In this document: in pieces, positions 1 to 64,000 of the stretch | Layout of the letters: the number at the start of each line of letters is the position of its first letter | Position numbering within the stretch: the first letter of the stretch is position 1 | Sequence record: OR896837.1 | Length of the DNA stretch: 64,000 nt | Origin: Escherichia phage vB_Eco_mar004NP2 | Strand: one strand, 5' to 3' | Made by a program: the position numbers and the translations under genes | The notes under the pieces: generated by a model | What the model was told of the DNA's origin: nothing | The model's database searches: none | The model's input: only the letters and a program-made list of their open reading frames with translations

Positions 1-218
1 TTATATTAAATTACTTATTAACTTGTCCTGTCGCTCCGTATACTCCGCTACAAGTTAGTAATTTTAAATTACTGAACCACCACACCTTCTGTGTGGCAAC
101 TCTAAATGGTTAATTCTATTAACTCATAGAGTTATGATAACATACATTTAGCTATCTGTCAACGAGAGTTTGTATTTGAGTCTCGGTACAGGTATTGTGC
201 ACCGAGACATGCAGAATA

Positions 219-1103
219 TTATAATAACTCTTGGTATGCTTTTTGATACGCCTCAGTGTCAGTAGGTGTATCTTTTGCTAACGCAATTAATTCATCCGTT
301 ATCTGAATATTCGTATTATAACGTTGGTGGAACTCATCTGGGATTTCTAGGTATCTATTTATGAACGCTGCAGCAAGCGGTGTAACTAACCCAATTTCTA
401 GGGATAACTTAACTTGTTTCTCATAAATTAAATATTGAGAATCAGATTGGATTGGTGGGGTTACATCAATTTTCTCTGGTTCTTTTTCTGGAAGCAATGG
501 ATTGCTATACAATGCTTCATCTGGAAGTACAGATTTACGCTCTTTAAATATATAAGTTTCTAGATCCGATGCTTTAGATCCTGAGTAAACAGCAAAAACG
601 CTAGCTTTACCTTGAGATGCCCTAACTGGTAAGTAACTAGTAGGGTAGCTTCTTAATGCATCGTGGAATGGACTTCCTGAGTATTTGTACGTATCCCCAT
701 AGAGATCATCAATATTCATTCGTTCATCTTCAAAGATATGGAAAGAGCTAAATGATGGGATGGTGAAGTATTCCATTTGCAATCCATAAACTAAGAAACG
801 ATGTGCATATGCGCTAATCTTTAAGACTGTAAATGCTTTTTCACCTTCTTTATAAGAATTGCCCTTTGAAGTAACTTGGTAACGTTTACAGAACATCTCT
901 ACTAGACGTTTCTCATTAATATTGAGTGAGGAATATAAACGTCCACTTAGCCCTAGAAGAGCATCAAACATAAATGCTAACTTATCTTTTTCTTCTTGAG
1001 ACAGTTCTGGAAATGGTAATACTTTGGCATTAGGAACATTATTATTCTCTTTAGGTTTTGTTTTACCAGCATTTTGTCTTAGTTTATCTTTAAAGTTATA
1101 CAT
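219..1103 (-). CDS. hypothetical protein (294 aa)
   Basis: Long ORF in the leftward gene array; no motif recognised. Confidence 0.5.
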   Translation of the reverse strand: MYNFKDKLRQNAGKTKPKENNNVPNAKVLPFPELSQEEKDKLAFMFDALLGLSGRLYSSLNINEKRLVEMFCKRYQVTSKGNSYKEGEKAFTVLKISAYAHRFLVYGLQMEYFTIPSFSSFHIFEDERMNIDDLYGDTYKYSGSPFHDALRSYPTSYLPVRASQGKASVFAVYSGSKASDLETYIFKERKSVLPDEALYSNPLLPEKEPEKIDVTPPIQSDSQYLIYEKQVKLSLEIGLVTPLAAAFINRYLEIPDEFHQRYNTNIQITDELIALAKDTPTDTEAYQKAYQELL

Positions 1104-1183
1104 TATTATCTCCCGTTTTTAAGGTCTGGATGACCTTCTTTTTATTTTAGAGCCTCCGTAGAGGCTCATGTATTAGGAAATTA

Positions 1184-1786
1184 TTAATCCTTTTTACTCT
1201 CATTAAGAGCAGCTCCCAACGCCTCAAGGATAGTATCATTTATACTCCCAGGTCTAAGATTATTAAAGTGAGTAACATAGATGGGACTTCTAAAACCTTC
1301 AGTATCCGCAGGCGCTACGCTTTTCATGTCAGATTCAAGAGCTTCTTGGGTATGCTTTAACTGTACAGAAGGCCCATAATCTTCACCAAACTTATATGAC
1401 TTCGTACTACTTACCACACCCCCACAAGGAACATTGTGCAAATCCGACGTTATTTTAGGGCTGTTCCACATTGTATTTGGCCCTGACTGCCACGGATCTC
1501 GAATAGTCACTGGAGTACTAGGGCGGTTCACCTCAGTCTTCACAAGTTTGTATCCTGCATCGATTAATGTGTTAATCAGGTTATCAGCCGGGATGCGAGC
1601 CGTGCCAAAAATCTTACGAGCATCTTCTAGTTTACCTTCAAGATCTTTACATGCTTTAAGGTCAGTGTGTACAAATGTTAGCTTCATAGATTTGAATTGT
1701 ACAGTAGCAGTTAAATCTTTAAAGCTATAATCCCATGTGTTCAGTTCATGGTCTGGTACTACTTGAATAGGTTGTTGTGTAAACAT
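1184..1786 (-). CDS. hypothetical protein (200 aa)
   Basis: Long ORF; no motif recognised. Confidence 0.5.
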   Translation of the reverse strand: MFTQQPIQVVPDHELNTWDYSFKDLTATVQFKSMKLTFVHTDLKACKDLEGKLEDARKIFGTARIPADNLINTLIDAGYKLVKTEVNRPSTPVTIRDPWQSGPNTMWNSPKITSDLHNVPCGGVVSSTKSYKFGEDYGPSVQLKHTQEALESDMKSVAPADTEGFRSPIYVTHFNNLRPGSINDTILEALGAALNESKKD

Positions 1787-1971
1787 TATTTATTCTTCAG
1801 TTTGTCTAACAGTTTATGGGCTGCTAGGTTATATTGCTCAAGTTCACGATTAAGGATTTGGTTTTCACACTTTAGCTCTAGATTCTTATTATTAAGAATA
1901 TTGCAGATCAGTAGAAGTGCTAATATAACTAGCAAGGAACCTACGAGCATTAAAAGAAAAAGAGTTTCCAT
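1786..1971 (-). CDS. small membrane protein (61 aa)
   Basis: N-terminal hydrophobic helix LLMLVGSLLVILALLLI; start abuts upstream stop. Confidence 0.4.
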   Translation of the reverse strand: METLFLLMLVGSLLVILALLLICNILNNKNLELKCENQILNRELEQYNLAAHKLLDKLKNK

Positions 1972-2204
1972 TATTTAACTCCCATGTAACGTTTGAGATA
2001 TACGATGAAGTCTTCTGCGGTATGCTCTACGCTACCTTGAGCTACAAATAGTTTGAGGGCTTCACGTTGTAGTTTAAGGGCATCCAATTCACCTCGTAAT
2101 TTTACTACATCTTCCGCTAGTTCTATAGCTCTGCGCATAATAGCAAACGATACAAATGTTACAATAAATAACATAACTGCTAAAATAATTACTATGATCT
2201 CCAT
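1971..2204 (-). CDS. small membrane protein (77 aa)
   Basis: N-terminal TM helix IIVIILAVMLFIVTFVSFAI; coupled to neighbours. Confidence 0.4.
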   Translation of the reverse strand: MEIIVIILAVMLFIVTFVSFAIMRRAIELAEDVVKLRGELDALKLQREALKLFVAQGSVEHTAEDFIVYLKRYMGVK

Positions 2205-2482
2205 ATTAACATCCAGCTCTTATCGTATATTTGGGCATGTTCTACTAATTCATTTATCGATGTAGAATTATCGTAGATACCCTCTAGTAAACGTTTTCTG
2301 TCAAATTTATTAACCAAATACTCTGTGTCATTTATTACTACCCTATACAGCTCTGGAACTAAGGGATGTTTGTTTGGTATTGGGCGACTACCTAAGTCTA
2401 TTTCATTATATCCCCACGTTGTTTTAAATAGTTTGTTACTAAGTGCTGCTAGTGGGTTTGACCATACAATATAGCTACTCAC
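2192..2482 (-). CDS. hypothetical protein (96 aa)
   Basis: ORF in operon context. Confidence 0.4.
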   Translation of the reverse strand: MSSYIVWSNPLAALSNKLFKTTWGYNEIDLGSRPIPNKHPLVPELYRVVINDTEYLVNKFDRKRLLEGIYDNSTSINELVEHAQIYDKSWMLIWRS

Positions 2483-3023
2483 TACTTATCTCCATTCTTA
2501 GCTTTGAAAACTTATTATACCAAACTATATGATTATCGTCAATTACAAATTTATGGTAACATGCTGGTACGGTATAAGTTCCATAATCCGTGACACGCTG
2601 CACAACCTTGTGTGCGCACAGTCGACATCCATGACCTTCTAAATGAGATCTAGCAGTTTGCCAGTAATAACCATCGTGATCTGGACAATAGATCTCAACT
2701 TGCTGTTGCATTGTCTTATAATTTACACGCTCATACCCGAAGAAAGCTCCATGAGCTGCAACAGCTTTCTTGATAAATATAAGGTTTAGTGCTTCTTGTT
2801 GGAAGTCGGGATGTAGCTGCTTAATTTTAGTTCTATTAATAGATCCATCCGATTTGATGAACCTATTTATTGGAAAGTTGTTAGCTTCCTCGATTAATAA
2901 TTCATTTACTTTCTCTCTCATATTAAATAGTCTCACAGTTAAGGTAGAAACATTCGTAAGCATCCCCGGTAAACTCTTTATCTTGTAGTATACACTTAGC
3001 CTGGCCTTCGGGTACCCCCGCAT
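2475..3023 (-). CDS. hypothetical Cys/His-rich protein, possible Zn-binding nuclease-like fold
   Basis: CPDHDGYYW...HLEGHGCRLCAHK cluster; true start may be an internal Met. Confidence 0.35.
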   Translation of the reverse strand: MRGYPKARLSVYYKIKSLPGMLTNVSTLTVRLFNMREKVNELLIEEANNFPINRFIKSDGSINRTKIKQLHPDFQQEALNLIFIKKAVAAHGAFFGYERVNYKTMQQQVEIYCPDHDGYYWQTARSHLEGHGCRLCAHKVVQRVTDYGTYTVPACYHKFVIDDNHIVWYNKFSKLRMEISSE

Positions 3024-3126
3024 CTAATAATTGTTGTTTACTTGGCTTTTCAGCGAATACTTTTACAAAATACTCACCATCCTGATTATACTCATTTATA
3101 TCTCTAGTAAGGACGTATACTTGCAT
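2923..3126 (-). CDS. hypothetical small protein (67 aa)
   Basis: ORF; overlaps the N-terminal extension of the downstream ORF. Confidence 0.3.
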   Translation of the reverse strand: MQVYVLTRDINEYNQDGEYFVKVFAEKPSKQQLLDAGVPEGQAKCILQDKEFTGDAYECFYLNCETI

Positions 3127-3139
3127 TTGAAGTTCCTTG

Positions 3140-3175
3140 AAAACATAAAAGGCCAGAACAACTAAGTCCTGGCCT
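3140..3175 (-). terminator. rho-independent terminator candidate
   Basis: Hairpin AGGCCAG...CTGGCCT followed on the minus strand by a T-rich run. Confidence 0.45.
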
Positions 3176-3182
3176 CCTAAAA

Positions 3183-3620
3183 TTAATGAAGTTGTTTACC
3201 ACTTCTTAACATAGTGGCCGTTTCCATAAGACCTAGCGTAGCATCACGCTTATTGATCTGTTTACCAAGTTCATCAGTACGTTTACCGATGTAAGCATTA
3301 ATAGCCATATTCATAGCTGTAGCGAGATCTTCTTTGGTTATCTCTTCATCGTCTAAAGCTAATTTAGCCAAAGAATCAAATGTGCTAGAGAGTCCTATAA
3401 GATCTGAGGTTTCTCCAGCCAAAATAGGATTAATATTATCTACTGTTACTTCTAGCATGGAGTTGACAATATCTTCACCGTCTATTAGACCAGTTTCAAT
3501 ATTACTCTCCCACTCCTTCATCTGCTCCAATAATGGATTTTTCTTTTCTGTCATGGTAGAGGTTTCCTGTGTCAGTCGGTAAGAAGGATGATTGCGTTTT
3601 AGGTGGATGTTGCTTAGCAA
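3183..3620 (-). CDS. hypothetical acidic protein
   Basis: ORF; real start probably internal (MTEKKNPLL...). Confidence 0.4.
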   Translation of the reverse strand: MLSNIHLKRNHPSYRLTQETSTMTEKKNPLLEQMKEWESNIETGLIDGEDIVNSMLEVTVDNINPILAGETSDLIGLSSTFDSLAKLALDDEEITKEDLATAMNMAINAYIGKRTDELGKQINKRDATLGLMETATMLRSGKQLH

Positions 3621-3963
3621 TCCAGTTAAGAATCAGCACGCGACTAGGGACAATATCGGTGTTGTACCAGAAATCATGAACCCATTGACGAGCATCCTCA
3701 AACTTACCAAATTTATACGCTTTCTTAAACAATTCAAACCCAAAACAATCTGGTGTGAAGTCTACTTCACGATACTGAATTACTTTAGAACCAGTTAGGT
3801 CTTGGATTGCTGCATTAATTTCTGTATGTGAGAATTTTGTTTCGTGAAACTTATTAAAGAATCGGTAGTTGAAGCGTCCGTTCGTTTCGACAAACAACTG
3901 GATGAAGAGATCGTTAAATTGGCTATCAAACCAGTAATTCTGTAGTTGTTGTAGTGCTGTCAT
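3502..3963 (-). CDS. hypothetical protein (153 aa)
   Basis: ORF. Confidence 0.45.
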   Translation of the reverse strand: MTALQQLQNYWFDSQFNDLFIQLFVETNGRFNYRFFNKFHETKFSHTEINAAIQDLTGSKVIQYREVDFTPDCFGFELFKKAYKFGKFEDARQWVHDFWYNTDIVPSRVLILNWIAKQHPPKTQSSFLPTDTGNLYHDRKEKSIIGADEGVGE

Positions 3964-4160
3964 TTACTAACTCCGTTAATTGCCACGATGATGCCTTCGT
4001 ACATAAAAGGAAGTAGCCCAGAAGTGTAGAAGATATTTTCCGTTATTCCTAGATGTCGAAAAAGTATATTAAATAATGCTGTTAGAAATACAATCTGAGG
4101 CAGTAATACAAAATACTCAGTTACAATCTTTGGTGCCTGATAAACAAGACGTTTTACCAT
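3960..4160 (-). CDS. small hydrophobic protein (66 aa)
   Basis: Hydrophobic segments; start/stop coupling. Confidence 0.3.
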   Translation of the reverse strand: MVKRLVYQAPKIVTEYFVLLPQIVFLTALFNILFRHLGITENIFYTSGLLPFMYEGIIVAINGVSK

Positions 4161-4259
4161 TGTTTTTAAGTCTCCTTATTACTTTGGCCTGCTCCACAAT
4201 AATGAAAACTGCGAGCACTAATAGTGCTATTAGCCCCGCAGTAATTGGTACTAAATCAA

Positions 4260-4586
4260 TCATGGGAGACGCCATACATAATTAGCTGTCTGTAGAGTCT
4301 TAGCGGTATCATCATGGTACATTACTACAGACTTTGGTGAATAGCTATCAGCTAGTTCTTTACGAATCATTTCACACTCTTCACCAGTATCAATATTTTT
4401 AACTATCACTTTCATATTAAGTGGTGTTAATACAGAAAGTGGTTTCCAAGAATCCTCAATTTCAATTCCTACCTTTTTCTCGATTAACATGAGAACTTCT
4501 AGCGTGTCATCTGGAATGCTAATATTATTATTCACAAACTGTAGTATCTCATGTAAGGTATTTAATTCATTAAAATTAAGCTTCAT
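4260..4586 (-). CDS. hypothetical protein (108 aa)
   Basis: ORF. Confidence 0.4.
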   Translation of the reverse strand: MKLNFNELNTLHEILQFVNNNISIPDDTLEVLMLIEKKVGIEIEDSWKPLSVLTPLNMKVIVKNIDTGEECEMIRKELADSYSPKSVVMYHDDTAKTLQTANYVWRLP

Positions 4587-4821
4587 CTTTAAGAATATCC
4601 TCTACCATATCACAAGACTGTTGCAATTCATCAGCAATGCGTTTAATATCGGTCTTCGTCACTTTACCAATTAACATCACCAGTAACATAGAAAGTATAA
4701 TAAGTGGGACTGGAATAACAAATAGTGCTACCTTAACTACATTCTTTGGTGCCCATGTATGGTACTTAGTAACTAGAACTCCCACCACGATTAGATAAAA
4801 TGCTAGAATAAATATCATCAT
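4576..4821 (-). CDS. small membrane protein (81 aa)
   Basis: Two predicted TM helices. Confidence 0.4.
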   Translation of the reverse strand: MMIFILAFYLIVVGVLVTKYHTWAPKNVVKVALFVIPVPLIILSMLLVMLIGKVTKTDIKRIADELQQSCDMVEDILKDEA

Positions 4822-5099
4822 TTTTTAATCTCCGTGATTATCTGTGTACGCATTACTTTAGCGGGTAATTTATTATTCCCAATTATTGCTTCTATATTAT
4901 TTAATTTTTCTTTAAGAATATCTGAGCGTCTTTGTGCTAATTCAATATCTTGCTCTTGCTCTAGCAAACGGTGGTGTAATCCATCATTAGTAATGAGCAT
5001 ACTTTCCATGTTTTTTCGTGCGTTTACAACCCCAATAACTCCACCAATCGCTACTAGCGTAGTAAGAATTAGTAACCCAATAAGAATTTCAACCAACAT
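4818..5099 (-). CDS. small membrane protein (93 aa)
   Basis: N-terminal TM helix, then coiled-coil-like segment. Confidence 0.4.
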   Translation of the reverse strand: MLVEILIGLLILTTLVAIGGVIGVVNARKNMESMLITNDGLHHRLLEQEQDIELAQRRSDILKEKLNNIEAIIGNNKLPAKVMRTQIITEIKK

Positions 5100-5101
5100 T
5101 A

Positions 5102-5263
5102 AATATCCTTACATTTTTCATTATTTGGAACTAGTTTACACACCTCCACATTTAACTCGTGGATAGAATTGTCTAGTTCTGCTAAACGTGTGTGAAGAGA
5201 AACTATACTATATATTAACACTCCTAAAAGGAGTGATAGCATAAAAATGGATATTCTTTCCAT
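5102..5263 (-). CDS. small membrane protein (about 53 aa, not in ORF track)
   Basis: Hand translation MERISIFMLSLLLGVLIYSIV...; RBS-like AAAGGAG upstream. Confidence 0.3.
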
Positions 5264-5532
5264 TATTTCTTACCTTTCAGTTGCTTAACTTCACGCTCAA
5301 AAGATGCTGCACGACGTTCGGCAGTTGCCTGATGCTCTTTAGCAAAACGTGCTTCTTGTTTTGCAAGGTTGAACGCCATAGCATTCTTATTCAGGGAATC
5401 GTACATCTTTTTCATTGCCGGAATAGACATCTTCATGAGCTGGCCTTCAAAACCCTGCATGTCGAGGAGAATTGCCAGAACGTTAGCCATTTCATTTTTA
5501 GTCATGTTTTCCATTAGAATTTCCTCTCTCAT
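5263..5532 (-). CDS. hypothetical protein (89 aa)
   Basis: ORF. Confidence 0.4.
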   Translation of the reverse strand: MREEILMENMTKNEMANVLAILLDMQGFEGQLMKMSIPAMKKMYDSLNKNAMAFNLAKQEARFAKEHQATAERRAASFEREVKQLKGKK

Positions 5533-5592
5533 TAATTTATGAACTTATTATACAGAATTTTAAGGCTTAAAGCAACTGAATTTTTTAATTAC

Positions 5593-6024
5593 TTACCAAT
5601 CGTTAACAACGCCGGAGAACTCAGAAGCAAAAACTTTTTCAAATTTCTCTGCAATTTCAGGATGATCTTTGCAGATCAGCTCAATGCATGCTTCTGGAGT
5701 CATTCCTTCATCTTCAGGATCACCATAGTATTTATCCCAAAGATCATCGGGAATGATATGCTCTGCCAAATCTTGGAAAGAGATTAACTGATAACGTTCT
5801 GCCTCCTCAGCGATAAAAATTTCGCACAGATCTTTATCTATATCGCTACGATAATCAGCAATTAATAAGGCATTGCATGCATGACATTCCCAGACCATCA
5901 AACGTTCAGAGATAGGATTAGACTTATCCTGAACGTAAGACTGGAACAAGGTTCGGAAAGTTGCCTTAACTTGTTCAAACTTATCTGCTGCTGCGAAAAC
6001 TAGAGCTTTATCAACTTTGTTCAT
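5593..6024 (-). CDS. hypothetical protein (143 aa)
   Basis: ORF. Confidence 0.45.
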   Translation of the reverse strand: MNKVDKALVFAAADKFEQVKATFRTLFQSYVQDKSNPISERLMVWECHACNALLIADYRSDIDKDLCEIFIAEEAERYQLISFQDLAEHIIPDDLWDKYYGDPEDEGMTPEACIELICKDHPEIAEKFEKVFASEFSGVVNDW

Positions 6025-6191
6025 TTTGATTCCTTCTCATCAATTTATAAAGTAATTATACAGAAACTTAGGCATTTTAGCAAATAAAACTTTCAATTAA
6101 AATGCCTAATCCTGTGCCAATAGTAATACAAATGATTATAAGTATTGCTATCGCCTGTATAATTCGTTTAATAATAACCTCAGCTATATAC

Positions 6192-6713
6192 TTAGACATT
6201 TAACATCCAGCTAGTTTTATCATGAGAAGTGTACTTACCATTCATGATGTCTTCCAGGCGTACTGGTGATTTTGCATACTCTACACAAACGTTAATATAA
6301 CGGGGGTCCCCCATTAACTCAAAGTGAGTATGCCCATGTAAGTTCTTCTTGCCCCTTAACTCTTCTGGATGTACTGGAGCATGGGAAAGCCAAAAGTTTT
6401 TATACTTAACTAGGGATTGTACGTTATCCACAACTCCCACTAAGTCTTTGAAAGATAACCCTTCTCGTTCTAAGTCGTGGTTCCCCAAAACTAATGTAGT
6501 TCTAACATTACTAAAGAGTTTTTCGAATTTCTCCAAACCATTTCTAGATACAAATGCATCCCCTAAAATATAAAATACTGTACGCTTATCTTTCATGGAT
6601 GTAATAGTATCCATAATAAATTCATCATGCTCTTCCATAGTAGAGAAGATTGGTCTGAATTTAGTAATATTTGCATGCCCTAAGTGTAGATCGCTCCAAA
6701 AGCAGACTTTCAT
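6192..6713 (-). CDS. calcineurin-like metallophosphoesterase
   Basis: Motifs DLHLGH, GDAF, GNHD typical of the metallophosphatase fold. Confidence 0.7.
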   Translation of the reverse strand: MKVCFWSDLHLGHANITKFRPIFSTMEEHDEFIMDTITSMKDKRTVFYILGDAFVSRNGLEKFEKLFSNVRTTLVLGNHDLEREGLSFKDLVGVVDNVQSLVKYKNFWLSHAPVHPEELRGKKNLHGHTHFELMGDPRYINVCVEYAKSPVRLEDIMNGKYTSHDKTSWMLNV

Positions 6714-7588
6714 TAAAGAATCCTCTGTATGCCACAGCTATCTTCGCGAAGCGTGGTAAATGTTGTGATTTTGCCAGTTTCATCATTAACTTGCGCAACC
6801 GTCAACTGCCCGTTGAAAACACCGCCAGTATCTAAGTAAACACGATTTTGGTGTAAAATAGGGTAAGGTACTCCAGTATGCCCATGAAACACAAAGTCTA
6901 CCCCACTAACTGGAGGTATTTCTACCATGTATTTTTCTTTAAACCCAGAATAACGCTGGAAATACGGGTGTTCCTCACCATTTTTGGACAAATGGAAGCC
7001 TATTTCTTGTATTACATCTCGATCCCATAAATATGGTTCAACATGGTATCCAGGATGGTCATGTGGGTCTTCCTTAGCTGCTTCTACTTGTGCAATAAGG
7101 TTATCCCATACTGGAGTTTCTACTTCGTTACCACATTCTTTGTATGTAAAAGGTACACCACCATGAACAACACCATACTTCTTGCCACGATGCAGCACAG
7201 TCATAAATACTGGAAGTTTTTCAGCCATGTCTTCGGCAATATTTTTAATGGTATCTGCGTCCAGCTCATTCATAGCCCACATACCTCCATTATACATCCA
7301 GTTAGCCCAATCTCCTACAATCATAAACTGGTCATGATTTCCACGAACGCTACAAAAACGTGGATTATATAAGAATTTAGCTAAAACTTGTAAGTTTTGT
7401 GTGCCCCGGTCAATTAAGTCACCAACACATACTACGCAATCTTTCTTGCTATTATACCCAGCTAATTTCAACGCATCTTCCAGCAAATCATTGCATCCAT
7501 GAATATCACCAACGAAAAACAAGTTGGCATCATCTGGCACTACTAGAGTTTTATGTACATTAAATTCTTTTTTCATAATTATTCCCAA
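6713..7588 (-). CDS. serine/threonine protein phosphatase (PPP family)
   Basis: GDIHGC, GDLIDRG, GNHD motifs. Confidence 0.8.
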   Translation of the reverse strand: MGIIMKKEFNVHKTLVVPDDANLFFVGDIHGCNDLLEDALKLAGYNSKKDCVVCVGDLIDRGTQNLQVLAKFLYNPRFCSVRGNHDQFMIVGDWANWMYNGGMWAMNELDADTIKNIAEDMAEKLPVFMTVLHRGKKYGVVHGGVPFTYKECGNEVETPVWDNLIAQVEAAKEDPHDHPGYHVEPYLWDRDVIQEIGFHLSKNGEEHPYFQRYSGFKEKYMVEIPPVSGVDFVFHGHTGVPYPILHQNRVYLDTGGVFNGQLTVAQVNDETGKITTFTTLREDSCGIQRIL

Positions 7589-7824
7589 ATAACAGTTAAA
7601 ATAGTTGTGCCATACTCATTAGATAGTTGGAGAGTATAACCCTCTTTATAGAGGGCTTTTATAGCTTCATAACTAATTTCATCACGATTAAACTGTACAA
7701 AAGAACCTCCAATCTCCACAGAAGAAACTATTCTCTTTTTAACATACTTATATGGTTTCTTTCTGCTCTTAAGAATTGCAGCTCTATTTATCCTAGCTAA
7801 ACGTTTTGCTTGTTCCGCTAACAT
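7579..7824 (-). CDS. hypothetical protein (81 aa)
   Basis: ORF overlapping phosphatase start. Confidence 0.4.
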   Translation of the reverse strand: MLAEQAKRLARINRAAILKSRKKPYKYVKKRIVSSVEIGGSFVQFNRDEISYEAIKALYKEGYTLQLSNEYGTTILTVIWE

Positions 7825-7945
7825 TTAATTATCACCAGTGGTTAGTATGCTTCTCAGCTTCCTCATCGTTAGGCTCAAAGACAACATGGCAGTCAACTGC
7901 TTCCCAAAAAGCCTCACGGATTAAAGAGTTTTTAGCTGAAATGTC

Positions 7946-8206
7946 TTATTCTCCCCACTCTTCTAAAGTCTCTAGGTCTGTATCAACTTCGGTATCACAG
8001 CCAACCAGCCCCAAAGAGACAACAATAGTAACGCGATCTTCACGCTGTTCGGGATAAACATCAGCATATTCCCAAGCAGCTTCTTCAACATAATATTGTT
8101 GTTCCTTTTCTGGAAGTGACTTATACTTTTCTTCTGTAATACCCATCTCAACGGCGCGAGTACCACAAACTACGTTATTATTAATAATTAGATATGCATA
8201 GTTCAT
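7946..8206 (-). CDS. hypothetical acidic protein (86 aa)
   Basis: ORF; an alternative overlapping frame also exists. Confidence 0.35.
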   Translation of the reverse strand: MNYAYLIINNNVVCGTRAVEMGITEEKYKSLPEKEQQYYVEEAAWEYADVYPEQREDRVTIVVSLGLVGCDTEVDTDLETLEEWGE

Positions 8207-8294
8207 TGGAATACCCCTATTTCTTGTAGTGTGTAGATAGCCTTTTCATCAATTTATATAAGTATTATACCAAAATTTTTAGCAAAAAGCAAGT

Positions 8295-8328
8295 AAAATA
8301 AAAGCCTGATCAGCTAAGATCAGGCTTT
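8295..8328 (-). terminator. rho-independent terminator candidate
   Basis: Perfect hairpin AAAGCCTGATC-AGCTAA-GATCAGGCTTT flanked by T/A runs. Confidence 0.55.
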
Positions 8329-8333
8329 GTTTA

Positions 8334-8624
8334 TTAGTCCTCTGGATTATCATCCAGGAAATTTTTAATAGCTTCGTGAATAGTTTCTTTACGAAGCTGA
8401 CGTCCAATCAGAATATGATTAGCTTCTACTCGACCATTAGGTAAGCGATCCGCCAGAACTACTACAGGAACTTGGCGCACACCAAATTTCTGCATTAATT
8501 CTGTATTATCAGTCTCTTTATGGATTTCCAAATTATAGTCACTGACTACTTTATCAAATACTGGCTCGAAAAGTTTACACGGGTTACAGGTGGAACCTTT
8601 TAATAGATAGACTAATTTACTCAT
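8334..8624 (-). CDS. thioredoxin/glutaredoxin-fold protein
   Basis: CNPC redox motif near N-terminus; about 96 aa. Confidence 0.55.
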   Translation of the reverse strand: MSKLVYLLKGSTCNPCKLFEPVFDKVVSDYNLEIHKETDNTELMQKFGVRQVPVVVLADRLPNGRVEANHILIGRQLRKETIHEAIKNFLDDNPED

Positions 8625-9048
8625 AGTTATTAATGGCCTCTAAGAAGTTTTTCATAGTTTTTACGGTTGCGGTGCTCAGATCAAGATTTACACCCAAACA
8701 CTCGGTTAATGCTTCCTGATAAGGAGCCTTTAATCTGCCCTCTGGGACTTCTACCTTCTTATATTCTTTATTTTTGACCTTTTTAATCATAGTCTCTAGT
8801 ACAAGAAGTGGTAATTTAGCACCTTCAATATCAGTACCCAAAAGTTCAGTTAAAATTTTATTAAGATCAAGACGAGTTAACTTTTTGCCCTTAGACATAG
8901 ATGCACCTACCTTTGTATCAATAGATTTTTCCGCTTTCTTTTCGAGCTTTTTGTACTCAGGAGAGTCATGATCACGGAGTGCAATGTTTAGCTCGTAATG
9001 TGGTATACGAAAATGTTCCGCCATTTGAGTGTAGAAACGATCAGACAT
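8617..9048 (-). CDS. hypothetical protein (143 aa)
   Basis: ORF. Confidence 0.45.
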   Translation of the reverse strand: MSDRFYTQMAEHFRIPHYELNIALRDHDSPEYKKLEKKAEKSIDTKVGASMSKGKKLTRLDLNKILTELLGTDIEGAKLPLLVLETMIKKVKNKEYKKVEVPEGRLKAPYQEALTECLGVNLDLSTATVKTMKNFLEAINNYE

Positions 9049-9123
9049 AATATATACCTCTCTTAACTAATTTATGTATATATTATATAATAACTAGGGC
9101 TAAAAGTCAACTACTTTTTTATC

Positions 9124-9540
9124 TTAATCTACTGCATGTATAAATCTTTTCCTAACTAGATACATAGTTATTGGGTAAATTGAGTACATAAGTATCGGGT
9201 AGAAAAGGGTGAAATACGCTGTAACTCCCCCAGCTAACATTAAAGGTATTAATGCTAGAGTAAGGGCCATAAGAATCATACCGAATGAAACAGCCAAAGC
9301 TATGGATATGGGATTCTCTAGTTCCATCCATAACCAACAATATTTCGTATCTCTATGGCAATTGCATTTACAAACTCCGAATGAACCCATAATTATATAC
9401 TCTAGTCCGTGAATAACCTTTATTAATAAGCTATTTCGGGTAGTTAATGCAATGATAGTAAAGACTATCATTAAAACGAATACTACTAGACTTATTTTCC
9501 AGATACCTAGCAGCATCATAGTGAATAGTTCTGCAAACAT
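9124..9540 (-). CDS. integral membrane protein (138 aa)
   Basis: 3-4 predicted TM helices. Confidence 0.45.
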   Translation of the reverse strand: MFAELFTMMLLGIWKISLVVFVLMIVFTIIALTTRNSLLIKVIHGLEYIIMGSFGVCKCNCHRDTKYCWLWMELENPISIALAVSFGMILMALTLALIPLMLAGGVTAYFTLFYPILMYSIYPITMYLVRKRFIHAVD

Positions 9541-9617
9541 GGCTTTCTCCTATCTTCAAAAATTATTAAAGCCCACTTTGCCTAAAAAGGCGGGAATATT
9601 CCCGCCTCAGTTATTAA

Positions 9618-10031
9618 TTAAACTAGTTCGACATGACCTCCATCATAGGTACCACGTTTTATTTCATCGTGATAGTCTCCTGAAGCATTCCAATCAGCAC
9701 CAAAACGAAGTTTAATGCCTAGTTCTTTACCAGCTTGTTCAAAAGCCTTTTTAACCGCCCAAAATGCTTCTAAGTCATTCCAATCAATTTTGCCATTAAT
9801 ATATGGAGCAAAATCAATAGCATCCCCAGTAATATGTTTGCTTTTACTAGGATCTTTTAGAAATGAAGTACCATTAGCAATGTTCTGGGCACTTTGTGCT
9901 ACTGTACGAATACCTTGCACGATTGTGAAATCATACGGAGATAATTCTAAAGCCCTACGAGCTACTTTTTGTAGCTCGGGCTTAACGGTAGCTAATTGTT
10001 TTTCGCTATTTTTACCAAATTTAAAACTCAT
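9618..10031 (-). CDS. endolysin, L-alanyl-D-glutamate peptidase (M15-like)
   Basis: 137 aa; HITGDAIDF...GADW...DYHD...GGHVE metal-binding pattern; sits just downstream of the putative holin. Confidence 0.8.
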   Translation of the reverse strand: MSFKFGKNSEKQLATVKPELQKVARRALELSPYDFTIVQGIRTVAQSAQNIANGTSFLKDPSKSKHITGDAIDFAPYINGKIDWNDLEAFWAVKKAFEQAGKELGIKLRFGADWNASGDYHDEIKRGTYDGGHVELV

Positions 10032-10738
10032 ATTGACCTACCTAAAGATCTCTGTTGTGTGGAACAGAGCTTTGCTAAATATTCCTTGAACTGTTCAGAA
10101 TCAGCTGTATCTACCGGATTATCTTTCCAAGCAATACCAATGTACCCAGCATAGATATTTTTTAGATTGAAGTATGGACAAGTGTATATGTAATTAAAAG
10201 TAACGTTTTTAAACGCAGGTATATTTAACCCCATATATTTATTTACTCTTACACTTAAATCCGATGCGTAGTTAAAGCCCTCTAAATGACGTCTGTATAA
10301 TTCAGACGTTTTATTTACCGCTTTATCGGCCAAGTCAGCCCTATCTAATTGCGCATTACTTTCCCATGCAATAATATTGGAATAATCATTGATAGCATCT
10401 GGTTTATACTTGACTACAAAAACAGCATCTGCACCCGTCTGAGAGAAGAGAACCATGCTCTTTTCCCTCGCCACATTAGGGAAGTTATCTATCCTCTGGG
10501 TTTGTAAATCCTGTAAAACTGCAGACGTGGAAAAAGTCTTTAAGAATGACATTACTTCACTAGTATTACTAACAAATAAGAAAATAATGACAGCAACTAA
10601 GATAGTTAGCAGACGTTTAAGAAGCGATGCTGGGTCTTTCGCTTCTTGGAGCAGTACTGTTAATAATTGTAAGAACTTTTCCAATTTGTAACCTCCTCTA
10701 ACCAGTACCATTATACTAATTTTGGAGGAAAATTTCAA
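10028..10738 (-). CDS. putative holin
   Basis: TM segment LLTILVAVIIFLFV; position immediately upstream of and overlapping the endolysin. Confidence 0.5.
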   Translation of the reverse strand: MKFSSKISIMVLVRGGYKLEKFLQLLTVLLQEAKDPASLLKRLLTILVAVIIFLFVSNTSEVMSFLKTFSTSAVLQDLQTQRIDNFPNVAREKSMVLFSQTGADAVFVVKYKPDAINDYSNIIAWESNAQLDRADLADKAVNKTSELYRRHLEGFNYASDLSVRVNKYMGLNIPAFKNVTFNYIYTCPYFNLKNIYAGYIGIAWKDNPVDTADSEQFKEYLAKLCSTQQRSLGRSI

Positions 10739-10840
10739 TGGGTTTTTAAATGTTACACTTGGAGCATAAAATTATGTCGTTGTCAAGAAGAATTTTAGAT
10801 AAAAGAAAAGCCAGGGTACTTAACCCTGGCTTAAAATTAC

Positions 10841-11323
10841 TTACTCTTCGTTGTGCTCCTCAGATTGAGTTAACTGCATTTTATTATATTGCTCAGATCT
10901 ATATTTCGCCAAGATTTCAATACGCTTATGGATTTCCTTGCTATCTAGATAGATATTTTTGTTGTCTTTTACCATCTCGTCTATTTCATCTATTGAGAAG
11001 AACGGATAGTAGACATCTAGCATCATATCTTCTACGAACTTGTTGTAAGATTCATAGGCTTTCTTGATTTCTTGACCTTTCTCACAGAATCCGCCAGAGA
11101 ACGTGTGTCCCATTAGCGTAGCATGTGGATGTACTACCCATCCATGACAGGATAGGAAAATTGTGCAGTAAGCAGAAGCACTAGGACCAACCAGATGTCC
11201 TATAACTGTTCCACGGCAATTAGCAATTAAGTTAGATAACTGTGCAGCAGTATCAACATAACCACCTGGACCATTAATCATCAGATTAATTTCGTCGTCC
11301 TCATTTGCTTGCATAAGTACCAT
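10841..11323 (-). CDS. ClpP-like (S14) serine peptidase, N-terminally interrupted
   Basis: INGPGG, GPSASA and VHPHATLMGH segments align with ClpP catalytic regions; N-terminal part lies in another frame (see findings). Confidence 0.5.
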   Translation of the reverse strand: MVLMQANEDDEINLMINGPGGYVDTAAQLSNLIANCRGTVIGHLVGPSASAYCTIFLSCHGWVVHPHATLMGHTFSGGFCEKGQEIKKAYESYNKFVEDMMLDVYYPFFSIDEIDEMVKDNKNIYLDSKEIHKRIEILAKYRSEQYNKMQLTQSEEHNEE

Positions 11324-11451
11324 TGATAAATCACGGTATTCATCCGGCGGACCGAGTTCTTCATCAAAGAAAAAGGTATACTCATTAGATTGGCGAATGG
11401 AGTGAAACAGGTTAGTCTTTTCTTCTTTTTATTAGTCATAGCGATCCTTGA

Positions 11452-12204
11452 TTATCCAACTAGTGGTTCTAGCTCTAAGTCACAGAAGTTATAAACTTCT
11501 AGTTTAAGGTTATTGATACCATCGAATTTATTAACTAATTCGTGAGTAATATATTTTGCAGGAATACCACTTTCAGATGGATGATCTGATTTAATAGTGA
11601 ACTTCTGCTCAGCTGGTACTACATTTACTATCAAAGAATCCATATCTAAATGGTTTGTTTCTCTGAGTAGCTCTCCTTCATTGAGGAATCTAACATCTGT
11701 TATTACGGCGACATCTGGGTCGTCTTTAGCGATGGATTGCTCCAGAATTATGAGCCAAATGCGTTCATGTACCAGCTGCCTTCCTAGCTCTGTCCCTACG
11801 AGCTGTAACATTTTTCTCGGAGAAATAAATAAACTATAAAGTCCGTCTTCTTTATTCTCTGAGATAAGTTGTTGAGGATTAAGATATTTTTCCTCAAAAA
11901 TCGGCCAAACGTACGAGAAGTCTTCAAACTTATCGATACCGTATTTAAACCATACGTCTCTAGCTCGCTCCAATTGAGATTGTGTGACCGTAAACCATTG
12001 GTCAATCTCTTTTCCCCTGCGCTCTCCTAGAAACTCTGGAGTTACACCGAGGATTACAGATGCAAGTTCATAAACGGGCTTGGCAAAACTGTAACGACGG
12101 GGTAAACACGTTGGATACGTGTCATTACACCAATCGATAATTAATTTTGCAACGGTATCTTTTCCCGAACCAGCTTCACCATGTAAACCGACTAATACTG
12201 ACAT
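11452..12204 (-). CDS. deoxynucleoside monophosphate kinase
   Basis: P-loop GEAGSGKDT at N-terminus; about 250 aa; phage dNMP kinase family. Confidence 0.7.
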   Translation of the reverse strand: MSVLVGLHGEAGSGKDTVAKLIIDWCNDTYPTCLPRRYSFAKPVYELASVILGVTPEFLGERRGKEIDQWFTVTQSQLERARDVWFKYGIDKFEDFSYVWPIFEEKYLNPQQLISENKEDGLYSLFISPRKMLQLVGTELGRQLVHERIWLIILEQSIAKDDPDVAVITDVRFLNEGELLRETNHLDMDSLIVNVVPAEQKFTIKSDHPSESGIPAKYITHELVNKFDGINNLKLEVYNFCDLELEPLVG

Positions 12205-12557
12205 TAATCTTTCCTATTGTTAATTGGTGGATAATATACTAAACAACGTTTTTCTTGCAAATCTTGGCGGTAGAAGCAAACCATACTTGTCAGTCGTAAG
12301 ATATATGAATATTCTGCCTCGCGGCATTTTGCCAACATATTCCAATCTTTATATGGTACGACTACTACTACGCCATCTTCACCGTTTGTAGCTAATTTCT
12401 TTTCAAATTTGAAATCAAAGCTACAAGGTTGAAGTTCTTTAGGCCAGTCCACATGAGCTGTTGGTAGTTCATGGGTAGGTTCTGGCTTTATTTCTTGTGC
12501 ACAGCCTGTGATTGTGATTGCGGCTGCGAGCAGTATTCCAAGTTTCCAGTTAAACAT
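12204..12557 (-). CDS. outer-membrane lipoprotein, putative o-spanin
   Basis: Signal peptide with lipobox LAAAITITGC; overlaps the upstream i-spanin-like gene. Confidence 0.5.
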   Translation of the reverse strand: MFNWKLGILLAAAITITGCAQEIKPEPTHELPTAHVDWPKELQPCSFDFKFEKKLATNGEDGVVVVVPYKDWNMLAKCREAEYSYILRLTSMVCFYRQDLQEKRCLVYYPPINNRKD

Positions 12558-12937
12558 GCTAATCTTTCCTCGAACTCCTTACTCTGCTTTTTAGCAATTA
12601 ATGTAACCAATCCAGGCTTTGCAGCTATAATATCTTGACAACTAAGTGCTTTATCAAGCTGATTAATTTTCTTGTCTAGATCTGCTTGCGAAACATTATT
12701 CATTGTGAAATACTGATTCATTCGAGTCTCACGAAGTTCACTCTCAGCCCTCACATTATTAAGGGAGGTTTCTAGAGAAGAGATCTTTTTAGTAGCTACT
12801 GCAAGATCACCTGCTAGAGTCTCAACCTTATTAACTAAGTGATAAGCACCGAATCCGATGCCTATCGCTAGACCTGCTCCCAGGATATACCACTTACCTT
12901 GCCATATTCCTGAAAGAAGTTTTTGTATCAAATCCAT
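12488..12937 (-). CDS. putative i-spanin
   Basis: N-terminal TM helix then coiled-coil periplasmic region; overlapping lipoprotein partner. Confidence 0.5.
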   Translation of the reverse strand: MDLIQKLLSGIWQGKWYILGAGLAIGIGFGAYHLVNKVETLAGDLAVATKKISSLETSLNNVRAESELRETRMNQYFTMNNVSQADLDKKINQLDKALSCQDIIAAKPGLVTLIAKKQSKEFEERLACLTGNLEYCSQPQSQSQAVHKK

Positions 12938-13592
12938 GTGCTGCTAACCTGTCTTTATCTGATACTTTAATCATATCAGGCTCACCAGTTCCCAGTACAC
13001 CGAAGATATACTGTTCAAGAACTTGGTGTAAACGGTATAAGTTACTTTCAATTTCCTGCCACGGAATACCTGACTGATGGAAACGAATGTTAGTCTGAAT
13101 CACGAAGTTACGAACATCATCGTTATCGTTCTTCTTAATACCTTTCACATATGCAATCGGTACACGCAGTTCGGACAAGATACGTTCTGCTTTAGGTTTT
13201 GCTTCAACGAGCAAATCACGCATTGTTTCACGAACATCTCCACGACTCTTATCCATTAAGTAGGAGCGAGCATGCAATCCCATCTCTTCCATTTTATCGA
13301 ACATAGTGTCGAGGTTGAACGTTTTGAAACTAAATGCTGGGTGCCAGCAGTACAGCTCGTGTAGCCAGTAAACTTCACCTGCAATAAACAGTGGGTTTAC
13401 GAAGTATTCGAAGTCACCACGGAAAGATAGTGAACCCTCACGAAATACTTGGCGAGTATGCACAATGTTCTTTTCTGCATCATCAGTTACCTTAACTAGT
13501 AACTCTTCAGTTTTACGCTCCCAAACACGATCGGGATCAAACAAACTGTTCTGCAAATCATACACATCTGCGAATTTAGAAATGATTCTCAT
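12894..13592 (-). CDS. hypothetical protein (232 aa)
   Basis: ORF. Confidence 0.5.
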   Translation of the reverse strand: MRIISKFADVYDLQNSLFDPDRVWERKTEELLVKVTDDAEKNIVHTRQVFREGSLSFRGDFEYFVNPLFIAGEVYWLHELYCWHPAFSFKTFNLDTMFDKMEEMGLHARSYLMDKSRGDVRETMRDLLVEAKPKAERILSELRVPIAYVKGIKKNDNDDVRNFVIQTNIRFHQSGIPWQEIESNLYRLHQVLEQYIFGVLGTGEPDMIKVSDKDRLAAHGFDTKTSFRNMAR

Positions 13593-13746
13593 ATTTAATC
13601 CTATTGCCTCAATCTATGAGTATGTTATACAAAAGTTTGGGCATCTATGCAACTAAAATTTTATTACAAAAATAGCCCAGTCGCAAAAGTGCAGGCTGGG
13701 CTTTGTCATTATTTGCTTTTGCTAGTAAGTTGACTTAGTGTCAATC

Positions 13747-14127
13747 TTATGTAATATTAGTTTCTCTAGCTTTGCGTAGTACCCCTGCATTTCTCCATAA
13801 TTTGATGTCAGCAACTGTTTCTTTGTACGGAGCAATAGTAGAACCAATTGGGCCAGCAATTAATAACCCAAAGAATCCTATAATACGCATGTAGAATAAA
13901 CATTCTTTGACTGTCATTTTCTCTACTGCCTTTTTCTGCTTTTCATCTTTAAATTCATGTTCCTTGTTGTCGATACGAAGGTATTTGATGAACCATTCAG
14001 CAGAATATTCGTCTAAATGTCTAAGTACAGCTACTGCATACCCAGCACCAATTAAAAACCAAGTGGTAACAAGAATTAATACTATAGTCATATCATCTCC
14101 AGTTAAGGTCAGCGACCAACTCACCAC
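13747..14127 (-). CDS. membrane protein (126 aa)
   Basis: Multiple TM helices. Confidence 0.45.
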   Translation of the reverse strand: MVSWSLTLTGDDMTIVLILVTTWFLIGAGYAVAVLRHLDEYSAEWFIKYLRIDNKEHEFKDEKQKKAVEKMTVKECLFYMRIIGFFGLLIAGPIGSTIAPYKETVADIKLWRNAGVLRKARETNIT

Positions 14128-14201
14128 TTACCGCACTAAGGGGCACGACTCCCTTATCCGTAACAGTTGCAGGTGACGCAACTCGGTCCTACGCGAGTTC
14201 T

Positions 14202-14486
14202 TTAATTATTCTGCATTTCTGCTTTAAATTTTTTCATATTACGAGTTTTTCGGTAATAGAAAAATACAGATGCTGGTCCTAGCAGAATATCCATAATAAA
14301 TAGCACAGACATACCACATCTTAATAGTGTTTTATTGTCAAGAGGTGCTAGATCTAGTGGACGTGTTTTATGTATAACATATAAAAGTACATCTTTGTTC
14401 TTAGAGATATACAGATCATCAATCAAGCTGTAAATAGCAACTATAGACCCAATGACGAACCAAAGAGCAAATGGAGAGATAATCAT
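14202..14486 (-). CDS. membrane protein (94 aa)
   Basis: TM helices; ATGA overlap with an unlisted upstream small ORF. Confidence 0.45.
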   Translation of the reverse strand: MIISPFALWFVIGSIVAIYSLIDDLYISKNKDVLLYVIHKTRPLDLAPLDNKTLLRCGMSVLFIMDILLGPASVFFYYRKTRNMKKFKAEMQNN

Positions 14487-14756
14487 TTCAGATCCTTTTC
14501 CTTAATTAGAATATCAGTAAACAGAGGGGCAAATCCTAAACTCATAGTAGGTCCAAATGTTTTCATAGCTATCCATAACTGCATAGTAATCATGCCATCT
14601 TTAATTTCTGGATCTTTGTATTCCCCAATACGGGTTTTGGCAAAAGCCACTATATCTGGATTATTTTTATTTTCCTGAATATAGTCGTGTCAAAACTGAG
14701 TGTTTTCACTACGTAGGAATGTTAAAATATCCTTAGTTGCTGGAATCTGCACTGTG

Positions 14757-15176
14757 CTATTGATGTTTAGCTTTTTCACGTTCTTCTCTCCGACGTTTGC
14801 ATTCTTTCATCATATGAGCTGCTACTACTTCATGGTAGTGGTCATTAATGTTATCTTCTGGTAAGAAGTGTTTAATAGTCTCTAGTTGACAAATAACTCG
14901 ATGAAGATGGTTATTTGGTAGACACAATTTCATACCTGCAACAAATCCAGAGAAGCCTGGAATACTAAACATAGGTTGGGCTTCTACTCTACCTTCAGAG
15001 TTGATATTAAGCTCAATTGAGATACCCATTTTCATGCTATAAAGCTGGCAATATTCTCCATTACCAGACCTTGACCAAACAGTGAAGTCCTCATCAATTT
15101 GATCTTGGATTTCTGTAATTGCAAATTTAATTCTAGGGTCTAAATTATTCATCTTCACCTTCAAAGTCGCAATCAT
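14757..15176 (-). CDS. hypothetical protein (139 aa)
   Basis: ORF. Confidence 0.45.
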   Translation of the reverse strand: MIATLKVKMNNLDPRIKFAITEIQDQIDEDFTVWSRSGNGEYCQLYSMKMGISIELNINSEGRVEAQPMFSIPGFSGFVAGMKLCLPNNHLHRVICQLETIKHFLPEDNINDHYHEVVAAHMMKECKRRREEREKAKHQ

Positions 15177-15555
15177 AACGACAAGTAAAAGAACTAGAGC
15201 TATTAGTACGTTGAGTAGTTATCTCACCACGTTTGCTAACAGTAACAGCCGGAGTAGAGAAGTTTTTATTAGTATATATTTCTACTTTGCCGTTACGTTC
15301 CTTAACATCACGAACTTTACCATACTCGGTAATAATGCCGTTCTGTTGTACTTTAACATTGCCATTTTTCATAAAAACTTTGGTAGATGCTAGAGAACCG
15401 AAACTAACTGCCGAAACCATCAATGCAATAATAAACTTATTCATCAGTATCTTCCTCATTACAGTCACGGCATACATCATAATCATTGAAGGAATGTTCG
15501 TGAGCTTCACACCACCAAGAACAAGAATCACAGAGGAATATTTCGGTTTTCTCAA
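15145..15555 (-). CDS. secreted/periplasmic hypothetical protein
   Basis: Signal-peptide-like N-terminal hydrophobic stretch. Confidence 0.4.
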   Translation of the reverse strand: MRKPKYSSVILVLGGVKLTNIPSMIMMYAVTVMRKILMNKFIIALMVSAVSFGSLASTKVFMKNGNVKVQQNGIITEYGKVRDVKERNGKVEIYTNKNFSTPAVTVSKRGEITTQRTNSSSSFTCRYDCDFEGEDE

Positions 15556-15718
15556 GTGCTTGGCCTAAAAGATCATCAGCTTCCTCAGCAGTAATCTTCA
15601 ATCCACATACATCTGCCACACGTTCTTTAATTAAGCGACCTGCCTCATGGTAAGACATACAGGTTCCAACAACACTATGCTCGACAACGTGGATAGCACA
15701 GTCTAGACGAGTTTTCAT
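15437..15718 (-). CDS. Cys-rich small protein, possible zinc ribbon
   Basis: CDSCSWWC...CRDC pairs. Confidence 0.4.
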   Translation of the reverse strand: MKTRLDCAIHVVEHSVVGTCMSYHEAGRLIKERVADVCGLKITAEEADDLLGQALEKTEIFLCDSCSWWCEAHEHSFNDYDVCRDCNEEDTDE

Positions 15719-15795
15719 TTCAAACCTCTCCCATCAATTTATATAAATATTATAACAAGAAATTAAGCATCAAGCAACTGCGTTTTTCTTGAAAT

Positions 15796-15874
15796 TGGTA
15801 GATCGCCTGGGACTCGAACCCAGAACCTTCCGATTAAAAGTCGGATGCTACTAAACCTATTGAGCTAGCGATCT
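15796..15874 (-). tRNA. tRNA-Lys (anticodon UUU)
   Basis: Hand fold: acceptor AGATCGC/GCGATCT, T-arm CTGGG-TTCGAGT-CCCAG, anticodon loop CTTTTAA, CCA encoded. Confidence 0.7.
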
Positions 15875-16063
15875 ATTAGTAACCATTATATACTTCTTTA
15901 ATAGAGTGAACTTTCAAGTAAGGGTGATTAATCCCAAACTCCGCCATTACTTCTTTCTCATCTTTTCCATAATGAGCAAGTAAGGATTTTGAGGTATTCT
16001 TACCTAAACGTTTGTCACTTACTACTAATCGAAATACTTTCATTTCGAAATCCTCTATTAAAG

Positions 16064-16140
16064 TGGAAGCGGGTGCAGGAATCGAACCTACCTCTTTCTA
16101 GCTTATGAGACTAGCGATCTCTACCAGAGATCTAACCCGC
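16064..16140 (-). tRNA. tRNA with CAU anticodon (Met or Ile2)
   Basis: Anticodon arm CTAGT-CTCATAA-GCTAG; T-loop TTCGATT; imperfect acceptor stem. Confidence 0.55.
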
Positions 16141-16147
16141 AATTGTT

Positions 16148-16225
16148 TGGTCTCCGTGGGAGGATTTGAACCCACGACCCTATCGCCCCAAACGAAACGC
16201 TCTGGCCAAACTGAGCTACACGGAG
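16148..16225 (-). tRNA. tRNA-Pro (anticodon UGG)
   Basis: Perfect acceptor CTCCGTG/CACGGAG + A + CCA; D-arm GCTC/GAGC; loop TTTGGGG; T-stem imperfect. Confidence 0.55.
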
Positions 16226-16600
16226 AATATTATTTCTTTAACCACAGCAAAGATAAGCCCAGCATACTAAAACCGCTAACTAATCCGATACATTTTTCTT
16301 CTATAGTAAAAGTATCTAGATTAAATGCTGTTATAGCTATTGGTATACACCATAATGCCATAAAAACTTGAGCTATCTTGTGTTTCATTTTGCTTTCCTT
16401 CTCTTCACTTTATAAAATATATTATACAGATAATAAAGCAGAATAGCAAATGAATTTTTAATAAATTTACTTATTGTGTAGGCCACCTGGAGGCTACCAA
16501 CCCCACGGCTGACAAAGAAGTTTGCGAGACCTCTCTTAAATGCCAGAATAGACCCGGCGGGTCTATCGGAACCTACATAATAAGTAAACTTTATAGTGTC

Positions 16601-16720
16601 ATTCTAGACAGGACTCGAACCTATTATCACTTGTGCGGACTTACGAGAACCATTCTTTCACTCGAATCGAACGAGCTTCTGCCCTCGCCAAGCTGGTTTC
16701 CCCATCAACCACGCTAGAAT
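16601..16720 (-). ncRNA. tRNA-like structured RNA, about 120 nt
   Basis: Terminal 7-bp pairing ATTCTAG/CTAGAAT, D-like stem GGTT/AACC, T-arm ATAGG-TTCGAGT-CCTGT, but about 70 nt of extra internal sequence and no canonical anticodon arm. Confidence 0.3.
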
Positions 16721-16842
16721 GTTTGATTGTTTTCAGTGCAAGAGTCCGAGTCTTGGACACGACCGCTTCGCAAGTACATAGGCAGCTTATCATGAGTCAG
16801 CACTTCCGAATTGCTAGCTCCGTGTTCTGCACTGAAATTTTG

Positions 16843-17190
16843 TTAATTTAATAGTAAAGTACGATCTACTTCACCATTAATTGTTCGGCATTCTTCTGGG
16901 ATTGCTGGTGTAGTCTTATATTCCCACCATTCAGAACCATCATATTCACCACGTTCTAACCAAGTTCCATCGGTAAACCATACGTTACCATAAAGCAATT
17001 GTCCGCCGAAACCAGAATCATGTTTAAAGTCTAGATTATCTAGAAAATCTTCAATATCTTTTTCTGTATAACCTACGGGTAATACCCAAACTTCTTTATC
17101 CCCATAATAACCGAATTCTATCTTAATACACTTAACTTCAGAATTAGTATTCTTTAGGGCAAGTAACAATTCTTCTTTAGCATTAATCAT
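16843..17190 (-). CDS. hypothetical protein (115 aa)
   Basis: ORF inside the tRNA region. Confidence 0.45.
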   Translation of the reverse strand: MINAKEELLLALKNTNSEVKCIKIEFGYYGDKEVWVLPVGYTEKDIEDFLDNLDFKHDSGFGGQLLYGNVWFTDGTWLERGEYDGSEWWEYKTTPAIPEECRTINGEVDRTLLLN

Positions 17191-17216
17191 AGCATATTTC
17201 TCGTGCTAGTTTAATT

Positions 17217-17291
17217 TGGTACACCCTGTTCGTATCGAACGAACCTCTCAAGCTCTTCAGGCAAGCGCTAATCCATCTCAGCTAAAGGTGC
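17217..17291 (-). tRNA. tRNA-Phe-like (GAA) candidate, possibly defective
   Basis: 75 nt; acceptor GCACCTT/AGGGTGT with 2 G-U pairs; T-arm GTTCG-TTCGATA-CGAAC; loop CTGAAGA; anticodon stem has two T-T mismatches. Confidence 0.4.
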
Positions 17292-17445
17292 AAATTTTGG
17301 CAGGGGTAAAGGTATTCGAAAGCTTGGGCTTCAGAAGTAGCTCTGGCTAACCTATATCCTTTTTTATATTCATCAGGGTATTCTCTATCTTGAATAAACA
17401 CAACATAAACTATGTATAATTCCACTTGTAATCCCCTAATTAAGT

Positions 17446-17523
17446 TGGTGGCTCCCCGAGGATTCGAACCTACGTACCTTCCGGTTATGAGCCGGGTGCT
17501 CATACCATATGAGCTTGAGAACC
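17446..17523 (-). tRNA. tRNA with CAU anticodon (Met/Ile2), second copy
   Basis: Acceptor GGTTCTC/GGGAGCC + A + CCA; D-arm GCTCA/TGAGC; loop CTCATAA; weak T-stem. Confidence 0.5.
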
Positions 17524-17529
17524 AGAATT

Positions 17530-17619
17530 TGGCGGAAGAAGTGGGAATCGAACCCACAAGGCTATATTTCAAACCGACAGATTAGCAATCTGCTGCAATA
17601 CCGTTATGCTATTCTTCCG
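17530..17619 (-). tRNA. tRNA-Ser (anticodon GCU)
   Basis: Acceptor GGAAGAA/TTCTTCC + G + CCA; loop TTGCTAA; long variable arm; perfect T-arm GTGGG-TTCGATT-CCCAC. Confidence 0.65.
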
Positions 17620-17638
17620 AATTTATAAATATATTATA

Positions 17639-18157
17639 TTAGAAATTTAGCTTCATAGCAAGAAAATTTTTCAAGTTTTCGGTAGACATCTCATCCACAT
17701 CTACAGGAGAAACAAATCCATTTAATTGTCTAGCAAATTTTTCACCAGCAGGATCATTATCCCCAACAGCTACCAATTTAAAAGGTAGTAATTTCAATTG
17801 CTTTAACAACGCTTTTCCGGGGGAAGAACCCAACATTGCCAGGGCTGGATAACCAGCGTTATGTAACGCAACTGCCTTAAATACAGATTCAGCAATCAAT
17901 ACTACTTTTTCGTCTCCATTGAGAGTTTCTAGTCCCCGTACACACTGTGTAGTAGAATAAGTAAAATATCTAGCTTCAAAGGGGCATTTACCATGACCTT
18001 TTGGAGCAGAAGGATTATAAGTCTGATAGCCTCTCAACATCCCAGAGAAGTCATACAATGGGACTGTTAGCCATCCTTCTGGGCTTAGCCAGCAGTGATA
18101 TTTATCTGTATCAAACCCTCTAGATAAGAGATGTTCTGTTAGTTCATCAACAGTCAT
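17639..18157 (-). CDS. Toprim-domain protein
   Basis: Conserved Glu in VVLIAESV and acidic cluster VAVGDNDPAGEKFA resemble the Toprim fold. Confidence 0.45.
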   Translation of the reverse strand: MTVDELTEHLLSRGFDTDKYHCWLSPEGWLTVPLYDFSGMLRGYQTYNPSAPKGHGKCPFEARYFTYSTTQCVRGLETLNGDEKVVLIAESVFKAVALHNAGYPALAMLGSSPGKALLKQLKLLPFKLVAVGDNDPAGEKFARQLNGFVSPVDVDEMSTENLKNFLAMKLNF

Positions 18158-18254
18158 TATTTGATCCCCTAGTTAGTTGTATAAATACATTATACAGAAA
18201 AGCCCTGCGTTCTCCAGGAAACACAGGGCTTACTTCGAATATTACGCGTGGATA

Positions 18255-19203
18255 TTACTTATTACGCATATCCATAATCATCTGGCCATCGTAACCAGTG
18301 CCAACCACAGTCTGCGGTACACCACCTTGATACTTCTGAGCACGAATCATTTCAACTTCTAGTTGCTTCCAGCGAATCATCTCAGGAGTAATGGTACGTT
18401 GCAGCGCGGCGTTAGCTTCAGCTTCTTTCTTAGCTGCGTACAGTTTAGCATCTGCGTCGCGTTCGTTAGCAATAGCTTGGTTATTACGAGCTTCACGGTC
18501 TGCTTCTGCTTGTTTAACTTTCTGCTGAGCTTCTTGTTCAACGCGAGCCAGTTCAGCTTTTGCAGCATTAACTTGCTCTTCACGAACTTTGGTATTCTGT
18601 ACCTGTTCCATGATTACTGGTGGCAAAGTAATATCCTGAAGAAACATCTGCTTAACTGTGTAGCCATATGGGCGTGCATACTCTTCAACTTCCTGTTGAA
18701 TTGCAGTTTGCAATTGAGCCTGAATTTTAGCATCAAATAAATCTTGTGCTTTAGGTACAGACTTACCAAACTCACGAATAGTAGACAGTAATTTTTCAGT
18801 TACATATTTGTCTAATGCTTGATCCTGAGTACCTGCATTAATACGGTTAATCGGTGCCTTAGAACCATCAAACTGCAACATAACAGTCAGGTCAACAGTG
18901 GATTTAAACTTATCCTGGCTAGGAACCTGAAGTTTATCTAATTTTTACAGCAATATCTTTTGTACTAAAAGTATCGAAAGATGCAAATGGGTTTACAGGA
19001 TGGAAACCAGGTAATACTGGGTTAGGATCTACTTTACCAAGAAATGTTTGGGTTTTAACCGTACCATCAGAAACAATAGTATATGAATTAAAAGCTAGGA
19101 TTAAACCTGCTAAACCAACTACAGCACCAATCCCCCAACGTTTAATAGTACGAATTACTTTCTGCTCAGAAGTTAGTTCTTTCATATTTTTAGTATTAAA
19201 CAT
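18255..19203 (-). pseudogene. SPFH/band-7 membrane protein, reading frame interrupted (two ORFs, 18934..19203 and 18255..18881)
   Basis: Upstream ORF gives TM anchor plus first SPFH segment; downstream ORF gives the rest plus coiled coil; frames differ by +1 across an A5 run. Confidence 0.5.
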
Positions 19204-19237
19204 ATATTTCCTTTGTTTTAGTTACAGTTAATAAAAT

Positions 19238-19312
19238 TGGCCGAGGTGACAGGATTCGAACCTGCATAAAGGAATTTAGAAGACTCCTGCCTATCCCTTA
19301 GACTACACCCCG
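19238..19312 (-). tRNA. tRNA-Arg (anticodon UCU)
   Basis: Acceptor CGGGGTG/CACCTCG + G + CCA; anticodon arm GGAGT-CTTCTAA-ATTCC; T-arm GCAGG-TTCGAAT-CCTGT. Confidence 0.6.
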
Positions 19313-19814
19313 TTTAAGTATTTTTAAGAACTCTCGTAAAAACTCTTAAAAATACAGACGATACCGGGAGAGTCATAAGTCTCACTCATTAAGTATTTCA
19401 AGACAAAATACAGTAACGTCTATTATTTTCCAGTTTAAGTCAGGGTGACTTAGTGGTTATGTCCTGCGGTATATTGAGGACTCGGTTAGGCTTGGGGTCA
19501 TGACTTCCCACCTTTTGCTGCTACTCAACAGGAGTTATCGCGAATTACCTGTGCTATTGTGCACCATTAGTGACATCTCTCATGTCAGCATTTCCCACTT
19601 TGTGGATAGCTTGAAAAACTACTCCGATATGGAGAAAGAACTTCACTACCCTAGAATACCTTCTAAAGTTCTTCTTTAGCCTAGGCATAGTTAAATCGTA
19701 ATAAAACTATTCAGCAGACTGGTTGGTTAGTCTGGAACCAACTACCGCGTGGTTTAGGCAGTGCGCAACTAACCTCGGAAGCTTTTACGTTAAAAGCATC
19801 AGTTATCCAGTTCT

Positions 19815-19890
19815 TACCGACCGTAGGATTCGAACCTACATCTTCCACCAGTTACGGCTTGATAATACCAATTATACTAGGACGGCAGTG
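19815..19890 (-). ncRNA. tRNA-like element, possible tRNA pseudogene
   Basis: Perfect T-arm GTAGG-TTCGAAT-CCTAC and partial acceptor pairing; no anticodon stem could be folded; no CCA. Confidence 0.3.
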
Positions 19891-20161
19891 TTACTACATA
19901 AGTGATTTCCACACCCCACTATTTATAAATTAGAGAAGAGTTTAGGGGAGAGGTTTCAGACGCCTCATTTTACACGTTCTAGCCACTAACCGGGATTGCC
20001 GCCCCCTGTGTACTAGTTTTACAACTAACCCACCGACTCTATTCAACGAATCTTAGTGCTTGACGCATCTTACATTAAGACAAGTTCAGCGTAATCGGCT
20101 CGCTGTTCTCTAATTTATGAATATATTATACAGAATTTATAAGCATTTAGCAAATAAATTT

Positions 20162-20605
20162 TTAATTAAATTCGCCAGCAATCTGAGCAGCAGTACCACC
20201 ATCATAACGCCCAGGAAATTCTTCCTTAATCGCTTTCATTAGCATACCTTTTGTAATTCCAGGGTTTAGCTTAACTAATTCTGCAAAGTATTTACGAATC
20301 TCAGTATCAGATAACTGAGGAGGCAGATACTCCTGCAACCACTTATTTAGAATGTATTCATACTGAGCGGACTGCAAGCTATAACTATCAAGATCTTGAC
20401 CATGAAGTTTAGCTTTCATCTGGTTAATGCTTTTTAGTTGAGCTTTGAGATAAGACACAAATTGTTCAGAAGTGATGAAATCTTTATTAATACGCTGAAG
20501 ATCCCCGATTATGGTCTGATAGCTTTTAGCGACTTCTTTATCAGAACCATTAAACTTAGAATCCTGCAAAGCTCTACGCAAAACATCTAAAATATTCTCT
20601 TCCAT
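20162..20605 (-). CDS. GatB/YqeY-domain protein
   Basis: C-terminal GMLMKAIKEEFPGRYDGGTAAQI matches the YqeY/GatB C-terminal signature. Confidence 0.55.
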   Translation of the reverse strand: MEENILDVLRRALQDSKFNGSDKEVAKSYQTIIGDLQRINKDFITSEQFVSYLKAQLKSINQMKAKLHGQDLDSYSLQSAQYEYILNKWLQEYLPPQLSDTEIRKYFAELVKLNPGITKGMLMKAIKEEFPGRYDGGTAAQIAGEFN

Positions 20606-20843
20606 TATTTCATTCCTAACGCTTGGTTAAAAGATCGTTCTGTCATAACTGCTGAGACTTTGGCGAAATCAAACTTTTTAGGGTTCGTAGTGATCTCAGC
20701 AACGTTAGAAGTTTTAACAGTTTTCGTAGTACGAATACCGCGAGTGTTAACACCAATAATTACAACTGATTTCATATTTCGCTTCCTCTCATTAATTTAT
20801 GGAAGTATTATACTGAAATTTAAGTATTTAAGCAAGTAAATTT

Positions 20844-21311
20844 TTAAGTTTTAGTGACAACAGGTTTATAAAACGTATGTCCCTTAATCTTAGTTGTTTT
20901 CTTAAACTTCTTTGTCCAGTAAGGTTTATCTTTACCACTATGGAAGTATAGTGCTCCATGTGTAGGATCTTGTGGTAAATCAACGTAGTATATCACTCTA
21001 GCTAAATTCTTGGCGGTTTGCCAAGCCTCATCAGTTTTATCAACTTTTGGTCTCTTAGATACCCAAGAGAACTGGTTAGACTGATATACTACTTTACAGT
21101 AGGAATCTGGGAATTTACCGGAGTTTACACGGTTTTTAGTAACATGTGCAATCGCCGTCATTCCCTTTATGCCCTCACCACGACTTTCGAAATAGATATT
21201 TTTAGCAATGCAATCTATTTCTTTTGCATCGTGCGATGCCTGACTACTAAAGCTGAAGGTAAGGGCAGCTACTAAAAGCAAAGCTGCCTTCATTCTTTTT
21301 ACTCCTGCCAA
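20844..21311 (-). CDS. secreted cell-wall hydrolase (SleB-like)
   Basis: Signal peptide AALLLVAALTFSFSSQA; NIYFESRGE...VTKNR motif. Confidence 0.6.
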   Translation of the reverse strand: MAGVKRMKAALLLVAALTFSFSSQASHDAKEIDCIAKNIYFESRGEGIKGMTAIAHVTKNRVNSGKFPDSYCKVVYQSNQFSWVSKRPKVDKTDEAWQTAKNLARVIYYVDLPQDPTHGALYFHSGKDKPYWTKKFKKTTKIKGHTFYKPVVTKT

Positions 21312-21616
21312 TCATATTCAACACGATTGGGATTTTCTTTATACCCTAAGTCAAGCAAATCATTACGCATATTTTGCTTAGCTACTGGGTTCGAGGTTAC
21401 TAGTACCACTTTCTTTGGTCTCTGCCCAAATTCTAAGAGTAAACGAAGAATTTGATAACCTTCCATACCATCTACAGCCAAGTCATTATCCATATAAACG
21501 AAATGGCCTGTGGTATCAGTTTTATTCAGAAACTCTACAGCGGCTTCTGGGGTTCGAATGATAATGTCCATTCCATGAAGATTACGCACATCATCAATCA
21601 AAATATGAAAAGTCAT
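21299..21616 (-). CDS. hypothetical protein, possible receiver-like fold
   Basis: Weak resemblance only. Confidence 0.35.
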   Translation of the reverse strand: MTFHILIDDVRNLHGMDIIIRTPEAAVEFLNKTDTTGHFVYMDNDLAVDGMEGYQILRLLLEFGQRPKKVVLVTSNPVAKQNMRNDLLDLGYKENPNRVEYDWQE

Positions 21617-21802
21617 AATAGCCTCGTTTCATCAATTTAAAAATATATTATACATATAATTTAGTGGATTAGCAAATACATTTTTAAATTGTGAAACTAG
21701 TAAACCGATAAACAGCCTAGAGGCGCCACAGGCCATATCTTATGAGCCATGTACCTTTGATCTAGGGTTTGAATCATCAACGAATACTTTGCATCTTTTA
21801 GC

Positions 21803-21818
21803 TTTAGAAGTTTAGAAG
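21803..21818. repeat. tandem 8-mer TTTAGAAG x2 in a long non-coding spacer
   Basis: Direct reading of sequence. Confidence 0.8.
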
Positions 21819-22058
21819 TTTGAGTTCTTTAAACTTTTCAGCTTTCATACTTAAATGTTGATCTTTGAAGTTGTGTCGGTAATATCAACGACGCTTTGTT
21901 CTTACGTGTCAGCTTAAAAGGCTGGTGTAATAAACATAATCTCCAATAGATTATACTTTATAGTATGGTCAGCGGTCTTATTTAACCTCGTATTTCAACC
22001 GCTGCTGCGAGGTAAGATGCTTGGGCTTTCGTCTACCGATTTACTAGCTTTTAAATTA

Positions 22059-22697
22059 TTACTCTACTTCAATGAAGGTAGAGGCGTTAGACTCGGACAG
22101 AACAAAGTCAACATTTGTTGCAAAGTCCTGGTATTCCTCGTCATGCTGCTTAATCAGCTTCTCCAGTTCCAGCGGATCAATCAAGAATGGAGTATTCTTG
22201 AGTTCCAGCAGGTTGAGCTGCATTTTAACTTCATCTTCGGAAGTTTTCTTATCGCGGGTAGCCATGCTATCCTGCAAACGCTCATATTTAGCATCAAACT
22301 GTGCTTTCTGCGTATTAAATTTAACCGTAGCGGCATGGAACTGCTTACGCATGTTAGCCAGCAGTTGAGCTTTAAGCTCCATAGAACGCTTAGCTTCAAT
22401 TGCTTCCGCAACAGTCATCTTACGAGAGCCAATCTCAACTACTGTTTCCGCATTGCTCTTAATCAGAGCAGCTTTGATACGATCACGCTGAGACATCATA
22501 TCCAGCAGAGACTGGAAATCTGTCTTAATACGCTCAGATAAATCATCTACTTCGATTGCAGCGCCAACTACAACCTTATTTTTATCCTTACCTTCACCAA
22601 CAGCGATCAGAAGCTGTTGTTCAGTAGCTTTACGGATTTTAGCTTCCAGAGATTTGATAGTTGCTAGAGCGCGAGTTTTAGAGATACGAGTAGTCAT
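22059..22697 (-). CDS. hypothetical coiled-coil protein (212 aa)
   Basis: ORF. Confidence 0.5.
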   Translation of the reverse strand: MTTRISKTRALATIKSLEAKIRKATEQQLLIAVGEGKDKNKVVVGAAIEVDDLSERIKTDFQSLLDMMSQRDRIKAALIKSNAETVVEIGSRKMTVAEAIEAKRSMELKAQLLANMRKQFHAATVKFNTQKAQFDAKYERLQDSMATRDKKTSEDEVKMQLNLLELKNTPFLIDPLELEKLIKQHDEEYQDFATNVDFVLSESNASTFIEVE

Positions 22698-22750
22698 TAT
22701 TTGCTTCCTTATATGAAGTTTGAGATTTGAATTTGTTTAAATTTGGTCTA

Positions 22751-22933
22751 TTACAGACCAATTGCCAGCAGAGTGCGCAGAACAGTATCATTACTGTTAT
22801 CAATTTTAGGATTAGCACGATTTAGCAGATCAAAGATTTTCTGGATACCTGATTGACGTTCAGCCATACGACGGATACCCAGATTACGAGTAGCTTTCTT
22901 ACCATTTTTACGAACATTTTTAGATACTGGCAT
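22751..22933 (-). CDS. small basic protein (60 aa)
   Basis: Lys/Arg-rich N-terminus. Confidence 0.35.
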   Translation of the reverse strand: MPVSKNVRKNGKKATRNLGIRRMAERQSGIQKIFDLLNRANPKIDNSNDTVLRTLLAIGL

Positions 22934-23003
22934 ATTTGTTTTCCTTTTATTGTTTTCTCAAATTTATGAATATATTATACAGAATTTTGGAGCCGGAAGC
23001 AAA

Positions 23004-23705
23004 TCAAATTTTCATTTTTTCGATCATAGCTGCAACACAATAACTCTCAACTAGGGCATCGAATGCTGGGTCGTGCTTAACCGGATAGATCCCATAACGA
23101 ATGGTGTCCATCTTCTCCATTTTAGCTATTGCCCAGCTAATACCTTCGGTCTCTAGAGCCTTATAACTGTATCCAGCTTGCATCCAGAGATTACGAAGAG
23201 ATCGAACATTACCCAAATTCCAGAATTTCCATGGAACTACCTCTTCATTGGTTCCAGCATGGAACGTGTTTGCAGAGTAGATAGTCATATCAAACTCTGG
23301 GCCATTGCCATAATACAAAGCATTTTCGCCTAGAGCCAACTCCATAATATTTTGAGCCATAGAGAAGGCAGCATAGTTTGAGCCTAATTTATTAGTGCAA
23401 TGATGTTTACCATTTTGGAAGGCAATCAGTTTTGTATTACGTTCCTTCATAGCTTCCATAATGTGGATAGCAGATGGGCTATTTTTAGCTTGATCCATCC
23501 AGAATGCTAGAGTAGATGCTGTAACTTTGGCACCAGAATTAAGCTGATCCTGCACATCCAAAGTAACAAATACTAGATCAGGGTCTTTATCAACCCCATG
23601 CATAGCCACAAAAGCGAAAGAAGGCATTACGATATGAGTAGTACCACAATCTCCTGGAGTTCCTAGAGATTCAATATCTAGCATACCAAATGGTTTTACT
23701 TTCAT
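23004..23705 (-). CDS. DEDDh-type 3'-5' exonuclease
   Basis: N-terminal FGMLDIESLG (DxE) and C-terminal HDPAFD motifs. Confidence 0.55.
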   Translation of the reverse strand: MKVKPFGMLDIESLGTPGDCGTTHIVMPSFAFVAMHGVDKDPDLVFVTLDVQDQLNSGAKVTASTLAFWMDQAKNSPSAIHIMEAMKERNTKLIAFQNGKHHCTNKLGSNYAAFSMAQNIMELALGENALYYGNGPEFDMTIYSANTFHAGTNEEVVPWKFWNLGNVRSLRNLWMQAGYSYKALETEGISWAIAKMEKMDTIRYGIYPVKHDPAFDALVESYCVAAMIEKMKI

Positions 23706-23733
23706 AACTTATCCTTTACTGTGTAGAAAACTA

Positions 23734-23970
23734 TTAAAGAGCTGTCTCTTTAATAGACTCCCACTTCTTGGGGTCTTTAAAGCCAGGAAGCATATCCTCA
23801 CTGACATCCCAGTTCTCTTCCATAGAGAAGTCGGGCCATTCATTCCAGCTACCTTCCAGCTCTTCATAACAGGTGTCCATTACCTCATGACTAGAAAGTC
23901 GTGTATAATCTCTAGCGGACTTATGAGTGCTAGCACGGTTAAAATCATTCTTTGCTACAAAATTACGCAT
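23734..23970 (-). CDS. hypothetical acidic protein (78 aa)
   Basis: ORF. Confidence 0.4.
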   Translation of the reverse strand: MRNFVAKNDFNRASTHKSARDYTRLSSHEVMDTCYEELEGSWNEWPDFSMEENWDVSEDMLPGFKDPKKWESIKETAL

Positions 23971-24011
23971 AGTTTCTCCAAATAAGAGTGGCTTTCGCCC
24001 CCTGATTTAAA

Positions 24012-24227
24012 TCACTTGCCCAGCAGTTTAAGGATATTTTCCATAATAGTTTGGGCAGATTTTTCACTCTTGTTGGTTTCAGCCAACTTTAAAGCGAGTT
24101 CTTCCTGCTGTTTCTGAATATCCGCCGCAATTTTTTGATCAGCCTCAATACGAGCTTGAAGCTCATCAGTGATAGTGGTAAAGGAAGCAACGATTTCAGT
24201 AACGGAACGTGGTTTCTTAGAGAACAT
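24012..24227 (-). CDS. hypothetical protein (71 aa)
   Basis: ORF. Confidence 0.4.
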   Translation of the reverse strand: MFSKKPRSVTEIVASFTTITDELQARIEADQKIAADIQKQQEELALKLAETNKSEKSAQTIMENILKLLGK

Positions 24228-24291
24228 AAAAAATATCCTTGATTAGTTAGAGAATTAGTAGATTGTAGGGGCTTCTGCCCCTATTTATCTA

Positions 24292-24807
24292 TTACTTCGC
24301 TTTACGTTTACGAGCTGGTTTAGCAGATTTACGAGCAGAATCACCCGTGAACTTAATGCCTACACCGTAACATAGAGCACGAACATTATCTTTGCTATAC
24401 TCTACACCGAAGATATTTGGCTTAACAGAACCAAACTGTCCACGAGTATCACGAAATACATCTGCCGTTGGTTTGCGTTTCTGGTTAACTGCTTTCTCGT
24501 AATCTTTCATGGCCATGCCATTACGAGGGAACAATTCTGCTCCAGCATTGAAACTCAGTGCTACTGGAACAGATTTGTGACCATAACCCTGTACATAGGT
24601 CACAAGGCGGGCTACAGAACGAGTGGTATTCTTAGCCTTCGGCTTTTGACGAATCGAAGCCGGACGATTCAGTGCCTGTGCAGCTTGAGCATCAGTAGGG
24701 TGCTTGCGCAGGTGGCGTTCCAGACGAGCTTTGCGGTTAGCCTCAGTCTGAGGGAAAGTTTTAACTGCCGGGGCTGCTTGAGTTTTTGCGTTTTTCTGCT
24801 TAGCCAT
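24292..24807 (-). CDS. basic, probably nucleic-acid-binding protein (171 aa)
   Basis: Lys/Arg-rich termini. Confidence 0.45.
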   Translation of the reverse strand: MAKQKNAKTQAAPAVKTFPQTEANRKARLERHLRKHPTDAQAAQALNRPASIRQKPKAKNTTRSVARLVTYVQGYGHKSVPVALSFNAGAELFPRNGMAMKDYEKAVNQKRKPTADVFRDTRGQFGSVKPNIFGVEYSKDNVRALCYGVGIKFTGDSARKSAKPARKRKAK

Positions 24808-24890
24808 TATTTATTTTCCTTTTTGTTTATCAATTTATGAAGTATATTATACGAGAATTTGAAGCGTTTAGCAAATGAATTTTTTAAAAA

Positions 24891-25169
24891 TTATCTACCA
24901 ACCATCTTGGCTTGTTCTGCATCGGAAACATATTGATACGCTCCTTTATTATATGCTGGAGCAGTACACATTTTCTTACGCTCAATCTCTTCTTGAGCTT
25001 TTCTTTCGCGTTCAGCTAATTCTTCATCCAGATAAACTAAACGTTGTTCCGGAGGAGGTGGAAGACGTGTTTCTGGCTCACCAATATTAGCCTTTCTTAT
25101 TTGACGAGGTGATTGTGCACGTTTTCTCAACGGTTTAAATCCTAATGAATTTGAGTTATAAATTCTCAT
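24891..25169 (-). CDS. hypothetical protein (92 aa)
   Basis: ORF. Confidence 0.4.
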   Translation of the reverse strand: MRIYNSNSLGFKPLRKRAQSPRQIRKANIGEPETRLPPPPEQRLVYLDEELAERERKAQEEIERKKMCTAPAYNKGAYQYVSDAEQAKMVGR

Positions 25170-25246
25170 AAAGCCCTCCTCACTTTCAATACGAATATTA
25201 TACTAAATTAGAGGGCTTTAAGCAAGAAAATTTTTTAATTTATTTA

Positions 25247-25723
25247 TCACATCTCAGCCATTTCAGCTTCAGTAATAACTGTGTTACATAAGGCGTCTAC
25301 AGCTTCATTACCACTAATACCAGAATGTCCTTTAACCTTAATAAAGGTAGGGTTAGTATTATGAAAGTTGATATACTGCTGTGTTAATTTAAATGCTTCC
25401 TGCCAAAGTTCTAGATTAAGAGGAACTTCACCATCTGCTTTCTTCCAGCCTTTCCTTTGCCAAGAAAACATCCAACTTTCCATACCATTTTTGCAATAAG
25501 CAGAATCAGTATAGATAACAATTGGTCTATTATCTTTTTTAACTGACCAACGTAGAGCCTCTACAATAGCCGTGAGTTCCATCTCATTATTTGTAGTTTT
25601 AGGACTATATCCAGATTTAGAACCTAAACGATCATCGTTATCATCATAGACAATAAATCCCCAAGCACCTGGACCTGGGTTAGACTTACAAGCACCATCT
25701 GTGTAAATGTGGAAAACCGACAT
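25247..25723 (-). CDS. rnhA: ribonuclease H
   Basis: IYTDGAC...NEMELTA...YTDS...GHSG...NE.VD RNase HI signature. Confidence 0.8.
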   Translation of the reverse strand: MSVFHIYTDGACKSNPGPGAWGFIVYDDNDDRLGSKSGYSPKTTNNEMELTAIVEALRWSVKKDNRPIVIYTDSAYCKNGMESWMFSWQRKGWKKADGEVPLNLELWQEAFKLTQQYINFHNTNPTFIKVKGHSGISGNEAVDALCNTVITEAEMAEM

Positions 25724-25992
25724 TATTTGCTCCAGTCAATTTCAAGCCAAAAACCTTCACGCTGCTCATACTTAGCTTCTACGACGTAGCCTAGTTTAGT
25801 GAGTCGTTGCATAACGCTGTTTCTGGCGTTTTCTGAATATTCAGTTAATCCCTGAATATGGCAGTTAAATTCTTTTTCTTTGATTGCTTTATCAATCTCT
25901 ACGGCAATAAGTGACTCTAGATTAAGTACTTCCTGTTTAATAACAGCAATAGTATTTTGTTTTGCTTCTAAAGCAGATAAAAGAATAGACAT
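25723..25992 (-). CDS. hypothetical protein (89 aa)
   Basis: ORF, start/stop coupled. Confidence 0.4.
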   Translation of the reverse strand: MSILLSALEAKQNTIAVIKQEVLNLESLIAVEIDKAIKEKEFNCHIQGLTEYSENARNSVMQRLTKLGYVVEAKYEQREGFWLEIDWSK

Positions 25993-26288
25993 TAGTTTTC
26001 GCCTTCTATAATTACCCTAGTCGCTGGAGGAATTGGCGGCATAGGAGAAATACATGGTTGACCTCTCTGTGCATCATTTAGTACTCTTGGCGGTTCAGGT
26101 CTAATTGCCTTTAATTCCTTTTCTAGGAATTGTTCTAACGCCCGTTCTACAAAATGATCGAAAGGTAAGTGATAATACTGAGACAGAGCTAAGAACCTAC
26201 GTTCTTGACTTTGTGTTAAATAAACTTTCTTTTTAAATAGTCCCATAGTTGTCTCCGATTTATAAAATATATTATATCTAAATTTCAC
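25992..26288 (-). CDS. hypothetical protein (98 aa)
   Basis: ORF. Confidence 0.4.
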   Translation of the reverse strand: MKFRYNIFYKSETTMGLFKKKVYLTQSQERRFLALSQYYHLPFDHFVERALEQFLEKELKAIRPEPPRVLNDAQRGQPCISPMPPIPPATRVIIEGEN

Positions 26289-26338
26289 TCAGTAAGCAAA
26301 TGAAATTTAAATATAATAGCCCCGAAGGGCTATTTGAG

Positions 26339-27178
26339 TTAAGAAGACATCTTAGCTTTAAGAGCTGGGTGAGGATCGTACCCCTCTAAATGGAATGACC
26401 AAGCTGCAGTATTATTCTCCAGTAAATCGTAGAGATCTACAAATTCTGGCATTACTAGAGTTGGTAAAGAACGAGGTTTACGTTTTACCTGTTCTTCTAC
26501 CTGTTCCATATGGTCATTATAGATATGAGTATCACCGCCACTAAAGATAAGGTAGCGAGGTTTTAATCCAGTCAGTTTTGCCAGGATATGTGTTAATAAA
26601 GCATAACTAGCAATATTGAAAGGTAAACCGAGGAAACAATCCACAGAGCGTTGTGTCCATTTAAGATCTAGGTATCCATCGTTACTTACATAGCACTGGA
26701 AGCCGTAGTGACAAGGTGGTAATGCCATTTTATCAAGTTCAGCTACGTTCCACGCAGAAACTAGATGTCTGCGGCCATGAGGATTATTCTTGAGTCCTTC
26801 AATAAGTTCTAGAATCTGATCTCGCCCACCAAAGTTACGCCACTGTTTACCATATACCGGTCCTAGATTACCCTTATCATACCCCATACTTATAGCTTGA
26901 TCTTCATAATTTGGAGTCCAGATGGTCCACTGTCCTTCGTCACGACCAAATGTGAATACACGTAGATCATGGAGATTTGTGGAACCAGACAAGAACCATA
27001 AGAGTTCTCCTACTACGGATTTCCAAGCTAGACGTTTGGTAGTTACAGCCGGAAACCCCTCACGTAGGTCGAATTTAGCATAGGAATCAAAAATTGAAAC
27101 TGTGCCTGTTCCTGTACGGTCATTACGGGGTTCACCTAGTAAAATTACATCTGTCAAAATTTTTAAGTATTGTTGCAT
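26339..27178 (-). CDS. thyA: thymidylate synthase
   Basis: Active-site region LPPCH and overall ThyA-like sequence. Confidence 0.9.
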   Translation of the reverse strand: MQQYLKILTDVILLGEPRNDRTGTGTVSIFDSYAKFDLREGFPAVTTKRLAWKSVVGELLWFLSGSTNLHDLRVFTFGRDEGQWTIWTPNYEDQAISMGYDKGNLGPVYGKQWRNFGGRDQILELIEGLKNNPHGRRHLVSAWNVAELDKMALPPCHYGFQCYVSNDGYLDLKWTQRSVDCFLGLPFNIASYALLTHILAKLTGLKPRYLIFSGGDTHIYNDHMEQVEEQVKRKPRSLPTLVMPEFVDLYDLLENNTAAWSFHLEGYDPHPALKAKMSS

Positions 27179-27711
27179 TAATAAGTAACCAATTCCTGTA
27201 CAAATCGCAGGCTGTTATCACTGTTTGCGCCAACTGCATAGACTAATCGAGTGGATTCGTAGTTATAATCCAGTATCATACTATCTAGGTGTATATCCGC
27301 CTCTAGCTTCTGCTCGCTAAAGATTGTAGATACAAAAGCACTTTCTATATGTCCATGCTGATACATTTCTAGGAGAAGATTAGCTCCGCCTAGAACTACT
27401 GTTTGCTGATCTTTTAAGAACGTAGGTAATGTATCCCCAATCTTAGAAATTGGGGTATAGATACCATGTTTAATATCATCAGGCAGAGGACGATCCGCAC
27501 GAATAAAGAGGTCAGATTCTCCAATCATACGTTGCCGAATAACTTCTGGAAGTGCTAAATAAGTACCCGCACCAATGATGATGTTATCTGGGTTCAACAC
27601 GTCCAGTTGAGAGTAGAAAGCATCTAGTTCTTCTTTGAAGGAACCCCAAGGGAGTTTACCTCGGAGGCCGAACTCCCCATTCGGCCCAACTGCATATAAT
27701 GCCGTTATCAT
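27178..27711 (-). CDS. frd: dihydrofolate reductase
   Basis: DHFR-like N-terminus and GGA glycine motif; stop overlaps thyA start. Confidence 0.8.
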   Translation of the reverse strand: MITALYAVGPNGEFGLRGKLPWGSFKEELDAFYSQLDVLNPDNIIIGAGTYLALPEVIRQRMIGESDLFIRADRPLPDDIKHGIYTPISKIGDTLPTFLKDQQTVVLGGANLLLEMYQHGHIESAFVSTIFSEQKLEADIHLDSMILDYNYESTRLVYAVGANSDNSLRFVQELVTY

Positions 27712-28853
27712 AAGAAATCTCCAAATTCATTACCCAGATCTTTCAGAGTATCAGTAGAGGTCTCAGTTACCTGACCCACACGGTAGGCTGCACCAATCTG
27801 GATTTCTTGTGGAGCAGGCTGTAAAGAAGTGGTATCCAACCAGTTCATGATCCACGGAATAGGGTTTTTGGTGATTACTGGTAAATGACTAGGCCATTCT
27901 ACACCAATGTGCATAAACGCATTACGCCCCACAAAATATAGATACTCTTCTAGAAGTTCTGCGTTCAAACCAATCAGACTACGACCTTTGAAAATGAAAT
28001 GACCCCATTCAATTTCAGTTTTCAGAGTTTTCAGGAGCTGTGCTGGTGCTTTAGCCACTGCTTCATCTACCAGATCTTTGTCAAATTGTTGAAACATAAT
28101 CTGGATGATTGCTTTGGACATCTGAGTGTGCAGAGCTTCATCTTTAGCGATTAATTGCAGATTTTTAGCAATACCTTGCAGAATATCGTTCTCTGCTAAT
28201 GCAAAGGTACATGCAAAGGATGCGTAAAACTGCATTGCTTCCAGACCATAGATCGCAAAGTAAGCATCTAATAGCTTAGCCTGAGTTTCACGTTTAACTT
28301 CAGGGAACTCAGTTTCTGGATATGTATTGTCGCCACGATGATCGCGTACTGCGATGAAATACTGACCTAACTGGTACAGTTCATCGAATAGTTCAACAGA
28401 ATCAGCGATGCGTGCGAATGCTTCTTGGTTTTTGGTTACAGAATCAATAAATTCTGCTGGATCAGTCAGCACATTACGAATAATATTACTATATGCACGG
28501 CTATGCAGATCTTCGAAGTAGCTCCACTGCTTGAGCATACCTTCCAACTCTGGACGACTTACAAGCGGCATAATAGCTGCTTCAGGGGCACGACTGATAA
28601 AGGAATCTGTTTGAGTCTGCCATGCTAAGTTCAGGAGTGTAATTTCCTGAATTTCACGCGGGAGATTAGGCCACTGTTTCTTATCTGCTTCCAGACTAAT
28701 TTCAGTTTCAGTCCAAAATTGAGAGCGTTGCAGAAGTGCCAGACGTTCTAGTTCTGGATGTGCTACACGTACATAATCTGCGATACCGAGAGAATCTCCC
28801 AGGAAAAGGTCAGCGTTAGTATGATCCCAATTCAGGTTTAGTAAAGTAGTCAT
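27708..28853 (-). CDS. nrdB: ribonucleotide reductase small subunit
   Basis: R2 iron/radical site helices (EAMQFYASFA, LIAKDEALH); ATGA overlap with frd. Confidence 0.9.
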   Translation of the reverse strand: MTTLLNLNWDHTNADLFLGDSLGIADYVRVAHPELERLALLQRSQFWTETEISLEADKKQWPNLPREIQEITLLNLAWQTQTDSFISRAPEAAIMPLVSRPELEGMLKQWSYFEDLHSRAYSNIIRNVLTDPAEFIDSVTKNQEAFARIADSVELFDELYQLGQYFIAVRDHRGDNTYPETEFPEVKRETQAKLLDAYFAIYGLEAMQFYASFACTFALAENDILQGIAKNLQLIAKDEALHTQMSKAIIQIMFQQFDKDLVDEAVAKAPAQLLKTLKTEIEWGHFIFKGRSLIGLNAELLEEYLYFVGRNAFMHIGVEWPSHLPVITKNPIPWIMNWLDTTSLQPAPQEIQIGAAYRVGQVTETSTDTLKDLGNEFGDFL

Positions 28854-28920
28854 TGATTTTCCTCTTTCTCACTATTTCAGGAATATTATAGCAAATCTGG
28901 TAGCGATTAGCAAGTAAAAT

Positions 28921-28951
28921 TTCAAAGAAAAAGGAGACCCGAAGATCTCCT
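28921..28951 (-). terminator. hairpin/attenuator between nrdA and nrdB
   Basis: AGGAGA-loop-TCTCCT hairpin with T-rich flanks on both strands. Confidence 0.4.
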
Positions 28952-28959
28952 TGTTTTTA

Positions 28960-31290
28960 TTAAATAGTACAACCACCGGATGCACAACCGGCTGCTTCTT
29001 CTCCAGCACCTCCACCATTTGCGGTATTGAAGTTAGCATAATACCAAGTTTTCCACCCATACTTAACAGCAGTCATGAAATCACGAACTACTACTGGGCC
29101 AGGAATGATTTCATTCTCAAACTTGGTGTAGTCATAGTACATATTAGTACTGATAGACTGACTGAAGAATTTCTGCATAGTTGCTACCCACTTGATCCAC
29201 TCGATACGATCTACATCATAGGCCAGTTTATAGCTCATTAACGTTTCCCAATCGGTTGCACCTGGAGCAATTGCAATTACTTTATTTACTGCACTACCCT
29301 TGATAGATACAATCTTACGAGGTGGTTCAATAGAGTTAGTAACACCTAACAGAACAGAAGAACTTTCTCCCGGCATCTGAGCAGTCAGAACAGAGTTACG
29401 CATACCATATTTCAGAATATCTGCACGTAGAGACTCCCAATCCATTTCTAGACCTACGGATACCAGTTCATCAACAGTTTTCTTGTACGTGTCGATTACC
29501 AGAATTCCTTTAGATGGTTTAGTACGATCAAACCACTCACATGCACCCTGTTCTTTAGCTAGGCGTACAGAGGCTTTATGCAGGAAGTAAGACAGTTTTT
29601 CAGCCTCACGGTGAATCCAGTTACGGGCTTCAATACCTTCATAAGCCAGACCTTCTGCTGCCATTGCACCTGCTGCGTTCATCAGTCCAATACCAACATT
29701 ACGACGTTTCTTAGCCGTATATTCCATAGTTGGGAACGGATAATCCTGGATTTCAATAATTGTATCAACGAATTTCAGGAGGATGTAGCAAGTTTTTTCC
29801 CACTCAGCCAGAGATTCCATGCGTCCAAGTACAACACCACCTAAGTTACACAGAGATACTTCACCAATATCCTCCGGCTTCATTTGATCAAGTTGTTCTT
29901 TTGTTTTATACAGTTCCGTGATATGGTGGAACGGGCGTGTAGGCTGAGTAATCTCAACACAAAGGTTTGTCATACGGATCGGATCAAGGAAATTACCGTG
30001 ACGATTAGATTCCCCGATGTGATGCGCATACATACGTCCTGTTTCCATTCGGATACGTAGCCAAGTATCTAGGATTTCTTTTGCAGAGACTTTAGGAGCT
30101 GCTGGAACTGTTTTTCCTTCGTGGTCGATCTTTGTAAGAGATGCCACACGTTTCTCCGCTGCCACGTAGATTTCTTCAAATTTAGCCTCGTCATCACTAT
30201 AAAACGCTTCATGAACTTCTGGAGCATAGAAGTATGACATTAGCGTAATATCTTCGTTTTTAAGATAACGTTTTAACAAAAGATTGTTAAAGCTCAGAGA
30301 ATAATCCATCTTATCGATTTTATTCTCATCTGTAGCACGTTGTTGCTTAACCTGCATCAATTGAATGATTTCAGGGTCGAAGTACGGATAAGACACTGTG
30401 GCAGAACCACCACGAGTTTGCTGAGTATTGGCCTTTACTGAGCGGTCAATGTGTCGATAATATGGCAGTTTTCCGGAATGCGGGAATGCCCCATTTCGCA
30501 CCGGATCAGCAATTGATCGGCTTTCAAGATGATACCCGATTCCCGCTCTGGCTGCGACCATTTTGAAGACGATGTGCTCGGCGGTGTCGATTGAATCCAA
30601 CGTGTCAGTGGAATCCACGAGGCAGCAACTAGCAAATCCACGGTCACTAGAGCGCAGACCAACCAGTGGCGGCGTAGGAACGTTGATTTTGTGGAGTGAC
30701 ATTGCGTTGTAGAGGTCGATTGCATCTAGAATTGTCCAGCTAGGTTGAGATAACATCGCCATTGCCATACCCATGTAGGCAAACTGCGGAGTTTCATAAA
30801 TTTCACCAGTGGCTATGTTACGACGGGAATACTTATCAAAGAACTGTTTCAGTCCACCACTAGTAAAAAGACGGTCACGATCATGGTCGATAACCTGATT
30901 CAGAGCTTCGAACTGCTCATCGGTAATCCATGCACTCATGTCTTCCCATGCACCTACGCTAACCATATGGTCATGGAAGAAGCGTAGAGAAGGTGGTTCG
31001 AAAGAGTCGTAAAGGCGTTTACGCATTTGCGCAAGACGTAATTCCTTTGCTGGCACATCGTATGCTGGGTTATCTTTGATAAGACTTTCAGCAGCTTTAA
31101 TTAATGCGTCCATCAGAGTGTCGGAATCTACAACCCCCTTAGGCAGAGTTTTTTGAGCAGCCATAGTAATGGCTGACCAACTTACATCAACTGTTTTGCA
31201 ACCATACTCTGCCCAACCATTGAGTTTTTCAGGAGCAAAGTCTTCTACAGTACCGTCACGTTTAATTACTTTTTCAATGCGATGGCTCAT
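28960..31290 (-). CDS. nrdA: ribonucleotide reductase large subunit
   Basis: ATP-cone N-terminus MSHRIEKVIKRDG, class I catalytic motifs, C-terminal Cys pair; start set at ATG 31290 with RBS rather than track start 31395. Confidence 0.9.
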   Translation of the reverse strand: MSHRIEKVIKRDGTVEDFAPEKLNGWAEYGCKTVDVSWSAITMAAQKTLPKGVVDSDTLMDALIKAAESLIKDNPAYDVPAKELRLAQMRKRLYDSFEPPSLRFFHDHMVSVGAWEDMSAWITDEQFEALNQVIDHDRDRLFTSGGLKQFFDKYSRRNIATGEIYETPQFAYMGMAMAMLSQPSWTILDAIDLYNAMSLHKINVPTPPLVGLRSSDRGFASCCLVDSTDTLDSIDTAEHIVFKMVAARAGIGYHLESRSIADPVRNGAFPHSGKLPYYRHIDRSVKANTQQTRGGSATVSYPYFDPEIIQLMQVKQQRATDENKIDKMDYSLSFNNLLLKRYLKNEDITLMSYFYAPEVHEAFYSDDEAKFEEIYVAAEKRVASLTKIDHEGKTVPAAPKVSAKEILDTWLRIRMETGRMYAHHIGESNRHGNFLDPIRMTNLCVEITQPTRPFHHITELYKTKEQLDQMKPEDIGEVSLCNLGGVVLGRMESLAEWEKTCYILLKFVDTIIEIQDYPFPTMEYTAKKRRNVGIGLMNAAGAMAAEGLAYEGIEARNWIHREAEKLSYFLHKASVRLAKEQGACEWFDRTKPSKGILVIDTYKKTVDELVSVGLEMDWESLRADILKYGMRNSVLTAQMPGESSSVLLGVTNSIEPPRKIVSIKGSAVNKVIAIAPGATDWETLMSYKLAYDVDRIEWIKWVATMQKFFSQSISTNMYYDYTKFENEIIPGPVVVRDFMTAVKYGWKTWYYANFNTANGGGAGEEAAGCASGGCTI

Positions 31291-31411
31291 TTGGCTTTCC
31301 TTTTTATAGTTATCAGGATTTAAGGAATATTCTACTTTATTATCTGTCATTAGGCAAATAAAATTTTCTGATAGAAAAGGCCCGAGTATTTTCATACCCA
31401 GGCCCTGTATA

Positions 31412-31723
31412 TTACCAGTCTAGCTTTTTAGCTTGTTCAATTACTTTAGCTCTAGCTACTTCTTTTAATAGAATATCTATAGAGGTGCTCAGCTCGTTAT
31501 AATTGAATGGTTTATTTGGATTTGAGGTTACAATTTTCCACGCTAGGGTTGTCTTAGGACTTTCTTTCCCTTCCTTACGTGTAATCATATTAGCAGCACT
31601 CAGTGAAGTACGATGTATTTTAGTTTTACGGCTCAGATGAACGACGTTTCCCATATTACACCTTTCCCATATCTTTAAAAATATCATAGAATGCTTTAGA
31701 CTCAACAGAACGAACGTTATCAA
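31412..31723 (-). CDS. hypothetical small protein
   Basis: ORF; overlaps phoH 3' end so true start is probably internal. Confidence 0.3.
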   Translation of the reverse strand: MITFVLLSLKHSMIFLKIWERCNMGNVVHLSRKTKIHRTSLSAANMITRKEGKESPKTTLAWKIVTSNPNKPFNYNELSTSIDILLKEVARAKVIEQAKKLDW

Positions 31724-32408
31724 TCAATTCGATCATTGAGAATGGGGCATTTTCATATTTCTCATAGACTTCCATAAGGAGTGCTAGACCTGAGTCACCT
31801 TTAATGTCTTTCTGAGCTATATCTCCGCAGATAATTAAACGGCAGTCTTGCCCTACACGAGTTAGGAGACAAATCATTGCCTCAACGGAAATATTCTGAG
31901 CTTCATCGACAATTACATAGGAGTTGTTGAAAGTTCTGCCACGAGCATGTTCGACAGCCAAAAATTTAATTTTCTGACGTTCGACATATCCCTTATAGGC
32001 ATGATCGCCGATGGCCCATTTCATACCATCAGCTATTGGCTCTAACCAAGGCTCTAGCTTTTCCGCCAGATCACCAGGAAGCATACCAAGAGACTTACCT
32101 AGAGGTTCATTAGGACGTACGAGAATCACTTGCTCAATATCTGAGTGAATGTCTACGAGTTCCTGAGCTGCAAGAACGGACGGAATAAAGGTTTTACCAG
32201 TACCTGGCTCACCGATACCCACAGTCACTGTGTTGTTCTTGATCATATTGATATATGATTTTTGCTCGCGGTTTTTACCTACTAGGGATTTAGCAACTGG
32301 GTTAGCGTAATCATTAGAAAAATTAGTCTGAATTACGTTATTCTCATATTTGTTGCCACGCTTTCTTGAACCATTGCGGTTCTCTCTTTTTTGACGTGCT
32401 TTTCCCAT
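31656..32408 (-). CDS. phoH: PhoH-like ATPase
   Basis: Walker A GEPGTGKT and Walker B VIVDEAQN; start set at ATG 32408 after AGGAG RBS. Confidence 0.8.
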   Translation of the reverse strand: MGKARQKRENRNGSRKRGNKYENNVIQTNFSNDYANPVAKSLVGKNREQKSYINMIKNNTVTVGIGEPGTGKTFIPSVLAAQELVDIHSDIEQVILVRPNEPLGKSLGMLPGDLAEKLEPWLEPIADGMKWAIGDHAYKGYVERQKIKFLAVEHARGRTFNNSYVIVDEAQNISVEAMICLLTRVGQDCRLIICGDIAQKDIKGDSGLALLMEVYEKYENAPFSMIELIDNVRSVESKAFYDIFKDMGKV

Positions 32409-32481
32409 AAATAACACTCCTATAGTGTACTTCGCTAACAGAGGATCAACAAAAAGATCTTGTTTATCAACTTACAAATAT

Positions 32482-32510
32482 ATTATACCAATATATACAG
32501 TAAAAAGCAA
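32482..32510 (-). promoter_or_regulatory. sigma70-like promoter reading leftward toward phoH
   Basis: Reverse complement gives TTGCTT, 17-bp spacer, TATAAT. Confidence 0.45.
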
Positions 32511-32622
32511 CTACAATTTTAAATAAGCCTATGATATTGCATTTAAATAAAAAATTTGCTTGCTTTTAACGTGAGATGTGTGATACTAGATAATCATTTT
32601 ATATCGCGTGTACGAGTGCGTG

Positions 32623-32651
32623 ATTATACAATTTTTAATAGAGATTGGCAA
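32623..32651 (-). promoter_or_regulatory. second leftward sigma70-like promoter
   Basis: Reverse complement TTGCCA, 17 bp, TATAAT. Confidence 0.4.
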
Positions 32652-32702
32652 ATAAAATTTTTTGACTCAGATCATGTTACAGAACTTTATAGTAAAATAT
32701 TG

Positions 32703-32731
32703 TTGACATCTGCCCTCGAATGAGTTATAAT
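32703..32731 (+). promoter_or_regulatory. consensus sigma70 promoter for nrdD
   Basis: TTGACA, 17-bp spacer, TATAAT, then GGAGAG RBS and ATG at 32761. Confidence 0.65.
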
Positions 32732-32760
32732 AGTAGTCTTAGTTATAGAAGGAGAGTATA

Positions 32761-34635
32761 ATGAATCGCAATGAAGAACTAAAGTATAAAGAAATGCAGG
32801 CGTTAATTAGAAACTGCAAAGAGATTATCGAAGGGTCAGCAGATGAAGAGCTGCTGTTTAATAATGCCAATAAACCCTCAGAACGTTTCCCTACACAAAG
32901 GGATATGCTTGCAGGTGAATTGAGTAAGTATCTGATTCTAGAAGAAATGCCAATTCAGATTCGAAATGCTCATATGATTGGGGATATTCATTTCCATGAT
33001 GCTGATTATGCTGCATTAGGCATGACTAACTGTTGCCTGGTAGCTCTGGAAGATATGTTGAAGAATGGTATGAAGGTTGGTAATGCTGAAATTAGCACTC
33101 CAAACTCTATCACTACTGCGGCGGCTATCACTGCTCAGATTATCACTCAAGTTAGCTCCCATCAGTATGGTGGTACTTCTGTAGATCGCCTTGATGAAGT
33201 ATTAGCACCTTATGTTCGTAAATCCTATGACAAAAATCATGCGTTTGCAAAACGTTGGACTAAGGATGAAGCCAAAGCATCCGTAATGGCTACGGAGATG
33301 ACTGAAAAAGAAGTCTATGACGCTTGTCAGGGTTTAGAATATGAAATCAATACCATGTTCAACTCTAATGGTCAGAGTCCGTTTATTACCTTTGGTTTTG
33401 GTCTAGGAACTTCTTGGGAAGCACGTCTAGTACAGAAAGCAATACTGAAAGTACGCATGGATGGTTTAGGTATCAATAAGCGTACAGCTATCTTCCCGAA
33501 ACTGGTATTTGTACTCCGTGATGGCGTTAACATGAAACCAGGAGATGTTAATTATGACATCAAGAAGTTAGCTATGAAATGTACTGCTGAACGTATGTAT
33601 CCAGATTATATCAGCTATGATAAGGTTGTGGAAGTTACTGGAGACTATAAAGTTTCTATGGGCTGCCGTTCATTCCTAGCTGCTACAGAAGATGGTGAAA
33701 CTGCCGGTCGTAATAACTTAGGTGTTGTTTCTGTAAACTTGCCTAGAATTGCTATCGAAGCTGAAGGAAATATTGACCTATTCTTTGATTTGCTTGAGCT
33801 ACGTGTGGATACAGCGTTAAAAGCATTGGAGTGGAGAGTTGATCGCTTAAAATACATCCAAGCTAAAGCTGCGCCCATCCTCTATATGTCAGGAGCCTTT
33901 GGACTGCGCTTGGAGCCTGATGAATATGTATTCGATCATTTCTATAACCGTGCTTCTGTATCTCTAGGGTATATTGGTTGCCATGAAATGCTACAGTTCA
34001 TGTTTGGCAAAGATGTAGACACAATGTCCGAGACCTGCATCAAGTTTGTTCAGCGTGTATTGCAGTACATGCGGGATAGAGTCGATCAGAAGAAGGAAGA
34101 AACTAAGTTAGGTTATAGCCTGTATGCTACACCATCAGAATCCCTATGTGACCGTTTTTGTCGTCTAGACCGCGAATATTTCCCGGAGCATGAAGATATT
34201 CTGTCTAAAGGATACTACACTAACTCGCACCACCTTGATGTAGAACGTAAGGTTGCTCCCAATGTGAAATTTGATTATGAATCTAACTTTACGCCTATTG
34301 CTTCTGGTGGGTGCATTTCCTATGTAGAACTACCAGATATGAAACGATTCCCAGATGCACTGGAATGGGTTATTAATTATGCTGCTAGTAAAGTTCATTA
34401 CTTCGGTATTAATACTCCAGTGGATTCTTGCGGTAAATGTGGATTCTTAGGTGAAACAGTAGCATCCGAAGATGGGTTTAAGTGCCCTATCTGTGGTAAT
34501 CATGATCCCGAAACTCTTGAAGTAACTCGCCGAGTTTGTGGGTATCTTGGAAATCCAGGTGCTCGTCCATTTAACCCTGGTAAACAGCACGAGGTTATGG
34601 GCAGGGTGAAACATCAGGATATTCGAGCTAAATAA
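32761..34635 (+). CDS. nrdD: anaerobic ribonucleoside-triphosphate reductase
   Basis: C-terminal glycyl-radical motif RVCGYLGNP; Zn-ribbon cysteines CGKCG...CPICG. Confidence 0.9.
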   Translation: MNRNEELKYKEMQALIRNCKEIIEGSADEELLFNNANKPSERFPTQRDMLAGELSKYLILEEMPIQIRNAHMIGDIHFHDADYAALGMTNCCLVALEDMLKNGMKVGNAEISTPNSITTAAAITAQIITQVSSHQYGGTSVDRLDEVLAPYVRKSYDKNHAFAKRWTKDEAKASVMATEMTEKEVYDACQGLEYEINTMFNSNGQSPFITFGFGLGTSWEARLVQKAILKVRMDGLGINKRTAIFPKLVFVLRDGVNMKPGDVNYDIKKLAMKCTAERMYPDYISYDKVVEVTGDYKVSMGCRSFLAATEDGETAGRNNLGVVSVNLPRIAIEAEGNIDLFFDLLELRVDTALKALEWRVDRLKYIQAKAAPILYMSGAFGLRLEPDEYVFDHFYNRASVSLGYIGCHEMLQFMFGKDVDTMSETCIKFVQRVLQYMRDRVDQKKEETKLGYSLYATPSESLCDRFCRLDREYFPEHEDILSKGYYTNSHHLDVERKVAPNVKFDYESNFTPIASGGCISYVELPDMKRFPDALEWVINYAASKVHYFGINTPVDSCGKCGFLGETVASEDGFKCPICGNHDPETLEVTRRVCGYLGNPGARPFNPGKQHEVMGRVKHQDIRAK

Positions 34636-34642
34636 GCTAATC

Positions 34643-34679
34643 AGCCGGGTTGCTAGTCGACCTGGCTTTTATTTTATTT
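34643..34679 (+). terminator. rho-independent terminator after nrdD
   Basis: GC hairpin (AGCCGGG...CCTGGCT) followed by TTTTATTTTATTT. Confidence 0.5.
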
Positions 34680-34706
34680 GCTTTCAGCCAAAAATTTATG
34701 TATAAT
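34678..34706 (+). promoter_or_regulatory. sigma70-like promoter
   Basis: TTGCTT, 17 bp, TATAAT, followed by the conserved ATAAATTTGAGAGGAG leader. Confidence 0.55.
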
Positions 34707-34734
34707 TGATTTATAAATTTGAGAGGAGAAAGCT

Positions 34735-34947
34735 ATGAGAGTTCACAAGGTAGATAAAGAACGTATCTATTTTATTATGGATTCTGGGGCGTATGGTTCC
34801 ATTCTCCGTGGGGATATAGCTAAATTATGTTTAGTAAATACTTGGATGGACGAAGGGAAGATTGATCCTAGGGTGGGATTGTGCTTATCTGGGCCCGCCC
34901 TTTATATTGCTAGTGCAGAAATTGAAATGTTTGAGGAACAAGAATGA
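34735..34947 (+). CDS. hypothetical protein (70 aa)
   Basis: ORF with RBS GAGAGGAG. Confidence 0.45.
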   Translation: MRVHKVDKERIYFIMDSGAYGSILRGDIAKLCLVNTWMDEGKIDPRVGLCLSGPALYIASAEIEMFEEQE

Positions 34948-35147
34948 AGAACGTAAAACATCTTAAATATCGCTTAATTTACAACGGACGTATGGAAACA
35001 GAAGACCTGGCCCAGTTAGCTATTAATTCTAATGAGGTTACAGTGCGTGCGCTGGCAATTGAAAAGTTGCGTGCTTCTTATGAAAATCGTGTTATGGAAC
35101 TAGAGGAGAAACTTTATGGCATTCTCGAAGCCGATGCTACCAGATAA
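34944..35147 (+). CDS. hypothetical protein (67 aa)
   Basis: ATGA-coupled ORF. Confidence 0.4.
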   Translation: MKNVKHLKYRLIYNGRMETEDLAQLAINSNEVTVRALAIEKLRASYENRVMELEEKLYGILEADATR

Positions 35148-35337
35148 GGGTTTAAATGCCGCTTTGGAAAACGCATTAATGCAGCATTGGGAAACTGGCT
35201 ATAAGGATGGTGTTGAATCCTGCGCTAATATGCTAGAAGTTATTGCTAATACCTTAATGGAGAAAGGCAATAAAGAATTAGCTGAGCTATTAGACAGTAT
35301 TGGGCAAAACTTCAGAGAACAGGTGGAAAATGCGTAG
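35116..35337 (+). CDS. hypothetical protein (73 aa)
   Basis: ORF. Confidence 0.4.
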   Translation: MAFSKPMLPDKGLNAALENALMQHWETGYKDGVESCANMLEVIANTLMEKGNKELAELLDSIGQNFREQVENA

Positions 35338-36148
35338 ATTAATTATTATTAGCGGTGCGGGTTTGAGTGTTGAAAGTGGTGTACGAGCTTTTCGTACTGA
35401 TACTGCTAGTGGTAAAGCACTGTGGGATGATTATGATCTAGAAGAAGTATGTAATATTCATGCCTTTCGTAGTAATTTTTACCATAAAACCCATATGTTT
35501 TACAACAAACGTCGTGAAGAGCTAAAAACTGTTGAACCCAATCTTGCACATTTGCGTATTGGTGAATGGTATAAACAATATCCAGGTCAGGTAGTAAACT
35601 TGACTACCAACGTTGATGACCTTATTGAGCGTGCTGGCGTTCCACATAGTGACATTCTGCACATTCACGGATATTTAAAAGAGGTTATTGTAGCTGATAG
35701 CTACAATAGTAGCAATAAACGGATTATTGATGTAGGGTACAATTCTATTGATCCAGATGATTATAAATGGGTTAAACCTAATGTAATCTTCTTTGGGGAG
35801 CATGCTCCAGCGTATGCAGAAATGTACAATATTTTTGATGGTATTACCAGTCAAGATATGATCATTGTGGTTGGTTGCTCTAACCAAGTAATTAACTTCT
35901 ACTGGGAATTATTTCCTGTTCTTAATTTGACTGCTGCGAAACTTATGGTTGTTAACTACTATGATAGTGCCCTCGCAGCGGAACCGGGCTATCAAGGTAT
36001 GACTCGTAGTGAGATGTACCAGCTGGAAGAACGTGGTATCCCTTACTGGAGTAAAGGTGCGGTAGATGCTTTCAACGACCCTGATTTTATTGCTCGTGTA
36101 GAAGCCCATTTAGAGGGTAGACCTTATGTGTCGAGAAGCAAGAAATAA
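35330..36148 (+). CDS. Sir2-family (sirtuin-like) NAD-binding protein
   Basis: GAGLSVESGVRAFR, NVDDLIERAG, HIHG, FFGE motifs; no Zn-binding Cys tetrad visible; start set at ATG 35330. Confidence 0.65.
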   Translation: MRRLIIISGAGLSVESGVRAFRTDTASGKALWDDYDLEEVCNIHAFRSNFYHKTHMFYNKRREELKTVEPNLAHLRIGEWYKQYPGQVVNLTTNVDDLIERAGVPHSDILHIHGYLKEVIVADSYNSSNKRIIDVGYNSIDPDDYKWVKPNVIFFGEHAPAYAEMYNIFDGITSQDMIIVVGCSNQVINFYWELFPVLNLTAAKLMVVNYYDSALAAEPGYQGMTRSEMYQLEERGIPYWSKGAVDAFNDPDFIARVEAHLEGRPYVSRSKK

Positions 36149-36240
36149 TGAATGGGATATTTTTATAGCTTAGTCTGGCACTTGGTGTTATATATATGTT
36201 GATACGGTTGAGTATGATACGTTCTTAGAAAGGAACAAAA

Positions 36241-36747
36241 ATGGAAATAAGTAATACTCCAATTATTTTTCTAGACATTGATGGGGTGCTCAATTCGAGC
36301 ATCTCCCATCATCATGCACCTGATAATGAAAAGATTTTCTTTGGAAGTGACTGGGTTTTCAAACCGCTTCTCAAGGCTTTTCAGGATTTTATTCGTCCTT
36401 CTCCGATAATGATTGTTGGAGTATCCTCATGGTTCTCTGTTAGGAATGAGATGGAGAACGTTCAGATTATGACCGGATTAGGTCTTATCGATCGTTTTCT
36501 TGGTACAACTGATTTTACTGGGGGTGGGCTATCTAGAGGTAATTCTGTTCTCCGTTTCGTTGAAAAGCATAAGCTCAAACATTGGTGTGTGCTTGATGAT
36601 GCTGGTGCTACGATGTATCAGTATCCAACGGTTATAGTCAACGGTAGGACTGGGATAAATCTTCAAGATTTAAAAGCTGTTAGCTATATGCTAGAATTTA
36701 GCCCAGATATTGAAATGTGTAAATCCTTACAACAATTTAAGGTGTAA
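36241..36747 (+). CDS. HAD-superfamily phosphatase (nucleotidase-like)
   Basis: N-terminal FLDIDGVLN (DxDG) motif. Confidence 0.55.
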   Translation: MEISNTPIIFLDIDGVLNSSISHHHAPDNEKIFFGSDWVFKPLLKAFQDFIRPSPIMIVGVSSWFSVRNEMENVQIMTGLGLIDRFLGTTDFTGGGLSRGNSVLRFVEKHKLKHWCVLDDAGATMYQYPTVIVNGRTGINLQDLKAVSYMLEFSPDIEMCKSLQQFKV

Positions 36748-36749
36748 AT

Positions 36750-37178
36750 ATGTTCAATAATGTATTCTCTAAAGAAGCTAACCCAATTTTGGTTAACTTT
36801 TGGCGTACTCTCCCAGCTAGCCTGTATAATGAGGCTATTAACTCTTTGAAAATATGGTGTGAGAATAACGAAATCTCCTTTGCTTTTAAGGATGATATTG
36901 ATGAGGCCCCCTGTATTGGTTTAATTGTGCAGGTAGAGGATGGTCTTGAAGAGATTGTGGGCTGGAAAGAGTTAGACGAAATGGGCTTAGTTTTTGCGTT
37001 AAACTATAAGCTGTTTATGCCTGCTAAGCATCGCCTAGTTGTTAACTATAAAACTAGTGAATCTCCTGGTTTTCAGGTTAATGAACGTTATGGTTGGTCT
37101 TACTCACCGGAAGAAGTGAATGAGGGGATTCAGAAACTTCGCCGTTTCGGGTATATGATCCCAGGTTTAACTGCTTAA
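36750..37178 (+). CDS. hypothetical protein, paralog A of tandem pair
   Basis: Shares SF(A/T)F...(D/P)C.G...W.EL..MGL...LN..LF...PGL with the next ORF. Confidence 0.5.
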   Translation: MFNNVFSKEANPILVNFWRTLPASLYNEAINSLKIWCENNEISFAFKDDIDEAPCIGLIVQVEDGLEEIVGWKELDEMGLVFALNYKLFMPAKHRLVVNYKTSESPGFQVNERYGWSYSPEEVNEGIQKLRRFGYMIPGLTA

Positions 37179-37187
37179 GGAGGCAGA

Positions 37188-37580
37188 ATGGAACAAGTAT
37201 ATTGGCGTCAGATTGATCCTAGTTTGGTGAAGCGTGCTGAGAAGCTGCTACAACGTTGGTTGGGGGTAAAGCAAGCCTCCTTCACTTTTCCAGAGCAGCA
37301 AATAGATGATCCCTGCACTGGCGTTTTCCTGTCTGGATATGCCGGGGAATGGGAGATGGACTGGAATGAATTGTCCTCTATGGGTTTAATTGTTTCCCTA
37401 AATTTCTCTTTGTTCCATCCACGTGGTTTTGCCATATGTCGTGTGCCTGATGACGGTTGTTCGCCCCATCTTTTACAGGTGAAAGATGATATTTGGGAGT
37501 ACACTCCAGATATTCTCAAAGAAGCTAAAGAACAATTAAACCGTGTTGGGATTTATGTTCCAGGCCTAAATGATGAATGA
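37188..37580 (+). CDS. hypothetical protein, paralog B of tandem pair
   Basis: Similarity to preceding ORF. Confidence 0.5.
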   Translation: MEQVYWRQIDPSLVKRAEKLLQRWLGVKQASFTFPEQQIDDPCTGVFLSGYAGEWEMDWNELSSMGLIVSLNFSLFHPRGFAICRVPDDGCSPHLLQVKDDIWEYTPDILKEAKEQLNRVGIYVPGLNDE

Positions 37581-37671
37581 TTTTTACTAGCTGAACTCTG
37601 ATTACCGAGTCATTTTGGCTCGGTTTTCTCTGTACTCAAAGACACTGATAGCACCTTTGGGAAAAATTTAC

Positions 37672-37700
37672 TTGCACGGTGCTCAAAATCTTGATATAAT
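37672..37700 (+). promoter_or_regulatory. sigma70-like promoter at start of a 0.6-kb non-coding region
   Basis: TTGCAC, 17 bp, TATAAT. Confidence 0.55.
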
Positions 37701-38199
37701 ATTTATATTGAATTGAGAGACATTAGTAAAAATTGATTTTGCTAATTTTTCTTGTTTACAATCCGCGATACGGAACAGTTAGGCTGCCCCATTAAGGGTT
37801 GTTTTAACTGTTACGTGTTAGTTTTTAAACAAATAGTTAATAGAATACTTAGCGATCTGCGTCCCGTAGGAACCCTGGTAAGGCCTCGAAGCAACCTAGA
37901 TAGAGGTGGTTGTGAAGTGAGACGGGAGGAGTGAAAAACTCCGAGACGTGATTCTGTAAGTTATATTGCATCTAGTATGAGCTAGTATATGAAGCATTAG
38001 GTGAGCAAATCTGGCTTAGCGGCCATCCTCAAGGATTTGTGCGGTATAGCAAAGCAGCAGCGCAGCGTGAAAGTGGAAGTTGCCACCCCACTTCAGTATT
38101 TGCGATTAATTTGTTGAGAAATTGACAGTAACAGTTGTTCTATTCTTTCTGAATAGTCCTAAAGAAAACTTATTTCATTTCCAACACAGGAGTATTGTT

Positions 38200-40989
38200 G
38201 TGTTTTCAATCCTACAAGGTCATGCAGGATTTCATCGCGATTTAGCCACAGGCAATTGGCGAGAAGTTAAAGCAGAAGATTATCTTTTTGCTAAAAGATT
38301 TTCCTCAAAGCATCCTGAAGGTAAACCAGCTTCAATGCCCTTCAAGTTTGATGTAATTGACGAAGTTGATCCTCAAACCCTAGTAGAAATGCTTCCTCTT
38401 ATGAGACGTTTAACGTCTGACCCTCATATCGTTGCGGTACGAGGTCGATGTCTTGCACCTAAAAATAATGTGCGGCGTAAGAATGGCAACTTTAATGTAT
38501 CTAACCCAAGTCATATAATTGCAATGGATGTGGATGGTATTGTAGATACAGGTGGTTGTAACAAGTTTGATCTTGTTGGCATGGCTCGACATATTATTAG
38601 AATGTTAAATAGTATTAGTGAGGATATGTTTCCTCTTGATGCAGGGTTTATCGCTCATGCATCGTCTTCGGCTGGGCTAAAACCAGGTATCCGAATGCAC
38701 TTAATACTAGAATCTAATGTTAAAGTAACTCAGGGTCAAATCAAATTCTTATTTACATCTATCAACGAAAGTAGTAGACAAAAGTATGGCTTTGATATTG
38801 CCGACTTAGCTTATTACTCTTCCGTACAGCTCCATTATTTTGCAGATCCGTTATTTACCGATGGTATAGTAGATCCGTTTAAAGAGGAGGGTGCTTCACG
38901 TCTGGTATTTGTTAAGGGTTCTAAAGTAAATTTACCCAATAATCTGGTTGACTATGAAACAACTAGAGGTGAGTTTAAAGAAGAGTTCTACTCTTTACTA
39001 GACCAAATTAAGGGTAAAAAAGCTGCCTCTGATAAAGTAGAAGAAACCATCAGCGAACTAGAAGAAGCTGAGGATGGAGTGTATCTACGTATTATTCCTA
39101 AACTCTATCACAGGGCTTTAGAGGATGGTGTTGATTTTGCATGGCTAGAAAAAGAAATCCGTCCAGCCTTATCAGAATATATTGCAACTAAAGATAATAG
39201 TCGTAATATTCAAGACTACTTTAATAATGGTCGTAAACAGGCTCTAAAAGCATTTGTTAATAATTCTAAACGTTATATACCGGATGTTTTAAAAGGTATT
39301 CCACTCAAAAAGCTAGAAACTAACTCTTTAGAGACTGATAACTTCTTGAAATTAAATACTGTGCCACCAGAAGGTTATATGACTTTTGTAAAAGCGAGTC
39401 TAGGTACAGGTAAAACTACAGCGGTTGTGCGTTGGTTAGATTCAGGAGTTATTAAAGGTAATTTCTTAGCAATTACCAATACTCGAGCACTGGTATCTTC
39501 CAATGCTAAGAAATTTAGTGCAGGACAATATGATAAGTCTGTAGATATGCTTAATTTTAAGCGTGGTGCTATTGACCGTATGTCCACAACTATTCACTCT
39601 TTGCATAAGTTCAAGAGTTTTATTGGTCAAATTGATGCAATCTTTATCGATGAATGTGATGCAGTAATGAACGACCTATTATTCGCCCCGGTTGTTAAAC
39701 AACGTCGTGAATGTATTCAGGTTCTTCGGGATATTCTTGCAACTGCAAAAATCATTATATTATCAGATGGTGATATTAGTGCAGAAACAATTGAAGCATA
39801 TGGTTCTTTGATCGAGTTTGATAAACCGGTTGCATTTTATAATCATCACCGTAAAATGCTGTCAAAAGCTCATGCTTATGAGTTTCCTGATGAATCCAGT
39901 ATTTGGGTTGCACTTCAGACTTCTCTAGAGATGGGTGAGAAATCTATTCTGGTATCTGATTGTGGCCCTGATGAGCTGAATGAGAAGGGTATGGCATTAC
40001 GTCGTAATACGGGTGCGTTAGTTAAGGAAATCCACTCAAATTCTACGTCTGATGTGGATATTAGACGTATTCTGGATTACACAACTAATGAGCTGATTGA
40101 TCAACAAATTGATTGCTTATTATGTAGTCCATCCGTAACGAGTGGAGTTGACTTCAACTATTTTGATAACGTATTCGTTATTACTAGAACCAGTAACCAA
40201 GCGCCAAACATGCGTTTTCAAGCAATCAGGCGCGACCGTGGTGCTCAGAATATCTATTATTTTATTGATAAATCTACGAGTGGATTCTCTGCAGGTTCTG
40301 AACAATATAATATTGATGAGGGCTGGCTGGAGTTAGCACAGCAATTATATGCACGTCGTAGAGAGCTGGAATCTAGAAATTATACTAGTACTTTACGTTA
40401 TTACTTGCTTGATCAGGGTGCAACTATTGATATTTTCAGCGAAAGCTGGGGAACTATTGAAGGTGCAGGGAAAGAATATATGGAAGAGCGAATCAAAGCT
40501 ATTCTACATTCAACTCCTGATTATTGTGCTCCACGTCATGCGGATGCGTATGAAGCTAAACTACTTCTTGTTCGCTATTATCATCTTGAGTCTATTAAAG
40601 ATGTAACAGTTGAGCATGTTGAACAATATATCAAGGATAAACCTAATGATCGAGCGGCATTCTTCCATAAAATGCACGAGATGTTTTGGGAAGATATTAA
40701 GAAGTGTTCAAACGTCACTATCAAACCATTCATAGAAGCTCTGAAAGGTAAGAAGAAGGACTTCTTCCTTAAAACAGGTCAGAGTGCTAACCCAAAATAT
40801 GCTAGAATGTATCTTGGTATGATGGGTATTGGTAAGGATATGAACACTGAAAATATTGTAGACTGGTACAGAACCTATTGTAAAATCGAGTGTATGCCAA
40901 TTCCTTATAAGTTTATGACTGATGAGGAGAAACATATGCATGATGAAGCAATGGCAGAGCTAGGTGCTAGAAATGACAGTGAAGAATAA
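38200..40989 (+). CDS. replication initiation / origin-binding-type protein with P-loop NTPase domain
   Basis: Walker A SLGTGKTT and Walker B IFIDECD in a 929-aa protein at the head of the replication module; start set at GTG 38200 after ACAGGAG RBS. Confidence 0.5.
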   Translation: MFSILQGHAGFHRDLATGNWREVKAEDYLFAKRFSSKHPEGKPASMPFKFDVIDEVDPQTLVEMLPLMRRLTSDPHIVAVRGRCLAPKNNVRRKNGNFNVSNPSHIIAMDVDGIVDTGGCNKFDLVGMARHIIRMLNSISEDMFPLDAGFIAHASSSAGLKPGIRMHLILESNVKVTQGQIKFLFTSINESSRQKYGFDIADLAYYSSVQLHYFADPLFTDGIVDPFKEEGASRLVFVKGSKVNLPNNLVDYETTRGEFKEEFYSLLDQIKGKKAASDKVEETISELEEAEDGVYLRIIPKLYHRALEDGVDFAWLEKEIRPALSEYIATKDNSRNIQDYFNNGRKQALKAFVNNSKRYIPDVLKGIPLKKLETNSLETDNFLKLNTVPPEGYMTFVKASLGTGKTTAVVRWLDSGVIKGNFLAITNTRALVSSNAKKFSAGQYDKSVDMLNFKRGAIDRMSTTIHSLHKFKSFIGQIDAIFIDECDAVMNDLLFAPVVKQRRECIQVLRDILATAKIIILSDGDISAETIEAYGSLIEFDKPVAFYNHHRKMLSKAHAYEFPDESSIWVALQTSLEMGEKSILVSDCGPDELNEKGMALRRNTGALVKEIHSNSTSDVDIRRILDYTTNELIDQQIDCLLCSPSVTSGVDFNYFDNVFVITRTSNQAPNMRFQAIRRDRGAQNIYYFIDKSTSGFSAGSEQYNIDEGWLELAQQLYARRRELESRNYTSTLRYYLLDQGATIDIFSESWGTIEGAGKEYMEERIKAILHSTPDYCAPRHADAYEAKLLLVRYYHLESIKDVTVEHVEQYIKDKPNDRAAFFHKMHEMFWEDIKKCSNVTIKPFIEALKGKKKDFFLKTGQSANPKYARMYLGMMGIGKDMNTENIVDWYRTYCKIECMPIPYKFMTDEEKHMHDEAMAELGARNDSEE

Positions 40990-41206
40990 AAAATGGGAAA
41001 CAAGGAAGTTCCCAGTAAAAGAGCGTAAAGTTCCTGTTTACGATACTTCGGAAAAGCTATGTAGGGTGGTTCCTGCTAGATTAGCTGGCATCCCTAACAT
41101 ATCCGAGTGGTTACTTAAACAACGGAAAACAAACGTGTCTCTTCGCATCGGCTTTGAATTAGATAAAGTCTATGCTGAACTTGCTTCTTTGCTCAAGGAA
41201 TCGTAA
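40973..41206 (+). CDS. hypothetical small protein
   Basis: ORF overlapping end of preceding gene. Confidence 0.35.
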   Translation: MTVKNKKWETRKFPVKERKVPVYDTSEKLCRVVPARLAGIPNISEWLLKQRKTNVSLRIGFELDKVYAELASLLKES

Positions 41207-41214
41207 AAATTTAT

Positions 41215-41243
41215 TTGCATAGTGCAAAAAATTTCTGTATAAT
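41215..41243 (+). promoter_or_regulatory. sigma70-like promoter
   Basis: TTGCAT, 17 bp, TATAAT, then ATAAATTTGAGAGAGGAG leader. Confidence 0.55.
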
Positions 41244-41274
41244 AGATTCATAAATTTGAGAGAGGAGTTTAAAT

Positions 41275-41979
41275 ATGGCTGGTTCTCGTAGAAAGAAACA
41301 TATCCATGAAATCCCGGATGAAGTCTTTAAAAAGGTTATAGAGCATCTGGAGAACGGTGGTACTAAGAAAGCAGCATGTGAAATGCTCGGCGTATCATCT
41401 AATCCAACTATGGAAAGAATGATTGAAGAATGGCAAGACCGCCAGATTCAAGTTGCCGAAATGAAGAAAAAGAAACGTGGCACACTCATTGAAGGCATTG
41501 AGTTAGCTAACGTTATTGAGCAGTATTTATCTGGTGATTCTTTTGAAGAAATTGCCGATCGTAATTACCGCTCTGTAGCAATGGTTAAATCTGTTCTGGA
41601 ACGATATGGTGCTCTACTTCGTTTGAACGATATTGTAGATCCATTGAATCCTCCAATTATTCCTGATGATGCTGTAGCAGAAGAATTTGCAGTTGGTGAG
41701 CTTGTTTGGGTTCCTGGATACCAGTGTATCGGTGAAATCAAAAAAGCAATGGATAATCCTGTTGGTTGTTACCGTGTATGGCTTCTATCGGAAGGCAAAC
41801 AACAGAACGTCCATTATATGAATTACGAGTTGGCCTCTGTTAAGCATCTAGAAAAGTTAGGGGTTGACGTAAAATCTCTAGGGTACAAGTGGACTCGTGA
41901 AGAAATTATTACGTTGATTAACGAAGCTGTTAAGGCCGCCCTGAAGCTTGATAAAGAAAAAGGAAAACGCCGTGAGTAA
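41275..41979 (+). CDS. putative HTH DNA-binding protein
   Basis: N-terminal GGTKKAACEMLGVSSNPTMERMIEEW helix-turn-helix-like segment. Confidence 0.45.
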   Translation: MAGSRRKKHIHEIPDEVFKKVIEHLENGGTKKAACEMLGVSSNPTMERMIEEWQDRQIQVAEMKKKKRGTLIEGIELANVIEQYLSGDSFEEIADRNYRSVAMVKSVLERYGALLRLNDIVDPLNPPIIPDDAVAEEFAVGELVWVPGYQCIGEIKKAMDNPVGCYRVWLLSEGKQQNVHYMNYELASVKHLEKLGVDVKSLGYKWTREEIITLINEAVKAALKLDKEKGKRRE

Positions 41980-42235
41980 GCTAACAGATTTGCTTAAAGA
42001 TGGAGATGTAAAATATCTCCAGCGGGATAGCTGGGGTAATTGGGACGCTCGTACTTATTACTCTACTATTATAAAAGTAGATGTTGATAATAATGATATT
42101 GTCGAGTTTACCTGGTGGCTCAATGAAGGTGGGTATACCAAGTTCGATATAAAAGACGCAACATGGAAAACCTCCTCCCTAACCCTAGAAGAAGCTCTGG
42201 CGGATGATTGGGAGATCGTTGAGCTAGATGTGTAG
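41971..42235 (+). CDS. hypothetical protein
   Basis: ORF; probable GTG start after AAAAAGGAAAA. Confidence 0.4.
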
Positions 42236-42256
42236 CAATTACAGAAAAAATTTCAG

Positions 42257-42285
42257 TTGCTTAATCCTATAATTCTTGATATAAT
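42257..42285 (+). promoter_or_regulatory. sigma70-like promoter
   Basis: TTGCTT, 17 bp, TATAAT. Confidence 0.5.
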
Positions 42286-42342
42286 ATTCTCATAGTTTGA
42301 AAGAACTATTCTGTTTAATTATTAATTAAGGAAATATAAAAT

Positions 42343-42753
42343 ATGACTACTCCAACTCAGTGGACTGATGAACTGTTCGAAAAAATGTCTTCCGAATACG
42401 TTGCTCGTATGGAGCAATTCCCAGAGGATGAACGTCCGGGTGTTAGCATGGAAATTGTTAGCGAAATTGCCCAGGAAAATGGTGTAACTCCGAACGGTTT
42501 TCGTATGAAGCTAACTAAAGCAGGTGTGTATATCAAGAAAGCTGCTGGCTCTGCTTCTAAATCTAGCGCATCTACTGGAGAAAAAGCTTCTGGTGGTTCT
42601 CGTACTTCCAAAGCCCAAGCTCATGCCGATCTTCGTTCAGCATTCTCTGATGCTGGCTTAGCACCAGATTTTCTGGATGATGCAATTATCGACAAACTGA
42701 CCGGTAAAGCGGCTGCTCATCTGGCAGAAGCAATCCGAGCTATCACTAAGTAA
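42343..42753 (+). CDS. hypothetical protein (136 aa)
   Basis: ORF with RBS AAGGAAA. Confidence 0.5.
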   Translation: MTTPTQWTDELFEKMSSEYVARMEQFPEDERPGVSMEIVSEIAQENGVTPNGFRMKLTKAGVYIKKAAGSASKSSASTGEKASGGSRTSKAQAHADLRSAFSDAGLAPDFLDDAIIDKLTGKAAAHLAEAIRAITK

Positions 42754-42789
42754 TTTCTAGATAAATCCACCAACAAAAGGAACACAGTT

Positions 42790-43083
42790 ATGACCAAAGC
42801 TGAAATTATCGCACAATGTGAAAAATTTGGTGAGTTTTATCTTCATTACGAGAAACTTCGTCAGAAAGGAACCACGTACCTTCAGGGTACGATGGAATTT
42901 GATCCAGCCCAAGATAAATATCTGGCTGAGCGTATTAAACGTGAACGTATTCGTAAAGCGAAAGATGATGAGATCCTTGTCTTCTCTCGTACTAATGATA
43001 GCTTCCGTTTTATTCCTGTCGAGAAAGTCCGTCGTGTGACTAGCCTCCAATCAGAGTTAGATCGTGCTTCTCCAGTAGGCTGA
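42790..43083 (+). CDS. hypothetical protein (97 aa)
   Basis: ORF. Confidence 0.45.
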   Translation: MTKAEIIAQCEKFGEFYLHYEKLRQKGTTYLQGTMEFDPAQDKYLAERIKRERIRKAKDDEILVFSRTNDSFRFIPVEKVRRVTSLQSELDRASPVG

Positions 43084-43095
43084 TAAGAAACCAAT

Positions 43096-43118
43096 TAGCC
43101 CCTATATGGGGCTTTTTG
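43096..43118 (+). terminator. rho-independent terminator
   Basis: AGCCCC-TATA-TGGGGCT hairpin + TTTTTGTG. Confidence 0.55.
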
Positions 43119-43136
43119 TGTATTTGGGATATGTAA

Positions 43137-43445
43137 ATGAGCGAACAGGTAAATCAAAACTATGAAGGACACGTTGATGACCAGTCCATCATACTCTGGG
43201 AGAAGGAGGGAGAACAAGTAAGATTAACAGTATCTGAATTTCGTGGGAATCTATACATGGGTATTCGTTACTGGCTTCTTGATATTAATGATGAATGGTT
43301 TCCAACGAAATCTGGCTTCTCTTTTCCTTACACCCTAGAAACAACATCGCAGCTTTTCTATGCGTTTACACAGATTCTTAGCGAATCTGAGGTTTTACAT
43401 GAAGTACAGAAACGAGCTGAAGAACTCAAAGCCAAGAATGCCTAG
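43137..43445 (+). CDS. hypothetical protein (102 aa)
   Basis: ORF. Confidence 0.45.
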   Translation: MSEQVNQNYEGHVDDQSIILWEKEGEQVRLTVSEFRGNLYMGIRYWLLDINDEWFPTKSGFSFPYTLETTSQLFYAFTQILSESEVLHEVQKRAEELKAKNA

Positions 43446-43472
43446 TTCTTGGCTTTTTCTTTATAAATGTAT

Positions 43473-43501
43473 TTGCTTTCAACTCAGTTTTGTTATATAA
43501 T
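43473..43501 (+). promoter_or_regulatory. sigma70-like promoter
   Basis: TTGCTT, 17 bp, TATAAT. Confidence 0.55.
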
Positions 43502-43532
43502 ATTTATATAAATTAATGAGAGATACAAATAA

Positions 43533-44504
43533 ATGACTAATGTAAAAGACTTTATTAAACGTTGCCAAGAAGCATATTACCAGGGAATGTCTTTAATCTC
43601 TGACGAAGAATATGATCGTCTGATTAAAAGATTTCCGTTAGAAGAAGAGATCGGGCCTAAGGGCGATATTCCACATCTGTATCGTATGTATTCTTTACAG
43701 AAAGTTTATTATAATCGTGGAGATAAACCTCCGTTTAACCCATTAGGTCAGGTAGAAACTGATAAGTTAGATGGTTGTGCGATTTCTCTGTTATATATTA
43801 ATGGCGAATTTGTTCAAGCATTAACTCGTGGTAATGGCATTCTAGGGAATGATGTCACAAGCAACGTAAGATTGCTGAACATCCCTAAAAAGATTTCCCA
43901 AAAAGTACCTACTCAAATCACTGGTGAAGTTCTAATTACAAAAGAAGTAGAAAATAAACGTAACTTTGCCTCTGGTGCTATTAACCTCAAGGATAGAGAT
44001 GATTTCGTACAACGTATCGGGGAAGGTGGTTTAATCTTCGTTGCATATGGTATCCAGTGTTCTGCTGAATCTGTAGGTATTACAGAAGCGTATTTAAAAG
44101 ATATGCTTTGGCTGGAGAATGAGAACTTCTTAACAGTTGTTAATGTGCGTTCCTTCTTTAAATGGATTCCGACGGACGGTAAAGTTGTTCGTATCAATGA
44201 CAATAACAAATTCTTCCGAGAAGGCTGGACTAATAAATTCCCTCGTGGAGCATTCGCTATTAAAGAGGATGAAGAAGGCGAAATTACAACTCTTACTAAA
44301 GTTGAATGGCAGGTAGGGGCTTCTGGTAAAGTAACTCCAGTTGGTTATTTTGAACCGGTAATTATTGATGATGCTACAATTGTTAAAGCGACTCTTAATA
44401 ACGTTGATTATATTAACTCTCTCGATCTAGAGATCGGTTGCCAGATTCGAGTGATTCGTGCTGGTGGTGTAATCCCGTGTATAGTAGAGCGAGTATACGA
44501 TTAA
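43533..44504 (+). CDS. NAD-dependent DNA ligase, adenylation-domain subunit (split ligase, part A)
   Basis: KLDG adenylation motif and OB-like region; C-terminal Zn/HhH/BRCT modules are in the next gene. Confidence 0.7.
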   Translation: MTNVKDFIKRCQEAYYQGMSLISDEEYDRLIKRFPLEEEIGPKGDIPHLYRMYSLQKVYYNRGDKPPFNPLGQVETDKLDGCAISLLYINGEFVQALTRGNGILGNDVTSNVRLLNIPKKISQKVPTQITGEVLITKEVENKRNFASGAINLKDRDDFVQRIGEGGLIFVAYGIQCSAESVGITEAYLKDMLWLENENFLTVVNVRSFFKWIPTDGKVVRINDNNKFFREGWTNKFPRGAFAIKEDEEGEITTLTKVEWQVGASGKVTPVGYFEPVIIDDATIVKATLNNVDYINSLDLEIGCQIRVIRAGGVIPCIVERVYD

Positions 44505-44554
44505 TACATAACCCTTTGCTACCCATCTACCATATCGGAATTATAAAGTGGTTA

Positions 44555-44583
44555 TTGACATTTTCGCCGCTTAGGTATATACT
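44555..44583 (+). promoter_or_regulatory. sigma70-like promoter in ligase intergenic region
   Basis: TTGACA, 17 bp, TATACT. Confidence 0.5.
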
Positions 44584-44646
44584 ATTATCATTCAGTTGAG
44601 GGATAGAAAGTTATGGCGAGGGTAAGCAAAGTTAGTTAAAATTGTA

Positions 44647-44676
44647 GTTGCTAAATGCTTAAATACTTGCTATAAT
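44647..44676 (+). promoter_or_regulatory. sigma70-like promoter
   Basis: TTGCTA, 18 bp, TATAAT. Confidence 0.45.
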
Positions 44677-44703
44677 ATTTATATAAATTGATAAGGAAGA
44701 AAT

Positions 44704-45486
44704 TTGATGAAAATCGAAATTCCAACACAATGTCCCTCTTGTGGTTCTAAGCTAGATCTTGTCAACGGACAATTATTCTGTCGGAATAAGTCCAACTGTC
44801 CAGCGCAATCAAGTAAGTTAATTGAGAACTTCTGTTCAAAAATGAAGTTAAAGGGCTTTGGCCCAAAAACTATTGAGAAGCTGGAGCTGACGAAGATTTC
44901 AGAACTATTTTACCTAACCGAAGAAGATTTGGTTAGAGCCGTGGGTAGCAAGGTTGCCGCTAAGTTAATTAGCGAATTAAATACTAAAGTTCGCGGAGAC
45001 ATTGACTTTGGTTCAGTTCTCGGTTCTTTAGGAATCCCTCTAATTGGAGAGGTTGCAGCAAAGAAATTATCCCAAAATTACACTAGCTTCCATGATGTGA
45101 AGGCTGACGGCAAGGCTGGAGAAAATTACAAAGCCTGGCTAAATTCCCCACAAGGCAAGGATGTTATCGAACTACCGTGGAAATTTTCAACTGGTATTAA
45201 GGGCACTAAAGCTGACGTCATCATTACAGATGAATTAGTTGCCCAGCCAAATGGAATCGCGGTATGTATTACCGGATCTTTGCAAGATTTTGCAAATCGA
45301 ACGGATGCAACAAACTATTTAGAAGGTCTAGGGTATACGGTTAAGAAATCCGTTACTAAAGACGTCAAATACCTAATCTGTGAGGATGAATCAAAACGTT
45401 CTTCCTCATCTTATAAGAAAGCCGAAACGAATGGGATAGAAATCCTGTCGATTAAAGAACTATTGGAGAAAAATAATAATGTCTAA
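44704..45486 (+). CDS. NAD-dependent DNA ligase, Zn-finger/HhH/BRCT subunit (split ligase, part B)
   Basis: CPSCGSKL...CRNKSNCPAQ zinc finger, helix-hairpin-helix-like GFGPKT, C-terminal BRCT-like region. Confidence 0.7.
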   Translation: MMKIEIPTQCPSCGSKLDLVNGQLFCRNKSNCPAQSSKLIENFCSKMKLKGFGPKTIEKLELTKISELFYLTEEDLVRAVGSKVAAKLISELNTKVRGDIDFGSVLGSLGIPLIGEVAAKKLSQNYTSFHDVKADGKAGENYKAWLNSPQGKDVIELPWKFSTGIKGTKADVIITDELVAQPNGIAVCITGSLQDFANRTDATNYLEGLGYTVKKSVTKDVKYLICEDESKRSSSSYKKAETNGIEILSIKELLEKNNNV

Positions 45487-46246
45487 ACTGAACTGGAACG
45501 TAGAAGGTGTAACCGAGTCTCTGAAAGCAAAAGCCACTGCTCTGGGTGTTGCTGTAATCTCTCAAGAACAAGTAGCTGCTATCGCTGCTGAACTGGCTGC
45601 TGAAACTGGCAAAGACGTTACCGCTCGCTCTGTTGGCTCTAAGCTGCGTAAAGAAGGTTTTGAAGTACAAAAAGCTAACGAAGTACAGAAATCCCCGTGG
45701 ACTCCTGAGCAGGAAGCTGAACTGGTTGATTTCCTGAACGCTCATGCTGGTCAGTATACCTATGCTGAAATCGCTGCTGCTGTAGCTGGTGGTCAATTTG
45801 GTGCTAAGCAGGTACAGGGTAAGATCCTGAGTCTGGAAATGACCGCCTCTGTTAAACCAACTGAAAAAGCTGCTGCTGTTCGTTCCTTCACTCCTGATGA
45901 AGAAACCGATTTTGTTAATCAGGTTGTTGCTGGGGCTACTATTGAAGCTATCGCTGCTCACTTCGGTCGTAATATCAAGCAGATCCGTGGTAAAGCTCTG
46001 AGCCTGCTTCGTGAAGGTCGTATCGCTGCTATGCCGGTACAGGAAACTTCAAGTGCTAAAACTCGTGAAGATCTGTTAGAAGGTCTGGATCTGGCTAACA
46101 TGACTGTTGCTGAGATCGCTGAGAAAACTGGTAAATCTGAGCGCGGTGTTAAATCTATGCTGTCTCGTCGTGGTCTAGTTGCTAAGGACTATGATGGTGC
46201 TGCTAAGCGTGCTAAACTGGATGCAAAAGCTGCGGCTGCTGAATAA
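45479..46246 (+). CDS. Ala-rich protein with four internal repeats, putative abundant DNA-binding protein
   Basis: Repeated ~50-aa units ending in basic helices; codon usage strongly biased to host-preferred codons unlike neighbours. Confidence 0.45.
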   Translation: MSKLNWNVEGVTESLKAKATALGVAVISQEQVAAIAAELAAETGKDVTARSVGSKLRKEGFEVQKANEVQKSPWTPEQEAELVDFLNAHAGQYTYAEIAAAVAGGQFGAKQVQGKILSLEMTASVKPTEKAAAVRSFTPDEETDFVNQVVAGATIEAIAAHFGRNIKQIRGKALSLLREGRIAAMPVQETSSAKTREDLLEGLDLANMTVAEIAEKTGKSERGVKSMLSRRGLVAKDYDGAAKRAKLDAKAAAAE

Positions 46247-46264
46247 TCTGGTAAATTAAACCTA

Positions 46265-46297
46265 AGGGGAGGGGGCTATGCTCCTTCCCCTTTTTTG
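46265..46297 (+). terminator. rho-independent terminator
   Basis: GGGGAGGGGG...CCTTCCCC hairpin + TTTTTT. Confidence 0.5.
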
Positions 46298-46329
46298 CAT
46301 TTAGAAGGCACGAAAGCGTGCAAAGGAGA

Positions 46330-47802
46330 ATGACCTTGTTTAACGTGCAAGCTGTAGTGTTGAAGATGCTTCTTGCTTCTGAACAGAAGCAAATAGCATT
46401 GGAAACATTCTCAAAACTGCATAAAGATCATTTTAATGACGCTTTCTCCTCAATTTACCAAGCCGTCCAGAATTATTATAAAAAATATAACACAATGCCG
46501 TCCATTGACGCACTTATGCTTGAAGCTAATAGGAACGCCCGCCTTTCTCAAGCTCTAGTCGTCTTAGCTAACACTCAAATTCCAGAAGTGAGCATGGAAC
46601 AGGCACTTGAAGTCCTAGAGGCCGAATATACACAAGATTTATTCCTAAAGCTTCTAGAAACAGATGTGCTTCAAGATTTAACAATGCTGGATCAGGGAGA
46701 AATTCTCAACCGAGTTGCCTCCCTTCACTTAAAATTAGAAGAGAAAGTAACGAATACTGGAAAAGTATTCAACGCAGATAACATGCGTATTTTCCAGAGA
46801 GAAGAAGATACCAAACTGAACTTAATCGCTCTTGGTATTTGTAATGAGTTCGACGCTCAAATTGGTTTAGCTCGCACAGAAACGTTACTGCTTGGTGGTT
46901 GGCGTGGTACTGGTAAATCCATTATCTGTTCAAACATACAGGTTCAGCAATATTTGAATGGAGATATTGCTCCATACTTCTCAATTGAGATGAAAGAACA
47001 TGAAGTATTTAGACGTAATCTAGCCATGTTAGCTGGTGTATCAGCATTAGCAATGCGTAATAATACTCTAGAAGGTGCAGCTCTGTTGAGATTGGCCAGA
47101 ACTAGAGCTAGGATGTTCAACGGGGGTGAGGAGCTTTTCGATAACTTCGTTAAACAGTATACAATGGCTAAGATGAGTGATTTCTACGATATGGAGAGTA
47201 AGCTAATAGAAGGATATGAGCTACATACTCCTATGATTATTGTTTATGACCCTGAGCTGTCCATTACAACAGTTGACGTAGAATTAAATAAATTAGTTGC
47301 TAGATACGGAGATAAAGTTACAGTAGCTTTACTGGACTATATTAACCAAACCCGACTTCCAGACTCTAAAACCATTGATATGTATGACTGGAAAGAACAG
47401 ATGGTTGTCAGCTCGTCTTTCAAATCTATCTGCCAGAAACATAACGTGGCTGGTGTAGCTCCTTACCAGATTGATCAAGATGGTAGAACACGTATGTCAA
47501 AGGGGATTCTTGATTCCGCAGACATGGCTGCTAATCTTAATGCTGCAAAAGCTGATAATGGTCAAGGTGCTATTATGTTTGACTTCGTTAAGACCCGTTC
47601 TTCTGATAGCGTGAAGTTTATGCCTAAAATGAACTGGGAAACCCTGCGGATGGATAACACTATCAACCTAGCAATGGAAGATATATCTCAAATGGAAGCT
47701 GAGTTCGTTATCCCTATTGAGAAGGATAAGCCGGCTCAATCTAAACGTGCTAAGAAAGACAAAGCTGAAAATTCAACAGGTGAACAGGCCAGCGATATAT
47801 GA
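46330..47802 (+). CDS. RecA-fold replicative helicase-like ATPase (DnaB-like)
   Basis: Walker A GGWRGTGKS; directly upstream of and coupled to the primase; start uncertain (ATG 46330 or TTG 46336). Confidence 0.5.
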   Translation: MTLFNVQAVVLKMLLASEQKQIALETFSKLHKDHFNDAFSSIYQAVQNYYKKYNTMPSIDALMLEANRNARLSQALVVLANTQIPEVSMEQALEVLEAEYTQDLFLKLLETDVLQDLTMLDQGEILNRVASLHLKLEEKVTNTGKVFNADNMRIFQREEDTKLNLIALGICNEFDAQIGLARTETLLLGGWRGTGKSIICSNIQVQQYLNGDIAPYFSIEMKEHEVFRRNLAMLAGVSALAMRNNTLEGAALLRLARTRARMFNGGEELFDNFVKQYTMAKMSDFYDMESKLIEGYELHTPMIIVYDPELSITTVDVELNKLVARYGDKVTVALLDYINQTRLPDSKTIDMYDWKEQMVVSSSFKSICQKHNVAGVAPYQIDQDGRTRMSKGILDSADMAANLNAAKADNGQGAIMFDFVKTRSSDSVKFMPKMNWETLRMDNTINLAMEDISQMEAEFVIPIEKDKPAQSKRAKKDKAENSTGEQASDI

Positions 47803-48689
47803 GTAGAATAACAGAACTACTTGATCTGAAAGGCATTGAGTATAAAGACACAGGTGGGGACATCCTCATCTGTTGTCTCAATCCAGATCATGACGATAAA
47901 CATCCAAGTTTGCGTATTGATCCTGAAACAGGTATTATGCACTGCTTGAGTTGTGGCTTCGGTAAAGGTATACCGAGCATTTACCATTATTTTAATGAGA
48001 CTCAGTACCGACAGTCTCCAAGACTATCGCAGGTACGTAAAAAGATTTCAGAGATTAGGAATGGATCTACGAATCTTGCAATTCCTGAATCTGCTTACCT
48101 TTTCGAAGGTGATTTCCGAGGTATAAGTTCTAAGACCTTGAAGAAATATTTTGCTTTCCAACACCAAGCAGATTGGGAGGGCAGAATTGTATTCCCAATC
48201 ACAGATGCTGTTGGACGCAATATCCTATTTTTGGGTCGTTCTATAAACAGTTCTGCCCCTCCTAAATACTTAGTAAAACCAAAACAAGTTTCACCACCGA
48301 TTTTCCCTGTACGATATAATACTCCAGTTCTTATTCTAGTTGAAGGTATCTTTGATATGCTGAACCTAGAGGATAATGGTATAGACTATGCTTCTTGCTG
48401 CTTTGGTACACATCAGTTTACTTCGGATAACATTGCAGATAAGTTCAGTCCTTATATTATTGCTGGTGTAAAAGTTGTTGTTATCTTACTAGATAATGAT
48501 GCTTCTGGTAATAAAACTGCACAAGCATTGGCTAAGCTAATTCGTACAAAAACGCGTTTAACACCTGTAGTTGCTAACTTTCTCCTACCTGAAGGCAAAG
48601 ATCCAGGTGATTTAAACAAAGATGAAATTGATATGTTAGCAAAACGTATTGAAATTTTAGTTGCTGAATCGCTTAAAGATTTGGTATAA
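47799..48689 (+). CDS. DNA primase (DnaG-like)
   Basis: Zn-finger CLNPDHDDKHPSLRIDPETGIMHCLSCG; Toprim EGIFDMLNL...DNDASG. Confidence 0.75.
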   Translation: MSRITELLDLKGIEYKDTGGDILICCLNPDHDDKHPSLRIDPETGIMHCLSCGFGKGIPSIYHYFNETQYRQSPRLSQVRKKISEIRNGSTNLAIPESAYLFEGDFRGISSKTLKKYFAFQHQADWEGRIVFPITDAVGRNILFLGRSINSSAPPKYLVKPKQVSPPIFPVRYNTPVLILVEGIFDMLNLEDNGIDYASCCFGTHQFTSDNIADKFSPYIIAGVKVVVILLDNDASGNKTAQALAKLIRTKTRLTPVVANFLLPEGKDPGDLNKDEIDMLAKRIEILVAESLKDLV

Positions 48690-48715
48690 TAGTCCTAAAT
48701 AACTGAGGAGCTACT

Positions 48716-49045
48716 ATGGAATATGTATATATTTATGCGGATGTTCCAGTGTATGATAGTGTAACACACAAAGAGGTTAAACTAGAGCGGTTTACAACAC
48801 TGGAGTCCCTTAATAAACGAAAGAATTTCCATTTATTTGGTGATCCTAAATTACCTGCATCTTATATTTACTTTAAAGTAAAAGATACAGGTCAAGAGGT
48901 ATACCTAACATATGATTGGGCTGTTGTAGAAAATACTGAGCAATCTATGAAAGCGCTAGATGCTTTTCTGCGTATAGATGAAGAATTTCGGGTACTAGAA
49001 AAGCAGCGCAATGAAATGCGTAAATTACTTCACACCTATAAATAG
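48716..49045 (+). CDS. hypothetical protein (109 aa)
   Basis: ORF with RBS GAGGAG. Confidence 0.45.
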   Translation: MEYVYIYADVPVYDSVTHKEVKLERFTTLESLNKRKNFHLFGDPKLPASYIYFKVKDTGQEVYLTYDWAVVENTEQSMKALDAFLRIDEEFRVLEKQRNEMRKLLHTYK

Positions 49046-49048
49046 TAT

Positions 49049-49077
49049 TTGCTATTATCCCAATATTTTGATATAAT
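49049..49077 (+). promoter_or_regulatory. sigma70-like promoter upstream of DNA polymerase
   Basis: TTGCTA, 17 bp, TATAAT. Confidence 0.55.
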
Positions 49078-49138
49078 ATATTGGTAAGTTAGAGAAGAAA
49101 CACTGAAGTTATACTTACTTACCAAGAGGAGATTAAAT

Positions 49139-51706
49139 TTGAAAATCGCAGTAGTTGATAAAGCTCTAAATAACACTCGTTATGATAAACATTTCCAGCT
49201 ATACGGCGAGGAAGTTGATGTATTCCATATGTGTAACGAGAAGTTATCCGGTCGTTTGCTCAAAAAGCATATTACTATCGGGACTCCGGAAAACCCATTT
49301 GACCCGAATGATTATGATTTTGTTATACTGGTAGGTGCCGAGCCTTTCCTGTACTTTGCAGGTAAGAAAGGCATTGGTGACTATACTGGTAAACGTGTAG
49401 AGTATAATGGATATGCTAACTGGATTGCGAGTATCAGCCCCGCCCAGTTACACTTTAAGCCTGAAATGAAACCAGTTTTCGATGCAACAGTAGAGAATAT
49501 CCACGATATTATCAATGGTCGTGAGAAGATTGCAAAAGCTGGTGATTACCGTCCTATTACTGACCCTGACGAGGCGGAAGAATATATCAAGATGGTGTAT
49601 AATATGGTTATCGGACCTGTCGCATTCGACTCCGAAACCTCAGCACTATACTGTCGAGATGGTTATCTGCTTGGTGTTTCTATGTCTCACCAAGAGTATC
49701 AGGGTGTATATATCGATTCTGATTGTCTCACAGAGGTTGCAGTATATTATCTCCAGAAAATTCTGGATAGTGAAAACCACACTATTGTTTTTCACAACTT
49801 GAAGTTTGATATGCACTTTTATAAGTACCATCTGGGACTTACTTTTGATAAAGCACATAAAGAACGCAGGCTCCATGATACCATGTTGCAGCATTATGTT
49901 CTAGATGAGCGTCGTGGTACTCATGGCTTGAAATCTCTAGCAATGAAGTATACCGATATGGGCGACTATGACTTTGAACTAGATAAGTTCAAGGAGGATT
50001 ACTGCAAAGCACATAAAATCAAGAAAGAAGATTTCACCTATGATTTAATTCCGTTTGATATTATGTGGCCTTACGCTGCAAAAGATACCGATGCCACCAT
50101 ACGTTTGCACAACTTCTTCTTATCAAAAATTGAGAAGAATGAAAAACTTTGCAGTCTGTATTATGATGTCCTAATGCCTGGTTGTGTATTTCTCCAGCGT
50201 GTTGAGGATCGTGGTGTACCTATTTCTATTGATCGTTTAAAAGAAGCTCAGTACCAGTTAACCCATAATCTGAATAAGGCTCGTGAGAAACTGTATACTT
50301 ATCCAGAAGTCGTTCAGCTAGAAAAAGACCAGAACGAGGCGTTTAACCCAAACTCTGTTAAGCAACTGCGTGTTCTTCTGTTTGATTATGTTGGCTTAAC
50401 TCCAACAGGTAAATTGACGGATACTGGGGCAGACTCTACAGATGCAGAAGCTCTGAATGAACTGGCTACGCAGCATCCAATTGCTAAGACTCTACTAGAG
50501 ATTCGTAAGCTGACTAAGCTGATCTCTACTTATGTTGAGAAGATTCTTCTGAGTATTGATGCAGATGGTTGCATTCGTACTGGTTTCCATGAACATATGA
50601 CTACTTCTGGTCGTCTGAGTTCTTCTGGTAAACTGAACCTGCAACAGTTACCTCGTGATGAATCTATTATCAAGGGTTGTGTAGTAGCTCCTCCCGGGTA
50701 TCGTGTAATTGCATGGGACTTAACAACTGCGGAAGTTTATTATGCTGCTGTTCTATCTGGTGATAGAAATATGCAACAAGTATTTATCAACATGAGAAAT
50801 GAACCTGATAAATACCCTGACTTCCACTCTAACATCGCACACATGGTATTTAAACTCCAATGCGAGCCTCGTGATGTTAAAAAGTTATTCCCAGCTCTGC
50901 GTCAGGCTGCTAAAGCAATCACCTTTGGTATTCTGTATGGTTCTGGCCCGGCTAAAGTAGCTCATTCTGTTAACGAAGCTCTTCTGGAACAGGCTGCTAA
51001 GACAGGTGAACCGTTTGTAGAGTGTACTGTTGCGGATGCGAAGGACTATATCGAAACTTACTTCGGTCAGTTCCCGCAGCTTAAGCGTTGGATTGATAAG
51101 TGTCACGACCAGATCAAGAATCATGGATTTATCTATAGTCACTTTGGTCGTAAACGTCGTCTGCATAATATCCATTCCGAAGACCGTGGTGTTCAGGGTG
51201 AAGAAATCCGTTCTGGATTTAACGCAATCATTCAGTCTGCTTCTTCCGACAGTCTCCTTTTAGGTGCTGTAGATGCAGATAATGAGATCATTTCTCTTGG
51301 CCTAGAACAAGAGATGAAGATTGTTATGCTAGTTCATGACTCCGTAGTTGCTATTGTTCGTGAAGACTTGATCGACCAATACAATGAAATCCTGATTCGT
51401 AATATTCAGAAAGACCGTGGTATTAGTATTCCTGGCTGTCCGATTGGTATTGATTCAGATTCTGAAGCAGGAGGTTCTCGTGACTATTCTTGTGGTAAGA
51501 TGAAGAAACAGCACCCATCAATCGCTTGTATTGATGATGATGAATATACTCGTTATGTCAAGGGTGTATTACTTGATGCAGAGTTCGAGTATAAGAAACT
51601 AGCTGCAATGGATAAAGAGCATCCAGATCATAGCAAGTACAAGGATGATAAGTTTATTGCTATATGTAAAGATTTGGATAACGTGAGAAGGATTCTCGGT
51701 GCTTAA
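49139..51706 (+). CDS. DNA polymerase, family A, with 3'-5' exonuclease domain
   Basis: Exo motif AFDSETSALY, motif B RQAAKAITFGILYG, motif C LVHDS; TTG start after AAGAGGAG RBS. Confidence 0.9.
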   Translation: MKIAVVDKALNNTRYDKHFQLYGEEVDVFHMCNEKLSGRLLKKHITIGTPENPFDPNDYDFVILVGAEPFLYFAGKKGIGDYTGKRVEYNGYANWIASISPAQLHFKPEMKPVFDATVENIHDIINGREKIAKAGDYRPITDPDEAEEYIKMVYNMVIGPVAFDSETSALYCRDGYLLGVSMSHQEYQGVYIDSDCLTEVAVYYLQKILDSENHTIVFHNLKFDMHFYKYHLGLTFDKAHKERRLHDTMLQHYVLDERRGTHGLKSLAMKYTDMGDYDFELDKFKEDYCKAHKIKKEDFTYDLIPFDIMWPYAAKDTDATIRLHNFFLSKIEKNEKLCSLYYDVLMPGCVFLQRVEDRGVPISIDRLKEAQYQLTHNLNKAREKLYTYPEVVQLEKDQNEAFNPNSVKQLRVLLFDYVGLTPTGKLTDTGADSTDAEALNELATQHPIAKTLLEIRKLTKLISTYVEKILLSIDADGCIRTGFHEHMTTSGRLSSSGKLNLQQLPRDESIIKGCVVAPPGYRVIAWDLTTAEVYYAAVLSGDRNMQQVFINMRNEPDKYPDFHSNIAHMVFKLQCEPRDVKKLFPALRQAAKAITFGILYGSGPAKVAHSVNEALLEQAAKTGEPFVECTVADAKDYIETYFGQFPQLKRWIDKCHDQIKNHGFIYSHFGRKRRLHNIHSEDRGVQGEEIRSGFNAIIQSASSDSLLLGAVDADNEIISLGLEQEMKIVMLVHDSVVAIVREDLIDQYNEILIRNIQKDRGISIPGCPIGIDSDSEAGGSRDYSCGKMKKQHPSIACIDDDEYTRYVKGVLLDAEFEYKKLAAMDKEHPDHSKYKDDKFIAICKDLDNVRRILGA

Positions 51707-52196
51707 TTTCAAATTGCCCGTATATGCTTTACGGGCGTTTGTATCAATTGAGCAAGAAGGTGATTATTCCGTAATTACAACAAGATATAATAAATATGTG
51801 CTAGATAACAGGAAGTTGCCTGGCACGTTTTCTCAACGTAGACTTATTCTATTTGAGAAACGGAAAGAATTACCATACAAGCTCTACCCTATTAGAGGTA
51901 GAATATCAATGTTGTCTCAATTAGTTGGGTCAAAGCGTAGCCAATTTATAGATTCTGATGGAAATCTTATTAACTGGAAGAAAACTACGTTCTATGATGT
52001 TGTCACCTCTAAAGTTTTGCATTCAGCTAGAATTTATAATGGAAAATACCAATGCTATGTGGCTAAAGTTCCTTATCCATTTGTATTATCCTATGTTCCA
52101 GCTTATATAAGCTATATTCTGGTAAATAATAGCCCTGTTATTTATCAAGTCCATCAAGAGGAGCCTGAAATTCCTAGACTTAGAATAAAATTATGA
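51699..52196 (+). CDS. hypothetical protein (165 aa)
   Basis: ORF coupled between polymerase and helicase. Confidence 0.4.
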   Translation: MLNFKLPVYALRAFVSIEQEGDYSVITTRYNKYVLDNRKLPGTFSQRRLILFEKRKELPYKLYPIRGRISMLSQLVGSKRSQFIDSDGNLINWKKTTFYDVVTSKVLHSARIYNGKYQCYVAKVPYPFVLSYVPAYISYILVNNSPVIYQVHQEEPEIPRLRIKL

Positions 52197-53545
52197 AGGT
52201 TGTTATATCTAATAAAGCCTATTTCAAGCCCGATGATGAACTTTGGGATTATTGTAGTAAGCAAACCACTTATCACATTGAGACAATGACTAGTAAATAC
52301 CCTATTATGTATAAGAATAGTGGTGTTGTTGCCAAAGAGATTAAGTGGATTCCTATTACGCGTCTGGACTTACTAGATGCTAAAGGAGTAAAATACGAAT
52401 TAGTCGATAAACGCACATTAGCTCCGGTAGATATACCAAAACCTAAGTTCAAGCTGCGTGAAGAAGACCAGCTCCCAATATATGAAGAGTGTGATGATAC
52501 CTGTATTATTAATGGTAAGCCTGGATTTGGCAAAACTATCCTAGCCCTTGCACTTGCGTATAAATTTGGCCAGAAAACTCTGGTAATTTGTACTAACACA
52601 TCTATTCGTGAGATGTGGGCAGCAGAAGTTCGTAAATGGTTTGGATTTGAGCCAGGTATTATAGGTTCTGGGAAATACAATATTGATCCACCAATTGTAG
52701 TCAGTAATATTCAAACAGTGAATAAACATGCGAATAATCTTTCTAAAGTATTCGGTACTGTTATAGTTGATGAAGTTCACCATTGTGTGGCTACAACTTT
52801 CATTAACTTCCTAGAAATATCATGTGCTCGCTATAAGATTGGGCTATCTGGAACATTAAAACGTAAAGATGGTCTACAAGTTATGCTCAAAGATTTCTTT
52901 GGATATAAGATCTTTAGCCCACCGGTTAATAATACTGTTGCACCTACAATCCACAGGTACTCCGTACCAGTTGAGTTGTCTGGAAACCAAAACGTACCGT
53001 GGGCATTACGTGCTAATGATGTGTATAATCATCCTGAATATCGAGAAACTATTATAAACCTAGCACATTTATATGTGAATATGGGACATAAAGTACTCAT
53101 TGTAAGTGATAGAACAGAGTTAATCCAAACAGTACTAGAAGCTCTTGCACAACGTGGTGTTACAACATATGAAATTATAGGGTCAACTCACTTGGATGAC
53201 CGATTAAAAATTCAGGAAGATATAGCAAAAGGTGGGCCTTGTGTACTTGCAGCAGCTCAAAGTATCTTCTCTGAAGGTATTTCCCTTAATGAGCTGTCTT
53301 GTTTAATAATGGGAAGCCTCATTAATAATGAATCTCTCATTGAACAGCTTGCAGGACGTGTTCAACGTATTGTCGATGGTAAACTCGACCCTATTGTTGT
53401 AGATCTAATTATGAAAGGTGGCACTGGACTAAGGCAGGCTTCTGGACGTATGGCAGTATATCATAACAATGGGTGGAAAACTATTACCATGACTCCTGAG
53501 AAAGCAGTTCAATTAGCTAAAATTGCATTTGGCAACAGCTCATAA
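52193..53545 (+). CDS. SF2 DNA helicase
   Basis: Walker A GKPGFGKT, Walker B VIVDEVHH, C-terminal helicase domain. Confidence 0.75.
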   Translation: MKVVISNKAYFKPDDELWDYCSKQTTYHIETMTSKYPIMYKNSGVVAKEIKWIPITRLDLLDAKGVKYELVDKRTLAPVDIPKPKFKLREEDQLPIYEECDDTCIINGKPGFGKTILALALAYKFGQKTLVICTNTSIREMWAAEVRKWFGFEPGIIGSGKYNIDPPIVVSNIQTVNKHANNLSKVFGTVIVDEVHHCVATTFINFLEISCARYKIGLSGTLKRKDGLQVMLKDFFGYKIFSPPVNNTVAPTIHRYSVPVELSGNQNVPWALRANDVYNHPEYRETIINLAHLYVNMGHKVLIVSDRTELIQTVLEALAQRGVTTYEIIGSTHLDDRLKIQEDIAKGGPCVLAAAQSIFSEGISLNELSCLIMGSLINNESLIEQLAGRVQRIVDGKLDPIVVDLIMKGGTGLRQASGRMAVYHNNGWKTITMTPEKAVQLAKIAFGNSS

Positions 53546-53558
53546 ATGATGTATAATA
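53530..53558 (+). promoter_or_regulatory. sigma70-like promoter
   Basis: TTGGCA, 17 bp, TATAAT, then conserved ATAAATTTGAGAGAGA leader. Confidence 0.45.
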
Positions 53559-53629
53559 ATATACATAAATTTGAGAGAGAAAGTTTCGGATTGATAAGAA
53601 AGTCCGAAGCAGAAAAATAAAAATTTTAG

Positions 53630-53659
53630 TTGCTAAATTCTCTCGAAATCTAGTATAAT
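53630..53659 (+). promoter_or_regulatory. sigma70-like promoter
   Basis: TTGCTA, 18 bp, TATAAT. Confidence 0.45.
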
Positions 53660-53766
53660 ATATACATAAATTCGAGGAGAAAACAAAAATTAAATTCTTC
53701 GATTATGAAAAGCTATACTTACTAGCTAGAGGAAATTCCGACCTAATTATTAAGTTATTCAAAAGA

Positions 53767-54051
53767 ATGCTCATAGAGCCTGATGCTCACCAATTATTGG
53801 TCGGTTCCTCATTCATTTTGAATGAGTCAACAATAGTTGATAATCCAAATAAATTGTCTAATAGACAACTGGCAGAATATCTAGGAATTTTAAGTCTACG
53901 AAATTATGCCGAATACAAGTTTACAAACGATCCTAGTTTGAACATACAATATGTTCCAGTATGGATACCACGTTTAGTAATCGACACTAACCCACTAATC
54001 GCAATTAACAAATCGAAATTAATCTTTAAAGAGGAAATAAAATATGGCTAA
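53767..54051 (+). CDS. hypothetical protein (94 aa)
   Basis: ORF. Confidence 0.35.
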   Translation: MLIEPDAHQLLVGSSFILNESTIVDNPNKLSNRQLAEYLGILSLRNYAEYKFTNDPSLNIQYVPVWIPRLVIDTNPLIAINKSKLIFKEEIKYG

Positions 54052-54817
54052 GTCTTGGGGCGAAACTACTGGCGGTTCTAACGATAAAATCGAATTCCTG
54101 AAGTTCAACAACGGTATCACTCGTGTCCGTATCGTTTCTGGTGTTCTTCCACGTTATGTCTATTGGCTGACTAATAAAGAGGGTAACGTAGCTCCTTTTG
54201 AATGTCTCCGTTTTAACCGTGACAAAGAGAGCTTTGTTCGTGGTAAAGCTGATCCGGTTCATGAGATGGGCTTCTTCGAGAAAGAGCTGGATAAAGACGG
54301 TAATCGTGTTCCGCTGAAACCGAAGAAAAACTATATCGCTTTTGTTATCGACCGTTCTGATAACAAACTGAAAGTAATGGAAGTCAAGGCTACTATTCTG
54401 AAAGGCATCCAGTCTATCATGAAGCAGTTGAATCTGGCAACTCCGTTTGATATTGATATTTCTATCGAGAAAAAAGGTAAAGGTTTCGATACTGAGTATG
54501 ATGTACAGCAGATTGCTGCTATGCAGTTCCAGATTAAGCTGCAAGATCCTAACAGTGCAGAATCTAAGCAATATGCTGCAGATGTAGATCTGATCGGTGA
54601 AGCTATGTGTGATGAAGATGGCGACATCATTAAGTTCGAAAAAGTTCCTTCTCTGGAACAAACCTATCCGGTTCCTACCTATGAAGAGCAGAAAGAAGCA
54701 ATTCAAGCCTTCATGGAGGGTCGTGAGAATAAAGATGATGATGCCAAATCTGGTAATAGCAATGCAGGCTCCCAGAAAGGTATTGACACAGAAGCTGCAA
54801 GCGATCTGGACGACTAA
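54044..54817 (+). CDS. putative ssDNA-binding protein with acidic C-terminal tail
   Basis: Highly expressed-type codon usage; acidic tail ...EAASDLDD; sits inside the replication/recombination module. Confidence 0.4.
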   Translation: MAKSWGETTGGSNDKIEFLKFNNGITRVRIVSGVLPRYVYWLTNKEGNVAPFECLRFNRDKESFVRGKADPVHEMGFFEKELDKDGNRVPLKPKKNYIAFVIDRSDNKLKVMEVKATILKGIQSIMKQLNLATPFDIDISIEKKGKGFDTEYDVQQIAAMQFQIKLQDPNSAESKQYAADVDLIGEAMCDEDGDIIKFEKVPSLEQTYPVPTYEEQKEAIQAFMEGRENKDDDAKSGNSNAGSQKGIDTEAASDLDD

Positions 54818-54822
54818 TAAAT

Positions 54823-54849
54823 AGAGGGGCTTCGGCCCCTTTCTTTTTA
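54823..54849 (+). terminator. rho-independent terminator
   Basis: AGGGGC-TTCG-GCCCCT hairpin + TTTCTTTTT. Confidence 0.65.
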
Positions 54850-54853
54850 ACTT

Positions 54854-55831
54854 ATGAGAATATTATTTAGTGCTGATCATCATATTAAGCTGGGCCAAGA
54901 TAAGATACCCAAAGAATGGCAGAAGCGTCGCTTCCTGATGCTAGGAGAACGGTTAAATGATATATTCCATAATCATAACTGTGATTTGCATATTATTGGT
55001 GGTGATTTATTTGATCATTCCGACCCGTCGTCGGAAGAAGTAGAACTTCTAGAAAAATTTATGTCTAGGCTAGATCATATAGGAATGGTATTTACAGGTA
55101 ATCATGAATTAATAACTAAGACTATTTCATGCCTATATCATTATGCAGGAGTTATTAATAAAGTAACGAGTGGTAAGTGGGAAGTAATTACCAAACCATA
55201 TCGTTCCCCTGAATTTGATATTGTTCCATATGACGAAATCCATAAATCTAAGTGGAAACCTCCTGTATCAAAACTATGTTTCACGCATGTTCGTGGTGAA
55301 ATCCCTCCACATGTAAAACCAGAAATTGATCTAACTAAGTACAACTGTTATGATACTGTAATTGCTGGCGATTTACATTCTTATACTAATAGCCAGACTA
55401 TCGGATCTACTAGACTTCTCTACCCAGGATCTCCATTAACTACATCGTTCCATAGAGAACGCACAAAAGGTACAAATGGTTGCTTTATCATTGATACCGA
55501 CACATTAAAAGTAGAATGGATTGAACTAGGTGATTTACCACAACTGATTCGTAAAACAATCGGAGCAGGTGAAGAGATGGAACCTAGTGATTATGATCGT
55601 GTAGTCTATGAAGTTACTGGTGACGTTGTTCAATTAAAGTCTATTAAAGACTCTGATTTGTTAGATAAGAAGATTAACCATCGAGTTACTAAAGACGCTA
55701 AGTTAAATCTTGTTGATCTTGATATGTTAGGGGAACTTGAACTTTACTTCCGTGAAGTCGAGAAGCTGTCTCAAGGCGACATTGATAGAATCTTGGCTAG
55801 AGCTGCGAAATATGTCAAAGATTACAATTAA
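54854..55831 (+). CDS. SbcD/Mre11-like nuclease
   Basis: Metallophosphoesterase motifs DHH, GGDLFD, GNHE. Confidence 0.8.
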   Translation: MRILFSADHHIKLGQDKIPKEWQKRRFLMLGERLNDIFHNHNCDLHIIGGDLFDHSDPSSEEVELLEKFMSRLDHIGMVFTGNHELITKTISCLYHYAGVINKVTSGKWEVITKPYRSPEFDIVPYDEIHKSKWKPPVSKLCFTHVRGEIPPHVKPEIDLTKYNCYDTVIAGDLHSYTNSQTIGSTRLLYPGSPLTTSFHRERTKGTNGCFIIDTDTLKVEWIELGDLPQLIRKTIGAGEEMEPSDYDRVVYEVTGDVVQLKSIKDSDLLDKKINHRVTKDAKLNLVDLDMLGELELYFREVEKLSQGDIDRILARAAKYVKDYN

Positions 55832-57650
55832 GACACTAAAATTTAGTAACGTTATGTCTTACGGTAGGGACATCGTAATTCATTTCGATAAGAATCCAGT
55901 TACTCAGTTAATCGGAGGAAACGGTCTAGGGAAGTCCACTATTGCTACTGTTATTGAGGAATTGTTTTATAGCAAGAACTCACGTGGTATCAAGAAGGAC
56001 GCCCTATTCTCTTGGGGTTCTCCGAAGAAAGAGTATGATATGCATGCTTACTTCTCGAAAGATGAAGATGAGTATGAATTGCATAAAGTAGTTAAATCAA
56101 CTGCTAAGGTTACACTGATTAAGAATGGAGAAGATATCAGTGGACACACAGCAACTCAAACGTACAAGATGATTGAAGAGATTATGGGTGGTGACTTCCA
56201 AACATTCACTAAACTAATCTATCAATCTGTTGGTTCCAATCTAGACTTCCTCAAAGCAACAGATGCAACACGTAAGGCTTTTCTTGTTAACTTGTTCAAT
56301 CAAGAACAGTATAAAGAAATGTCAGAAACTATTAAGGCTGACCGTAAAGAAATAGCAAATACCTTAAATAATTTGCAGGGCCAAATGGCTGTAATTACAA
56401 AAATCCTTAATGGAAAGAATAACTTGGGAACCTTACAAGAACCAGTCGAAGTACCAGAATTTGATGAAGAACCATTAGCACAAGAACTTACAGAATCGAA
56501 AATTAAGGCGGCATTAGCCAAGTCTCAAGAGGCTAATATTACTAAATTGCGTAATTTGGACAAAGCTGTACAAGTTGCCGAACAATCTTTCGAGCCTTTC
56601 AAAAATTTGCCTGCGCCCACCGACCAAAATGAAGAGATCTCGAGTGTTACGCGTGACCTAACGATTGTGACCTCACGTGCGGGCGAAGTCAAGAAACGTT
56701 ATCAGAAGTTCAAGCAAGAGGCTTCAAATACTGAATGTCCTACTTGTGGTACTCACCTGGATACAACTGCTGCTCAAAAAGCAATGGATATGGCTAGAAC
56801 AGAATATGATCCTCTGTTCAAAGAGAAGCAATCTCTTGAAACCAAGCTAGAACAGCTGAAGAAAGAACAACTTGAGTACACTACGTATATTAGAGCAAAG
56901 GATGCTTTGGATAAAGCAGTAGCAGCTAGAGACGAGTTCAAAAATTCAATGAGTGATGCTTCTTTTGAAGAACTCAATGTGCAAAACCTACAGGTGCAAA
57001 TACGACAATTAGAACAGGAAATTGCTGATGGACGTTCTAAGGTTGCAATTGCCAAAGAGCATAATGCAAATGTTGAATTAGCCAATGCAAAATATAAAGC
57101 GAAACTAGAACAGATTGAGAAAGCTGAGGCAGAAATGTCTGAGATTACTTCCAAACTGGATGAAGTATCAGAAGCTGTTGCTGATCTCGATATTCTGATC
57201 GCCGCATTGAAAAATCTGGTAGGGTATAAGCTAGAGCATAGTGTGAAAGTATTTGAAGAACTAATTAATAAATACCTTTCCATTATGACTGGTGGTAAGT
57301 TCGCACTTGGATTTGAACTTGATGAAACAAAATTACAAGTAGTAATCTTCAATGATGGAAACCGTACCAGTATGGAGAACTGCTCTACTGGTCAGCAAAG
57401 TCGAATCAACCTAGCAACTCTGTTAGCTATTCGAATGCTACTAACATCTATTAGTAAAGTTAATATTAATCTTCTATTCCTTGATGAAGTAATTAGCTTT
57501 ATTGATACGAAAGGACTTGACACCCTTGTTGAATTATTAAATGAGGAAGAAAGTCTAAACTCTATCATTGTTTCTCATGGGCATACGCATCCATTGGCCC
57601 ATAAGATTACTGTCAAAAAAGATGCAGAAGGATTTTCCTACTTAGAATAA
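55812..57650 (+). CDS. SbcC/Rad50-like ATPase
   Basis: Walker A GGNGLGKST, long coiled coil, C-terminal LLFLDEVISFID; start set at ATG 55812. Confidence 0.8.
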   Translation: MSKITIKTLKFSNVMSYGRDIVIHFDKNPVTQLIGGNGLGKSTIATVIEELFYSKNSRGIKKDALFSWGSPKKEYDMHAYFSKDEDEYELHKVVKSTAKVTLIKNGEDISGHTATQTYKMIEEIMGGDFQTFTKLIYQSVGSNLDFLKATDATRKAFLVNLFNQEQYKEMSETIKADRKEIANTLNNLQGQMAVITKILNGKNNLGTLQEPVEVPEFDEEPLAQELTESKIKAALAKSQEANITKLRNLDKAVQVAEQSFEPFKNLPAPTDQNEEISSVTRDLTIVTSRAGEVKKRYQKFKQEASNTECPTCGTHLDTTAAQKAMDMARTEYDPLFKEKQSLETKLEQLKKEQLEYTTYIRAKDALDKAVAARDEFKNSMSDASFEELNVQNLQVQIRQLEQEIADGRSKVAIAKEHNANVELANAKYKAKLEQIEKAEAEMSEITSKLDEVSEAVADLDILIAALKNLVGYKLEHSVKVFEELINKYLSIMTGGKFALGFELDETKLQVVIFNDGNRTSMENCSTGQQSRINLATLLAIRMLLTSISKVNINLLFLDEVISFIDTKGLDTLVELLNEEESLNSIIVSHGHTHPLAHKITVKKDAEGFSYLE

Positions 57651-57653
57651 AAC

Positions 57654-58136
57654 ATGGCTGTAGATAGTAGAGAGAAAGGTAAACGTGGTGAATATCAGGT
57701 AAGAGATATTCTACGCGAGCGTACAGGTCTTGAGTGGGAACGTGTTCCTGGCTCTGGTGCTTTTGGCCAGAGCCACGGACTGAAAGGTGACATCTACCTT
57801 CCACCACAAAGCGGACACATTAGTAAATACTGCTTCGAAGTTAAGTGGTATAAAGATGATAATATATCAAGTAATTTATTTAATGTCGGTGAATCCACTC
57901 TAGAGAAGTGGTGGCAGCAATGCTCACGTGAAGGTGAGCAGATGAACTCCAAGTCTGCATTAATATTCAAAAAAGACAGAGGACAGTGGTTAATAGCTTT
58001 GGATAGCGCAGACCCGATGGTTGACAACTTAATGAGTCGTACCCATATGGTGTTAAATAAGAAAGACATGGAAATCGTAATTGGTTTATTTGAACCGTGG
58101 CTACATCATGCATCTGTTGAGGACTTAATTAAATAA
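57654..58136 (+). CDS. PD-(D/E)xK-type nuclease-like protein (resolvase-like)
   Basis: GDIY...EVK motif pattern; position between SbcC-like gene and flap endonuclease. Confidence 0.4.
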   Translation: MAVDSREKGKRGEYQVRDILRERTGLEWERVPGSGAFGQSHGLKGDIYLPPQSGHISKYCFEVKWYKDDNISSNLFNVGESTLEKWWQQCSREGEQMNSKSALIFKKDRGQWLIALDSADPMVDNLMSRTHMVLNKKDMEIVIGLFEPWLHHASVEDLIK

Positions 58137-59011
58137 TGAGTAAATCCTGGGGAAAATTTATTGAAGAAGAGGAAGCTGAAATGGCTTCCCGTCGTAACCT
58201 AATGATTGTTGATGGAACTAACTTAGGCTTCCGCTTCAAACATAACAATAGTAAAAAACCATTTGCCTCAAGTTATGTTTCCACTATTCAGTCTCTAGCA
58301 AAATCTTATTCTGCTAGAACTACAATAGTTTTAGGGGATAAAGGAAAGTCTGCATTCCGCCTAGAGCATCTTCCAGAGTATAAAGGGAATCGAGATGAGA
58401 AATACTCTCAGCGTACGGAAGAGGAAAAAGCGTTAGATGAGCAGTTTTTCGAGTATTTGAAAGATGCTTTCGAACTATGTGAAACTACATTCCCAACCTT
58501 CACTATTCGTGGTGTAGAAGCAGATGATATGGCAGCTTATATTGTTAAGCTGATTGGGCATCTATATGATCATGTTTGGCTAATTTCTACCGATGGTGAC
58601 TGGGATACTTTATTAACTGATAAAGTTTCTCGCTTCTCTTTTACAACACGTCGTGAATATCATCTTCGTGATATGTATGAGCACCATAATGTTGACGATG
58701 TAGAGCAGTTTATCTCTCTGAAAGCAATTATGGGTGATTTAGGGGATAATATCCGTGGTGTTGAAGGTATTGGGGCAAAACGCGGGTATAATATTATTCG
58801 TGAATTTGGTAACGTTCTGGATATTATTGATCAGCTTCCACTACCTGGAAAACAGAAATATATACAGAATTTAAATGCTTCGGAAGAATTGCTTTATCGA
58901 AACCTAATTTTAGTTGATTTACCTACCTACTGTGTGGACGCTATTGCTGCTGTAGGTCAAGATGTATTAGATAAGTTTACAAAAGATATTTTGGAGATTG
59001 CAGAACAATGA
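58136..59011 (+). CDS. 5'-3' exonuclease / flap endonuclease
   Basis: FEN signatures MIVDGTNLGFR, EADD, STDGD, GD.GDN.RGVEGIG. Confidence 0.85.
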   Translation: MSKSWGKFIEEEEAEMASRRNLMIVDGTNLGFRFKHNNSKKPFASSYVSTIQSLAKSYSARTTIVLGDKGKSAFRLEHLPEYKGNRDEKYSQRTEEEKALDEQFFEYLKDAFELCETTFPTFTIRGVEADDMAAYIVKLIGHLYDHVWLISTDGDWDTLLTDKVSRFSFTTRREYHLRDMYEHHNVDDVEQFISLKAIMGDLGDNIRGVEGIGAKRGYNIIREFGNVLDIIDQLPLPGKQKYIQNLNASEELLYRNLILVDLPTYCVDAIAAVGQDVLDKFTKDILEIAEQ

Positions 59012-59454
59012 TTAAAATTAAATTAACTCATCCAGATTGTATGCCTAAGATTGGTTCCGAAGATGCCGCAGGTATGGATCTGCGAGCATTCTTTGGTACA
59101 AACCCTGCTGCAGATTTACGTGCTATTGCGCCAGGCAAATCCCTAATGATTGACACCGGTGTCGCGGTAGAAATTCCGCGAGGTTGGTTCGGTTTGGTGG
59201 TTCCTCGTAGCTCTTTAGGTAAGCGCTATTTGATGATTGCAAACACCGCAGGGGTGATCGACTCAGACTATCGTGGTACTATTAAGATGAACCTCTATAA
59301 TTACGGTTCTGAAATGCAAACTCTGGAGAATTTCGAGAGACTTTGTCAGCTAGTGGTATTGCCACATTACTCAACTCATAATTTTGAAATCGTTGATGAG
59401 TTAGAAGAGACTGTACGTGGAGAAGGAGGATTTGGAAGTTCAGGAAGTAAGTAA
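59008..59454 (+). CDS. dut: dUTPase
   Basis: Motifs AGMDLRA, GVIDSDYRG, GGFGSSG. Confidence 0.9.
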   Translation: MIKIKLTHPDCMPKIGSEDAAGMDLRAFFGTNPAADLRAIAPGKSLMIDTGVAVEIPRGWFGLVVPRSSLGKRYLMIANTAGVIDSDYRGTIKMNLYNYGSEMQTLENFERLCQLVVLPHYSTHNFEIVDELEETVRGEGGFGSSGSK

Positions 59455-59478
59455 TCTACATATAAAATAAATAATAAA

Positions 59479-59513
59479 CCCCAGTGGATTTTGTCCACTG
59501 GGATTTTCTTTTA
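59479..59513. terminator. bidirectional rho-independent terminator between early and late genes
   Basis: CCCAGTGGA-TTTTG-TCCACTGGG hairpin flanked by A-rich and T-rich runs. Confidence 0.65.
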
Positions 59514-61283
59514 TTGTGATACTAATTGTACCTTTAATTGCTCAAGCTCTTTCTCTAGATCTTCAATCCGTTTAATAAGATCTTGCACAACATGCATAGT
59601 GTCAAGAAGCATTGGAGTTGTATCTAATTCCTTTTGCTCCTGCTCTATTCCGTCATCATTATAAAATTTTCTAGTTTTTACATAAAGTGGTTCTATAGTC
59701 TCTACTTGCTGAGCAATAACCCCACGTCGGACACGAGATTTTTCATCGTTATTATATACAAAGGATTGGAATTCTAATCCTTTTAATACCTCGATGGACT
59801 TAGTTGCGTCTATAGCCTTAATATCATGCTTTAAGCGAGAATCAGATACAGCATTTAATTGCAAAGTATAGGTTGCTGAAGCACCTGGCCACCAAGAATA
59901 AAAATAAATACTATTATTATTCGGCTGAATTTTTAAACGCACACCAAATTTATTATCATCATCTCCCGCTACCTGCCAACAAGAATCTGCAAATGAGCCT
60001 AAGTCATTATGAATTAATCCAAAATGTGCAGATGTCTTATACCCTGCGGAAGAAGACTGGGAACCGCTCAATATACTATTAAAGTTAAATGTACTACCTA
60101 TATTGACCTCGTTCTGAGAAAGAGTACCTTGTACCCAGCCAGTCTGAGACCACGCCATGCCAGTAACTAATCTAGCTTTAAAACGATCCGTTACAAAATC
60201 CCCATTTATCTACAAGCTGGGCGGAATTCGATTTACCGGTAGATTTATTGTCTATTAGTAGTTCAGTAGAGTAGGTGCCACCAATAGTAGCTTTAGCTCG
60301 TAGTGTACTTACAGCCTCACTACTAGTACCTACTTTATACTCAGATAGTACACTCCCGCCATAAACAGTAGTACCAGTATTAGGTTTGACAGCATCACCA
60401 CTAATAACACTCCACGAAGTCTTTGCAGCCACGAACCCACCAGAAGCACGGATTACCCAGACACCTATAAAGCTGTTTGGAATAATAGTACCTTTTATTC
60501 CATAACGCCCATAAACAGGGTCCGCTAAGTTTGCATCAAAACTAAATCCGTATTGGTTATCAGGATTAACTACGGCGAATGATTTAGATGCACCTCCAGG
60601 AGCGGCACCTAAGCCGTTTTCACCACCAATCGCCCCAATAAGACCAAATCTAGATGAATATCTATTAAGCGCTTCTTCATATGCACCAGCAATAGCGCCA
60701 GGAAAACTACCAGTAATATTGGGTGCTGCAGCTTCTGATATTGAACCAGCTTGACCAGCATCCCCCCCCCCCCCACCGTCACCACGAGCGAATAACCCTT
60801 TGATTGAATTTAGTTGCACACCATTACGATCTGGGACGCGGAAAGTAGTGGTACCATCTCCCGTAGAATATTTCCCACGTTGTCCTACATCTGCTAACCA
60901 AACTGAATCATCTATAGCTCCAACCATTTGTGCATACGCCCAAAGTTCAGGCCAGTCAGCCCTGTTAAGAAGCTGCCCATCAGAAACTACCTCATAAGGT
61001 TGAATATACGCACGGCTATCTCGAAGATGAAAATCCCCACCCCGTAGTTCATAACACCATTCATTGTGGGTCCTACTGTGCCAGTATTAAGTTTGTTCTC
61101 CACCCAACGCTTAGTTGCGGCATCATAGTCACTAACAGGATCTCCAGCAAGAGGGGTAGATCCAATAGGACGCACATTTAGCCATGCTGCACGGTCTGCT
61201 AAGTCACTCAGGTTATTATTTTTATTAAGTGACTCATTTTTAAGTTTTGTAATATCCGTAGGAATTACTGTTTTAGTTACCAT
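59511..61283 (-). pseudogene. tail fiber protein with C-terminal intramolecular chaperone/autoprotease domain, split into three ORFs by two frame breaks
   Basis: N-terminus MVTKTVIP...PLAGDPVSDYDAATKRWV; open frame continues in another phase (HNEWCYELRGGDF...); C-terminal ORF carries the SDSRLK autocleavage-type motif. Confidence 0.55.
60762..60774. repeat. 13-nt C/G homopolymer inside the tail fiber coding sequence
   Basis: Read directly; encodes the Gly run GDGGGGGD on the minus strand. Confidence 0.9.
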
Positions 61284-61292
61284 TATAAAACC

Positions 61293-61571
61293 TTATGCCC
61301 ATACTCTAAGAGGCTGTTCTAGCTGAACTATAAAAGGCTCGAAGGATTCGTAAGTAAAGGATTCATCAAGAATCCTTACATTAATATAATACCCTTCATT
61401 ACGGATGCATCTAGGTTCCTCATCACCTAGCGGAGAGATTTCAGTATAAGTATATCCAATTTCGTCAAGCATTATTTGGTTTTGCAAATTTTCATTAGTA
61501 TCCCACTCTATTTTTAAGAGAAAATCTTTATATGCTGATTTATCCGTGAATTTTAGGATTATATCTCTCAT
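61293..61571 (-). CDS. hypothetical small protein between the two fiber genes
   Basis: ATGA overlap with upstream fiber gene stop. Confidence 0.4.
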   Translation of the reverse strand: MRDIILKFTDKSAYKDFLLKIEWDTNENLQNQIMLDEIGYTYTEISPLGDEEPRCIRNEGYYINVRILDESFTYESFEPFIVQLEQPLRVWA

Positions 61572-63625
61572 ACATACTCCTTCATTTGTCTATCAGTTAG
61601 TTCCTTATGCCAGATTCTAAAGTTTCTAACGTGCCCGAAAAGATGACGTTCGCCCCTAGTTGTTTGTCCTCCAATCCTTATAGTAGCCGTTGATTGTATG
61701 TATCTCCATTCCGTTTTTGTTTCGCTTGATATTCTGGCATTACTTACACAGCAAGTATTGTAATCACTCTTTACTCTCATTCCCATGATCATCTTTTTTA
61801 GTTTTGCATTCTCGTAAACCCTTCTGTTTGATTTACCTATATCGCAATAAGGGAAACCATCATTATCGCCTTCGGCAGATCCGAAAGCAAGAATAATAGC
61901 CGCTTCGGTTTGATGACCTCTGGTATCAAAAACACGTGGCGCTGCACTTGGCGTTATACTCCAGTTTTTATGAGCTTCCACAAGTACTGTAAACGGCAAA
62001 TTGTAAAGGTTGTTTTTTATTGGTAATGTGACCATATCGCTTGCCCGTGTTACTGGAGTCTCTTCTGTAATAATAAACGATGAAGCGCACGCCCCGCCTT
62101 CAACTTGAGGGGTAGCTACCTGTAAGTACTCTCCACCAGAATAAGTGCCAGGTGAAACAGGTGGAGCAATTTGGATCTGAGAGCTAACCATATTATCAAT
62201 AGCTTCAGATTGATATGTAACCTCGAAATAAATCCATCCATTAGATTCTTTCTCCGCTCGGGCGGTTATTCTTGCAGCCCCTACTTCCGTTTTTCTAATG
62301 GACATATCTGTTATATTAAGATATGCATCTGCTAGATAAAAATATGCGGATCCGTCATATCTTTCAAATCTTATACGACATTGTATATTAGCACTATCGC
62401 TTTTTACACGACATGATGTTGTAACATACTTTTCAGTTCCGGTAACATCGACACCTCTTCCTCCTGAAATCGCAGCGATATTCATTGCCGTATTTGTCCC
62501 AATTTTTTCGTCCTTTATTTGAAACCGCCCATAAGTAAATCCAAACTCATCAACACCACTTTCTGTTATAGTTACACTTGTTGTAGCTTCCCACTTAGAT
62601 GGCGTAAGTGAGTTAAGATGATAGTTAGTTCTTTGCCCCTCAATGAGCAAACCATCCTTTTCAAATCTAGGTTCATTAATCCCCGCAACAGTTAATACAC
62701 CTGATTTATTAATATATGTCGCAGTTGATGCACGTGTAAAGCTAACAATCTTGTCACTGGGCAGTGTTATTTCCTCATCACCGACTGTTATTTTTTTTTT
62801 ATAGTCTGGCGCAAAGCCGGTGATCATATCTAGAGAATCGTTAAACGGTATCCATACATCTGGAAGAGGTTGAATGTCGGGGGTAGAATTAGCAGCAGCT
62901 TCTGATCTATCAGCCTCAGTTTTTGAACGATCGGCTTCAGTTTTAGCAGTATTAGCACTATTAGCAGCATTAGTAGCTTGTTTTCCTGCTTCAGTAGCAG
63001 AATTAGCAGCACTAGTTGCAGAATTAGCAGCTTGGTTTTTTAGCGTGGTAGTTTCTGTTATCGCGCTATTCTTAATGCCTTGTGTGTCTGTTTTTAACTG
63101 CGCAACATCTGCCTTTATAGCTGTTGTCTCTGTTACAGCACTGTTTTTAATGGCCTGAGTATCTGATTTTAGCTGCTCAACATCTGATTTTAAGCCTTGA
63201 ATAGTAGTTACTGACTGACTAGCTGAAGTTGCGGAACTAGCTGCGTTATTCTCACTAGCTTTGGCTTTAGTCTCACTAGCTTTGGCTTTAGTCTCACTAG
63301 CTTTTGCATTAGTCTCGGATACTTTAGCAGCGGATGCAGATGTTGCAGCTTGTCTAGCGAATGTTTCTGCTTCATCCCTAAAACCTTTAGAATTGGCAGC
63401 AGACGCAGCAGCATTAGTCTCACTAATTTTAGCGTTAGTTTCGCTAATTTTTGCAGCCGCAGCAGATTTAGCAGCAGCCTCTATAGAAGATACTAACTCA
63501 TTAGCAGTAATAGAGCTAATAGAATTTCCAAGAGTTACTGTGTATCTAGGAAATTTACTAGCAGTAGCTTTAGTATCATCAATATTTAATATTTGTTGTA
63601 CAATAATCTTAGTAGTTATTGCCAT
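61568..63625 (-). CDS. L-shaped/side tail fiber protein (685 aa)
   Basis: N-terminus [18 protein letters not shown]..., repetitive SETNAKASETKAKASE coiled-coil repeats typical of side tail fibers. Confidence 0.7.
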   Translation of the reverse strand: MAITTKIIVQQILNIDDTKATASKFPRYTVTLGNSISSITANELVSSIEAAAKSAAAAKISETNAKISETNAAASAANSKGFRDEAETFARQAATSASAAKVSETNAKASETKAKASETKAKASENNAASSATSASQSVTTIQGLKSDVEQLKSDTQAIKNSAVTETTAIKADVAQLKTDTQGIKNSAITETTTLKNQAANSATSAANSATEAGKQATNAANSANTAKTEADRSKTEADRSEAAANSTPDIQPLPDVWIPFNDSLDMITGFAPDYKKKITVGDEEITLPSDKIVSFTRASTATYINKSGVLTVAGINEPRFEKDGLLIEGQRTNYHLNSLTPSKWEATTSVTITESGVDEFGFTYGRFQIKDEKIGTNTAMNIAAISGGRGVDVTGTEKYVTTSCRVKSDSANIQCRIRFERYDGSAYFYLADAYLNITDMSIRKTEVGAARITARAEKESNGWIYFEVTYQSEAIDNMVSSQIQIAPPVSPGTYSGGEYLQVATPQVEGGACASSFIITEETPVTRASDMVTLPIKNNLYNLPFTVLVEAHKNWSITPSAAPRVFDTRGHQTEAAIILAFGSAEGDNDGFPYCDIGKSNRRVYENAKLKKMIMGMRVKSDYNTCCVSNARISSETKTEWRYIQSTATIRIGGQTTRGERHLFGHVRNFRIWHKELTDRQMKEYV
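62791..62800. repeat. 10-nt T/A homopolymer inside the tail fiber coding sequence
   Basis: Read directly; encodes KKK on the minus strand. Confidence 0.9.
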
Positions 63626-63987
63626 TATCTAGTTACCCCATCACTGATAAATACTTTACCCTCCATTATACGAAAAGAGCTAATAGCTGATCCTATGACA
63701 TCTCGTGTCATAATTATATCATAGTATCCTGCAAAACGTTGGCGAGGGTTATACTTATCTCTCTCTTTGGTAGCTTTTTCACCAATATTATCTACCGCCT
63801 CTACAGGTAAACTTATAGCTATAGCACCTTGAGCAGCATCAATAATTTTAGTAGTAAAAGATGCCAAAGTTTCCGCGTTCTCATCAAGCCCCGCCTTTAT
63901 AGTACCCCTTAGGGAATACCCTGTTAAGTTAACAGGGGTATTTGTAGGTGGATAAGTACTATCATCAACATCTAAGAATTGCATCAT
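63625..63987 (-). CDS. hypothetical late (virion-associated?) protein, possibly truncated by window end
   Basis: ORF directly upstream of the fiber gene; its 5' end lies within 13 bp of the window edge. Confidence 0.35.
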
Positions 63988-64000
63988 TAGACCATAAGGT

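What the first reader, a model, noticed from the sequence alone, without database searches (positions are those of the whole stretch)
60762..60774. 13-nt poly-G (coding strand) tract kept in frame inside a tail fiber gene
A homopolymer this long is highly prone to slipped-strand mispairing. Inside a receptor-binding fiber gene it could act as a phase-variation switch for fiber expression or host range, or it could be an assembly artifact. It encodes a Gly5 linker.
Basis: partly seen in the sequence, partly recalled or inferred. Interest (0 to 1): 0.55.

Follow-up and report, generated by a model that had tools for sequence, protein, structure and literature searches.

The report
Slippage-prone poly-G in tail-fibre gene
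A run of 13 G's sits in the side tail-fibre gene (ltfB) of a T5-like phage; its length differs between near-identical phages (6, 7, 10, 13, with 8 inferred), so it is a real copying-slippage hotspot, but in this genome the gene is already broken elsewhere, so the run is not controlling the fibre here.

Summary
The run is real: 13 C on the + strand at 60762-60774, which is 13 G on the coding (-) strand. It is the only G/C run longer than 5 in 64 kb. It is in frame with both flanks and encodes GDGGGGGD.

The gene is the ltfB-type lateral tail-fibre gene of a Tequintavirus of the mar004NP2 species. Relatives show a series of tract states:
- Interrupted GGGGGAG or GGAGGGG: 6 sequences.
- G7: 10 sequences.
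- G10: SPLA5b.
- G13: this window.
- Out-of-frame G6: KS_S14, plus a second genetic background.
- Out-of-frame G8: inferred from one protein.

This is the pattern expected of a slipped-strand hotspot. An independent assembly of raw reads (Logan, SRR27112525) reproduces G13 exactly, so it is not a submitter's consensus artefact.

The phrase "kept in frame in a fibre gene" holds only locally. In this window ltfB is cut into 98-, 249- and 215-aa ORFs by two further 1-nt indels, and it has also lost an invariant Ala.

My reading is a genuine hypermutable homopolymer in a dispensable, decaying fibre gene. An evolved ON/OFF switch is possible but unproven. Similar tracts are known in Campylobacter phages and in T-even phages, so this is a new member of a known kind.

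The parts
60762..60774 (-). Uninterrupted G13 run on the coding strand (C13 on +). Encodes four of the five Gly in GDGGGGGD; the last G is the first base of the Asp codon.
   Evidence: Relatives carry G6, G7 or G10 or interrupted versions.
59511..61283 (-). ltfB-type lateral tail-fibre gene (590 codons if the two 1-nt indels are repaired). It is a single ORF in the relatives and disrupted here.
   Evidence: PDB hit 8hqz_d (DT57C LtfA residues 526-875), E=1.6e-132. The mar004NP2 orthologue is called an ltfB orthologue in PMC6563131.
60987..61283 (-). ORF fragment 1 (98 aa). It starts at the true start codon and ends at a premature stop caused by the -1 indel.
61035..61038 (-). G4 run (C4 on +) that is G5 in all five close relatives. 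This is a -1 frameshift upstream of the poly-G run.
60178..60927 (-). ORF fragment 2 (249 aa, identical to WWD13552.1). It holds the G13 run. Its frame is open from 61086 and is homologous to relatives on both sides of the run.
60205..60207 (-). AAA on the coding strand (TTT on +) that is AA in all relatives. This +1 frameshift returns translation to the original frame.
59511..60158 (-). ORF fragment 3 (215 aa, identical to WWD13551.1). It holds the distal part of the fibre and the C-terminal intramolecular chaperone.
59688..59846 (-). Peptidase_S74 intramolecular chaperone domain (SDSRLKHDIK...). It is lost from the product in every out-of-frame allele.
   Evidence: PF13884, E=3.4e-12, residues 480-532; 6f45.
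61185..61190 (-). (GCA)2 on the coding strand where all relatives have (GCA)3. This removes one Ala from the RAAAW motif, which has three Ala in every homologue whose sequence was read.
62791..62800 (-). A10 run on the coding strand (T10 on +) in the adjacent ltfA-like fibre gene. It is A7 in relatives, so this in-frame +3 adds one Lys (DYKKKITV). It is the only A/T run longer than 6 in the window.
61568..63625 (-). ltfA-like fibre gene (685 aa here, 796 aa in relatives). In mar004NP2 the product is confirmed as a structural protein by MS.

Best explanation
The run is a genuine, lineage-specific hypermutable mononucleotide repeat in ltfB, the gene for the branch lateral tail fibre of a T5-like phage.

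Origin (inferred): more distant relatives carry GGT GGG GGA GAT, an interrupted tract. A synonymous GGA->GGG change produced an uninterrupted G7.

Shown: among genomes with the uninterrupted tract, alleles of 6, 7, 10 and 13 are seen in DNA, and G8 is seen at the protein level. No frameshifted allele was seen among the six interrupted-tract sequences.

Mechanism (inferred from general knowledge of simple-sequence repeats): slipped-strand mispairing during replication.

Consequences:
- Changes of +3n add Gly residues to the variable loop directly after the conserved RGDGG motif. This loop lies at the junction between the conserved collar-like module and the exchangeable middle module.
- Changes of +/-1 truncate LtfB at about residue 190-225. 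That removes the distal part and the C-terminal chaperone, so no LtfB branch can be made.
- LtfB is dispensable on laboratory or rough hosts, so such knock-outs survive.

In this genome the run is in frame locally but sits in an ltfB that is already broken by two other slippage indels. Here it is a hotspot in a decaying gene, not an operating switch.
For: - Run and frame.
- Outlier status: the run is far longer than any other G/C run in the window. The ancestral G7 is already the longest G/C run in the whole 107.6-kb mar004NP2 genome.
- Allele series read at DNA level:
  - Interrupted tract in JLBYU40, Lindwurm, WP85, PH204, L049 and L051.
  - G7 in mar004NP2, PMBT29, phA11, one IMG/VR UViG, one gut metagenome contig and five further contigs.
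  - G10 in SPLA5b, G6 in KS_S14 and G13 here.
- KS_S14's ltfB equals mar004NP2's except for the single lost G.
- A second background carries the G6-type truncated product (P0136).
- P0131 starts MTVGGDAGQ, which requires G8.
- Independent assembly: Logan SRR27112525_10 is 100% identical to window 57777-63158, including G13.
- Position: more distant homologues have RGDGG followed by a variable loop with no G run. Nucleotide homology with many other phages stops at query base 128-129, where the run begins.
- Dispensability of LtfB on laboratory strains: PMC4728585 section 3.5 and PMC10713586.
- Broken gene in this window.
Against: - No read-level data are available, so heterogeneity within one phage population, the hallmark of hypermutability, is not shown.
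- The G8 allele and the second G6 allele rest on protein sequences only.
- Some alleles in public records could be sequencing errors.
- The window genome has 9 unique indels against 1-2 in each of three relatives. This could mean the underlying reads have homopolymer errors, which would make '13' uncertain.
- The direction interrupted -> G7 is inferred from the distribution among relatives, not from a rooted tree.
- The AlphaFold monomer model is of low confidence around the run (pLDDT 34-37), so 'surface loop' is not demonstrated.
Confidence: 0.6

Rival explanations
1. The run is an evolved contingency locus. It is maintained by selection because reversible +/-1 slippage switches the LtfB branch fibre ON and OFF, and +/-3 changes tune a loop. 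This would give the phage population a bet-hedging mix of host ranges, as described for poly-G tracts in Campylobacter phage receptor-binding genes.
For: - Both ON alleles (G7, G10) and OFF alleles (G6 in two backgrounds, G8) occur in nature among near-identical genes.
- The two longest homopolymers in this part of the genome both lie in lateral fibre genes: G7/13 in ltfB and A7/10 in the ltfA-like gene.
- LtfB determines growth on particular O-antigen hosts in DT57C and DT571/2 (PMC4728585).
Against: - G7 is by far the commonest allele and is short for a dedicated switch.
- No within-population variation, reversibility or phenotype has been shown.
- The tract is confined to one shallow lineage, and other carriers of the same protein module have interrupted tracts.
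- In this genome the gene is dead for other reasons.
- ltfB-like genes are also found truncated at unrelated positions in other assemblies (P0137-P0140). Loss is therefore common without any special switch.
Confidence: 0.2
2. The run length is a sequencing or assembly artefact. Under this reading the length of 13, and the neighbouring 1-nt frameshifts, are homopolymer miscalls, and the true tract is G7 or G10 in an intact gene.
For: - The window genome has six unique 1-nt indels and three unique 3-nt indels in 46 kb. Relatives with equal or more substitutions have 0 unique 1-nt indels.
- Nine of the eleven window-specific short-repeat changes (six +1, +2 TA, +3 T, +6 G against -1 C and -3 TGC) are insertions.
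- Three of these indels break conserved genes: ltfB twice and an SPFH-like gene once.
- The Logan contig for this sample is only 5.5 kb, whereas other T5-like Logan contigs are about 100 kb.
Against: - An independent k-mer assembly of the raw reads gives the identical 5,382 bp, including G13, A10 and both frameshifts.
- The two long-run changes are exact multiples of three (+6 and +3). Selection predicts this; miscalling does not.
- The six 1-nt indels in the 46-kb block fall in non-coding DNA (3) or in two plausibly dispensable genes (3). None falls in the other ~38 kb of coding sequence, which suggests filtering by selection.
- SPLA5b provides an intermediate G10 allele.
Confidence: 0.15
3. 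The run is a structural glycine linker whose length is itself the selected trait. A longer hinge between the collar-like module and the distal module would change fibre flexibility or reach, and the homopolymeric coding would be incidental.
For: - The run lies exactly at a module junction after the conserved RGDGG motif.
- All intact alleles differ by whole Gly codons (Gly3, Gly4, Gly5).
- The region is predicted as non-regular coil (low confidence).
Against: - A selected linker need not use GGG codons exclusively. Homologues fill the same loop with mixed residues and codons.
- Out-of-frame alleles exist.
- The longest allele occurs in a gene that is otherwise inactivated, where linker length cannot be under selection.
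Confidence: 0.05

Closest known systems
Hypermutable poly-G tracts in Campylobacter phage receptor-binding and other genes (Sorensen et al. 2021, Cell Rep 35:109214; cited in PMC10877375)
   Same: A G homopolymer lies inside a phage receptor-binding or fibre gene, and length changes by slippage give full-length or truncated protein. What that paper showed is taken from its title and my own knowledge; only the citation was seen here.
   Different: The phage family and host differ (a Demerecviridae coliphage or Salmonella phage, against Campylobacter myoviruses), and the proteins are unrelated. Only one such G tract is present here. No population-level heterogeneity or phenotype has been shown for this case.
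Phage 'contingency loci' in T2/T4 (A-runs in agt and rIIA; preprint PMC12633550)
   Same: Mononucleotide runs of 6 or more in coliphage genes give frequent, reversible +/-1 frameshifts.
   Different: Those are A-runs of 6-9 in non-structural genes. [quoted passage not shown] Here the run is G/C, up to 13 nt long, and lies in a fibre gene.
Bacterial SSR-mediated phase variation (poly-G/C tracts in Campylobacter, Neisseria and Haemophilus surface genes; own knowledge, and PMC6625227 listed)
   Same: Same sequence feature and the same presumed mechanism (slipped-strand mispairing), acting on a surface-interaction gene.
   Different: The replicon is a lytic phage copied by its own polymerase. Switching rates and mismatch-repair context are unknown.
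LtfA and LtfB branched lateral tail fibres of DT57C and DT571/2 (PMC4728585, PMC10713586; PDB 8hqz)
   Same: Same locus and architecture. Residues 14-370 match DT57C LtfA 526-875 (E=1.6e-132), there is a C-terminal S74 chaperone, and the mar004NP2 orthologue is called an ltfB orthologue in PMC6563131.
   Different: DT57C reads RGDGGASSTGG at this position, with no homopolymer. The window's copy is not an intact ORF.

Membership tests
SSR contingency locus / phase-variable gene | An uninterrupted mononucleotide repeat inside the coding sequence, long enough to slip (about 7 or more G/C) | tested here: met
   G13 at 60762-60774. Relatives carry G7 or G10.
SSR contingency locus / phase-variable gene | Repeat length is polymorphic among otherwise near-identical genomes | tested here: met
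   G6, G7, G10 and G13 at DNA level in genes with 0-2 substitutions between them. G8 is inferred from P0131.
SSR contingency locus / phase-variable gene | Length changes toggle the reading frame, so both ON and OFF alleles exist | tested here: met
   Met in relatives only. KS_S14 (G6) gives 223-aa and 306-aa fragments. P0136 shows the same truncation in another background. In this window the run is in frame, but the gene is broken elsewhere.
SSR contingency locus / phase-variable gene | High-frequency, reversible switching within one population | not testable with these tools
   There is no access to reads. A read-length histogram from SRR27112525 or an amplicon assay is needed.
SSR contingency locus / phase-variable gene | The switch changes a phenotype that is under fluctuating selection | not testable with these tools
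   The only evidence is by analogy: LtfB is needed on some O-antigen hosts and is dispensable on laboratory strains in DT571/2 (PMC4728585).
LtfB-type branch lateral tail fibre of T5-like phages | Location in the lateral-fibre locus, downstream of an ltfA-like gene | tested here: met
   Gene order is ltfA-like (61568-63625), a 92-aa ORF, this gene, then dUTPase on the other strand.
LtfB-type branch lateral tail fibre of T5-like phages | Sequence homology to characterised DT57C fibre proteins, and a C-terminal S74 intramolecular chaperone | tested here: met
   8hqz_d at E=1.6e-132 and 6f45 at E=3.4e-5. PF13884 at E=3.4e-12.
LtfB-type branch lateral tail fibre of T5-like phages | An intact open reading frame able to give a full-length fibre | tested here: not met
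   Three ORFs of 98, 249 and 215 aa, caused by a -1 at 61035-61038 and a +1 at 60205-60207. The Logan assembly reproduces this arrangement.
Polyglycine-rich (PGII) adhesin domain, as in phage S16 gp38 | Several glycine-rich motifs that alternate with variable segments to form a polyglycine sandwich | tested here: not met
   There is a single Gly run only. Homologues have RGDGG plus a mixed loop. The PDB match to 6f45 covers only the C-terminal chaperone region.
Programmed ribosomal frameshift site | Both frames carry conserved coding sequence downstream of a conserved slippery site across relatives | tested here: not met
   Relatives read straight through in one frame. The alternative frames after the run terminate within 20-55 codons of unconserved sequence.

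The most novel reading that the evidence does not exclude
In this Tequintavirus lineage the two lateral tail-fibre genes carry two of the genome's three longest homopolymers: G7-13 in ltfB, the longest G/C run, and A7-10 in the ltfA-like gene, tied for the longest A/T run. Under the most novel reading these are selected contingency loci. Slippage would continuously generate sub-populations with and without the LtfB branch, and with different loop lengths, giving host-range bet-hedging in a classical coliphage or Salmonella phage group where it has not been described.
Probability: 0.15. Interest if true: 0.65.

Novelty: new member of a known kind. Interest (0 to 1): 0.4.

Why it matters
T5-like phages are widely isolated and are proposed for biocontrol of E. 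coli and Salmonella. Their lateral fibres decide which O-antigen types they can infect.

A homopolymer that readily gains or loses bases in ltfB has three practical consequences:
- Lysates may be mixtures of fibre-plus and fibre-minus particles.
- Host range may drift during propagation.
- Genome records may disagree at this site, whether for biological or technical reasons.

The case also gives a clean natural series, from interrupted tract to G7 to G6, G8, G10 and G13. This series could be used to measure how run length sets the slippage rate of the T5-type replication machinery. If the switch reading were true, it would extend poly-G-driven receptor-binding variation from Campylobacter phages to a major coliphage family.

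Tried and rejected
- **Flank-pattern scans.** Scans of IMG/VR and of the metagenome collection each returned only one locus, both G7. The same kind of scan of bacterial genomes gave 14 chance matches in unrelated MAGs.
- **The search for related loci in IMG/VR.** It gave one close relative and 20 more distant ones without a run. These were useful only for the loop comparison.
- **DNA for the cluster members that imply G8 and a second G6** (P0131, P0133). Those alleles therefore rest on protein sequence.
- **Exact look-up of ten synthetic alleles** (G4-G16 in the mar004NP2 background). Only the G6 product was found.
- **AlphaFold monomer of the middle fragment.** Mean pLDDT was 58, and 34-37 around the run. 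This is too poor for a fold search, so I did not run one.
- **Window as a re-sequencing of LR027384.** Rejected: there are 268 mismatches and block differences, even though the proteins carry the mar004NP2 organism name.
- **Programmed frameshifting or transcriptional slippage** as a way to read through the three ORFs. Rejected: relatives have one frame, and a stop lies between the -1 site and the run.
- **A polyglycine adhesin domain.** Rejected: there is only a single run.
- **Two-colour Illumina poly-G read-tail artefact.** Considered unlikely, because the run is internal with unique sequence on both sides and two assemblers agree on it. The platform could not be checked.
- **Literature.** No paper in the library links Tequintavirus, homopolymers and tail fibres.

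Full report
**1. The observation**

The + strand has exactly 13 C at 60762-60774, which is 13 G on the - strand. In the - strand frame that is homologous to relatives on both sides, the codons read GGT GGG GGG GGG GGG GAT, giving FARGD-GGGGG-DAGQ. The window is 38.7% G+C. It holds 116 G/C runs of 4, 16 of 5, none of 6-12, and this one of 13. Runs of 9 or more G/C are expected 0.02 times per dinucleotide-preserving shuffle. The run is therefore real, at the stated place, and far beyond chance.

**2. What the gene is**

The window is a T5-like phage (Tequintavirus). The region 59450-61650 matches SPLA5b, vB_Eco_mar004NP2, KS_S14 and PMBT29 at 99.3-99.5% and JLBYU40 at 94%. In four of these five the corresponding gene is a single ORF of 1770-1773 nt annotated 'tail fiber protein'. 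It lies after an ltfA-like fibre gene and a 92-aa ORF, and before dUTPase on the other strand. In KS_S14 it is annotated as two ORFs.

The repaired product has a C-terminal Peptidase_S74 intramolecular chaperone (PF13884, E=3.4e-12). Its residues 14-370 match DT57C LtfA residues 526-875 (PDB 8hqz_d, E=1.6e-132). The paper describing mar004NP2 calls this gene (MAR004NP2_00162) an ltfB orthologue (PMC6563131). In DT57C and DT571/2, LtfB is a branch fibre attached through LtfA. It is needed on particular O-antigen hosts and is dispensable on laboratory strains (PMC4728585; PMC10713586).

**3. The gene is broken in this window**

Compared with all five close relatives, the window's copy has four differences:
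- one G fewer in a G5 run (C4 at 61035-61038);
- one A more (TTT on + at 60205-60207);
- one GCA repeat fewer (61185-61190), which removes an Ala from the RAAAW motif (every homologue sequence read has three Ala);
- the longer poly-G run.

The result is three ORFs: 61283-60987 (98 aa), 60927-60178 (249 aa, holding the run) and 60158-59511 (215 aa). Translation from the true start stops at 60987, before the run. So 'kept in frame' is true only relative to the immediate flanks.

Against mar004NP2, the gene shows 4 indels and 0 substitutions.

**4. Where the window comes from, and whether G13 is an artefact**

The 249-aa and 215-aa ORFs are exactly WWD13552.1 and WWD13551.1, from a 98,746-bp record labelled Escherichia phage vB_Eco_mar004NP2. 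The window is nevertheless not the LR027384 genome. It differs from it by 268 mismatches and by block differences.

A Logan contig assembled independently from the raw run SRR27112525 is 100% identical to window 57777-63158. It includes G13, the A10 run and both frameshifts. These features are therefore in the reads and not only in the submitter's consensus.

Against this, the genome is unusually rich in indels. A four-way alignment of 46 kb gives these counts:

| Genome | Unique substitutions | Unique indels |
|---|---|---|
| Window | 93 (36 in one patch) | 9 (six of 1 nt) |
| PMBT29 | 162 | 1 |
| mar004NP2 | 27 | 2 |
| SPLA5b | 13 | 1 |

None of the relatives' unique indels is 1 nt long.

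Of the six 1-nt indels, three are non-coding and three fall in ltfB (two) and an SPFH-like gene (one, at 18942). None falls in the other ~38 kb of coding sequence, although 88% of the block is coding and only 20-26% of runs of 4-5 or more are non-coding. The two long-run changes are exact multiples of three: G7->G13 and A7->A10.

I read this pattern as filtered by selection, and therefore mostly real. The platform is unknown, so I leave 0.15 for an artefact.

**5. The run in relatives**

At the DNA level the tract states are:

| Tract state | Sequences |
|---|---|
| Interrupted GGGGGAG | JLBYU40, Lindwurm, WP85, PH204, L051 |
| Interrupted GGAGGGG | L049 |
| G7 | mar004NP2, PMBT29, phA11, one IMG/VR UViG, one gut metagenome contig, five further metagenome or Logan contigs |
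| G10 | SPLA5b |
| G13 | this window |
| G6 | KS_S14 |

KS_S14's gene is otherwise identical to mar004NP2's, and it is annotated as two fragments.

At the protein level:
- P0136 is the same G6-type truncated product in a different genetic background.
- P0133 is the matching 306-aa downstream fragment in a distinct strain.
- P0131 begins MTVGGDAGQ, which requires G8.

More distant homologues, including DT57C LtfA and kuravirus fibres, have RGDGG followed by a mixed 5-8-residue loop with no run. Nucleotide homology with many of them ends at query base 128-129, where the run starts. The run therefore marks a module junction.

G7 is already the longest G/C run in the whole 107.6-kb mar004NP2 genome. 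The A7 in the ltfA-like gene ties for the longest A/T run.

**6. How it most likely works**

Shown:
- a lineage-specific uninterrupted G run;
- length polymorphism among near-identical genes;
- both in-frame alleles (Gly3, Gly4, Gly5) and out-of-frame alleles;
- no frameshifted alleles among the six interrupted-tract sequences.

Inferred:
- a synonymous GGA->GGG change created G7;
- slipped-strand mispairing then produced the other lengths;
- +3n alleles lengthen a loop after the RGDGG motif;
- +/-1 alleles end the protein after 190-225 residues, without the distal part or the chaperone, so no LtfB branch is made;
- such phages persist because LtfB is dispensable on many hosts.

A run of 13 G should be much less stable than a run of 7, so lysates of a G13 phage should be heterogeneous. 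In this genome, however, ltfB is already inactivated upstream, so the run has no regulatory role here.

An evolved bet-hedging switch is possible (0.2). It needs evidence of reversibility and of a phenotype. The AlphaFold monomer model is too weak around the run (pLDDT 34-37) to say more than 'no regular structure predicted'.

**7. Comparison with what is known**

The closest precedents are:
- hypermutable poly-G tracts in Campylobacter phages (Sorensen et al. 2021, cited in PMC10877375);
- the 2025 preprint on contingency loci in T2 and T4 (PMC12633550). [quoted passage not shown]

No paper in the searchable library links Tequintavirus fibres with homopolymers. This is therefore a new member of a known kind. 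It is moderately interesting, and it has practical relevance for the stability of T5-like phage preparations and for annotation.

**8. Verdict**

- The best explanation is a genuine slippage hotspot in a dispensable and, in this genome, already broken ltfB (0.6).
- Interest is 0.4.

Noticed in passing
window 62791-62800: T10 (A10 on the coding strand) in the adjacent ltfA-like fibre gene. It is A7 in SPLA5b, PMBT29 and mar004NP2, so this in-frame +3 adds a Lys (DYKKKITV). It is the only A/T run longer than 6 in the window. Both homopolymers of 7 or more in this region lie in fibre genes, and both have expanded by multiples of three.
   Followed up: partly
window 18934-19203 and 18255-18881 (indel at 18942): A conserved 315-aa gene is split into 89- and 208-aa ORFs by a window-specific T4->T5 insertion. 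The gene is annotated 'lipoprotein' in SPLA5b and gives a weak SPFH/Band_7 hit.
   Followed up: partly
window 17400-63390: This genome has 9 unique slippage-type indels, against 1-2 in each of three relatives of equal or greater substitution divergence, and nine of its eleven short-repeat changes are insertions. Possible causes are a slippage-prone lineage, its propagation history, or read errors. The cause is unexplained.
   Followed up: partly
window 61185-61190: Loss of one GCA repeat removes an Ala from the RAAAW motif, which has three Ala in every homologue whose sequence was read. This fits relaxed constraint on ltfB in this phage.
   Followed up: yes
window 61568-63625 (about 63430-63480): The ltfA-like gene encodes 685 aa here and 796 aa in SPLA5b, mar004NP2 and PMBT29. 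The difference lies in the Ala/Ser/Glu/Thr/Lys-rich repeat region (AKASETKAKASE...), another length-variable repeat in a fibre gene.
   Followed up: no
window 46000-48000: 36 of the 93 window-unique substitutions cluster in this 2-kb bin, in the replicative helicase region. This suggests a recombinant patch.
   Followed up: no
window 60640-60900 (query base 128-129): Nucleotide homology with many unrelated phages (kuraviruses such as NJ01 and EP335, phage LAMP, other T5-like phages) ends at query base 128-129, where the run begins. The RGDGG/run position is therefore a mosaic module boundary.
   Followed up: partly
window 16545-16565: A window-specific G insertion turns AGACCCGCCGGTCT into the perfect palindrome AGACCCGGCGGGTCT, in an intergenic hairpin of the tRNA region.
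   Followed up: no
proteins P0137-P0140: ltfB-like genes of other T5-like phages are found truncated at several unrelated positions in public assemblies. Loss or mis-assembly of this gene is therefore common.
   Followed up: no
window 46270-46320: A T5->T6 change lies in the U-tract of a terminator-like hairpin (GGGGAGG...CCTTCCCC TTTTTT) that overlaps the annotated start of the replicative helicase in relatives. The window's ORF starts 13 codons later at a GTG (46318), so the annotated start in relatives may be too far upstream.
   Followed up: no

Follow-up and report, generated by a model that had tools for sequence, protein, structure and literature searches.

The run of ten adenines (A10) in the proximal lateral-fibre gene of this phage is probably a recent, lineage-specific and in-frame expansion of a conserved A7 in a fast-changing fibre locus, and not a conserved regulatory device. 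An earlier reading of the same DNA (the original prediction) had placed an A10 homopolymer encoding KKK inside a 685-aa tail fiber gene, and by reading the sequence on both strands we found its coordinates to be correct (Table 1). The tract occupies nt 826–835 of a minus-strand ORF and lies in phase 0 (TAT AAA AAA AAA ATA, giving Y-K-K-K-I; ...CTGTTA TTTTTTTTTT ATAGTC... on the plus strand), and translation of the ORF indeed yields the three lysines, K276-K278. Throughout, 'the window' denotes the whole 64-kb stretch of DNA that was analysed.

The phage and its lateral-fibre genes

The window comes from a T5-like phage (Tequintavirus) of the mar004NP2 group: the region shares 99% identity with the T5-like phages vB_Eco_mar004NP2, SPLA5b, PMBT29 and KS_S14, and the exact 685-aa protein is WWD13555.1 ('tail protein [Escherichia phage vB_Eco_mar004NP2]'), encoded on a 98,746-nt contig. 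Compared with NC_048205.1, the earlier record of the same name, the window carries 212 substitutions in 59 kb, recombination-like patches included, and therefore it is not simply a laboratory descendant of the NC_048205.1 clone. Our literature search found no paper on a second genome named mar004NP2.

On the minus strand, LtfC is followed by the 685-aa gene, a 92-aa ORF and a distal fibre gene with a Peptidase_S74 domain, with a dUTPase encoded on the other strand, and the synteny of the fibre locus is identical in 15 relatives. The Peptidase_S74 match (PF13884) was found in a 215-aa ORF, which is the 3' segment of the LtfB-like distal gene. Residues 1–237 of the 685-aa protein match the DT57C LtfA chain (PDB 8hqz_d; E=5e-21), covering the collar-binding region and the coiled-coil shaft, the N-terminal region is also hit by two PHROGs annotated as tail fibre protein (5481 and 24369), and residues 294–543 match the RcGTA head-spike fibre (6tb9); a Pfam search of the same protein returned no match. 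In an AlphaFold monomer model of aa 250–685 (mean pLDDT 59), the first 86 residues, KKK included, have pLDDT <50, and only a jelly roll at about aa 339–509 is confident and usable in a fold search, its best PDB matches being Pa193/E217 tail-fibre chains, laminin-G domains and the receptor-binding domains of clostridial toxins. On this model, aa ~265–685 are predicted to be a lectin/laminin-G-like C-terminal module, and the extra lysine lies at its start (the phrog_5939 alignment begins at aa 265).

The N-terminal match to DT57C LtfA and the jelly-roll matches together point to a proximal lateral-fibre protein of the LtfA type whose distal module is lectin-like, and the features that define the LtfA family are present: N-terminal homology to T5 Ltf/DT57C LtfA, and a position adjoining LtfC and upstream of the chaperone-bearing fibre gene. 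The label 'tail fiber gene' was right as far as fibre coding goes, but the product is better described as an LtfA-type proximal lateral-fibre protein, shortened by a deletion. The order LtfC, LtfA-like, LtfB-like (S74) is shared with the branched LtfA/LtfB fibres of DT57C and DT571/2 (PMC4728585, PMC10713586; 8hqz); however, the C-terminal module here, with its head-spike-fibre/lectin-like fold, is unrelated to that of DT57C LtfA, and the 92-aa ORF between the two fibre genes is extra. The paper that first described mar004NP2 did not list this gene as an ltfA orthologue.

Table 1. Coordinates of genes, tracts and window-specific changes in the lateral-fibre locus.
Feature	Position in window	Strand	Remarks
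LtfC collar (lateral-fibre attachment) gene	63625..64000, runs off window end	-	PF23926 match
LtfA-type proximal lateral-tail-fibre gene, 685 aa	61568..63625	-	DT57C LtfA match (8hqz_d), PHROGs
Window-specific 333-nt (111-codon) in-frame deletion junction	63440..63475, ~63457/63458	-	Flanked by GCTGC(G/T)GCTGCAAAA direct repeats
A10 tract (T10 on + strand)	62791..62800	-	K276-K278 codons and first base of I279 (ATA)
92-aa ORF between the two fibre genes	61293..61571	-	phrog_1361 (unknown function); kept in all relatives
LtfB-like distal fibre gene, C-terminal Peptidase_S74 chaperone domain	59511..61283	-	589-aa single CDS in relatives
G4 run, G5 in all relatives	61035..61038	-	Window-specific -1 frameshift, LtfB-like gene
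G13 tract (C13 on + strand), Gly5	60762..60774	-	G7, G10 or G6 in relatives
AAA, AA in all relatives	60205..60207	-	Window-specific +1 frameshift, LtfB-like gene back to first frame

Tract length in relatives and run lengths in the window

We read the site in 16 phage genomes and in 4 contigs from IMG/VR and ENA metagenomes (n=20). A7 (TAT AAA AAA ATA) was present in 12/16 genomes, namely the nearest four (mar004NP2, SPLA5b, PMBT29 and KS_S14; 99% identical) and eight other T5-like phages, with AAAAAG in 3/16 and AAGCAA in 1/16; a relaxed flank pattern added 2 viral and 2 metagenome contigs (IMG/VR, ENA), with A7 in 4/4. Every one of these 20 related sequences (A7, encoding Tyr-Lys-Lys-Ile, in 16; AAAAAG in 3; AAGCAA in 1) is 3 nt shorter than the window, and no out-of-frame allele was found at the A tract among them. 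Alignment with mar004NP2 and IrisVonRoten places three extra adenines in the window, and a 200-nt query spanning the site matched 35 phage records, of which 35/35 lack exactly 3 nt over the stretch that it matches. At the protein level, the best 120 homologues out of 5.8 billion clustered proteins, which include T5-like, Seuratvirus-like and Tunavirinae phages and E. coli prophage side fibres, carry YKK in 92 cases and YKQ in 8, with 19 partial or too divergent for the motif; YKKK occurred once, in the window's own WWD13555.1, and apart from this entry we saw no maintenance of the long tract (A10/KKK) among these best 120.

The apparent ancestral state of the tract is A7, and since the relatives have A7 or another state 3 nt shorter, we interpret A10 as a lineage-specific, frame-preserving +AAA and not as a conserved element. 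The idea of a slippage-prone site survives in part: because the length of the tract changed within the lineage, from A7 in close relatives to A10, the site was able to slip, but it bears no mark of a maintained or functional slippage site, A10 being unique to the window and the tract being A7 or interrupted, and never out of frame, in the relatives (n=20).

The original prediction had also held that A10 and G13 make the fibre locus unusually rich in such sites, and had proposed a homopolymer census as a check. This census, run over the 64-kb window for runs of at least 7 bases, returned these two tracts and no others, the next longest runs being of 6 bases (13 A6 and 22 T6). Composition alone does not make A10 surprising, as dinucleotide-preserving shuffles give an expectation of 1.29 A10/T10 per window, with at least one in 58/100 shuffles. 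Long A/T runs are strongly avoided by the genome in the window, with 4 overlapping A7 words, all inside the A10 tract, vs. 39 ± 9 expected; given this avoidance, and with nothing between 7 and 9 bases, A10 is an outlier among the run lengths of this genome. Both runs of at least 7 bases fall inside the 4.1-kb fibre locus (P = 0.004 by chance, post hoc), and the LtfA gene has 5/37 of the runs of at least 6 bases (1.2 expected; P=0.006), a number that no other 2-kb stretch of the window reaches. In 66 kb of SPLA5b, no runs of at least 7 bases occur besides A7 and G10, and these occupy the same two fibre positions as in the window, which could hint at something beyond accident.

One reading of this placement is an evolved contingency locus, in which the A and G runs are kept as a hypermutable ON/OFF switch that generates fibre-less or shaft-only bet-hedging subpopulations. 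The recurrence of the only long runs at two fibre sites in both genomes and the excess of runs in LtfA speak for it, as do the length polymorphism of the G tract (G6, G7, G10 and G13, with G6 and a split gene in KS_S14) and the A6-A9 precedents demonstrated in the phages T2 and T4 (PMC12633550). We nevertheless consider it quite unlikely, given that the A tract shows neither length polymorphism nor an out-of-frame allele in 20 relatives and has its long state once, that AAA-AAA is the commonest coding of the conserved Lys-Lys, that the AAAAAG interruption in 3 relatives and Lys-Gln in 1 indicate no constraint to keep the run unbroken, and that homopolymers are under-represented in the tail-fibre genes of BASEL phages (PMC12633550).

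The G tract of the LtfB-like gene is a better candidate than the A tract for a real hypermutable site. In near-identical phages it reads G7 (five), GGGGGAG (one), G10 (SPLA5b) and G6 (KS_S14), the last being out of frame, with the LtfB-like gene annotated in two pieces, and the change in the window was from G7 to G13; unlike the A tract, the G tract shows the length polymorphism by which contingency loci are recognized. Campylobacter phages carry hypermutable poly-G tracts in receptor-binding genes, with documented ON/OFF populations. Both cases involve homopolymers in host-recognition genes of lytic phages, and the G6/G7/G10/G13 tract is a close likeness, whereas the A tract is without such polymorphism. 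That the mar004NP2 group keeps the A run (LtfA) and the G run (LtfB) as paired contingency loci, switching the fibre branches independently, is in our view very unlikely, and we give just as little credence to the accompanying proposal that the A locus of the window was caught after an OFF excursion (A7 to A8/A9 to A10), through further slippage and not reversion.

Effects of further slippage and comparison with known sites

Loss of one base from A10 gives a 278-aa product ending in ...YKKK*, A9 halting there because a TAA comes at once, and gain of one base gives a 282-aa product ending in ...YKKKNNSR*; A7 and A13 restore the reading frame. No alternative ORF opens in either shifted frame, and because the shifted frames stop after 0-4 codons, only a truncated shaft is possible. 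Phage contingency loci have been described as homopolymer SSRs of at least 6 bases, such as the A9 of T2 agt and the A6 of T4 rIIA (Gomez, Barrick & Waters 2025 preprint, PMC12633550). The tract studied here is alike in being an A run inside a phage coding gene whose product ±1 changes would truncate (in frame at A10, truncated at A9 and A11), and it is longer than the demonstrated A9 of T2 agt, where indel reads amount to ~7e-4 and reversion is ~1000-fold faster than for a point mutant (PMC12633550). It differs in that only an in-frame +3 is seen and the long state is absent from relatives, with no length polymorphism including out-of-frame alleles among the 20, and in that tail fibres are a gene class with under-represented SSRs in the same study.

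We also considered programmed recoding in the manner of dnaX, in which transcriptional slippage or -1 ribosomal frameshifting on A_AAA_AAA would yield a truncated, shaft-only LtfA isoform, and we regard it as extremely improbable. Some sequence features agree with it: A10 in phase 0 contains A_AAA_AAA, a heptamer thereby created in frame, and both shifted frames stop within 0-4 codons. In dnaX tau/gamma, likewise, stops come close after the shifted frame. A10 also exceeds the ~9 nt at which selection against A/T coding runs is evident in many bacteria, a pattern attributed to transcriptional/replicational slippage (PMC1088944). On the other hand, the slippery site is not conserved (the A7 and interrupted runs of the relatives contain no heptamer in frame), no downstream stimulatory RNA structure was found in the 161 nt around the tract, which fold like shuffles (z=-0.02), and E. 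coli RNA polymerase, which slips on at least 7 T and needs more A, shows poor slippage on poly(A) relative to poly(T) (PMC6260861). Ribosome sliding, too, is robust at A11 and gives little truncated product at A9 or A10 (PMC4363877), and by this published threshold of A11 we rejected sliding at A10. The A9 slippage sites of Thermus thermophilus dnaX and IS elements (Baranov et al. 2005, PMC1088944) resemble the tract in having an A run of at least 9 and nearby stops in the shifted frame, but they are conserved and make functional products, whereas A10 occurs in one genome only.

A10 is thus plausibly a weak spot, without the architecture of a programmed site and with a long form that is not conserved. 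T5-like phages are transcribed by the host polymerase. This polymerase may yield a minority of frameshifted transcripts on runs of at least 9 A.

Window-specific changes in the locus and the origin of A10

The A tract is one of several window-specific changes that cluster in the fibre locus, with differences polarised against SPLA5b, PMBT29 and NC_048205.1. In LtfA, the window-unique substitutions comprise 12 nonsynonymous and 0 synonymous (two apparent synonymous ones sit at the deletion junction), and their density is 5.8/kb vs. 1.3/kb in the remaining compared sequence (Poisson P=3e-5). The 333-nt deletion hits the Ala/Ser/Lys-rich repeat shaft of the same gene, leaving 685 aa vs. 796 aa in the nearest relatives. 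A window-unique -3 indel lies at ~61184, and the -1 and +1 frameshifts (Table 1) leave the LtfB-like gene in three frame segments, with ORFs of 98, 249 and 215 aa. Since 11/12 of the window-unique LtfA substitutions create A on the coding strand, a diversity-generating retroelement was considered because of this bias; it was rejected, as the window repeats no part of the LtfA gene elsewhere and has no template repeat.

These changes could instead reflect a sequencing or assembly artefact, in which the true tract is A7, with A10, G13 and both LtfB frameshifts miscalled; we hold this to be unlikely, though not remote. NC_048205.1, which bears the same phage name as the source of WWD13555.1, has A7 and G7, and the window has further homopolymer-length differences. 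Moreover, the window-unique substitutions are 75% GC-to-AT and have a nonsyn:syn ratio of 45:15 (47:123 for PMBT29-unique changes and 2:39 in the imported patch at 46-48 kb), and this layer looks unfiltered by selection, as expected of errors or very recent mutations. No single context motif of the kind expected of basecalling error was found at these substitutions, with a loose tendency towards C/G runs.

Several observations run against an artefact. The long-tract differences are +3 and +6, both multiples of 3, which random miscalls would give 1 time in 9, and coding sequence is largely spared by the 1-nt indels found outside this locus, as expected of real mutations that selection has filtered: five fall between genes, two no more than 15 nt from an annotated start, and one in a 315-aa 'lipoprotein' homologue. 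SPLA5b, an independent genome, has an in-frame G10, which argues that codon-wise tract changes are real in the clade. Finally, the substitutions and imported patches that separate the window from NC_048205.1 mark the two as different clones.

We return to expansion of A7 as the probable origin of A10. The A7 encodes the two lysines of a Tyr-Lys-Lys-Ile/Val motif located where the putative lectin-like module starts, and the expansion would add one lysine. Slipped-strand mispairing during replication is the most likely mechanism, in a single step of 3 nt or in consecutive steps of 1 nt via non-functional intermediates; both routes have a point against them, in that +3 slips in one step occur far less often than ±1 slips and the stepwise route must pass through truncated-fibre intermediates. 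A10 may have persisted because the frame was kept and because the locus would be dispensable on rough laboratory hosts and may change rapidly when host O-antigens change. As a by-product, A10 should mutate more readily than A7 and may be heterogeneous at present, with a ±1 DNA slip expected to produce the 278- or 282-aa shaft-only protein, without the lectin module.

The best reading of the locus as a whole is relaxed or shifting selection, and it fits what is known of lateral-fibre biology. T5-like lateral fibres bind O-antigen and are required on O-antigen-producing hosts, not on rough strains (PMC10713586), and the host used to isolate and propagate mar004NP2, E. coli MG1655, is rough (PMC6563131). 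In the T5-like phage 37, nonsynonymous mutations in ltf arose within days in mice, as did an in-frame deletion in the shaft (10.1101/2023.11.08.566301). Both phages combine a nonsynonymous cluster in the distal fibre with an in-frame deletion in the N-terminal, Ala-rich shaft; phage 37, however, possesses only one ltf gene, and the study of it reports no changes in homopolymers.

A10 belongs among the slippage-prone phage homopolymers, without the defining features of an evolved contingency locus or a recoding site. The conceptual gain is small, as homopolymer slippage in phage genes has already been described and A10 represents one isolated event. Should the tract be real, the lateral-fibre gene of this genome would be unusually easy to knock out by slippage, and the host range on strains bearing O-antigen could shift from one lysate to the next, which is a practical concern for phage users. 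The whole locus is more informative than the tract: with its codon-wise G-tract changes, shaft-length deletions and clustered amino-acid changes, it illustrates the diversification of T5-like lateral fibres.

Lateral tail fibre genes

Relatives encode the LtfB-like distal fibre protein in one CDS of 589 aa; in the window we found this gene broken, and tblastn resolves it into three frame segments. Two changes here are window-unique, that is, polarised against the close relatives SPLA5b, PMBT29 and NC_048205.1: a -1 frameshift and, 830 nt downstream of it, a +1; a -3 indel is also present in the gene (Table). The G tract of the same gene varies in length between near-identical phages (G7 in mar004NP2, PMBT29, phA11 and one IMG/VR contig; G10 in SPLA5b; G13 in the window; and G6 in KS_S14, where the gene is annotated as two pieces), while JLBYU40 carries GGGGGAG at the site, and the majority of these length changes are steps of one Gly codon.

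Window-unique substitutions in LtfA comprise 12 nonsynonymous and no synonymous changes, at a density of 5.8/kb vs. 1.3/kb elsewhere, and in 11 of the 12 the new coding-strand base is A; the resulting changes include G-to-E (three times), G-to-D, G-to-S, A-to-E, D-to-N (twice), T-to-N and S-to-R. The Ala/Ser/Lys-rich coiled-coil shaft of LtfA has also lost 333 nt (111 aa) in frame, with short direct repeats flanking the deletion, and shaft length spreads widely across relatives, in which the proteins range from 557 to 808 aa. Between the LtfA-like and LtfB-like genes there is invariably a conserved 92-aa ORF, including in the Seuratvirus Dru_SM1; it matches phrog_1361 (unknown function), and its product may assist assembly or serve as an adaptor.

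Positions of the features discussed (window coordinates)
Feature	Position	State in the window
'Lipoprotein' gene counterpart	18255-19203	frameshifted
Indel in this counterpart	18942	T4 -> T5
(TA)n microsatellite	36188	
Helicase patch	46076-48179	38 window-unique substitutions
LtfB-like gene	59511-61283	broken
+1 in LtfB-like gene	60205-60207	AA -> AAA
G tract	60762-60774	G13
-1 in LtfB-like gene	61035-61038	G5 -> G4
Indel in LtfB-like gene	~61184	-3
92-aa ORF	61293-61571	
LtfA gene	61568-63625	
LtfA shaft deletion	63440-63475	333 nt, in frame

Indels and a substitution patch elsewhere

Outside the fibre genes, the counterpart of a 315-aa 'lipoprotein' gene (NC_048205.1 25242-26189) spans two frames as a result of a one-T expansion, and the (TA)n microsatellite separating two Sir2-like gene pieces has a length unlike that in any of the three close relatives. 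A cluster of window-unique substitutions lies at and inside the replicative helicase gene, and the patch class comprises 39 synonymous and 2 nonsynonymous changes. It looks as if recombination had introduced a different allele here.

Substitutions across the window and record identity

The LtfA protein of the window is identical to NCBI WWD13555.1, from a 98,746-nt contig under the organism name vB_Eco_mar004NP2. Nevertheless, the window differs from NC_048205.1, the earlier reference record under this name, by 212 substitutions across 59 kb, in addition to indels, and the name is therefore borne by two clearly different genomes. When the helicase patch is excluded, GC-to-AT changes make up 75% of window-unique substitutions, and the nonsynonymous to synonymous ratio is 45:15, in contrast to relatives (47:123 for PMBT29). 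These GC-to-AT-rich substitutions look like a layer of changes that has not been filtered by selection, which may have arisen by mutation accumulation in the laboratory, mutagenesis, a mixed stock or sequencing error.
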